A stretch of 43,203 bases of DNA from Octopus bimaculoides (taxonomy: Eukaryota). Location: positions 45,272,285 through 45,315,487 of the forward strand of contig NC_068985.1 in assembly GCF_001194135.2 (NCBI RefSeq), in the 5' to 3' direction. Shown piece after piece: positions 1-43,203 of this stretch. Both the position numbers and the translations under genes were made by a program. Under the pieces are notes generated by a model. That model did not search any database. It worked only from the letters and a program-made list of their open reading frames with translations, and was not told the DNA's origin. Position 1 is the first letter of the stretch, and the number at the start of each line of letters is the position of its first letter.

Positions 1-45
1 TTTTGCATATAATTTTAGGTCATCCATATATAGAAGGTGGCTGAC

Positions 46-116
<71 letters not shown>
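46..116. repeat. (TTA)n/(TAA)n microsatellite forming the 3' tail of the adjacent R4/Dong LINE
   Basis: Perfect tta run abutting the element 3' UTR. Confidence 0.95.
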
Positions 117-119
<3 letters not shown>

Positions 120-752
120 TAGTTTTATTTTTATAACGTGCTTTCGCTTCACTACCGATCGCAGCTCTGTGTGCCTTGTGTACGTGCTGTGGTTTGCTGT
201 GATGCTCTTATGGTTACTGTATTGAAAGTGTTTTGCGTAGGATGTGTGCAGTGCCCAGTAGTGCAATTTTCTGTATGTTATATATATTTGTAAGTCCTGG
301 TGTTTTTGTTATGTATTTGTCTGAATATTTTTTTATCATACTTAATGCGCCCACTATGATAGGAATTATTTCTGTTTTTAGATTCCACATTCGAGTTACC
401 GCTATTTCCAGGTCTTTGTATTTTGAAAGTTTCTCCATTTCTTTTAGAGAAACGTTGTCATCTACTGGTATTGATACATCAATTACATAGCATTTTTTTT
501 TACCTTCATCATCTTTGACAACTATATCTGGTCTATTTCCCTTAATTTCTCTATCTGTGTGTATTGGCATATCCTAGAGTATGGTTGCTTTCTCGTTTTC
601 TGTGACCTTTTCTGGCGTGTGTTTATACCATCTTTTTTCTGTTGTTATTCCATAGTGTTGGCATAGCTTCCAGTGTATATAAGTCCCAGCTCTGTCATAT
701 CTGTGAATATATTCCTTCTTAGCCAGGACTGGGCAGCCAGAGATAATATGAT
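117..752 (-). mobile_element. 5'-truncated R4/Dong-clade non-LTR retrotransposon: end of CCHC, restriction-like endonuclease (RLE) domain and 3' UTR
   Basis: Minus translation NHIISGCPVLAKKEYIHRYD...ATILWDMPIHTDREIKGNRPDIVVKD...CYVIDVSIP...EKLSKYKDL...IIPIIVGAL shows the RLE motifs (RPD...D...K..KY); ends in an (AAT)n tail. Confidence 0.85.
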
Positions 753-788
753 TTTTTTAATTATTATTATTATTGTTATTATTATTAA

Positions 789-1005
789 GGCGGCAGCTGG
801 CAGAATCGTTAGTACGCCGGGCAAAATGCTTAGCGGCAGTTCATCCGTCTGCGCGTTTTGAGTTCAAATTCCGCCGTGGTCGACTTTGCCTTTCTTCCTT
901 TCGAGGTCGATAGAATAAGTACCCGTCAAGCACTGAGGTCGATGTAATCGACTAGCCCCTTCCCCGAAATTTCAGGCTTTGTGCCTATAGTGGAATGAAT
1001 AATAA
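789..1005 (+). mobile_element. tRNA-derived SINE, family A
   Basis: ggcggcagctggcagaatcgttag (A-box-like) ... gagttcaaattcc (B-box-like) ... gtcgat/taagtac module; (ATT)n on both sides; many copies in this window. Confidence 0.8.
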
Positions 1006-1009
1006 TTAT

Positions 1010-1800
1010 TATTATTATTGAGTGAGAGAGCAATGCACTGCATCACCCTTACTGCAGCCCTTATTTGTTCCTCTCAGGATTTTTGCTCACTGTTTTCAGG
1101 GCTCAGACAATTGTTGGTACTACTACCACCTTTTTCAGCGACCACAACTGCTTAACCTCCCAAGCTAACTTTTCTTTCTTCTTTATCGCATACCTTGTTG
1201 TCAGCTGGGCATGCTATATCTATGATCCAGCATCGGTTGCTTTCTTTCTCAATTAACACTATGTCTGATTTCCTATTCTCAATCTTATGGTCGCACTGAA
1301 TCATAAAATCCCATAGGATTTTTGCATTATCATTTTCGATGATACCCTCGGGTTTATGACTCTGCCACTGTTTTGCTCTCTCAAGTCCATTCCTGTTGCA
1401 AAGTGTCCAATGGACAATCCTTTCTATATTGTCAGGACGTCTCTTATATTCTTTCTGGGCTAGTGGCGTGCATTGGCTGGCAATATGCAATACGGTTTCA
1501 CCATTTTGTCCACAAATTCTGCACTTATCACTTTCTGATGTGTTGGTTCTTGGGTAGCACTTAGATGGGGAGCAGGGGTAATCGCATGGACAGTAGACGA
1601 ACTAAACAACTTAGACAGAAAGACAAGGAAGTTGCTGACTAGATATGGGATACTTCACCCAAAAAGTGACACAGATGGACTGTATGTACCAGGAAAAAGA
1701 GAGGGGAGACGACTGATTGGATGCGAACACAGGATTAGAGAAGAAGAAAACATAGCATGGTATATAAAAAATACCACAGAACCGCTATAATTAGAAGGAA
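1010..1800 (-). mobile_element. R4/Dong-clade LINE with 5' inversion (3' part on minus 1010-1558, upstream part on plus 1560-1800)
   Basis: Minus: CRICGQNGETVLHIASQC (CCHC) then RKSDIVLIEK...IIDIACP (RLE). Plus: LRWGAGVIAWTVDELNNLDRKTRKLLTRYGILHPKSDTDGLYVP (post-RT region). Terminal 25 nt match 21335-21360. Confidence 0.75.
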
Positions 1801-3050
1801 GAAGGTCAGCCTTGTTCCTTCTTTTGGGGCTGACAAACCCACCACTCTCCTCACTTGCCGCTTTCGTTCCGCCTTTCTTCGATTCCACCTCTTCCGTATC
1901 CCTGGCGCACTCCATATCACTTTTGCTGTCTCCATCTGTTATTGCTTCAATTGGTACTACAGTCTCCACTTCTTCTTGGTCCCTCTCTACAGCCTTTTCA
2001 TTCTGAGGAGGCTTGTGCTTGGGGCACTGCGTCTTCATGTGGCCTTATTCCACTTTCGTAACAATTTGGTCTGCGTCCCTCAACAATCACTTTGAGGGAA
2101 TTCGCTCCCGGAATCTCTATCTGGTAGGGGATCCTTTTTTTGTCCTTGAAAGTGGCAAAAAGCCACATCTCGACGCCGTATCCCCAACAGTTTAACTTGC
2201 TCTTTTTTTTCCAACTGTCCCTAATTCGGGATTTTTCTTGGTGGAAGCTATAACAGCTGCTACCACCTACTCTGGTTTTGTTTCTGGTGGCACCCTTCAA
2301 ATGCGAATGCATACACTTCAACTGTCCCTATACGTGGGCAACAGCGTTACCTTTTCCCTGTGTAAAATAGTGGTGGAATGAGAGGCCGCCTCTTCTTTGG
2401 TGGCAAGCCTCACATCCACCGCGCCATATTTCTTTCCTCAGCTAACGAAAGTTGTCGTTGTCATAAGGAGTCCCAAACATCTCTCCACGTCATCTTCCAA
2501 TAGGATTTCAATTTTATTGGTGGCGACCGCTTGCGTGCGGTACACCACCGTCCTATCACTCTTATCCTCGTCCATTTCTTCTGGAGGGACTAGCTTTATT
2601 GCGTCTCCCTCTTTTTGTATAAACTGTTCACTTCTTCGTATCTCTTCCATATTCACTTTTATCTGTTTCAGGTCCAAGGGCGGAGCTGCTCCTACTGCAG
2701 CGGCTTTTGCATAGCTCCCTATATTGAAAAACGAACTTTTCAGCCCCACAATGGGGAGAAAACAGCAAAAATAAAACACTCACGTGCGAGTCAGTCAACA
2801 GTAATCTTTAACAATGATACACAACAATTTCAACAACGGACAGTTTCGAAGAGAAAGCCTTCAACATGTAACAACAATCCAAAACCATGGTCCAGAAAGA
2901 CGAAACTCAGAACACAAACAAACAAGTTGCTGGTCAGCAACTCCAGCATCCTCTCAACGATTAGCCGGAGGTGAAATTTAAATTGAGAATATCTGAAATA
3001 AACTCGACTGCTCTTACAAACGAGAATACTAAAAATGAACACGTCTGCTC
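1800..3050 (-). mobile_element. Decayed ORF1 (gag-like, degenerate zinc knuckle) and probable 5' UTR of an L1/Tx1-like LINE
   Basis: Collinear ORF pieces 2438-2779, 1998-2321 and 1655-2038 broken by stops and frameshifts; ...KVIVEGRRPNCYESGIR/H/MKTQCP is a degenerate CX2CX4HX4C knuckle followed by a charged tail. Clade is inferred from architecture; boundaries approximate. Confidence 0.6.
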
Positions 3051-3324
3051 TCAAAAATTGAATACAATAAACGGAAAAATAATCCAGAATCCCTGTCCGT
3101 TTTAAATAAATAGTATGAGACATTTTGGTTTTCTCTTCTCTTAAATTCCGGCCTTCTTTTAGTAATCCTGTTGTTTTAGATCGATGTATAGAATTATGTA
3201 TATATGTCAGTATAATGTAAAGTGTTAATAAGTATGTATAATATATAATATAAGAGAGATAATATATAATATAAGGGAGATAATCAGAGAACGATTTCAA
3301 AGACCTCTTCTAAATTAAAGTAAA

Positions 3325-3540
3325 TATAACGAAAATTATCCAGAATCATTGTCCGGTACCAGATCGATCCTAAAAGCTAATCAGTTCGTGCCAGTCACGA
3401 AGTCAAATATCCCTGAAAGTTTTATCCGAATCCATCCAGCGGTTCTTGAGATATCTTGTCCACGGACAAACAAACAAACGAACAAGATCGAAAACAATAC
3501 CTCTGCCTTCGCTAAGGCGGGGGTAATAAATGAGAAGTTA
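3325..3540 (-). mobile_element. Non-autonomous Helentron-type element (HINE/DINE-1-like)
   Basis: Minus strand reads ttattacccccgccttagcgaaggcagaggtattgttttc...gtttgtttgtttgtcc...ggattcggataaaactttcagg, the typical HINE layout (TT start, subterminal hairpin, (GTTT)n tract). Confidence 0.6.
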
Positions 3541-3626
3541 TAAAATAGGGAATTGGCTGCAACCACAAATTCTAGTGATTGTTGCAATGATATCTCAAGA
3601 ACTGTTATTAAGATACAAATAGTAGG

Positions 3627-3865
3627 CTGCGAGGTGGCAGAATCGTTAGCACGCCGGGTAAATGCTTAACAGCATTTCATTTGCGTTCAAATTCCGCCAT
3701 GATTGACTTTGCATTACATTCTTTCGGGGTCGATGAACTAAGTACCAGTTGGACACCGGGGTCGATGAAATAAGTACCAGTTGGACATCGGAGGTCGATG
3801 AAATCGATTTACTCCCTCCTCCCACCGAACTTGCTGGCCTTGTGCCAAGATTTGAAATCATTATG
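3627..3865 (+). mobile_element. SINE family A with an internal 32-bp duplication
   Basis: gaggtggcagaatcgttagcacgccggg... matches 789-1005; ggggtcgatgaa-taagtaccagttggaca unit repeated. Confidence 0.8.
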
Positions 3866-4489
3866 ACACAGATAGTTTTGGCTGTAATAATAAACCGAAG
3901 GCTTAGTTGTAATGATACTGATTAGAGTCTCAAATAATGTAGCGTATATTGAAATAGTAAATAAATGGCTGTACCGATGCAGTTTAGTTGTGGTTTATTG
4001 AAACAACTCAATCGTTTTTGTAATAAAATATATGGGTGATAAACATGTGTGTATGTTTGATAAGTGAGATGACGTTTAACTCTGCGTACGTATCTTTATT
4101 CAGTTATTCTCATAATACCTATATGCGTTTTACTTCCATTTCTTCATACCCGGCCCACTAGACAGTGAAAAAGACAATTTCGGAGGTGAGTAGCGATATC
4201 ATCAAGAATTAATGTTGCTCCTCATTAAAACTACTTTTGTATTTGTCCAGTCATATGATGGCCATGGTATACGTTGCTATGGAGGATCCTAGGTGAAATA
4301 GACGTGCATACAACTGAGCCATCTTAGTTGATGTTTGCTTTATCTGAATTCACTTCTGTGCGTAATCATTTCTCAGCGTTTAGCCTTCTCTCGCCAGGTG
4401 ATTGAAATGATCTTCTGAGGATCATCAAGATCTTACAATGACGGATGTATATACGCACATAGACATACTTACGCATATGTAAAATTCCT

Positions 4490-4620
4490 AACTGGCAGAA
4501 TCGTAAAAGGATTGCATAGAAAGGCCTGCGTGTTTTATTTCGACTCTTGGCGCTCAGATTTCAAATTCCGCTAGAGTTAAGTTTGCCATTCATCCTTTCG
4601 GAATCGATAAAAACTAAATT
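4490..4620 (+). mobile_element. SINE family A, partial and diverged
   Basis: ctggcagaatcgt...ttcaaattccgc...tcatcctttcgg. Confidence 0.6.
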
Positions 4621-5228
4621 CCAATCTGAGAGAGTTCGAGAAAGATGCCTGCGATGTATGTTCCGACTCTTTGCCTTCTAACAACAATGTCCGCAACGAT
4701 GCATCGGCCCAAATCGGTAGATTTTCCCAAGGATAACCATCATTGTCATGGTGAGAAGAGACTCACATGCATACATAACAACCAGATTTCACAATAAAAT
4801 CTTGTTCAGTCTTGCACATGCATGTGCCGCAGATGGTTTGCCTTCATCGAAGGACGTTCTTCCTTCATGCAGTAAGGAAAACAGACATGATGTTACATTT
4901 TCTTTGATACCACCCATTCGTTAGGCCAGAGTAAATAGCCAAGAGATATGTGGCTGCAAAATAGTCAGATGACACTCTGTAATAAGTAAAGATTTTAAAA
5001 TGGTTGACTTTTATCTTTTCGGTTTTACGCGTTTCCATCTTTATAAATAAACGACAAACTTTTAAGAAACTGTACAGCAGAAAACCTTTTACTCGTTGTG
5101 ATGTCTATTGTTGGGCAATTTCATAATTTTGCAACATGTCATGTCAAAAATTGATTCAATTTTTCCAACAACAGTTTATTATTGTAATTCCTTTAAAGGT
5201 TTTCAGTGTTTAGTCTATTAGTAAACTT

Positions 5229-5285
5229 CTCTCTCTTCCTCTCTCCCTCTTCCTCTCTCCCTCTCCCTTTCTCTCTGTATTTTTG

Positions 5286-5327
<42 letters not shown>

Positions 5328-5383
5328 TGTCTGTCTCTCTCTTCCTGTCTGTCTCTCTCTTCCTGTCTGGCTCTCTCTTCCTA

Positions 5384-5414
<31 letters not shown>

Positions 5415-5505
5415 TCCTGTCTGTCACTCTCTCTTCCTGGCTGTCTCTCTCTCTCTTCCTGTCTGTCCCTCTCTCTCTGTCTCCCTCCGTCTCTCTGTCT
5501 CTCTG

Positions 5506-5537
<32 letters not shown>

Positions 5538-5580
5538 CCTATCTTTCTCTCTCTCTGTCTGCTTCTTTCTCTCTCTCTCT
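5229..5580. repeat. Compound (CT)n microsatellite with recurring tcttcctgtctgtctctc units
   Basis: Direct inspection; explains the SL/ER ORFs at 5206-5618. Confidence 0.9.
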
Positions 5581-6339
5581 TTATATGTGCGTTAGTGTAT
5601 TCTTGCGTGATCTTATAATGTTCTTATTTTCTCTGTTTCATTAATATTCGTCGCTTTTCTAAGACAGTAATGTGTGATTTTTAAGGACAGTTGGATGTTA
5701 TTTCAAGCAGTTCAATGGACCATATAAAAGCCCTTCGTTGTTGGTTGAATTAGCAACTGCGTTGTAAATGTAACACAGATATATCATTCGTCTTTTTCAA
5801 TAGTAGTTTTGTCTATAGTCAGATACAGATGAGATTATATGAGTCATATCATAACCGTTATTAAAGTTAATAGTTAAACAATATTATCACTCACGTTAGC
5901 TATTTTATAAGAGTAACAATAATCCATGTTATCAAGTATGTTGTAAATCATATTATCTGAGCCATTCTACACATCTTTATCAGAGCTATGCTACGCTATA
6001 TTTTCAGAGACATGTTAAAACTTATAATCATTGAAATACTAAACCGTAGTATCAGTCATGTCAAACCATAAAAAAGTTATTCTAAATCCTTTTGTCAGAA
6101 ATATGCTAAATCATGTTACCTGTTCAATCATTTTAAAGAGTTGTTTGAAAAGAAATTTTTCGCGGCTTCCCAATTTAATTTTACATGGTAAATAACATAA
6201 TTGGTGTTACTTGCACACTATAAAAAAATCCATTAACAAAAAGATAATGATGTTTAAGTATTTATTTTAAGTAATTATCAGTTTGGAAAATGATTAACAT
6301 TATTGAGCAAGTAAAATTAATTATATAAGTAGCTAAAAA

Positions 6340-6580
6340 AGGCTGTGCAGTAAGACGTTTGCAGACAAACTACATGGTTCCGAGTTGTTCCACCGTGAGA
6401 TACTAAGTGACTTCAACTATAGTGACTCCAACTATAGCCCCAGGGTGCCCAAAGCCTTGTGAATGAATTTGGTAGACAACAAGTAACAAATTACTTGAAC
6501 CAATTTGTACGACTAAACGCTTCAAGGCGGTGCCTCAGTGTGCCGCAAGGAGTGAAACAAGTAAAAAAGATAAAAAATGA
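6340..6580 (+). mobile_element. SINE family B, degraded
   Basis: ggctgtgcagtaag...catggttcc...aaagccttgtgaatgaatttggtagac...ggcggtgcc...tgaaacaagtaaaa resembles 9793-10198. Confidence 0.6.
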
Positions 6581-7093
6581 AAAAGATACCAAAAAATATA
6601 AACTTTCTGACATCTTAAATTATTTCAACATTTGATGCCTGATATACTTCTATAGAGTCTTGATCTTTTGTCCATTTAATGACCTCTAAATTACCAATTA
6701 AAAGAAATGCTCCAATGTTAATTAACTCTAATAACGACCCATTAGTTATTAGTTCGCTCAACCTATTAGAAATTGTAGTTACACATTTCTTCAAGTTAAA
6801 TCTCATCTGTTTTAGACAAAAGACGAGTAGAACCTGATATACGAAGAATATGGTAGCCAAGACAGAAATGCCTTCGATTTTAGGTTTAATTGATCAGAGC
6901 TAACGTGTTGAGGGTAAAAAAGAATGATAAAAATGTCCTATAAATGGCGACAGAAATCAATATTAATATCAAAAAATATTGGCTGAAAAAATATTAAAAT
7001 AATTTAGAAGTGAAAAAATAAAATTCACTGACTGAAGAACAACGATTGTTGATCCATGTTTTACTGACATTACGGGTAATAGAGAACAGAGTT

Positions 7094-8029
7094 TTATAAA
7101 GGAATCCCTTGTTGATATAAGACTGTTTTTATTGACATTCTCAAGCTGTCTATCGGTTCCTCGAGGCATAACTTTTCGATTTCACGTAGTTTATCATAGA
7201 AATACCTCTTTTCCCGATTCGAATGTTCGTAATTACTGGACAACTTTTCCTTTTCTTTCTGAAGATCCCTAACTGCTTGTTCAAGCTCTGCTTTCTCTCG
7301 TAATAAATCAAATCGAACTTCTTTTTGTTCATCTGCTTCTTGTTCGAAGCTGTAAATGCTGTTAATAATCCCGCAATAAGTTTCGTCAGTCTGTGACAAA
7401 GTATCTACCAAATTGGCCTTAGTTAATATGCACACAGCACTTTGTAGCCTTGAAGGAGGAGGAGAATTAGAACTATGATGAGGAGGTGGAAGAGAAGAAG
7501 TAGTAGGAGAGGTAATAGCTGCTCTTTGTTTGATGTACTTTGGCATTCTCTTGGTTTCTGCTGCTAACCTGCATTCTCCTCCGCGTATTTCCTTGGTATT
7601 TCGATCTTTTGATGCTGTTCGGTTGCAGCACATTTGGCGTAGCTGATTTACGTCGTAAGGTTCGCCACTGTAGTTAGCCTCAAAAAAACCCTTAAACCAT
7701 TGTCCAAAATAGTAGTTGGCTTGGAAGTTTCCCCGCATCATATTTTCCATTGGGAAATTCTTTTCTACACCAACAGCATTGAATGCACTTTGGAGCCGTT
7801 TAAAATTATTATGTCTCGAGCTAACACTTAGATTTTTACCGAACCTAATATCAGAAATTTTAATAGAATTAGGAAAAAGTAAAAACATCCCGAAACATAA
7901 ATCGAATCCGCTGCCAAGATCTTCAATGCGTTCAAGTTGAGGGTTAATGTATTGTTGAAGGAAGTCCATCAATTCCTTTTTACTTGTATTTCGGACATTT
8001 GGTAATACTGTAATAGCTTTCCAAGCCAT
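7094..8029 (-). CDS. Intronless divergent EB1/RP-family (MAPRE-like) microtubule end-binding protein, 311 aa
   Basis: N-terminal CH domain aligns by eye with EB1 (IEDLGSG..C..M..LFP.SI; NFK.LQ.AF...GV.K; G.FQ.N..F.QWFK.FF.ANY.G..YD); S/P-rich linker; coiled coil; EBH motif EKRYFYDKLREIEKLC...I..VLY; uninterrupted ATG-to-TAA ORF. Confidence 0.88.
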   Translation of the reverse strand: MAWKAITVLPNVRNTSKKELMDFLQQYINPQLERIEDLGSGFDLCFGMFLLFPNSIKISDIRFGKNLSVSSRHNNFKRLQSAFNAVGVEKNFPMENMMRGNFQANYYFGQWFKGFFEANYSGEPYDVNQLRQMCCNRTASKDRNTKEIRGGECRLAAETKRMPKYIKQRAAITSPTTSSLPPPHHSSNSPPPSRLQSAVCILTKANLVDTLSQTDETYCGIINSIYSFEQEADEQKEVRFDLLREKAELEQAVRDLQKEKEKLSSNYEHSNREKRYFYDKLREIEKLCLEEPIDSLRMSIKTVLYQQGIPL

Positions 8030-8391
8030 GATAGATGCCTTTTTTTCTTTAATTCGCTTTTTAATTATTTTTCCGAATAGTCAATTTTCGTTCGTTTATT
8101 AGTTCTGTAATTCTGAGGAGTAATTTTCAATTTAGATTTATTTAATATTTTCAATTTTTCAGTTAGTTTCAAATAACAAGCAGCAGGGGCGATATGGATA
8201 ACAAGAAAAGATATATATATCTGGTTTCAGAGAATTATGACAATTTTCTAAGTTTTGCAGCTTACTAACTTTCCAGAAGCGAATTTTCTTGTTCGTGTTA
8301 GACGCTTAGGAAGGCTTAGAAACTATAAGAAAAAATAAAGCCCAAAAAAGCGACATCCCAAGAATGCGTTACTTTCTAACGATCCTTGTTG

Positions 8392-8419
8392 TTACGTCAT
8401 TTACTAGTTTATAACGTCA
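8392..8419 (-). promoter_or_regulatory. Two CRE/ATF-like sites (TGACGTAA, TGACGTTA) about 370 bp upstream of the EB1-like ATG
   Basis: Motif match only; 20-bp spacing. Confidence 0.25.
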
Positions 8420-8569
8420 TAGGAATTCAGCTTGAGTTATCACTTCAATAAACTTCACTCAAACTTCAGTGTAACACTTACTTAGCTTAACAGAAGTTTA
8501 TAAAAGGCAATACTAGTATATTGTGACTCGTGAGTCGTGAAACCTGGTGGTTTCAACTCTATGCATGAG

Positions 8570-8830
8570 TTATTATCGAGGTTGATATTCTTTTTTCACC
8601 TCAGTTCAGTTCTAACTGAGCAGATCTATAATCAAGGACTCCCGGCCATGACAACCTCATCTTCGTTTTATTTTTTTGTTTTTGTTTTTTGTCTTTTAAC
8701 GGGCATTGTTTATGTAGGATTACATTATCCCGTGTGGTTGTAGCGATTGGTGATACTTACACCCAGATTACTCATAATCGAGATAACTGATCAAAGGTGT
8801 TCTAGCTGTGATCATTCCATCTTTTTTATT
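8570..8830. repeat. Interspersed repeat family C (related pieces near 5650-5760, 11140-11200, 30420-30660, 42575-42640)
   Basis: Shared motifs gagcagatctat..tcaagg..tcc.gccatgac and gtgtgattt...g.tg.tatttctag at several loci; boundaries approximate. Confidence 0.45.
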
Positions 8831-9035
8831 AGATAATTCCATGTTTTAATACGAGGAACGTATTAGACAATTGGTAAATGTTCCTACAAACACGTTTATC
8901 CAATCATCAATACAGATTCCATACGGGTTGAACACCATATAGCTATAGCTTGAGTAAATCGAAGAATTTGAAAACCATGGACACGCACACACACATATGC
9001 GCAGCAATACGCATACACAGAAAACAGAGTGCGCG

Positions 9036-9081
<46 letters not shown>

Positions 9082-9559
9082 ACCTCTTCCACGACGTAAT
9101 TGTTACACAATATATCAAAACACTTGCCCAGCAAAGATAATAGCATTTGTATGCCTGAATGTTGTTTGTTTTTATATATATTTTAGTTAAACGGGAAGAA
9201 CAGTGCGCTTGGCCCTGTAAAGGGCAATCAAAAATAGTGGGAAGGAGGAAGGGAGAAAGTGTCCTTAATTTGGTGACCTGCTCCTCGTGCTTACAATAAA
9301 GTGAATGCCAAGTAGTAATGATAAACCCGTTGACAGATTAAGTCTGCCACTTAAGTAGACCACGGTGGGATTCGAACTCAGAATGCAAAGAGCCGAAACA
9401 AATACCACCACGGCATCTGCTCCAACACTATGGTAATTCTACCAGTTCTCTGCCTTAGGTTTGTATTTTATTTCTCGATCCCGGAATAATGAAAGGCAAA
9501 GTTGGTATCGGCGGGATTAGAACACGATATGTAACGGTCCCTATACAATACAGATTTTA

Positions 9560-9790
9560 CAACACATAAATCCAAAACAACAACATTCTTTTTCTTAAAC
9601 AAGCCCTGCTCTGTTTAATATTATCCCGGACCACATCAAAGAAGAAAAAGCTCCCATCACCTTCAAATGAAACCTGGACTACTTCAAGGGATACCAGATA
9701 AGCCATCTATACATGGATACATCTCAGTCAGCAACAGCTTCCTACTTGAATGGACGATGATGTCACAAAACTTAACATAAAATGACTTAA
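9560..9790 (+). mobile_element. Probable 3' end of a CR1-group LINE
   Basis: Degenerate translation PALFNIIPDHIKEEKAPITFK..LDYF..IPDKP...GY...SNS resembles CR1-group ORF2 C-termini (GP.LFN.LP..I...FK..LD.FL..PD.P). Confidence 0.45.
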
Positions 9791-9792
9791 CA

Positions 9793-10198
9793 GGCGCAGG
9801 AGTGGCTGTGTGGTAAGTAGCTTGCTTACCAACCACATGGTTCCGGGTTCAGTCCCACTGCGTGGCACCTTGAGCAAGTGTCTTCTACTATAACCTCGGG
9901 CCGACCAAAGCCTTGTGAGTGGATTTGGTAGACGGAAACTGAAAGAAGCCCGTCATATATATGTATATGTATATATATATATGTGTGTTTGTATGTCTGT
10001 ATTTGTCCCCCCAACATCGCTTGACAACCGATACTGGTGTGTTTGGGTCCCCGTAACTTAGCGGTTCGGCAAAAGAGACCGGTAGAATAAGTACTGGGCT
10101 TACAAAGAATAAGTCCTGGGGTCGATTTGCTCGACTAAAGGCGGTGCTCCAGCATGGCTGCAGTCAAATGACTGAAACAAGTAAAAGAGTAAAAAGAG
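9793..10198 (+). mobile_element. Full-length tRNA-derived CORE-like SINE, family B (Octopus OR-type)
   Basis: ggcgcaggagtggctgtgtggtaag...gggttcagtccc (A/B boxes); ccttgagcaagtg core-like motif; internal (TA/TG)n; tail gtaaaagagtaaaaagag. Confidence 0.85.
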
Positions 10199-11486
10199 TC
10201 AGAGTAACAGACCCTATCAGGTGGTGCTATTAAGTTAGAAATGACCAGGGTCAATCTTTGGCCGAAACATATCTAAGTTTATTTAGTAATTTATTTAGAA
10301 GTACAGAGAGTTGAAAAGAATGGGAGAGATAACAAGGTGACAAAAAACGTACAGTAATGAAAAAGGAGGCACGAAAACGACTGTTTATATCTAATTGTTA
10401 TCAGTATGTTGTCTCCATAATCAGGATACTTAATTCTGATACACCTGACTTGTAAACGAATATCAAACAGCTGCCATTTCGTTGCAGTTGCTGCCATTTC
10501 GTTGCAGTTGCTGCCATTGTTGTTGTTGGTGGTTGTGTTGGTAGTGATGTTCTTGTTTTTTTTTGTTTTTTTTTTGTACAATTGTTTGCATTGCTTATAC
10601 ATTATTATTGGTGTTGTTGGCTTTTTTACTGTACAGGGTGTCCACAAAGTCTGGGCAAATGGGATTAACACATACTTTAAGAAATTATTATTTCTTATAT
10701 TCAATTGTTTATGTCATGATCTTATTTACTCCATGTACCCAGACTTTGTGGGAACAACCTGTAGTTAGTGGTAGAAGAGTTGGGGGTTGGTTTTCTTGTT
10801 GTTGCTGTAGGTGTTGGTGCTGTTGTTATTACTGTTGTTGATGCTGGTTTGGTGGTGCTACAAGAATTGTTGTTATTTTTAGTTTTATTGTTGATGTTGG
10901 GTGTTTTGCTGGTGGTTACTGCACTGGATGGGCTGTTGATCATAGTGGTCGGCGTAGCGTTGATAGTGATGTTACTACAGGTAATACTTGGTGTTAGTGG
11001 TGATAGCGATACTACAGCTAGTGATATTGTATACGCCCCTTCCTGATTAAACTGACCAATGATATATAATCAAAGGTAATTTCCGAGGCATTATCCATCT
11101 AATATTATATTATACAACGTGATGCTAACATCATTTTTATGACTCAATGGAAATTTGACTGTTATTTCTAGTAGATGAAACAACCGCGTATAGGTCGTCT
11201 GATGAAGGCAAAATTAAGAAACATTTCTTGTATTATTTATCAAATATTGATTTTATATTTTGGTAAGATAATGTCAAGAATTTGAAGATACGAGCTTGTG
11301 ATAAGGAATAGACTCAGGACATTGGTGTTATTTGCAATAGTAGTTCTAGAAAAATTGATGCCCATGTTGTTTGTCAGTAAGATTTGCACAAGGAACTTCG
11401 TAAATTACTGAACCCAACACCTGCAATGCGTATAAGTTTGAGGAATTATGTGATCCATCGAGTAGAATTATACATTATTTCTTTTT

Positions 11487-12300
11487 CTCTCTCGTCATGT
11501 GCCGTGCCTGTAGGCGTCGGTGATCAAGAATCTTCACGCTCGCCTATTCTTCCGAAAACTTAGCACATTATTGAATATATCTTTCCGTAACCAGCTGGTG
11601 ACGCCATCGGGTATCTTCTCTCTCACTATCTTCCCTAGCTATTCCGTTCAGTTCCCCAGTTGTAACTACTAAGTACTCAAGACTTATTTTTTCTCATTTG
11701 GTATCCAATGGACTAGGCTTATATTGTCGAGAAGTTTTCTGGTGGCCGTTACTTATTTGTGCCTGTCTGTGTAGAACACTTTTGGTTTTCTTCTCAGAAA
11801 CCACATATCTGAAGTATTGATAACCTTTTCTACTTGTTTGTTGATGTTCCATGTAATCCCAATCATATGTTAGGATGGGTTGTATGTATTCCCTAGGACT
11901 CTTTTTCGTTTATCGATTGCTGTATATTTGATATGCTTGATTTCACCACACGAATTTGAATTTTTTTAGTCAGTCACATTTGATACAAAATGTAATGGCT
12001 TTCAACACAAAATAATGCAGGCTACCTCAAATATGCCAGACTCATCACAAATAAGACATATCGAAAACACCAACATCAATTTACTCCAGTTTGAGACACT
12101 TTGGTCCAAATTAATGTCTCGCCAGATTGCCAGTCGTTCACACTTTCCATATTCTATATATTGGAAGTTCAGAGTTTGCTTCATCTTACGGCCGTCAGCG
12201 AAAGACTCATCTAATAATATTGGTAAATGCTGCTTTATTACGACCTGCTTTAGTTTTACAATGTTACATATGATACAGAATATGAATACAAAGGTGATGA
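11487..12300 (-). mobile_element. Decayed RTE-clade LINE 3' portion
   Basis: Minus translation AIWRDINL...LMLVFSICLICDES resembles RTE IW....I....K.RL...LVFSIFLYGCESW; lower part resembles the RTE C-terminus and ends in a (GA) tract. Confidence 0.55.
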
Positions 12301-13019
12301 AATATTAGAAAAGCAGACAAAATGGAGGGGTTCTACTTTCATTTCTGTATTCAGTTTGTGATTCATAAATCATTTACCTATCATATACAGGTGTCGGAAT
12401 TGGTTACACCGATTTACAAACGTGAGGCTTTGGTAAAAGTGGGTCAAATCAATATTTCAGTTAAGAATAGTTTCAAATTTTGGTACAAGGCCAGCAAACT
12501 CGGGTGAGAGAACAAGTCGATTATCTCGACCCCAGTACTCGATTGGTACTTATTTTGTAATGGGTATATCAAAATATATTGGAGCATAGGTGTAAGGTTT
12601 AGATATAGGTGCTGAAGGTTTTAGATTACAGTTTTAAAGAAATTTTAAAATATTGCGTGCTAGAACATATCAGTCTCGAAAGGGTAGGGATAATAAAGAG
12701 AAAGATTACCTCGGTGAGATTAGAACTTACAACGTAAAAGTCTGGTATTTAATTACCACAATGAATTTAGCATGTTGCTCTACCGATTCTACTACTCACT
12801 ATTGCTAAAGAAGGGAAGCTATTTAGTTTGACATGCATAGTTTTCTATACTCCATGAAATGTTTAGGCTAACCACAGTAACGAGACAGAAAACTGATAAT
12901 GAGCGAAGGTGGCGAGGGAGACGAAGTCAAGTGAAAAGAGTGGATGGATGAATGGATAGTTGAAGGAGTGGTTTAAATGTAGCTTCTCTCCTTGAAACTG
13001 GTTTTATTAATAACTCACT

Positions 13020-13400
13020 TCTAAGTTGTCTTTTGTGATATCTCTTGTATTCGCAAATATTGGGAAATATCAGGTAATTTCGAACGTATTCCTGTCTCTT
13101 CATTTGTCCACTCCGTCATGTAAATACTTGAGCAATTGAACCATAAGTATCTTCAAGTAGGTGCATCTCCTCGGCGATTTTCTAATATTTCAGACCCATA
13201 TTGTTGACATTCCACTCGAAATGTTAGTCCAAGCAACATTGTAAGTAACGTTTCGAAAAATCTCTTACCAGTGAATCTATTTCGAGCGAAGGGCAGAGCG
13301 TTAAAGTATAATGACGTTGATAATCTGTTTGAAGACGAACAGCAATTCGGGATTGAGATGACACTAGGTGTCTAAAAGCTTCGTTGTAGTTGACTGATTT
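13020..13400 (-). mobile_element. Highly decayed LINE (RTE-like) post-RT fragment
   Basis: SF*TPSVIS (cf. FKYLGSVIS), QQYGSEI (cf. LYGSETW), WTNEETGIRSKLPDI (cf. TNEEIR.R...DI), with stops. Confidence 0.4.
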
Positions 13401-14391
13401 CTGCAGTACTTTAGCTGCTTTCAGTACTTGAGAACTGAGTGACTGTCATAACATAGATCACATCACCTCGAAAAACAAGCGGAGAGTCATTGTAATGACA
13501 TCGTTATAAACTTCGCAATATTACTTTTTATATGGAGGTTGCTGGAGTTAATTAATCAATAATAGTGTATGTCAATGCATTAAAAGTATATAAGTTAGTT
13601 ACTGAATGTCCTGAGTTCAAATCATACCGAAGGTAGATTTTGGATTTACGTATCAGGTATTGATGTGATAGCAGTAATATACTATGTACAGGACCATACA
13701 TTATAGCTCCATACTATCTATCTATCTATCTATCTAGATAGATAGATAGATAGATAGGTAGGTAGATAGATTATTTTTGAAGGACAGAGGTAATTGTGAC
13801 TTTGAAGGTTCAGCTTATTTTCTTTTTCTCTGACAGTGTATCGAAGGTTGCTGAGCCGAAATTTTATCGACAGTGTTTATTTTATTATTTTATTTATTCC
13901 GAAAGGATAAAAAAACGTGGTGTGTCCAAAGCCGTTTTAGCGACATTGTAAGTACTCGGGAAAATAAATATACTCTGCCACATAGTATTTATTTATTGGC
14001 ACCAAGGTAAAGCATACACAGATCTGTATCGGTTATCAGGACCCATGACGACCCTGGGCAACTGCGCAGTGTGCCTCTACTTGAAGAAGGCATTAGGTAT
14101 ACCTAATTAAAATTTTGAACTCAGAGTAATGTGTGACGTAACGAAATGCAACAAGATATTTTCTCCTGTTTAGACACAAGTTGTTTTCTCTCCGCATATT
14201 TTACCGCTACAAAAAACGGCCTCTGCCTCCCTGAACTACCTAAGTGCATGCCAACTCCACAGTTTCCAACCCTGTTCCTGTATTTCCTGTTCTTTATTCG
14301 CAGTGAACATTAAGCCTTAACACAATTCCTCTATCGAAAAATAACACTCTGGAATTCTCTCAGAGTCATGCTTTTCCATGATTTTCTACTT

Positions 14392-14799
14392 CAGGAGTGG
14401 CTGTGTGGTAAGTAGCTTGCCTACCAGCCACATAGTTCCGGGTTCAGTCCCAATGCGTGGCACCTTGGGCAAGTATCTTCTACTATAGCCTCGGGCCGAC
14501 CAAAGCCTTGTGAGAGGATTTGGTAGACGGAAACTGAAAGAAGCCCGTCGTATATATGTATATGTATATATATGTGTGTGTGTGTGTGTTTGTGTGTTTG
14601 TGTTTGTCCCCCCAACATCGCTTGACAACCGATACTGGTGTGTTTGAGTCCCTGTAACTTAGCGGTTCGGCAAAATAGACCGATAGAATAAGTACTGGGC
14701 TTACAAAGAATAAGTACTGGGGTCGATTTGCTCGACTAAAGGCGATGCTCCAGCATGGCCGCAATCAAATGACTGAAACAAGTAAAAGAGTAAAAAGAA
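14392..14799 (+). mobile_element. SINE family B, near full length
   Basis: Near-identical to 9793-10198. Confidence 0.88.
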
Positions 14800-14939
14800 T
14801 AACATCCGTAAGAATCTCACAGCTGAAAGAATCTGTAAAGCGGATAAGTATTGCCCTTTTCTCAAACGTCAACCCGCTTTGAAATCACAACCCAGTTTGT
14901 TTTCATTAGTTACAAGCAAAAAGAATATGATGGACATCT

Positions 14940-15146
14940 TTTATGTTTTACTTGTTTCATTCGTTGGACTGTAGCCATGCTGGGGCTCCGACTTGGAGAA
15001 TTTTTTTTATCGAATATAATAACCTCCGTACTTATTTTTATATAGCCTGATACTTATTTATTCTATCAGGCTCTTTTGCTGTACCGCTAGGTCACAGGGG
15101 CGTACACCCACGCTTCAGTTCTCAAGTGGTGGTGAGCAACAATCAA

Positions 15147-15177
<31 letters not shown>

Positions 15178-15332
15178 CGACAGGCTTCTTTCAGTTACCG
15201 TCTACTAAATACACTGAAAACGTTTTGGTCGGCCCGAGGTCATAGTAGAAGACACTTACCCAAGGTGCCACACAATGGGGCTGAACCTGGAACCATGTGG
15301 TTAGGAAGCAAACTTCTTACCACACGGCCACA
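14940..15332 (-). mobile_element. SINE family B, older copy, inverted relative to 14392-14799
   Basis: Reverse complement gives tggccgtgtggtaagaag...ggttccaggttcagcccc...ccttgggtaagtgtcttctac... and ...gaaacaagtaaaa. Confidence 0.75.
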
Positions 15333-16809
15333 GCATATTCGATAATATATATTATATAAACCAATATACACTCTACTTGACGAAAAGCAGTTGTTCATGT
15401 AAAAAATGCCTCTCGTCACAAATCTGTTTGATTGGAGTTGACCTAGGGCTAAATAACAAGAATAACAAGAACATCAGAACTTCATGAAAAATTTTAATAT
15501 TCCTGTCTTTCCTAGTTACTTTTGCAATGTATTGAAATGCAACGGCTTCAACTAGAAATCGATACTGGCACAAGAACCTCATCTCGCTAGGCAGAAACTT
15601 CTTGTTTTAATATGTTTGCTATGCACTACTGGAAAAATATTGAAATTTTCATATTTTTTTCCTTTTTGATATTTAGCTATTTATTTAAGCAAATTGACAT
15701 CGACAGTGAGAGGAAATCACATGGTACAGGTCACATCTCTCGGCCAATCAACGTCACACTTATATAATTGTATAACTGCCTCTGGGTTTTGACAAGGGAG
15801 AAGATAACGCAATTGTGGCTTAATCGGTTCTAGTTCCTGCCGTGAAAACCAAGAAGGCAGACAAACAAAAACACGTATAAGGATATTTAAAGTGTGGGGT
15901 GGGGTGGGGAGTGGTGGGGTTGAACAGGCGTGGTGTGACATGGAATGAATAAAATGGGATGCGGTGGTGAGGGTTGCAACAACCACACAAACAACATTAG
16001 CAACGCAAATACATAAAACGAAAGAAAATTTATGATAGAAAATTACGGGAAAAATGGACGAAAAGCAATAAATGAGCTAATGAGTGAATGAAATAAGAAA
16101 ACATCAGATGAAGAATTTGAGTACAAATATATAAAATACTATAAAAAGGATAGAAAAAAATGAAGAGAAGAATGGAAGAATGAAAGTAAAAATAAAATAA
16201 AAGCTCATTTGACAGCAGAAGTTAGTGGAATGATATAAATATATGAAATACGTGAAGAATGAGAGATGGAATGAAAGGAACGACTAATATGTAAAAATAC
16301 GAAGGAATGATTAAAATAAATGTATGGTTAAACGGAAACGAAAAATTATAAGTAAATAATTAATTAGTTAATTGAAAATTAATGAACGAATGATTTATAA
16401 AGAAAAGAATGTAAATAAAGGAGGTTATAAGGAAACAATAGAAAATGTTATTAATGAATGACGAAAAGTAAAGAATGAGTAAAGAATAAGAAATAAAGAA
16501 TAACTAAGCAAAGAGTAAGAGATAACAGAAATTAATAAATGATTTGAATGAAATTAAAAGTAATTAAAATGTTAAAGAAACAAATGATAATATGGACAGA
16601 TGTGAAGGAAAGGTCGAAGTAATGGCGGAAATAATTTATAAAGAATGAAAAGATTCATTTATTACCAGCAGAGTAATGCCAGTTAATGAAAGAAAAGTCT
16701 GGAGTCATAAAGGAATAAACGAATGAAATAATCAAGAAGGATATTATCAAAGGAATGAAAGAAAGAATGAGAAATAACAAAAGCATATGTCTTCTTCTAT
16801 AGCACTGAC

Positions 16810-17105
16810 CCGACCAAAGACTTACGAAGGAATTTAGTTGATGGGAACTGTGTGGAAGCCCGTCGTATATGTTTGTGTGTGTGTGTTTCTGTGTAGCATG
16901 CATGTCATCGTCTTTGTTTCTGCACCATTGCTTGACAATCTGTGCAGGTTTGTATGCATCCTCGTATTCTAGTGGTTCGGCAATAGGGACCGATAGAATA
17001 AGTGCCTAGCTTTAAAATATAAGTACATGGGTCAATTTGTTTGACTAAGCCCTTCAAAATGGTGCCCCAGCATGGCAGTTGTCCAATGATTGAAACAATA
17101 AAAGA
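16810..17105 (+). mobile_element. SINE family B, degraded 3' two-thirds
   Basis: gaagcccgtcgtatatg...cttgacaa...gcggttcggcaa..gaccgatagaataagt...ccccagcatggc...tgaaacaataaaag. Confidence 0.65.
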
Positions 17106-17633
17106 ATAAATTAAAGAAATTAAAATAAGAAGCTGGAAGAAAACACCAGAAGTAGGGGAAGGGATGAAAATAGCAAAGGTGTCAGTAATGGTACCCCGGT
17201 ATGGGGTACCATCTCGGAAGGTTTAGCCGAACAAATCGACCCCAGGATTTATATTCTAAGGTTAGGTACTTACCATTTACCCTAGCAGCATTATATTTTG
17301 AAATGAACGGCAGCCTTCAAAGTCGTAAATATAATATAAAAGATAAGGGATTTGAAAGATGAAACTAAGGGTCGAGTAAATATTTAAAAGGGAGCAAGTG
17401 ACGTAAAGAATGCTATGCAGATAAAATTAGAAAAAAAAAGTAGTAGAATACAAATACAGAAAAATCAAGGGATGATAGGTTAAAAGAAAGAAATGCGAGT
17501 GAATGTGATAGAACGAATGAAAAACAAAAAGAAAAAAACAGATCAAAGGAAATATTTAAATGGTGGAGGGACAGAAGGAGTTATGAAGAATTAAATTCAA
17601 GCATACTTAGATACACACATACACACACGAACG

Positions 17634-17697
<64 letters not shown>

Positions 17698-17810
17698 TAG
17701 TAAGGAAGTACAAATACAAAATTTGTTTGAATACAAGCAAAATGTAATGTTGTTTCTCCCTTTTGATATTATTCCAAGTGTCTTAATAGCAATAAGTTCC
17801 ACATTATTCT

Positions 17811-18200
17811 GATGTCAACTCTTTTGGTACCAGGACGCTTCGCTGGATTATTCGTTACCAATGGTCAGATTCCGTATCTAACCAACGATTCAACTCAGAA
17901 ACTGGGATGCGTCCTGTTTGTGATATGATTCGGGAGCGCCAGCTCACACTGTTTGGCCACGTTGCTCGATTTTTGAAGTAGACCCTGCTTCCCGTTCTTT
18001 TCACAGATAGTCTGGCTGGGTTGGCGGCTTGTGTTGGTCAACCACATGCCACAGGGTCACTGTAGATGAGAAGGCATCTCGCGATGATGGTGACTGACTG
18101 GGACCTTGCTCGACTGATCGCCTGAGAGAACCTGAGATTATACCGACAAATACCAACGCGCTGCCACTTCGCATACCCCTACATATAATTCTTACCTGAG
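17811..18200 (+). mobile_element. RTE-clade (Expander/Rex3-like) LINE 3' fragment
   Basis: SFGTRTLRWIIRYQWSDSVSNQRFNSETGMRPVCDMIRERQLTLFGHVARF matches the RTE C-terminal pattern (W...VSN..L...T.......I..R.L..FGHV.R). Confidence 0.7.
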
Positions 18201-18219
18201 CTAGCTCCAAGTCCTTATA

Positions 18220-19036
18220 TATTGGGTTGAGGAATAATTCATGAGCGTTTATTTTTTAAAATTTATTTTAAAAAAAAAAGCTACAACAAATTAATCAATA
18301 ATATATTCTTCGTTGATGTTTACGACTTCCTCCTATCGTTCAATAAGATTTTCGATGACTCCGCGTTAGAAATTTACCGTCTTGACTCAAAGGATTCGTC
18401 CAACCAAGCCCTCAACACCACATCATTATTGAATGATTCGAAAGAGGTCGAAAGAGATGAAAATCTGAACGCGCCAAATCCGGAGAGTATGGAGGATGAG
18501 GCAGCACTTCCTATTCGAGCTCTTGAATCGCTGCTTTGGTCATATTGCCGACTTGAACCTTGCCCATTGAGTGAAGGCGGTTCACTAGAGTATTTTGTCT
18601 TTTTGTCACAATCCATCTGTTCCGCCAATTCTCTGGTCATTTGACATGCATTTTCATGATGGAGTTTATTCAAAATCTCTTCATCGAACTCAATTGGTCG
18701 ACCGGTGTGTGATCCGTTCTTGAATTCAAAATTCCCATTTTTGAAGCACGAAAGCCAAGGTCCGTTGTACTTTGAGGCATTGTTCCTTCTCCATACACAG
18801 CACAAATCTCACGAGCAGCTTCGGCAGCCTTAACATCTCAATTAAATGCAAAAAACAAATGGTGTCGAAAATTCCCAGTTTTGTCCACTTGATATTCCAT
18901 TTTAATGATCTGAAAATACGCGAAAATCAATAAAACAGATGTTCTTTTAAAGCATTTTGCCAATGCGTTTTATTTCTGCATGCATTTATAAAATTTGAAA
19001 ACAAACGCACATTGAATTATTCTTCAGCCCAATTTA
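18220..19036 (-). mobile_element. Internally deleted mariner DNA transposon with both TIRs
   Basis: Left tattgggttgaggaataattcatgagcg and right (reverse complement) taaattgggctgaagaataattcaatgtgcg, TA-flanked; remnants W...FKNGNF.F.N....GRP.EFD...TRELA (HTH) and F..FNN...L..WLDE.F.S; catalytic DDD region absent. Confidence 0.85.
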
Positions 19037-19526
19037 TATTCCTTCTTCATCTCACAATGATACTACAAGATGGGATTAATAGTGATCGAAATATTTGCTA
19101 TGTGATACTGGGCCTAAAAATATTACCTTTACCTTTACTATGCTCAGAGTTTTGGTTGGAGGTACCTTGGAAACTGGGTTTTCTTGTTCCTTTTGCTGTT
19201 GAGCTTAATTATTTTCGTTTTACTTGTTAATCTTTCCTGTTTTCCGAGCATACATCCATAAAGTATGTCTTACTTTTATAACACTAATGACTAGGCTTTC
19301 CTTTATTATTAACATTATGCCCTTTGTCACATGTAGCTGCAGTTTCATAAGGGCTTTACAAATCTATTCTGATGTACTTGATGCATATCACCATTTGTTA
19401 AGCTTACTTTGACCATTCCCCAATACTGTGACACATACGTTACCCCTAGCCAAGTTGCTACAATATGTACAGTACCTGTTGTTGCGATTTTTGTGTTTCT
19501 TTGATTCATGTATTAGAGCACAAATA

Positions 19527-19741
19527 TTAGTCAGAAAAATTTCTAACAACTTCAGTCTGTATTTCAACTGCCTTTTCAGTTTTACCATAGTTTTTGCCTT
19601 CTTCATTTGAATTAAATTCTCTCGATATCTCCGGGAGCGTTTGTTGTATTACTTGTTGTGAAGCAAAACTAGTTCTGCTTCCGTCTCTCGTAAGTAGAGG
19701 CACGTGATTCTTTTCTTTACTCTCTCCCGGATTAGAGCCCA
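19527..19741 (-). CDS. Probable terminal coding exon of an unidentified minus-strand host gene
   Basis: Strong acceptor (long T-run)GCAG at 19742-43, phase 1; open frame (V)GSNPGESKEKNHVPLLTRDGSRTS...EIQTEVVRNFSD*; AATAAA about 220 nt downstream of the stop. Confidence 0.55.
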
Positions 19742-20046
19742 CTGCAAAAAAAAAAACAATGTAAGGTTTTGCAAAATTATCCCTCACCCGAATTCTTTTC
19801 TTGTAACTGGAATAAATGTAAAAAATCTGTTTGTTCCATTTACATTGAAAGAAAGATTTTTTTTCCATCTAGCTGCCATACGAACGGAATTATGTAAGAG
19901 CCGCTATTCATGTTGTTACCACCGTTATCTTAGAAATTATTTATTTGATTATTTGGGACAAAAGTTTTCTATTATTTATTCACTGCACTGTTAATTTTCT
20001 TCTTTTACTTGTACATTTAGTAGTGTCTGTGGCATAATCATATGCA

Positions 20047-20154
20047 ATAACCATGTTGGATATGGTAGCCATGTTAGATGCGGTAGCCATATTGAATGTG
20101 GTAGCCATGTTGGATGTGCTAGTCATTTTGTATGAGGTAGCTATTTTGGATGTG
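20047..20154 (+). repeat. 18-bp minisatellite, 6 degenerate copies (consensus gtagccatgttggatgtg)
   Basis: Direct inspection. Confidence 0.85.
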
Positions 20155-20365
20155 AAAATGTAACGTGTCGAAATAAAAGTTTAAAACTGCGTGAATCAAA
20201 CCGCTTTCTATTATTATGCCTATCCCCAGGTAACAATGGCAGACTTGCCTTAAGCATCTAGAGTTATTTTTACAAGGACTAAAAATGTTCATTTGTTAAT
20301 GCTTGAGTAAAGTGTGTCTTGAAAATAGAACCACCAAAGATGCCTTGAATGTACAAGAGTCAAAT

Positions 20366-20896
<531 letters not shown>

Positions 20897-21360
20897 TGGG
20901 CTACAGTAAATATTCTGCTCAATACCACAGGTCTGCTTGTCAGTTGCTTGACCTTAATCAGTTGAGCATGTCCCTTGGTAGCTGACGATATGTGCATCTC
21001 TGATCACGAGCAGAAGTAGTGGGGGAGCATCATAGCCATGTGTTGAGAGGAGTTCTTAGGGGTTTGAATAATTCACCTTTGGAAACATGGGCGTTTTGCT
21101 CAACATCCTTAAACAAACCTTAGTCAGGGACCTTTTGAGCGGGATGGGCTACTCGAGCTGAAAAAAATTCTAACTGGGCCCCACCTGCGAGGTCATGCGC
21201 TGTTTATCTTGATATGAGATCACCATGTCACGCACATATGGTTGTTATGCATGTTCCTGGTGTACCCTTATGAGACGGGTAGTCATGATGGGTATATTGG
21301 GCTTTGTATATTTTACCCCAGTGTCACTTTGATGGCATGCACTGCTCTCTCACTCAATAA
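20897..21360 (+). mobile_element. 3' UTR-only copy of an R4/Dong-type LINE ending ...gcactgctctctcactca(ATA)n
   Basis: Terminal 25 nt match the end of the R4 element at 1010-1045; (AAT)n on both sides. Confidence 0.65.
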
Positions 21361-21394
21361 TAATAATAACAACAACAACAACAACAAAAATAAT

Positions 21395-21815
21395 AATGAT
21401 AATTGTAATCGATTATAGATAAAGAAAAGCGAAGTTGCTTACTTATCGACTCATCATGCCAGTTTGATTCCAGGATCGTAAAGGAAGAGGAAGAAAAAGA
21501 AATTATAATCCTTAAATTTGAAATAGGAAGAATTTGGAGCTCAGGAACAGTAAAGATCAAGCCTATAATAATAGGTGCGTTGGGAACAGAAAGCAAAGGT
21601 ATAGACAAACGGCTGGAGGAGAGTAAAACAGAATGCCAGGGAGAGCTCTTACAGACAATTTGCCTCTTAGGGACATCAAGGATTATCAGGAAGGTTCTAA
21701 GCACTTAAAAGAGTGCAGAAAACTTGTGAATACCTTAAGTTACAGATAACCACATAGTTGCTACCAGGAATAAGACCGGACCTGAGCCAAAACAAAATAC
21801 TACTACTACTACTAC

Positions 21816-21866
<51 letters not shown>
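21395..21866 (+). mobile_element. R4/Dong-type LINE RLE-domain 3' fragment with (TAC)/(TAA)n tail
   Basis: IDKEKRSCLLID...FDSRI..EE...LKFEIGRIW..TVKIKPIIIGALG...LLQTICLLGTSRIIRKVLST* parallels 214-570. Confidence 0.75.
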
Positions 21867-21868
<2 letters not shown>

Positions 21869-21922
21869 TGAGGGAAACGGATATGAATAAACGAATGAAT
21901 GTATAAAACTGTTTAATGTTCT

Positions 21923-22748
21923 NNNNNNNNNNNNNNNNNNNNNNNNNNNNNNNNNNNNNNNNNNNNNNNNNNNNNNNNNNNNNNNNNNNNNNNNNNNNNN
22001 NNNNNNNNNNNNNNNNNNNNNNNNNNNNNNNNNNNNNNNNNNNNNNNNNNNNNNNNNNNNNNNNNNNNNNNNNNNNNNNNNNNNNNNNNNNNNNNNNNNN
22101 NNNNNNNNNNNNNNNNNNNNNNNNNNNNNNNNNNNNNNNNNNNNNNNNNNNNNNNNNNNNNNNNNNNNNNNNNNNNNNNNNNNNNNNNNNNNNNNNNNNN
22201 NNNNNNNNNNNNNNNNNNNNNNNNNNNNNNNNNNNNNNNNNNNNNNNNNNNNNNNNNNNNNNNNNNNNNNNNNNNNNNNNNNNNNNNNNNNNNNNNNNNN
22301 NNNNNNNNNNNNNNNNNNNNNNNNNNNNNNNNNNNNNNNNNNNNNNNNNNNNNNNNNNNNNNNNNNNNNNNNNNNNNNNNNNNNNNNNNNNNNNNNNNNN
22401 NNNNNNNNNNNNNNNNNNNNNNNNNNNNNNNNNNNNNNNNNNNNNNNNNNNNNNNNNNNNNNNNNNNNNNNNNNNNNNNNNNNNNNNNNNNNNNNNNNNN
22501 NNNNNNNNNNNNNNNNNNNNNNNNNNNNNNNNNNNNNNNNNNNNNNNNNNNNNNNNNNNNNNNNNNNNNNNNNNNNNNNNNNNNNNNNNNNNNNNNNNNN
22601 NNNNNNNNNNNNNNNNNNNNNNNNNNNNNNNNNNNNNNNNNNNNNNNNNNNNNNNNNNNNNNNNNNNNNNNNNNNNNNNNNNNNNNNNNNNNNNNNNNNN
22701 NNNNNNNNNNNNNNNNNNNNNNNNNNNNNNNNNNNNNNNNNNNNNNNN
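21923..22748. other. Assembly gap (others: 20505-20738, 26575-27313, 28135-28962, 34571-34673, 35338-35654, 36835-37348, 40525-40828)
   Basis: N-runs, mostly bordered by simple repeats. Confidence 0.99.
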
Positions 22749-22781
<33 letters not shown>

Positions 22782-22789
22782 CATATGTG

Positions 22790-22945
22790 CGACAGGCTTC
22801 TTTCAGTTTCCGTCAACCATATCCACTCACAAGGCTTTGGACGGCCCGAGGCTATAGTAGAAGCACTTGCACAAGGTGCCGCGTAGTGGGACTGAACCAG
22901 GAACCATGTGGTTGGTAAGCGAGCTACTTACCACACAGCCACTCC
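22790..22945 (-). mobile_element. SINE family B, 5' half
   Basis: Reverse complement ggagtggctgtgtggtaagtagc...ggttcagtccc...ccttgtgcaagtg. Confidence 0.8.
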
Positions 22946-22961
22946 TATATATATTATTTTC

Positions 22962-23170
22962 TACACTAAGCACAAGACCCTAAATTTTGTGGAAGGAGGC
23001 TAGTCGATTAGATCGACCCAGTATGCAACTGGTACTTAATTTATCGACCCCAAATGTATGAAAAGTAAATTAGACCTGAGTGGAATTTGAACTCAGAGTG
23101 TAAAGATAAACAAAATACCGCTAAGCATTTCGCCCGGCGTGCTAATGCATCTGCCAGCTGGCTGCCTTCA
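22962..23170 (-). mobile_element. SINE family A
   Basis: Reverse complement ggcagccagctggcagatgcattagcacgccgggcgaaatgcttagcgg...gagttcaaattcc. Confidence 0.8.
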
Positions 23171-24021
23171 CTCCGATATATATTGAGAAAGAAGTACAGA
23201 ATATAAGGTAAGATTGCAAAGTGAAAGGGAAAGAAAGAGGAAAGGGAGTAATGGACGCATTGATAAAATATGAGAAATATAACAAGGAGAGAATGCCATA
23301 ATCGTGTGGAAGAAATAGAATTAGAAAAAAATGTCTGGAAAATTAGCGACAGTCTAAAAGAGCGAAACAAATGAAAATATAACGAATAAAGAAAACAGAA
23401 ACATTATGCAGAAGATAGAAAAGAAAATAGAAAATAAAAAAGGAAAGGAAAAAATGAAGGAAGGAGAGAAAGACGGGCAGAATATGAATGACAAGTGAAA
23501 AAAAAACTAGGCGAAAAAGTGCAAGAAAACAAAATAGCAAAATGGCCGTTTTTGCATAAATGGCACAATTAACTGTGAAATTAGATTCATTTAGACGCCA
23601 TGTTGAACGGTTAATGTCATTAATTGCCCTATCTGTTTTCTTAATAACGTCAAACTGTCCAACTGGCCTCGGTCGTAATGTTAGTCACAGTTTCGTAGAG
23701 AGAACAAGTTATCTTTTTTCTTTTACTCAACAAAGACAAAAGCGCCCAATCATTCCGCTACTGGCACATTTTTGATGCTCCAGCAATTGTCTTTGTCGCA
23801 ATTACTACTATTACCAACAGCGCCATTATTACAACTACTATTACTAGCAATCAGCTACATTAAGGTATCTGCTTCGAAAGGGTAAAAACTAATGTTGGCC
23901 TCAGCAGAAATTGAACTCAGAGCTTAGAGAGATAAATCTAAATATGGTATATTAAATCCGATGATTTACGACTTTGCCGATTCAGCTATCCAGTATTTTT
24001 GCAACAACAAGAATAACAATT

Positions 24022-24077
<56 letters not shown>

Positions 24078-24292
24078 CCTTTCTACTATAGGCACAAGGC
24101 CTGAAATTTTGAGGGAGGGTGCTAGTCGATTGTGTGGACCCCAGTGCGTAACAGATACTTATTTCATCGACCCCGAAACGATGAAAGGCTATGTCGACCT
24201 TACTGGAATTTGAACTCAGAACATGAAGACGGACGAAATTCCGCTAAACATTTCGTCCGGCATGATAATGATTCAACCAACTCGCCGCCTTA
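24078..24292 (-). mobile_element. SINE family A with (ATT)n tail
   Basis: Matches 789-1005 in reverse; abuts an (AAT)n run at 24027-24076. Confidence 0.8.
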
Positions 24293-24560
24293 AACGTAAT
24301 AATAATCATATTCGTAATGAATTACGAGAAACAATAACGGAGCTGTGTTATAAAATGTATAAAATTGAACTTAACTGAAATGCTTTGTAGAAATTTGTTG
24401 TGTTTAGATACGACTGAATATTTACTTCCTTGATATGCCATTCTGGCAGACGTTGTTGGTCATGGACCTTAAGATAAATTCTGAAGGTTCAGTTTAGTTT
24501 ACTTGGGAAAGAGACAGCAATGCTTCCCTTTTGTTTTCTGCTAATCTAGTTACTATTTAC

Positions 24561-24805
24561 TCTGCTGGTCTCCTAATCTCCCGAGCTTGCCTTCGAGGCA
24601 CACTTCCATTTGACAGGGTAAAATTGTTTATGTGGCATCTCAATATATTTACACTCTTCGTGGGGTATATGTCAGATGACGAGGAATCAGCCCTCCTGCG
24701 AGCTCTGTGTGCCTTAGCCACGATATCATCTGCTTCTGACGTGTTACTGGGGTCCATGACAAGTACAGTCACCCCGGCACAAATTAGATCTGATACTACA
24801 GGTAA
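24561..24805 (-). CDS. Candidate coding exon of an unidentified protein; a competing plus-strand exon 24550..24801 exists
   Basis: ctcttag|TTA CCT...: LPVVSDLICAGVTVLVMDPSNTSEADDIVAKAHRARRRADSSSSDIYPT...RRPAE; donor GA|gtaaat or stop TAA; locally raised GC. Confidence 0.4.
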
Positions 24806-25787
24806 CTAAGAGGTGACTCCATATTCTTCAAAATACATGGACTTCCAAACCGGATCTTTATCACTGAATGCTGTTCAATATCGTGTCCCAGACAATTTGC
24901 TGCCATCTATGAAAAAAGTTTGATCACCGGTATGATGGTGGGTAAAGAAATTTGTTTGAAAATCAACTGGCTCTGTGTCTGACCACGCAGTGTACAAACA
25001 TTACGCTGGATTGAACCAAGCCCAAGGAATTCCAGTTTTGAAGTGGCAGATATAAATCGCTATATGGTTTAACATTACCAGCAGATCTTTGAAGAGTCCA
25101 TTCTAGTGCAAGTGTTTAGAAGGGTCCATTCTAGTGCAAGTGTTTAGCCTAGGTTTCTGGCCCGGGGATATCTTCCTACTTTCTACCCGCACTTATAGAG
25201 GGGACCCTAAAAGGCTCAGCGCCTACATAAGAAGCCATCGAACATCATATAAATATTTGAGTTTTACTAAAGAAGTGACACAGTCTGATGCTGATTATTG
25301 AGTCATGATTTTCTATAGTCTCTGCTTTATTTTATATGACTGATCGCTAAAATAGAAATAACTATAATTGTTATTTCTATTTCTTAAAAAAAGAAAGAAA
25401 ATCAGATAGTACTTGGAAGATCTGATTTAAACACGTTAATCTGCAGTACTTGAAAGATGAAGTTTAAACACATTAATCTGCGCGCCATAACCGAGTGATT
25501 AACAATGTTGCTTCTCAATCACAAGGTTAAAGGTAAGATCCGAGTGCATGCCACATTGGTTAAATGTCTATATCATAGAATCAGAGTGAATCTATGCTTC
25601 TTTTGTTATTTCTATTACTAATTTTACAACTGAAATTGTGTAGAGGAGATGGAAATCGTGCAGAAGTCTGTTGAATGGAATGTGGCTATGATTTAAAGAA
25701 TCAGGTTTGTGACATTCACTGTGAAATTAATTTTGCATGAATATTGATATAAATATATGAGAATCTATGATATACCGAGCCAGATAC

Positions 25788-25858
25788 CTTGTCATAATCC
25801 ACTATGTTTTGCACATAGAGAGCACAGGTATCTGTGGTGATCATATGCATTTGTCCTT
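25788..25858 (-). CDS. Candidate 71-nt coding exon
   Basis: ttag|AA GGA...GAC AAG|gtatct: (E)GQMHMITTDTCALYVQNIVDYDK; phase-0 end is compatible with the acceptor at 24805. Confidence 0.3.
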
Positions 25859-26095
25859 CTAACACACGTAACATACACACATACACATGCAGGCATACAT
25901 ACTTACGCGCACACATATAAAAGTACACTATCAATAGTGAGCTATAACAGTTCGCGCTTGAAGATCGCAATGGCGTGAAACGCGGATCAGGAGACTAACT
26001 TTTCATTCTCAGTTGCAATAAAATTCATATTCTCTGCAGTGTATTGAGCACTCCTCTGTCATTTGTCGAGAATAACTTAAGGCATATGTGTGTGC

Positions 26096-26130
<35 letters not shown>

Positions 26131-26462
26131 ACTGTGTTTGTATGTGTATATGTATGTATGTATGTATGTATATATGTATGTAAGTAAGTATGTATGTATG
26201 TATGTATGTATGTATGTATGCATGTATGTATGTAGATATATGCAAGTGACTCTGAGTGCGGACAACTACGTATGCACATTATTGTGTAAAAGTGTATACT
26301 ATGATATATATTTATTCATATTACAGCGCAACATAATCTTCGTCAACGGCATCTTAATCATTGCCACTTTGCCACTTTCATTATAACCGTCACTTGCTTC
26401 ATTATCGTCATCACCCCCACAACTACCCTCCTCCTCCTCCTCCTCCTCCTCCTCCTCCTCAT

Positions 26463-26501
<39 letters not shown>

Positions 26502-27313
26502 TATCACCGTTACCACGATTTCGTTATTTCCATGACAGGGACCATAATCATCATTTTGATTAACATTAACACTCNNNNNNNNNNNNNNNNNNNNNNNNNN
26601 NNNNNNNNNNNNNNNNNNNNNNNNNNNNNNNNNNNNNNNNNNNNNNNNNNNNNNNNNNNNNNNNNNNNNNNNNNNNNNNNNNNNNNNNNNNNNNNNNNNN
26701 NNNNNNNNNNNNNNNNNNNNNNNNNNNNNNNNNNNNNNNNNNNNNNNNNNNNNNNNNNNNNNNNNNNNNNNNNNNNNNNNNNNNNNNNNNNNNNNNNNNN
26801 NNNNNNNNNNNNNNNNNNNNNNNNNNNNNNNNNNNNNNNNNNNNNNNNNNNNNNNNNNNNNNNNNNNNNNNNNNNNNNNNNNNNNNNNNNNNNNNNNNNN
26901 NNNNNNNNNNNNNNNNNNNNNNNNNNNNNNNNNNNNNNNNNNNNNNNNNNNNNNNNNNNNNNNNNNNNNNNNNNNNNNNNNNNNNNNNNNNNNNNNNNNN
27001 NNNNNNNNNNNNNNNNNNNNNNNNNNNNNNNNNNNNNNNNNNNNNNNNNNNNNNNNNNNNNNNNNNNNNNNNNNNNNNNNNNNNNNNNNNNNNNNNNNNN
27101 NNNNNNNNNNNNNNNNNNNNNNNNNNNNNNNNNNNNNNNNNNNNNNNNNNNNNNNNNNNNNNNNNNNNNNNNNNNNNNNNNNNNNNNNNNNNNNNNNNNN
27201 NNNNNNNNNNNNNNNNNNNNNNNNNNNNNNNNNNNNNNNNNNNNNNNNNNNNNNNNNNNNNNNNNNNNNNNNNNNNNNNNNNNNNNNNNNNNNNNNNNNN
27301 NNNNNNNNNNNNN

Positions 27314-27354
<41 letters not shown>

Positions 27355-27759
27355 GTATGTGTGTGCTCGTGTGAATGTATTTAGGTATGTATGTGTAAAT
27401 ATAATTATATACGTATATACATATATGTATAGATGTATTTTAAAGTTAATAGAGAAAAAATAAACAAAATGAACAACAACTACAAGTACAGTAACCACAA
27501 GAACAACATCGTCATGCAGTTGACACTACTTTCCCGCCCCTACGAAATTAATGGTGCTTCATTAATATTCATTTAGGAGAGGAGGCAAATCGATGGAAAT
27601 ATTTGTAAAATGGAAGATAGTTTGTCATCATCATTATTTATTGAGAAATCACCTTTTCTGACCAGTTCATCTGTACGTATACACGTATATATGTGTATAT
27701 ATGTGTGTATTTGTGTGTGAGTGTGTATTATATATATGTATGTGTATATGCGTTTATAT

Positions 27760-28134
27760 ATGTGTATGTATATGTATATATATATATGTATGTATCTATG
27801 TATATAAACATATTTATATATGTATATATACAAGCATACATGGATGCATCAATACATACATTCATATTTGTGTGTGAGGGTGTTAATATATCCACCTACA
27901 ATTGTACATTCATTCATGCATACACACATCTATATATGTGCTTCTTTAAATCCATATGTATATGTATATATATATATGTATGTATCTATGTATATAAACA
28001 TATTTATATATGTATATATACAAGCATACATGGATGCATCAATACATACATTCATATTTGTGTGTGAGGGTGTTAATATATCCACCTACAATTGTACATT
28101 CATTCATGCATACACACATCTATATATGTGCTTC
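27760..28134. repeat. Tandem duplication, about 190-bp period, running into an N-gap
   Basis: caagcatacatggatgc... at 27831 and 28021, near-identical units. Confidence 0.85.
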
Positions 28135-28962
28135 NNNNNNNNNNNNNNNNNNNNNNNNNNNNNNNNNNNNNNNNNNNNNNNNNNNNNNNNNNNNNNNNNN
28201 NNNNNNNNNNNNNNNNNNNNNNNNNNNNNNNNNNNNNNNNNNNNNNNNNNNNNNNNNNNNNNNNNNNNNNNNNNNNNNNNNNNNNNNNNNNNNNNNNNNN
28301 NNNNNNNNNNNNNNNNNNNNNNNNNNNNNNNNNNNNNNNNNNNNNNNNNNNNNNNNNNNNNNNNNNNNNNNNNNNNNNNNNNNNNNNNNNNNNNNNNNNN
28401 NNNNNNNNNNNNNNNNNNNNNNNNNNNNNNNNNNNNNNNNNNNNNNNNNNNNNNNNNNNNNNNNNNNNNNNNNNNNNNNNNNNNNNNNNNNNNNNNNNNN
28501 NNNNNNNNNNNNNNNNNNNNNNNNNNNNNNNNNNNNNNNNNNNNNNNNNNNNNNNNNNNNNNNNNNNNNNNNNNNNNNNNNNNNNNNNNNNNNNNNNNNN
28601 NNNNNNNNNNNNNNNNNNNNNNNNNNNNNNNNNNNNNNNNNNNNNNNNNNNNNNNNNNNNNNNNNNNNNNNNNNNNNNNNNNNNNNNNNNNNNNNNNNNN
28701 NNNNNNNNNNNNNNNNNNNNNNNNNNNNNNNNNNNNNNNNNNNNNNNNNNNNNNNNNNNNNNNNNNNNNNNNNNNNNNNNNNNNNNNNNNNNNNNNNNNN
28801 NNNNNNNNNNNNNNNNNNNNNNNNNNNNNNNNNNNNNNNNNNNNNNNNNNNNNNNNNNNNNNNNNNNNNNNNNNNNNNNNNNNNNNNNNNNNNNNNNNNN
28901 NNNNNNNNNNNNNNNNNNNNNNNNNNNNNNNNNNNNNNNNNNNNNNNNNNNNNNNNNNNNNN

Positions 28963-29043
<81 letters not shown>

Positions 29044-29894
29044 CGTAAATAGATAGATATACATATGCACTATTCATATACGATCATATGTACGTTCATA
29101 TATTGAGACACATTTATGTATATTCGTACAGAGAAATACATATATATACACATAAATAAATACATACACACATATATGTGTTCGATGTTGCAAGATCTTA
29201 TGATTATATAACATTCACATTAACCAAGTATTTCTTATTTATTAAACCATCTTTCACCAGGATTTTGTCTTAGATATCTAGTGTAGTTAACCGATTTTAT
29301 ACATTCTATACTCACAATCTCCATTCTTTTGAAGAATGTGTATTTATATACAAAGTGGGTAATAACCTGTAGTATTACTCTTATTAATCCTTGCAAGAGT
29401 TCAATGCCCATTATCGTTAATAAGCGCAATAATCGGTTAATATAAACAGTTGTAAACTGTTTGTCTTCAAATTAGTTGATATACCTTTACGCTTTTGGCA
29501 GAAAGCGTTTGATCCTTGTTGAAAAGCTTATCAATACATGAAAAATGACCACCTCAGCCTCTCTTGGAAACGAATTTGCATACACCAATAACGAATATAT
29601 ACACGCAAACACTTACACACACGCGCACACATAGAAGTATGCATGAATGTATATATTCACAAGGACGCACACGTTTAATCATGCAATCACATACAATCTG
29701 TTATAGGAATTTAGAAGAGAAATCTTGAAAGCATTAAGATCTTTGTTAACTGAAAATCAATATTTGGTCAAACCCAACGCTCACAACGAGATAATTTGAT
29801 TCTGTGAGTTAAATAGACATTTTTAGGGTTACATTACACAGTTTCAGTTCATTAGCCAAGGATGGGGCCTTTAAGAGGTCCCTTGACTATTTAG

Positions 29895-30181
29895 CAGCAA
29901 AATCTACCTCAAAAGACATATTACCGTCGTAAACCTGATAATGTATTCCTCTATCTGCCACTGTATCGTACATGGACACCCTGGATAAAACATTATGTGG
30001 AAGAACAGTGGTTGTCCATGCATGCAAGGTTTTCCCCCTCCATGTTAACCAAAGAAATAACAGGGCCAATACAACTTGGTGCCAGTGTTATTGCAGCTGT
30101 TATCAGAATGCAAAGAACCGGAACAGATATTACAAGGCATCCTCTCGATGCTCAATCAGTCCTGTTAATCTTTCATCCATG
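29895..30181 (+). CDS. Candidate 287-nt internal coding exon of an unidentified protein
   Basis: gactatttag|CAG...CCA TG|gttagt; 95 open codons QQNLPQKTYYRRKPDNVFLYLPLYRTWTPWIKHYVEEQW...RHPLDAQSVLLIFHP; in-frame stops lie at the acceptor and just past the donor; non-repetitive. Confidence 0.5.
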
Positions 30182-31919
30182 GTTAGTACATTATTGACAC
30201 TGAAATTAAGAAAGTTTAAGATGACCACCTCACAAATTGAACTCGGTGCACAAGAGTTGAGAGGAGACAATCATGACTGGTATAATTCGGTCAAATGTTT
30301 GCGCAGACAAAACTTTTCTTAGGCTAAACGATCACAACAATTACATAATCAGTCCGTACTGTACATTTCTAGCGAAAACAAGCGAGCTGAAGACATAGGA
30401 GAGATAACCATAAGCTCAAAATGTTATTTGTTGTTGTATAGCCCCAGGTCGGACCTGATTAAGCAGTATTGTGATCGATAGCATTCCGACTGTTACCATT
30501 CCGACTCTATTTTCCTCAGAGTATATGTATCTAAATCTTTAAGATCCGGTGTAGTATTAAATATAATCATCATGAACGTTATATCAAGAGTGTAATGTAT
30601 GTGGAAGGAATATAGCTATTATGTCTAGCATGTGAAAAGACTGCAAATAATCTATTTCTAGTTATTAAACGCGAGGAAATTGGTAAAGCATAGCATGAAT
30701 ACTGAGAGATATAGGAAGAATAGAAAGAATTACGGCCGCAGAGAAAGCTTTATAATCAAGCAATAATATAATGGCAGAATAATACTTTCTAATTTTGATG
30801 CAAGGCCAACAGTTTGGAATAGAGAGGGTAAATTGATGACATCGTTCCTGTACTTGACGGTTGCTTTATATTCTTGACTTCGGAGGAATGAAAGACAAAG
30901 TTAACTTTGGTGGAGTTTGAACGCAGAATGTAAAGAGCAAGAAAAAATAACGGAACACATTTTCCAGACACTCGAACGATTCTGCTAGCTAGCTTCCATA
31001 AATGGCAAAATAGTCCTTTCTACTATAAGCACAAGTCATGAAAGTTTGAGGGAGGAAGATAGTCGATCCCAATGTTCAACTTGGACCTATTTCATCGATG
31101 TCGAAAAAATGAAAAGCTCGGAGGAATTTGAACTCATTTAAACATCTCCCGCACCCATGCCGATCTATATACAAAAATTAACAGAATGAGATAAAAATCC
31201 AAGGCTATGAAAGATTTCAGAATATTTATAAATAGAAGGTCTTACAGCTGTTTCCGGGATATTTTATATAACGCTCCATTGGAGAAGGTGTGAGAAAATG
31301 GTTAAGCAATAGTTATTCTAGATAAGATATGAAATAGAGAGTGAAGTGGAGGAATGAAAATAGATGTAAGATATGCAAGGATTTTGTATTTGTAAATCCA
31401 TTGTTTAGGCAGAATGGCATACATATATGATTCCTACACCTTGTGAGTAAGTTCCAATAGTATTTAAGATTTGTCATTCTAAGCATAGAGTTTGTAAACG
31501 GTGTTATTAAATCGAGGGTTTGTGTGTGTGTGTGTGTGTGTTTATTCATATATTTGTACTATTCATAGTTTACGTGTCTATGTATCTATTCAGATTTAAT
31601 TATCTAGTTGAAGAGAGGCTAAACGCGAAAATAATTGTAAAAGAAAATCTTATAACATATTATATAGTTTGTAAATTAATATAACCTTAATATATTACGA
31701 CTGGAAATATAATATTTTAAGGTATCACTAAACATAGTAATGGAAGGGCGAGTAATATAAAGAAAAATGGAAAGAGATGAGACAAAGATGAGGTGATGAG
31801 AATGAAAAGTATAATTGAAAATTGCCTGTATGTGTGATGTTCATGTTTAAGAACATTTGATCTTGAACACGAGTGGAAGAAATACAGAAGTTTAGATAGA
31901 CAGGTAGAGAAATAGTAAG

Positions 31920-31992
<73 letters not shown>

Positions 31993-32270
31993 GATTAAGA
32001 GAGAGAGAGGGAGAGAGAGAAAGAGAATAATGTGTGTATGTGTGTTTATGTGTGCGTATATTTATATAGGAGAGAGAGAAAGAGAGAGAGAGTACAGTGA
32101 TGTATAGATTTATAGAAACAGTAAGGATAAAAGGGGAAAACGGCAGGCTGGAAGAGAAGAGCAGAAGGAGACAGACAGAAAGAAAGAAAGAATAAAAGGA
32201 AGAGTGAGACGGAAAGGGAAAGAAAGAACTAAAGGAAAATAACGTAAAGGGAAGGAATAAGATATGTGCA

Positions 32271-32301
<31 letters not shown>

Positions 32302-32424
32302 ACGCGCGTGTTTGTGTACAGCAATTGAATGCTAATTTCTTTTCGACTCAGACTGTAAAGGGCTGGAAGGTTGCTGTAATGGTTCTCTTAATCCAATGTC
32401 ATATAACAACCACAACAATAATAA

Positions 32425-32640
32425 TCCTTTCTACTGAAGGCACAAGTCCTGGAATTTTAAGGGAAGGGGACTAGTTGATTACATCGACTCCAGTGTGTAA
32501 CTGGTACTTAATTCATCGACCCCGAAAGGATGAAAAGCAAAGTCGACCTCGGCGGAATTTTGAACTCAGAACGTAGCGACGGGCGAAATACCGCTAAGCA
32601 TTCCGTCCAGCGTGCTAACGATTCTGCCAGCTGGCCGCCG
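32425..32640 (-). mobile_element. SINE family A lying between AAT-type tracts
   Basis: Reverse complement ggcggccagctggcagaatcgttagcacgctggac...; long (AAT)n at 32643-32740 on its 5' side. Confidence 0.85.
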
Positions 32641-32642
32641 TG

Positions 32643-32741
<99 letters not shown>

Positions 32742-33884
32742 GTAATTGTTTCTGATCTAGACGCAAGTACAGTAGACAAGTGTAAGATAATCGAATCCAT
32801 TGACCGCTGTACTTGACTGGTACTTTATTTGAAAGTGCAGGAACATCCACCACTGTTATATAATTATAACATTGATTTCTATCGTGTGCACAAGGTTTCA
32901 ATATTGTGCGTGGGGAATATAATCGATTATATTGAACCCCATTAATTGATTGGTATTCCATTGTATTAACCTCGGAAGGATTAAAAATGAAATTGACCTC
33001 AACAAGATTAGAAGTCAGAATGTAAAGGAACGTAGATAAATATTTTAAGAGTCTGGCGATTCCATCAATTCACGGAAAATTAAGAACAAGTGAGAAATAG
33101 CTGAGAGACAAAGAGAGACTTACTGGGAGAAAGAGAGACTTACTGGGAGAAAGAGAGACAACGTAATATTGTAAGCTACTGCGAGGTGCGGTATGAGAGA
33201 GAAGGAACAAGAAAACAATATGGTGTGAGAGAGAGTGTGGGAGAGAGTGGTGGGGGAAGTAATGAAAGTAACAGAGAAAGAAAGTGAAAGTGAGAGATAG
33301 TGAAAAAGGGCGCGTTCAGGAGATTATATGAAAGAAAGACAGAAGAAGCAAGATTGTGAAATACAATGAAGGCATTGGTGAAAGGCGGAAGCAAAATGAA
33401 GGATAGTTATAACGAGAGATAGTCGTAAAGAAGGTGATAATGAAAGAGACGATGAAAGACAGGGAGTAAAATAGAGACATAGTGAAGAGAGAGAGGGAGG
33501 GGGGACAAATAAAGTGCAAGGGACAGAAAGAGAGTATGAAACATAAAGAAGATATAGATGAATGAGAGAGGTAAGGAAAGAAAAAAATAAGTAGAATAAA
33601 GAAAAAAAAATGGTGATGGAACGAGAGACAGACCAGAGCAGAGATAAATATGTGAAGGAAAACAGAAACTATGTAAAATGGCCGTCATCATTGAAGTATT
33701 GAGAGACATATAGCTAAATAATTGAGCCGAGTTTTCTATAGAGGTCAATATATTCTTTGTATAAAGACAGTGTGGAACAAGTAGAGGACTTTATATTGAG
33801 ACAGGGAGTAAATGGACGAAAATGGACATGGCAATTATATGACAGGACAATCTCGTACAAAATAACACGCACACAAATGTGTGT

Positions 33885-33953
<69 letters not shown>

Positions 33954-34505
33954 TATAGATATATACCCACACACACATAGACATATATCGAAATATACAA
34001 AACACTAAGTAACAGAAAGTGTCTCACACAGTCATTGTGGGTATTGTTGTTGTTGTTGTTGTTATTATTATTGTCACAGTAAAATTAGGGAGTAGTTTAA
34101 TAATCTATCAAATATACACGAAAAGGGTCTAACTTCTTTTTATTTATATATTTAATTCTCTATCCCCTTTCACTGATCTCCATCTCTTACCACTCCCTCC
34201 CCTCTCTCTCTCTCTCTTCTCCCCCCTCTCTCTCTCTCTTTAGCAGTAGATATATTTGTATCTCTTTATCACTCGCTGTTCGAAATTGTCCAACGCCATG
34301 ATATTAGTGACATACGTGCCACCGTGACGTCCTGCCGTCGTGCCATGTCAAAAGTAAATTATCAGCCAATCAAAACACAATAGAACAGAACACGTTAATT
34401 TGGCAAGGTGTAGCGTTTATGCACATGTGGGAATGCACCAGCCCCCACACACATATTAGCAAGTATGTATATGCATATATACATATTTATATATATATGT
34501 GTGTC

Positions 34506-34570
<65 letters not shown>

Positions 34571-34761
34571 NNNNNNNNNNNNNNNNNNNNNNNNNNNNNN
34601 NNNNNNNNNNNNNNNNNNNNNNNNNNNNNNNNNNNNNNNNNNNNNNNNNNNNNNNNNNNNNNNNNNNNNNNNNNTATGTATGCGCACAAACATATTTCTG
34701 TTCAGATAGGTGCAAATATATCTGTATATATTTACATTTTAGCTTATACATACACGCACTC

Positions 34762-34809
<48 letters not shown>

Positions 34810-34940
34810 GTTTCCTCCGCTATTTCGCTCCCGTTTTTATATTGTGGACATAATTTTTTTTTCCTCTCTCCTCTGACCCTCATAAGACTGGTCTGTCACG
34901 AAAGAAGAACATCGTCACAAAGACTGCCACAGCGACAATC

Positions 34941-34998
<58 letters not shown>

Positions 34999-35654
34999 TA
35001 ATAATAATAATGATAATAATATTAAAAACAATGATAATAATAATAACAAAAGATGGTCGCTTTGTTCAGTCTGCAAGAATGGGCCTGTCTGCCTGCTTGT
35101 GTCTCCTCTGTTAAATTACTATTGTTGCTAGTCATTTAGTGTTCCCCACTCGCACTCTACTCTATCACGAACCTGAAGGTTTCTACAATAAGGGGAATAC
35201 GACATGAATTGCTTATTCTTTAGTCACATTATTGCCAATAAAGCAATAATAGTGTTTCTTCATTTTTTTACATCTGTCTGAGGACATATATTCATACATA
35301 CATATATATAAATGTATAATATATATATATATATATANNNNNNNNNNNNNNNNNNNNNNNNNNNNNNNNNNNNNNNNNNNNNNNNNNNNNNNNNNNNNNN
35401 NNNNNNNNNNNNNNNNNNNNNNNNNNNNNNNNNNNNNNNNNNNNNNNNNNNNNNNNNNNNNNNNNNNNNNNNNNNNNNNNNNNNNNNNNNNNNNNNNNNN
35501 NNNNNNNNNNNNNNNNNNNNNNNNNNNNNNNNNNNNNNNNNNNNNNNNNNNNNNNNNNNNNNNNNNNNNNNNNNNNNNNNNNNNNNNNNNNNNNNNNNNN
35601 NNNNNNNNNNNNNNNNNNNNNNNNNNNNNNNNNNNNNNNNNNNNNNNNNNNNNN

Positions 35655-35727
<73 letters not shown>

Positions 35728-35738
35728 AAGTTATAGAT

Positions 35739-35777
<39 letters not shown>

Positions 35778-36096
35778 CATACATACATACGTACATACAT
35801 ATATACATACATATTCATCTTCTAAAAAGTATCTTTTTCTGAATAGTAATGTTGACAAACTGTGGTGGTGTCGTTCTTGTTGATATTGTTGTTGATGATG
35901 TTGTAGTTGTTATTGTTGTAATAGTTCATGTCGGTGGCGGTGGTGATGGTGATGGTAGTGGTGGTTTTGGTTGTAGTGGTGGTCATCGTGCCGTGTGGTT
36001 GAGGGTGATGTATGCTTTGCCGTCCGCTCATGTAATATTTTGTAGGGCCTAAATTGCGAGGGCTCTATAGTTGATATAAAAAAAAGAATAATAATG

Positions 36097-36628
36097 ATTT
36101 CTTTTATTGGCCACAAGGGCCCAAGACATGGATGACAATATCGAAGGACAAGTTACAACACGAAAAGATTCCAAAACCCAAAACATGTGGGGTTAACAGC
36201 AATCAAGTGGAGATAATACCACATTAAAGGCAATAACAGAGGATATACAATAGAAAGTAGAGAAATGAATAATAAATAAATAAATAAATAGAATCCCCAA
36301 TAATGAGGCAGTTCACTTAGGGTAATCCAGGGTAAACCCCACACAAAGATCCTGGATTACCCTGCCATCTCCAAGGCATGGGAATGTGCCCTCTTCCAGT
36401 TTCTTTCCTCCTGCTTAGAAAATCCTATTCAGAGTAGATCCATTCAGTCTCACCAGTGTTGCCACTGTTGACTACCTTTTGATAGACACACTAGAAAGCA
36501 GCACCTCCCTCTCTACCCTCACCTTCTTCTTCAAATGATATCTGAAGAAATTGATGAGGCCTTTACCAGATAGGAAAGTGCCTGTCTTCAAACCTTTCAG
36601 AGGGGTCCACCATACAGCCTCTTTTGGT
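36097..36628 (-). mobile_element. L1/Tx1-like LINE 3' fragment (ORF2 C-terminus, 3' UTR, AATAAA)
   Basis: KEAVWWTPLKGLKTGTFLSGKGLINFFRYHLKKKVRVEREVL resembles Tx1-type ORF2 ends; tail cccttgtggccaataaaagaaat. Confidence 0.6.
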
Positions 36629-36710
<82 letters not shown>

Positions 36711-37348
36711 TACATATAGGCATGTGTGTGTGCGTGCGTATGCGTGCGTGTGTGTGGAGGTGTACGTGTGCGTGGTGTACGTATATACTTAAACTATATT
36801 TGCGTTTATTCTTATAAAAATAAACAAAATTATANNNNNNNNNNNNNNNNNNNNNNNNNNNNNNNNNNNNNNNNNNNNNNNNNNNNNNNNNNNNNNNNNN
36901 NNNNNNNNNNNNNNNNNNNNNNNNNNNNNNNNNNNNNNNNNNNNNNNNNNNNNNNNNNNNNNNNNNNNNNNNNNNNNNNNNNNNNNNNNNNNNNNNNNNN
37001 NNNNNNNNNNNNNNNNNNNNNNNNNNNNNNNNNNNNNNNNNNNNNNNNNNNNNNNNNNNNNNNNNNNNNNNNNNNNNNNNNNNNNNNNNNNNNNNNNNNN
37101 NNNNNNNNNNNNNNNNNNNNNNNNNNNNNNNNNNNNNNNNNNNNNNNNNNNNNNNNNNNNNNNNNNNNNNNNNNNNNNNNNNNNNNNNNNNNNNNNNNNN
37201 NNNNNNNNNNNNNNNNNNNNNNNNNNNNNNNNNNNNNNNNNNNNNNNNNNNNNNNNNNNNNNNNNNNNNNNNNNNNNNNNNNNNNNNNNNNNNNNNNNNN
37301 NNNNNNNNNNNNNNNNNNNNNNNNNNNNNNNNNNNNNNNNNNNNNNNA

Positions 37349-37645
37349 CTCAGAACGTAACGGCAGACGAAATACCTCTAAGCACTTCGCCCGGCGTGCT
37401 AACGTTTCTTATTTCTTTATTGCCCACAAAGGGCTACACACAGAGGGGACAAACAAAGACAGACAAAAGGATTAAGTCGATTATATCGACCCCAGTGCGT
37501 AACTGGTACTTATTTAATCGAGCCCGAAAGGATGAAAGGCAAAGTCGACCTCCCCGGAATTTGAATTCAGAACGTAGCGGCAGACGAAATACCGCTAAGC
37601 ATTTCGCCCGGCGTGCTAACGTTTCTGCCGGCTCGCTCTCTCATC
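37349..37645 (-). mobile_element. Head-to-tail tandem SINE-A variant copies with an alternative 3' tail; second copy runs into an N-gap
   Basis: Copy 1 ends ...agccctttgtgggcaataaagaaata and is followed directly by agaaacgttagcacgccgggcg, the start of copy 2 minus its first ~15 nt. Confidence 0.8.
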
Positions 37646-38149
37646 CAGAAATATTGTAAACAAATTTAACGTGTATAAAGCTGAAATGTTATTTCACAAA
37701 TAAGAGAGCTTTTACTTTTCCTTATATTCTTTTATTCGTTTCAAACATTGGATTTGAGCAACACAGAAACACCCGCTTGACGGTTTGGCATGTATGGGTG
37801 TGTTTGTATGTGTTTATGTATATGTACAGGCGTGTGTATTTTATTAATGACATAACTGTGTTCCAGTTTTTTCTTGTTTATAGCAATCTTTTCAAATGTT
37901 AATATTGATTTCTTGCGGTCAGTCTGGAACAACCAAGCTTTAAGTCCTTACTCAACGTATCTAAACGTTCACGGTCTTATTTTATAGAACCGGATCAGAT
38001 TTTGTATCTGCGTTCAATTTTATAAACAGATGGAATTCTTTGTAGACTTTCCCGTCATGGGTTATGATTTTACTTTTATGCTTCGATGATAGCAATCACG
38101 AGTTAAATTGTTCTGTTGTGGTCAAATATTTTTGTCAGGAGGATTTCAC

Positions 38150-38480
38150 GTTAGTATCCATACATCAAATTTTCGATATGTGCGTCGTTTTGGCGTTACT
38201 TTGACATTGTATTACGATATTTAATATGGTTTTTAAGATGGACCTTTTCAAAGAATACCCAGAATTATCCTTTAGTATGTTTCCATCTAACTTTGCACGC
38301 TGTTTAAAAAAATTTTTTTTTAGTATAGTATATTACAATTGCATGGTAAGTCTATGAAACAGTGTTGTACTGGTATGTCCAATACAACACCTGGTGTACT
38401 GAAATTTAAAACTCAGTTTTACAGTGAAATTTGTCGAATATGTTGATCACTAGTAGCCAGTTTTCGGTTTTCCATATTTG
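38150..38480 (-). mobile_element. Possible decayed Penelope-like element (GIY-YIG remnant)
   Basis: CIGHTSTTLFHRLTMQL resembles YIG.T.T.L..RL.MH; upstream INIFDKFHC resembles NVIYKF.C, in another frame. Confidence 0.35.
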
Positions 38481-38981
38481 TGATGTTCTGTTTAAAAGAA
38501 GGGCTTTGATCTTGGTGCCGCTCTAGTATATGAAAAATTTTAGTTTATTCCTGCTAACCTGACGTCAAAATCTTCGGTGTGAAAATCTACAGAAAACTCG
38601 ATCAGTATGAAAAGAGCAACACAGATATTAAATATATTCTAATTCTTGAAAATGAGGCTGTGAATATCTGGAAACGTTGAATATCGATTTAGGAATTTTT
38701 ATTGATTCAAACGAACTACTAGAAATTGCTAGGAAGGTATGACATATCTGTGATGACAAAAGATAAAACTAGAACACAGTTGTGCTTTTAATAAAACATG
38801 GCGAAGCATGTATAAGAGAAAAGCTGTTCTCTTACCTATACGAATATATACTCATGTATATATACATACATTCATATTTATACATGTATAGACTTTCCGT
38901 ATTCCCGAGCGTCATACTAATACATCCTTTTGTTGTTTACACCACCTGTCCTCGTCTGTTGTTGTTCTTTCGTACATTCTC

Positions 38982-39022
<41 letters not shown>

Positions 39023-40062
39023 AACATATGTGTATATATGTGTGTATGTGTGTGTGTGCGTGATCGTGTGTATGTACACATACTTATTTATATGTTAGTT
39101 TCCATATATGTACGTGACTAGATAAACAACATATTTTTATTTGTTAATCTTGGCATGTACAGTGAATATAATAACTTGGAGACAATATTATCCAGTGAAT
39201 AAGCAAGTATGGATAATCTTCTAAAAAAACACCTAATGGGACATTGATAAATATATATAAACGCACACACGTATGCACGTACACACACGCACGCAGACAC
39301 AGACGCGTACACATGTGTTCACACACAGACGCACACATGCAAAAACACATATTTACACAACCACATCATGTATATGTATGTGCGTGTGTATGTATGTGTG
39401 CATGTAAGCATATATATGATTCAGTTTACTGTCATCTTATTAGTTACTCTACAGACAAATTCTCAAGCAATAAAACATAGTTCTCACACTGTCCGTTTTA
39501 TATGTCTTCCCAATCTAATTATTTCAAATGAATTGCTTAAGAGCAAAATCATTAAAAATGTCGCTCAGTAATTCTGGTGCTAGCAGAATAGTAAATTGAG
39601 ACAGTCGTAAACAGAGACGAGATAACGTTTTCTTTTTATATTGATAACTGAAAAATCGGCTTTAAATTGAAAAACACGTCCGTATAAATTATATCGCCAA
39701 GAATTATTTTCTATGACACCATCAAGCAAATATATTCAGTTCTGCATCACATAGGAACGTTCTACATTAAATTGGAACTCTGAGAAAAATTTACCACATA
39801 ATTAAATAACAGTCACATCTATTCAATAATTAAACATTATCGTTTTTGTTTTTCTGTATGTTTGTTAATTTAATGTCCGTCCATCCGTCCATCCATACTT
39901 ACGATTGTCTGTCTGCTTTCATAAATATAAAACGAGGGGTAGCGTCAGCTCCCTTCTTTGAGAAAAGTATTAATGTCACATAATAATAGCATTCTTTCTC
40001 CCACGCGTCATTTATTTTATCATATATGTGGCATAGTATACCTGAGGATGAAATATGCTTTT

Positions 40063-40260
40063 GCCTTTTACTTGTTTCAGTCATTGAAGTGTGGCCATGC
40101 TGGTGCAACGTCTTGAATGATTTAGTCGAACAAAGTGACCCCAGAACGTATCTTTTAAAACCTAGTACTCATTGCCGAAACCCTAAATTACGGGTGCGTA
40201 AACAAATCAGCATCATTTATCAGGGAAAATACAAAACACAAAGCTCCCCGCTCTCCACAC
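40063..40260 (-). mobile_element. SINE family B, degraded 3' part
   Basis: cttttacttgtttcagtcatt..gtggccatgctgg is the reverse complement of the B tail. Confidence 0.55.
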
Positions 40261-41181
40261 GCACAGGAATACTTTTCAATATTATTCTTTTTATACATCA
40301 GAAACCGCAACCGTTAACTTTTACATGTCTTTTGAATTTGGCAATTTCAATTCTGTTGATATTAATTCTAAAATTATTTTCGTCAATGCCTGTGATCCAG
40401 TGATTTTTCAATTGTTTGATGTTGTAGCACACTGGAGATTAAATAAAATATCATTCATATAATTCACAAGAAATGTTTTGAGAAAACTGTTTTAAAGCTG
40501 AAACTTTAGAAATATGGACACACANNNNNNNNNNNNNNNNNNNNNNNNNNNNNNNNNNNNNNNNNNNNNNNNNNNNNNNNNNNNNNNNNNNNNNNNNNNN
40601 NNNNNNNNNNNNNNNNNNNNNNNNNNNNNNNNNNNNNNNNNNNNNNNNNNNNNNNNNNNNNNNNNNNNNNNNNNNNNNNNNNNNNNNNNNNNNNNNNNNN
40701 NNNNNNNNNNNNNNNNNNNNNNNNNNNNNNNNNNNNNNNNNNNNNNNNNNNNNNNNNNNNNNNNNNNNNNNNNNNNNNNNNNNNNNNNNNNNNNNNNNNN
40801 NNNNNNNNNNNNNNNNNNNNNNNNNNNNTATATATATATATATATATATATCAATAAATATAATATATATTTTTTATGTACTACTATTAGTTTCATGTGC
40901 TGAGACCATGCCAAACAATGTTTATAAAGACGTCTGATGTCATAGCACATTCATCAGGCACTGCCAACATGGCATAAGGAACTAAAAATAATACTGTGCT
41001 GATAGGATGAGAGAAAAAGCGAGAAAAAGTGTGAATGAAGTAGATATAAAAGTCCTAAGATTGATAAACGAGAAAATGGAAAAGAAAGCAGGAAAATGCA
41101 AATGGGAAAAATTGGAGTTATTTCTCCTTATTTTTTGTTGCTCGCCTTGTTTCAATAATCATACTTTTTGTCTCTGAATAG

Positions 41182-41426
41182 CTCAGACTATCGGATATTG
41201 TTATACACCGCAAAGTCATAATACACTTGCTCGCATTGTTGTGCGTTTTCGAAAGATGCCACTCCCAAGCAGGACAACGTTTCCACTGAACGGGATGCCA
41301 CTCCGTCACTGGGTTAACCATTTACAGTTGAGTGGAGAGGAACAACGTGAAATGAAGTGTATTATTCAAGAGCACAACATACGCGCCTTCACAACCATAC
41401 TTTGTACAATAAATATAAAGCATTAA
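41182..41426 (+). CDS. Weak candidate terminal exon
   Basis: tttttgtctctgaatag|CT CAG...: open 80 codons to TAA (QTIGYCYTPQSHNTLARIVVRFRKMPLPSR...QEHNIRAFTTILCTINIKH*); no recognised homology. Confidence 0.22.
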
Positions 41427-41451
41427 ATGACATGCTTAAAAATATTTAAAG

Positions 41452-42110
41452 CAGGGTGCGATGGGTAAATTATTGTGATTTTATATTTGTAATTTCGCGC
41501 ATACACATTGTTTCTTTTTGATTTTGTCGACTACACAGTATACTAGGGTCAGTTGGGCACCGTCTATGAGAAAAACAGCACCATGACGCAATGCACTCTG
41601 GAAACGACTTTCTGTACTGCTTGGCATTCGTGCCGGACGTTCCAGTCCGAACACTTCAAAGTGTTTGGTTTCAATCTGAGGACAGTGCAATCCGAGGACA
41701 TGTACCGAGTGTGATAAAAATCAAACATCCAGTCTACATTAGGAGAACCCAGTCATGGCTGTCAGACAATTTCTACGACCACATCACCCCTAACATTTGG
41801 CCACCTATCTCCTCAGACTGCAGTACCCTCAATTATTATGCGTAGGGCTCAGTTGAACGAGAGTTCAACAAAACTCCTTGTAACACCAAAGATGAACCGA
41901 AGGTAAGGATTATGGAAGCATTCACCAACTTAAACAAAGGAGACCGTCCAGAAGTGTTACAGGAGATTCCGAAGTCGTTTCGAGGCCGTGGTTGAAGCCA
42001 ACGGCGATTTTATTGAATAAATTTACTCTTTAGTATTTCAAGATATTTTTATGCAATTTTGACAAATATATCTGTTAAAATGAGATGTCAGTGTTACTTT
42101 CATTTTTGTT
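41452..42110 (+). mobile_element. Internally deleted Tc1/mariner element, DD37D (maT)-like
   Basis: Starts cagggtgcgatgggtaaatt; remnant RRTQSWLSDNFYDHITPNIWPP.SSDC..LNYYA*G.VERE.NKTPCNTKDE...F.AVVEANGDFIE* (cf. WPP.SPDLNPLDY.VWG). Confidence 0.75.
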
Positions 42111-42349
42111 TAATATATTAAAGTAATCTTATCAAATATGCTGATTACATAGGGGTATATCCATGGATCTCGTTAGTTTTTATACTTTCAGCTGTTCGAT
42201 GTGGTTTCGTGCAGCCATCATTAAGAGTACCTATTGTTTCTGTGGTGTCTGTGCAGGATTATATTTTGAGCATATATGGTGAGGTAATAGCTTAGCTACT
42301 AGGTCCAACAGCTTAGCTACTGTACTATACAAATGAATGAAAGAAAACA

Positions 42350-42545
42350 CTGGATTCAAATTTTGGGGAAGGGGTAAGTCGATTACATCGACCCCAGTGT
42401 TCAACTGGTATTTATTTTATCGATCTCCAAAGGATGAAACGCAAGTTCAATCTCGGCAGAATTTGAGCTCAGGACATTATGACAAATGAAACGCCGCTAA
42501 ACATTTTACCCGGCGTGTTAACGTTTCTGTCAGCTCGCTGCCTTA
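42350..42545 (-). mobile_element. SINE family A
   Basis: Reverse complement ggcagcgagctgacagaaacgttaacacgccggg...gagctcaaattctgcc. Confidence 0.8.
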
Positions 42546-42721
42546 ATGAACCAAAGAAACATTATAACATTATAACTTCTTCCTCTTAAGACGCTGGGTG
42601 TGATTTAACGAAAGATTGCTGTTATTTCTAGTTACTCATATGGCGGCAAATATATTTTTATGAGTATTATTCATCTGCGTACGTGCTTGCATACGTGTGT
42701 ATGCGCACGCGAAACAATAAA

Positions 42722-42764
<43 letters not shown>

Positions 42765-43171
42765 TGTGGCAGATATATTCTAAGAATTCAATTTCGAACT
42801 GACTAATGTCACGTGACATTTATTTAGAGAAAAATTAACAAACTAAACCGTGTAACTGCAGCAGCCTTTGTCACTTTTGATTGAACAAGCATCTTGGGAA
42901 TATTATCCTTTCTCCCCCAATCTCTTTGCAGCACCACTACACCGCAACATCACCGCAACGCAACACCGCAGTCCACACGGTCTCTATCTCCACCCTCCTT
43001 TCTCACTGGTTTACTCTTTTATTTATCTATTTATTTTCAATCTGTTTTTCGCACATTTCTTATATGCTTTACTCCTTTTCTCTCTCTCTTTCTATGTATA
43101 TATATATGTATATATATACATATATATACATATATATACACATCTATATGTGTATGTATATGTGTGTGTAT

Positions 43172-43203
<32 letters not shown>

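What the first reader, a model, noticed from the sequence alone, without database searches (positions are those of the whole stretch)
7094..8029. Intact, intronless, strongly diverged EB1 paralog (candidate retrogene)
Seen: an uninterrupted 311-codon ORF with CH domain, linker, coiled coil and EBH motif, sitting among TE debris. Established: metazoan EB1/MAPRE genes normally have introns and highly conserved CH domains, and Drosophila has divergent testis-biased EB1 paralogs. Inference: this is a retroposed, fast-evolving copy kept open by selection, possibly for sperm manchette or flagellum function.
Basis: partly seen in the sequence, partly recalled or inferred. Interest (0 to 1): 0.7.

Follow-up and report, generated by a model that had tools for sequence, protein, structure and literature searches.

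The report
Single-exon, divergent EB1-like gene in octopus
This is a real, selectively maintained, intron-free octopus gene for a strongly diverged relative of the microtubule-tip protein EB1. It belongs to a larger cephalopod-only family of such intron-free EB1-like genes that nobody appears to have described, so it is an old family member rather than a recent retrocopy.

Summary
Window 7094-8029 (minus strand) is an uninterrupted 311-codon ORF. It encodes an EB-type CH domain, a disordered linker, a long coiled coil and an EB1-homology motif. It lacks the acidic EEY tail.

The window is Octopus bimaculoides. Intact, collinear orthologues exist in O. vulgaris, another Octopus species and Argonauta hians. 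dN/dS is 0.10-0.26 overall and 0.06-0.09 in the CH domain, so the ORF is kept by purifying selection.

The gene is not an isolated young retrocopy. It sits in a monophyletic clade of divergent EB1-like genes (100% bootstrap in an NJ tree) whose named members are all cephalopods (Octopus, Argonauta, Sepia). All eight loci I inspected have a contiguous coding region without introns. A canonical molluscan EB1 from a bivalve is spread over 30.6 kb in at least 5 coding exons.

The best reading is one ancient retroposition in the cephalopod stem, followed by family expansion. No poly(A) remnant survives, and I could not retrieve the canonical octopus parent.

The proposed sperm function is untested. 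The Drosophila EB family is a close precedent: Mst27D is a testis-specific retrogene.

In passing, I found a conserved VDxx[S/T/A]QTD motif in front of the coiled coil that resembles a binding site for dynein light chain LC8.

The parts
7094..8029 (-). Complete single-exon coding sequence, 311 codons plus a TAA stop, of a divergent EB1-like (RP/EB family) protein.
   Evidence: ORF list. An identical product is called as a 936-nt single-exon gene in O. bimaculoides GCA_001194135.2. Orthologous intact ORFs are shown.
7634..7993 (-). EB-type calponin-homology (CH) domain, aa 13-132, the presumed microtubule-binding module.
   Evidence: phmmer against PDB gives EB1 2r8u at E=2e-24. AF2 pLDDT is about 90. 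Foldseek top 15 hits are all EB1/EB3/Mal3/Bim1 CH domains, rmsd 1.3-1.5 A for the crystal structures. dN/dS is 0.06-0.09.
7415..7633 (-). Disordered Ser/Pro-rich basic linker, aa 133-205. It contains a GG at aa 150-151 that is invariant across the subfamily.
   Evidence: AF2 pLDDT is below 50 for aa 138-193. dN/dS is 0.4-1.5. Alignment A2.
7382..7408 (-). Conserved linear motif VDTLSQTDE, aa 208-216, immediately before the coiled coil. It is a candidate binding site for LC8/DYNLL.
   Evidence: S-Q-T is invariant in all 9 subfamily sequences. [ST]QT[DEG] is present in 8 of 17 family representatives; [ST]QT[DE] is present in 1 of 226 canonical EB1s. LC8 motif rules come from PMC6607443. The binding itself is untested.
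7160..7390 (-). Long alpha-helix, aa 214-290, the predicted dimerising coiled coil.
   Evidence: AF2 predicts helix 214-290 with pLDDT 78-96. dN/dS of the coiled-coil plus EBH region is 0.04-0.39.
7115..7216 (-). EB1-homology (EBH) motif, aa 272-305, the presumed docking site for SxIP partners.
   Evidence: Pfam PF03271 scores 27.2 bits against a cut-off of 27. It aligns to human EB1 EKERDFYFGKLRNIELIC...ILY, with K280, L281, R282, I284, E285, C288, L304 and Y305 identical. F277, K280, L281, I284, E285, C288, L304 and Y305 are invariant in the subfamily.
7004..7093 (-). First ~90 nt after the stop codon, nearly identical in three Octopus species. This is a probable 3'UTR element.
   Evidence: Three-way alignment. 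The flanks overall are only 86-92% identical.
6885..6890 (-). ATTAAA, a candidate polyadenylation signal about 206 nt after the stop, conserved in the three Octopus species.
   Evidence: Its function is not shown.

Best explanation
Window 7094-8029 (minus strand) is a functional, single-exon gene of Octopus bimaculoides. It encodes a divergent member of the RP/EB (EB1/MAPRE) family.

Protein architecture:
- An EB-type CH domain. The residues equivalent to human EB1 K89 and Q102 are retained.
- A disordered basic linker.
- An unusually long coiled coil.
- An EBH motif whose pocket residues are largely conserved.
- No acidic EEY/F tail.

Inferred mechanism: the protein forms a coiled-coil dimer that binds microtubules through its two CH domains and can dock SxIP-type partners on the EBH bundle. 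It cannot recruit CAP-Gly proteins (CLIP-170, p150Glued) and lacks the tail's auto-inhibition.

Evolution: the gene is conserved at the same locus in Octopus species and is present in Argonauta, all under purifying selection. It is one branch of a monophyletic family of divergent EB1-like genes whose named members are all cephalopods, and every member inspected is intronless. The most economical origin (inferred, not shown) is a single ancient retroposition of a spliced EB1 mRNA in the cephalopod stem lineage, followed by duplication and divergence of the copies. The tissue and cellular role are unknown.
For: Gene and domains:
- ORF and domain matches.
- AF2 model and Foldseek hits to EB1/EB3 CH domains, rmsd 1.3-1.5 A.
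- Source genome and single-exon gene call.

Orthology and constraint:
- The O. vulgaris locus is collinear over about 13 kb of flanks at 80-93% identity and carries an intact 313-codon ORF.
- An intact ORF is present in another Octopus species (L004/L005) and in Argonauta (L001).
- NG86 dN/dS is 0.26, 0.16 and 0.21 among the three Octopus species and about 0.10 against Argonauta. It is 0.06-0.09 in the CH domain and 0.4-1.5 in the linker.
- The ORF is 96.0% identical to O. vulgaris against 91-92% for the flanks, and ORF indels are only multiples of 3.
- Against Argonauta only the ORF is still alignable.

Family:
- The representative search returned about 13 distinct 50%-identity clusters of the divergent type.
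- Source names are Argonauta hians, O. vulgaris and Sepia pharaonis.
- In the NJ tree of CH domains the divergent clade has 100% bootstrap, and the subfamily containing the window gene has 84%.

Intron status:
- Coding region equals gene span, or is contiguous in genomic DNA, for the window gene, O. vulgaris paralogue P0009, Argonauta P0002 and P0012, Sepia P0155, and ENA contigs P0004 and P0010.
- The canonical bivalve EB1 P0258 is 284 aa over 30.6 kb, with at least 5 coding exons mapped and introns inside the CH domain.

Other:
- No EEY tail; full-length pI is 8.7 against about 5.1 for canonical EB1.
- Precedent for lineage-specific and retroposed EB paralogues in Drosophila.
Against: - No retroposition hallmark survives. 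There is no A-rich tract within 800 nt after the stop, and target-site duplications were not searched for.
- The canonical, intron-containing EB1 of an octopus was not retrieved. The last homologue search returned mostly arthropods. 'Parent with introns' therefore rests on a bivalve and on general knowledge.
- The Pfam EBH hit only just reaches the curated threshold (27.2 against 27).
- Several basic CH-domain residues of human EB1 are replaced: K59, K60 and K100 become S, D and N (alignment). Plus-end tracking rather than lattice binding cannot be assumed. Drosophila Mst27D, a similar divergent paralogue, decorates the lattice.
- There is no expression evidence. The Logan contigs end in microsatellites and are genomic.
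- The O. vulgaris annotation splices through the ORF. I read this as a mis-model, but without RNA data I cannot exclude real splicing.
Confidence: 0.75

Rival explanations
1. It is a recent, Octopus-specific processed retrocopy of the housekeeping EB1 gene. This covers both a young retrogene, and a decaying processed pseudogene that happens still to be open.
For: The ORF is intronless and surrounded by interspersed repeats.
Against: Orthologues are at the same locus in O. vulgaris and present in Argonauta, and subfamily members occur in cuttlefish. The CH domain is only 38% identical to canonical EB1. dN/dS is 0.10-0.26, with frame-preserving indels only. No poly(A) remnant is present.
Confidence: 0.03
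2. The family did not arise by retroposition. An ordinary DNA duplicate of EB1 lost its introns gradually, or the ancestral cephalopod EB1 was already intron-poor, and the intronless state was then inherited by all duplicates.
For: There is no poly(A) tract, no target-site duplication and no identified parent. Once a copy is intronless, DNA duplication and repeated retroposition give the same picture. Members lie on different chromosomes and scaffolds.
Against: All eight loci examined lack every coding intron, while a canonical molluscan EB1 has at least 5 coding exons, including introns inside the CH domain. Simultaneous loss of all introns is the signature of a reverse-transcribed mRNA (general knowledge). 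No family member with a partial intron set was seen.
Confidence: 0.17
3. Retrogene replacement: cephalopods lost the canonical EB1, and this intronless family now supplies all EB function.
Against: The failure is explained by the search tools. These have a word-index prefilter, 50%-identity representatives and only 120 rows listed. The family proteins lack the EEY tail and are only 36-41% identical to canonical CH domains, whereas canonical EB1 is 77% conserved between phyla. From memory, unverified here, NCBI annotates ordinary MAPRE genes in octopus.
Confidence: 0.04

Closest known systems
Canonical EB1/MAPRE1 (human EB1, EB3; bivalve EB1 P0258)
   Same: The domain order is the same: EB-type CH domain, disordered linker, coiled coil, EBH motif. 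The CH fold superposes at 1.3-1.5 A. The equivalents of K89 and Q102, and the EBH residues K220, L221, R222, I224, E225, C228, L246 and Y247, are identical.
   Different: The CH domain is only 38% identical, against 77% among canonical EB1s. There is no acidic EEY/F tail, so no CAP-Gly docking is expected. The protein is basic overall (pI 8.7 against about 5). The coiled-coil helix is much longer, about 77 residues. The gene has a single exon, against at least 5 coding exons. It carries a conserved xQTD motif that canonical EB1s lack.
Drosophila Mst27D and the other tissue-restricted EB paralogues (CG15306, CG32371, CG2955, EB-SUN/CG18190)
   Same: These are lineage-specific, divergent EB-family paralogues that exist alongside a ubiquitous EB1. 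Mst27D is reported to have arisen by retroposition. It keeps a CH domain and a coiled coil, has lost canonical C-terminal features, and forms homodimers (PMC10359004; bioRxiv 10.1101/2024.09.11.612465).
   Different: The origin is independent and in a different phylum. The octopus protein retains a recognisable EBH motif, whereas Mst27D resembles EB1 essentially only in the CH domain. Gonad-specific expression, lattice binding and Nup358 linkage are shown for the fly proteins and are unknown for the octopus gene. The cephalopod family is larger: about 13 clusters at 50% identity, some with tandem CH domains or coiled coils of about 400-450 residues.
Processed retrogenes in general (for example amphioxus SYCP1, teleost intron-less opsins)
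   Same: It is a single-exon copy of a normally multi-exon gene, retained under selection (PMC5803294 and PMC10339062, listed).
   Different: It is ancient. The poly(A) tract is absent, target-site duplications were not looked for, and the copy has itself founded a gene family.

Membership tests
RP/EB (EB1/MAPRE) family | N-terminal EB-type calponin-homology domain | tested here: met
   phmmer against EB1/EB3 structures gives E=2e-24 to 5e-17. The AF2 model superposes on the CH-domain crystal structures 1vka, 2r8u, 1pa7 and 2qjz at rmsd 1.3-1.5 A (1.7 A for 3co1) with TM 0.80-0.92. Non-EB CH domains score only E>0.2.
RP/EB (EB1/MAPRE) family | Microtubule-contact residues of the CH domain (human EB1 K89, Q102 and surrounding basic residues; the list is recalled from memory) | tested here: inconclusive
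   The alignment shows that K89 and Q102 are kept (window K90 and Q103, both invariant in the subfamily). K59, K60 and K100 are S, D and N.
RP/EB (EB1/MAPRE) family | Coiled coil that dimerises the protein | not testable with these tools
   AF2 predicts a continuous helix at 214-290 with high confidence. Oligomeric state cannot be predicted with the single-chain tool.
RP/EB (EB1/MAPRE) family | EB1-homology (EBH) C-terminal motif, Pfam PF03271 | tested here: met
   It scores 27.2 bits against a gathering cut-off of 27, so the pass is marginal. Key positions are invariant in the subfamily.
RP/EB (EB1/MAPRE) family | Acidic C-terminal EEY/F tail that binds CAP-Gly domains | tested here: not met
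   The protein ends ...LYQQGIPL. The orthologues end the same way (YQQGIPL/YHQGIPL), the cuttlefish-type relatives end LYEEGLPM, and P0004/P0005 end LYADLDE/Q. Canonical proteins end ...EEY.
RP/EB (EB1/MAPRE) family | Autonomous tracking of growing microtubule plus ends | not testable with these tools
   This needs live imaging or in vitro reconstitution. The divergent fly paralogue Mst27D binds the lattice instead.
Processed retrogene | Lacks all introns of the parental gene's coding region | tested here: met
   The ORF is uninterrupted in the window and in seven related loci. Canonical bivalve EB1 has at least 5 coding exons over 30.6 kb. The octopus parent itself was not examined.
Processed retrogene | Remnant of a poly(A) tail at the 3' end | tested here: not met
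   There is no A-rich tract in the 800 nt after the stop in any of three Octopus species. This is expected if the event is hundreds of millions of years old.
Processed retrogene | Flanking target-site duplications | not tested
   I judged this uninformative at this age. The flanks are saturated even between Octopus and Argonauta.
Processed retrogene | An identifiable multi-exon parent gene elsewhere in the same genome | not testable with these tools
   The capped protein searches returned no canonical cephalopod EB1, and no tool here searches the octopus genome directly.
LC8/DYNLL client (considered only as a hypothesis) | An 8-residue motif in a disordered region, anchored by T-Q-T, with an H-bonding residue (often Asp) at -4 and P/D/E at +2 (PMC6607443) | tested here: inconclusive
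   Window VDTLSQTDE has D at -4, S (not T) at -1, Q at 0, T at +1 and D at +2. It lies in a region with pLDDT below 50, next to the coiled coil. Leu at -2 is a bulky hydrophobic residue, which the paper lists as unfavourable. Paralogue P0012 has VDGLTQTDK, with a full TQT anchor. No binding prediction or assay was run.

The most novel reading that the evidence does not exclude
Coleoid cephalopods evolved a new subclass of EB proteins from one retroposed EB1 copy. The subclass has about a dozen intronless paralogues, some with tandem CH domains or very long coiled coils. These proteins lost the EEY tail that links canonical EB1 to CAP-Gly proteins such as dynactin p150. Many of them gained instead a conserved D-x-x-[S/T/A]-Q-T-[D/E] site for dynein light chain LC8 directly in front of the coiled coil. 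Under this reading they couple to, or are clamped into dimers by, LC8. That would be a rewired link between microtubule-binding EB modules and the dynein/LC8 hub, possibly serving cephalopod-specific neuronal or spermatid microtubule arrays.
Probability: 0.2. Interest if true: 0.65.

Novelty: new member of a known kind. Interest (0 to 1): 0.45.

Why it matters
EB proteins are the master adaptors of growing microtubule ends and are among the most conserved cytoskeletal proteins. Lineage-specific, highly diverged EB paralogues are so far characterised mainly in Drosophila. One of those, Mst27D, turned out to build a specialised spermatid microtubule structure.

This analysis shows that the octopus ORF is one member of a constrained, monophyletic family of intronless EB-like genes known so far only from cephalopods. 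I found no paper that analyses this family. The only mention was a MAPRE1 label inside the giant-squid Hox region.

The family adds a cytoskeletal gene expansion to the known cephalopod expansions. It also gives a clean natural experiment on which EB features are dispensable (the EEY tail) and which are kept (the CH core, the EBH pocket). It is nonetheless a new example of a known phenomenon, not a new kind of system.

Tried and rejected
1. Finding the canonical octopus EB1 parent. The first search with the window protein returned only close relatives, because of the word prefilter. The profile search was swamped by coiled-coil candidates. The third search, with a canonical query of unknown origin, listed mostly arthropods and no cephalopod.

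2. Expression evidence from public short contigs. Logan contigs L004-L009 carry the ORF, but they are collinear with genomic DNA and end in microsatellites, so they are genomic and not mRNA. The run accessions do not appear in any paper.

3. TE protein domains near the gene. Five flanking ORFs gave no Pfam hit. The ORF at 18374-18805, which looked like a mariner-type helix-turn-helix by eye, is not supported.

4. Conserved neighbouring genes for synteny with Argonauta or Sepia. tblastx found nothing conserved except the ORF itself.

5. Tandem copies. tblastn of 17 family and canonical proteins finds only one EB-like locus in the window and in each related locus.

6. Retroposition scars. No poly(A) remnant was found.

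8. The O. vulgaris gene model P0003 spans 27 kb, has an unrelated N-terminus and exits the ORF early. I rejected it as a mis-prediction, because an intact full-length ORF lies at L002 13951-14892.
Full report
**Observation**

The window holds an ATG-to-TAA ORF of 311 codons at 7094-8029 on the minus strand. It is the only long ORF in the 43 kb that is not an artefact of N-runs or microsatellites. An exact-sequence look-up places it in Octopus bimaculoides assembly GCA_001194135.2, chromosome CM046605.1 at about 45.28 Mb. There the same 936-nt stretch is called as a single-exon gene.

**What the protein is**

- Residues 13-132 match the CH domain of human EB1 and EB3 (phmmer E=2e-24 to 5e-17, about 38% identity).
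- An AlphaFold2 model built on an alignment of relatives gives pLDDT about 90 for this domain.
- Foldseek's best 15 PDB hits are all EB1, EB3, Mal3 or Bim1 CH domains. The crystal structures superpose at rmsd 1.3-1.5 A with TM 0.80-0.92. Other CH domains (parvin, fimbrin, SPEF1) score only E>0.2.
- Pfam's EB1 C-terminal motif (PF03271) hits residues 272-305 at 27.2 bits, just above its cut-off of 27.
- The residue alignment to human EB1 (EKERDFYFGKLRNIELIC...ILY against NREKRYFYDKLREIEKLC...VLY) keeps K, L, R, I, E, C, L and Y at the positions that line the partner-binding pocket. The role of these residues is recalled from the EB1 literature.
- Between the two domains, the model shows a disordered Ser/Pro-rich linker (138-215, pLDDT below 50). 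This is followed by one long helix (214-290) and a short return helix (293-306), the layout of an EB coiled coil plus EBH bundle.
- The protein ends ...LYQQGIPL and has no acidic EEY/F tail. Its overall pI is 8.7, against about 5.1 for canonical EB1.

**Degree of divergence**

The CH domain is 38% identical to canonical EB1 from a bivalve or a vertebrate. Those canonical proteins are 77% identical to each other and to an insect and an annelid EB1.

**Conservation and selection**

- The O. vulgaris locus (L002) is collinear with the window over about 13 kb at 80-93% identity. It contains an intact 313-codon ORF at 13951-14892.
- The deposited O. vulgaris gene model (P0003) spans 27 kb, begins in an unrelated upstream exon and leaves the ORF early. 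I regard it as a mis-prediction.
- A third Octopus species (Logan contigs L004/L005) and Argonauta hians (L001) also carry intact ORFs of 312 and 305 codons.

Nei-Gojobori dN/dS:

| Comparison | dN/dS | Fisher p |
|---|---|---|
| Window vs O. vulgaris | 0.26 | 8e-5 |
| Window vs third Octopus | 0.16 | 9e-11 |
| Octopus vs Argonauta (dS saturated, pS about 0.7 vs pN about 0.19) | about 0.10 | 1e-37 to 1e-42 |

By region, the CH domain is at 0.06-0.09. The coiled coil plus EBH is at 0.04-0.13, with 0.39 in the closest pair where counts are small. The linker is at 0.4-1.5.

At the DNA level the ORF is 96.0% identical to O. vulgaris, against 92.4% and 91.0% for the 5' and 3' flanks. Its only indels are 6 and 3 columns, while the flanks carry many. 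Against Argonauta only the ORF can still be aligned. The gene is therefore maintained by purifying selection. It diverged strongly in the past but is not evolving fast now.

**A family, not a lone copy**

An exhaustive HMMER scan of 1.84 billion representative proteins gave a graded series of relatives far better than canonical EB1s (E=1e-63 to 1e-25, against about 1e-20 for canonical). These share a signature that canonical EB proteins lack:

- G-[TS]-G-x-[DE]-[FL]-C-x-G-M in place of GAAYCQFMD;
- N-[FY]-[YF]-F-G-x-W-F-K-x-F-F-E-A-N-Y in place of QDNFEFVQWFKKFFDANY.

Every member that carries a source name is a cephalopod: Argonauta hians (four proteins), O. vulgaris and Sepia (Acanthosepion) pharaonis.

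In a neighbour-joining tree of CH domains the divergent clade is separated from canonical, fungal and protist EB1s in 100% of 200 bootstraps. The window gene groups with its octopod orthologues (98-100%). These in turn group with two other lineages, the Sepia-type P0007/P0008 and P0004/P0005, at 84%.

Other branches include:
- proteins with two tandem CH domains (P0006, P0160);
- proteins with coiled coils of about 400-450 residues (P0012, 695 aa; P0015, 559 aa).

**Intron status**

For every family locus I could fetch, the coding region is contiguous in genomic DNA:

- the window gene;
- the O. vulgaris orthologue;
- O. vulgaris paralogue P0009, on another chromosome (1110 nt for 369 aa);
- Argonauta P0002 (918 nt for 305 aa);
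- Argonauta P0012 (2088 nt for 695 aa);
- Sepia P0155 (942 nt for 313 aa);
- ENA contig P0004;
- ENA contig P0010, which has one frameshift but no intron.

By contrast, the canonical EB1 of the bivalve Sinanodonta woodiana (P0258, 284 aa, ending EDEEY) spans 30.6 kb. tblastn maps at least five separate coding exons, with exon boundaries inside the CH domain at about aa 41, 53 and 89.

Loss of every intron in a whole clade is most simply explained by one reverse-transcribed mRNA copy at the base of the clade, followed by expansion. This is an inference:
- no poly(A) remnant is present;
- I did not look for target-site duplications;
- I could not retrieve the canonical octopus gene with the capped searches.

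The alternative is ordinary duplication with later complete intron loss, or an already intronless ancestor. I give that about 0.17.

**Mechanism (inferred)**

By homology with EB1, the protein should form a parallel coiled-coil dimer that presents two CH domains to the microtubule. The equivalents of human K89 and Q102 are kept and are invariant in the subfamily, but K59, K60 and K100 are not. The conserved EBH pocket suggests it still docks SxIP-type partners. The missing EEY tail means it cannot recruit CAP-Gly proteins and lacks tail-mediated auto-inhibition.

Whether it tracks growing ends or decorates the lattice cannot be told from sequence. The Drosophila retrogene Mst27D, a comparably diverged EB paralogue, binds and bundles the lattice and links nuclear pores to spermatid microtubules (PMC10359004). 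EB-SUN/CG18190 still tracks plus ends and is ovary-enriched (bioRxiv 10.1101/2024.09.11.612465).

No expression information was reachable. The short public contigs carrying the gene end in microsatellites and are genomic.

**A motif noticed on the way**

Directly before the coiled coil lies VDTLSQTDE (aa 208-216).

- It is identical from Octopus to Argonauta, although it sits at the end of the fast-evolving linker.
- S-Q-T is invariant in all nine subfamily sequences.
- Related forms occur in other branches: VDGLTQTDK in P0012, VDVASQTDQ in P0160 and VDNVAQTDK in P0025.
- [ST]QT[DEG] is present in 8 of 17 family representatives; [ST]QT[DE] is present in 1 of 226 canonical EB1s.

The pattern fits the published rules for LC8/DYNLL recognition (PMC6607443):
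- Asp at -4;
- a small hydroxyl residue at -1;
- Gln at 0;
- Thr at +1;
- Asp/Glu at +2;
- location in a disordered segment next to a coiled coil.

Two things count against it: Ser rather than Thr at -1, and a bulky Leu at -2. I record this as a hypothesis with about 0.2-0.3 probability.

**Surroundings**

- The gene is flanked by multi-copy interspersed repeats. A roughly 400-bp element at window 9797-10207 and 14392-14797 has more than ten copies in 47 kb of the O. vulgaris locus. A roughly 170-230-bp element recurs at least seven times in the window.
- A tRNA-like SINE remnant lies at the end of the conserved 3' flank.
- The window also has many microsatellites and eight N-gaps.
- No flanking ORF has a transposon protein domain.
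- The first 90 nt after the stop are almost invariant among three Octopus species. A conserved ATTAAA lies 206 nt downstream of the stop.

**Novelty and verdict**

Automated annotation already labels the orthologues 'RP/EB family member 1-like'. The type of event, a lineage-specific divergent EB paralogue that may have arisen by retroposition, is known from Drosophila. I found no paper that analyses cephalopod EB-like genes. The only trace is a 'MAPRE1' label among non-Hox genes inside the giant-squid Hox region (PMC6962438).

I therefore rate this as a new member of a known kind, with moderate interest (0.45). The family-level picture and the possible LC8 site are the parts worth following up.

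Noticed in passing
window 7382-7408 (minus strand), aa 208-216: The conserved motif VDTLSQTDE sits just before the coiled coil. S-Q-T is invariant in the subfamily, and related D-x-x-[S/T/A]-Q-T-D forms occur in other family branches. It resembles an LC8/DYNLL recognition motif.
   Followed up: partly
L002 10001-37110 (O. vulgaris OX597818.1): The deposited O. vulgaris gene model (P0003, 299 aa) is a chimera. It has an unrelated first exon about 3.9 kb upstream, then part of the EB-like ORF, then a distant last exon. The intact 313-codon ORF at L002 13951-14892 is not annotated as such.
   Followed up: yes
window 7004-7093 and 6885-6890 (minus strand): The first ~90 nt of the 3' flank are nearly identical in three Octopus species, which is more conserved than the synonymous sites of the ORF. 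A conserved ATTAAA lies about 206 nt after the stop. This may be a regulatory 3'UTR element plus a poly(A) signal.
   Followed up: partly
proteins P0006 (Argonauta), P0160/P0010, P0012 (Argonauta, L012), P0015: Other members of the cephalopod EB-like clade have unusual architectures. P0006 and P0160 have two tandem CH domains. P0012 (695 aa) and P0015 (559 aa) have very long coiled coils. P0015 still ends in an EBH-like 'LYFKQLVKIEKAC' motif.
   Followed up: partly
L011 10897-10984 (ENA ERZ21867824 ctg112704l): The P0010 locus is the counterpart of the 488-aa P0160, but it is split into two overlapping ORFs by a frameshift. This is either an assembly error in a long-read contig or a pseudogenised copy.
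   Followed up: partly
window 9797-10207, 14392-14797, 14937-15331 and others; L002 many sites: A roughly 400-bp interspersed repeat, probably a SINE, has several copies in the window and more than ten in 47 kb of the O. vulgaris locus. A second element of about 170-230 bp recurs at least seven times in the window.
   Followed up: no
window about 6309-6480 (minus strand): The end of the conserved 3' flank contains a segment with tRNA-like arms (GGTTCCGAGTT...CCACCGTGAGA on the opposite strand) ending in a T/A run. It is probably an old tRNA-derived SINE. O. vulgaris has an extra 1-kb repeat insertion right after it.
   Followed up: no
window 18374-18805 (minus strand): A 143-aa ORF looked by eye like the helix-turn-helix N-terminus of a mariner-type transposase, but it gave no Pfam hit at E<=0.01.
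   Followed up: partly
window 20505-20738, 21923-22748, 26575-27313, 28135-28962, 34571-34674, 35338-35654, 36835-37347, 40525-40828: Eight runs of N (assembly gaps), mostly bordered by microsatellites (TA, CA/TG, poly-purine). They produce long spurious 'ORFs' of X.
   Followed up: no
literature: PMC6962438 (giant squid genome): A gene labelled MAPRE1 is drawn among the non-Hox genes inside the Architeuthis dux Hox region. It might be another member of this dispersed intronless family.
   Followed up: no
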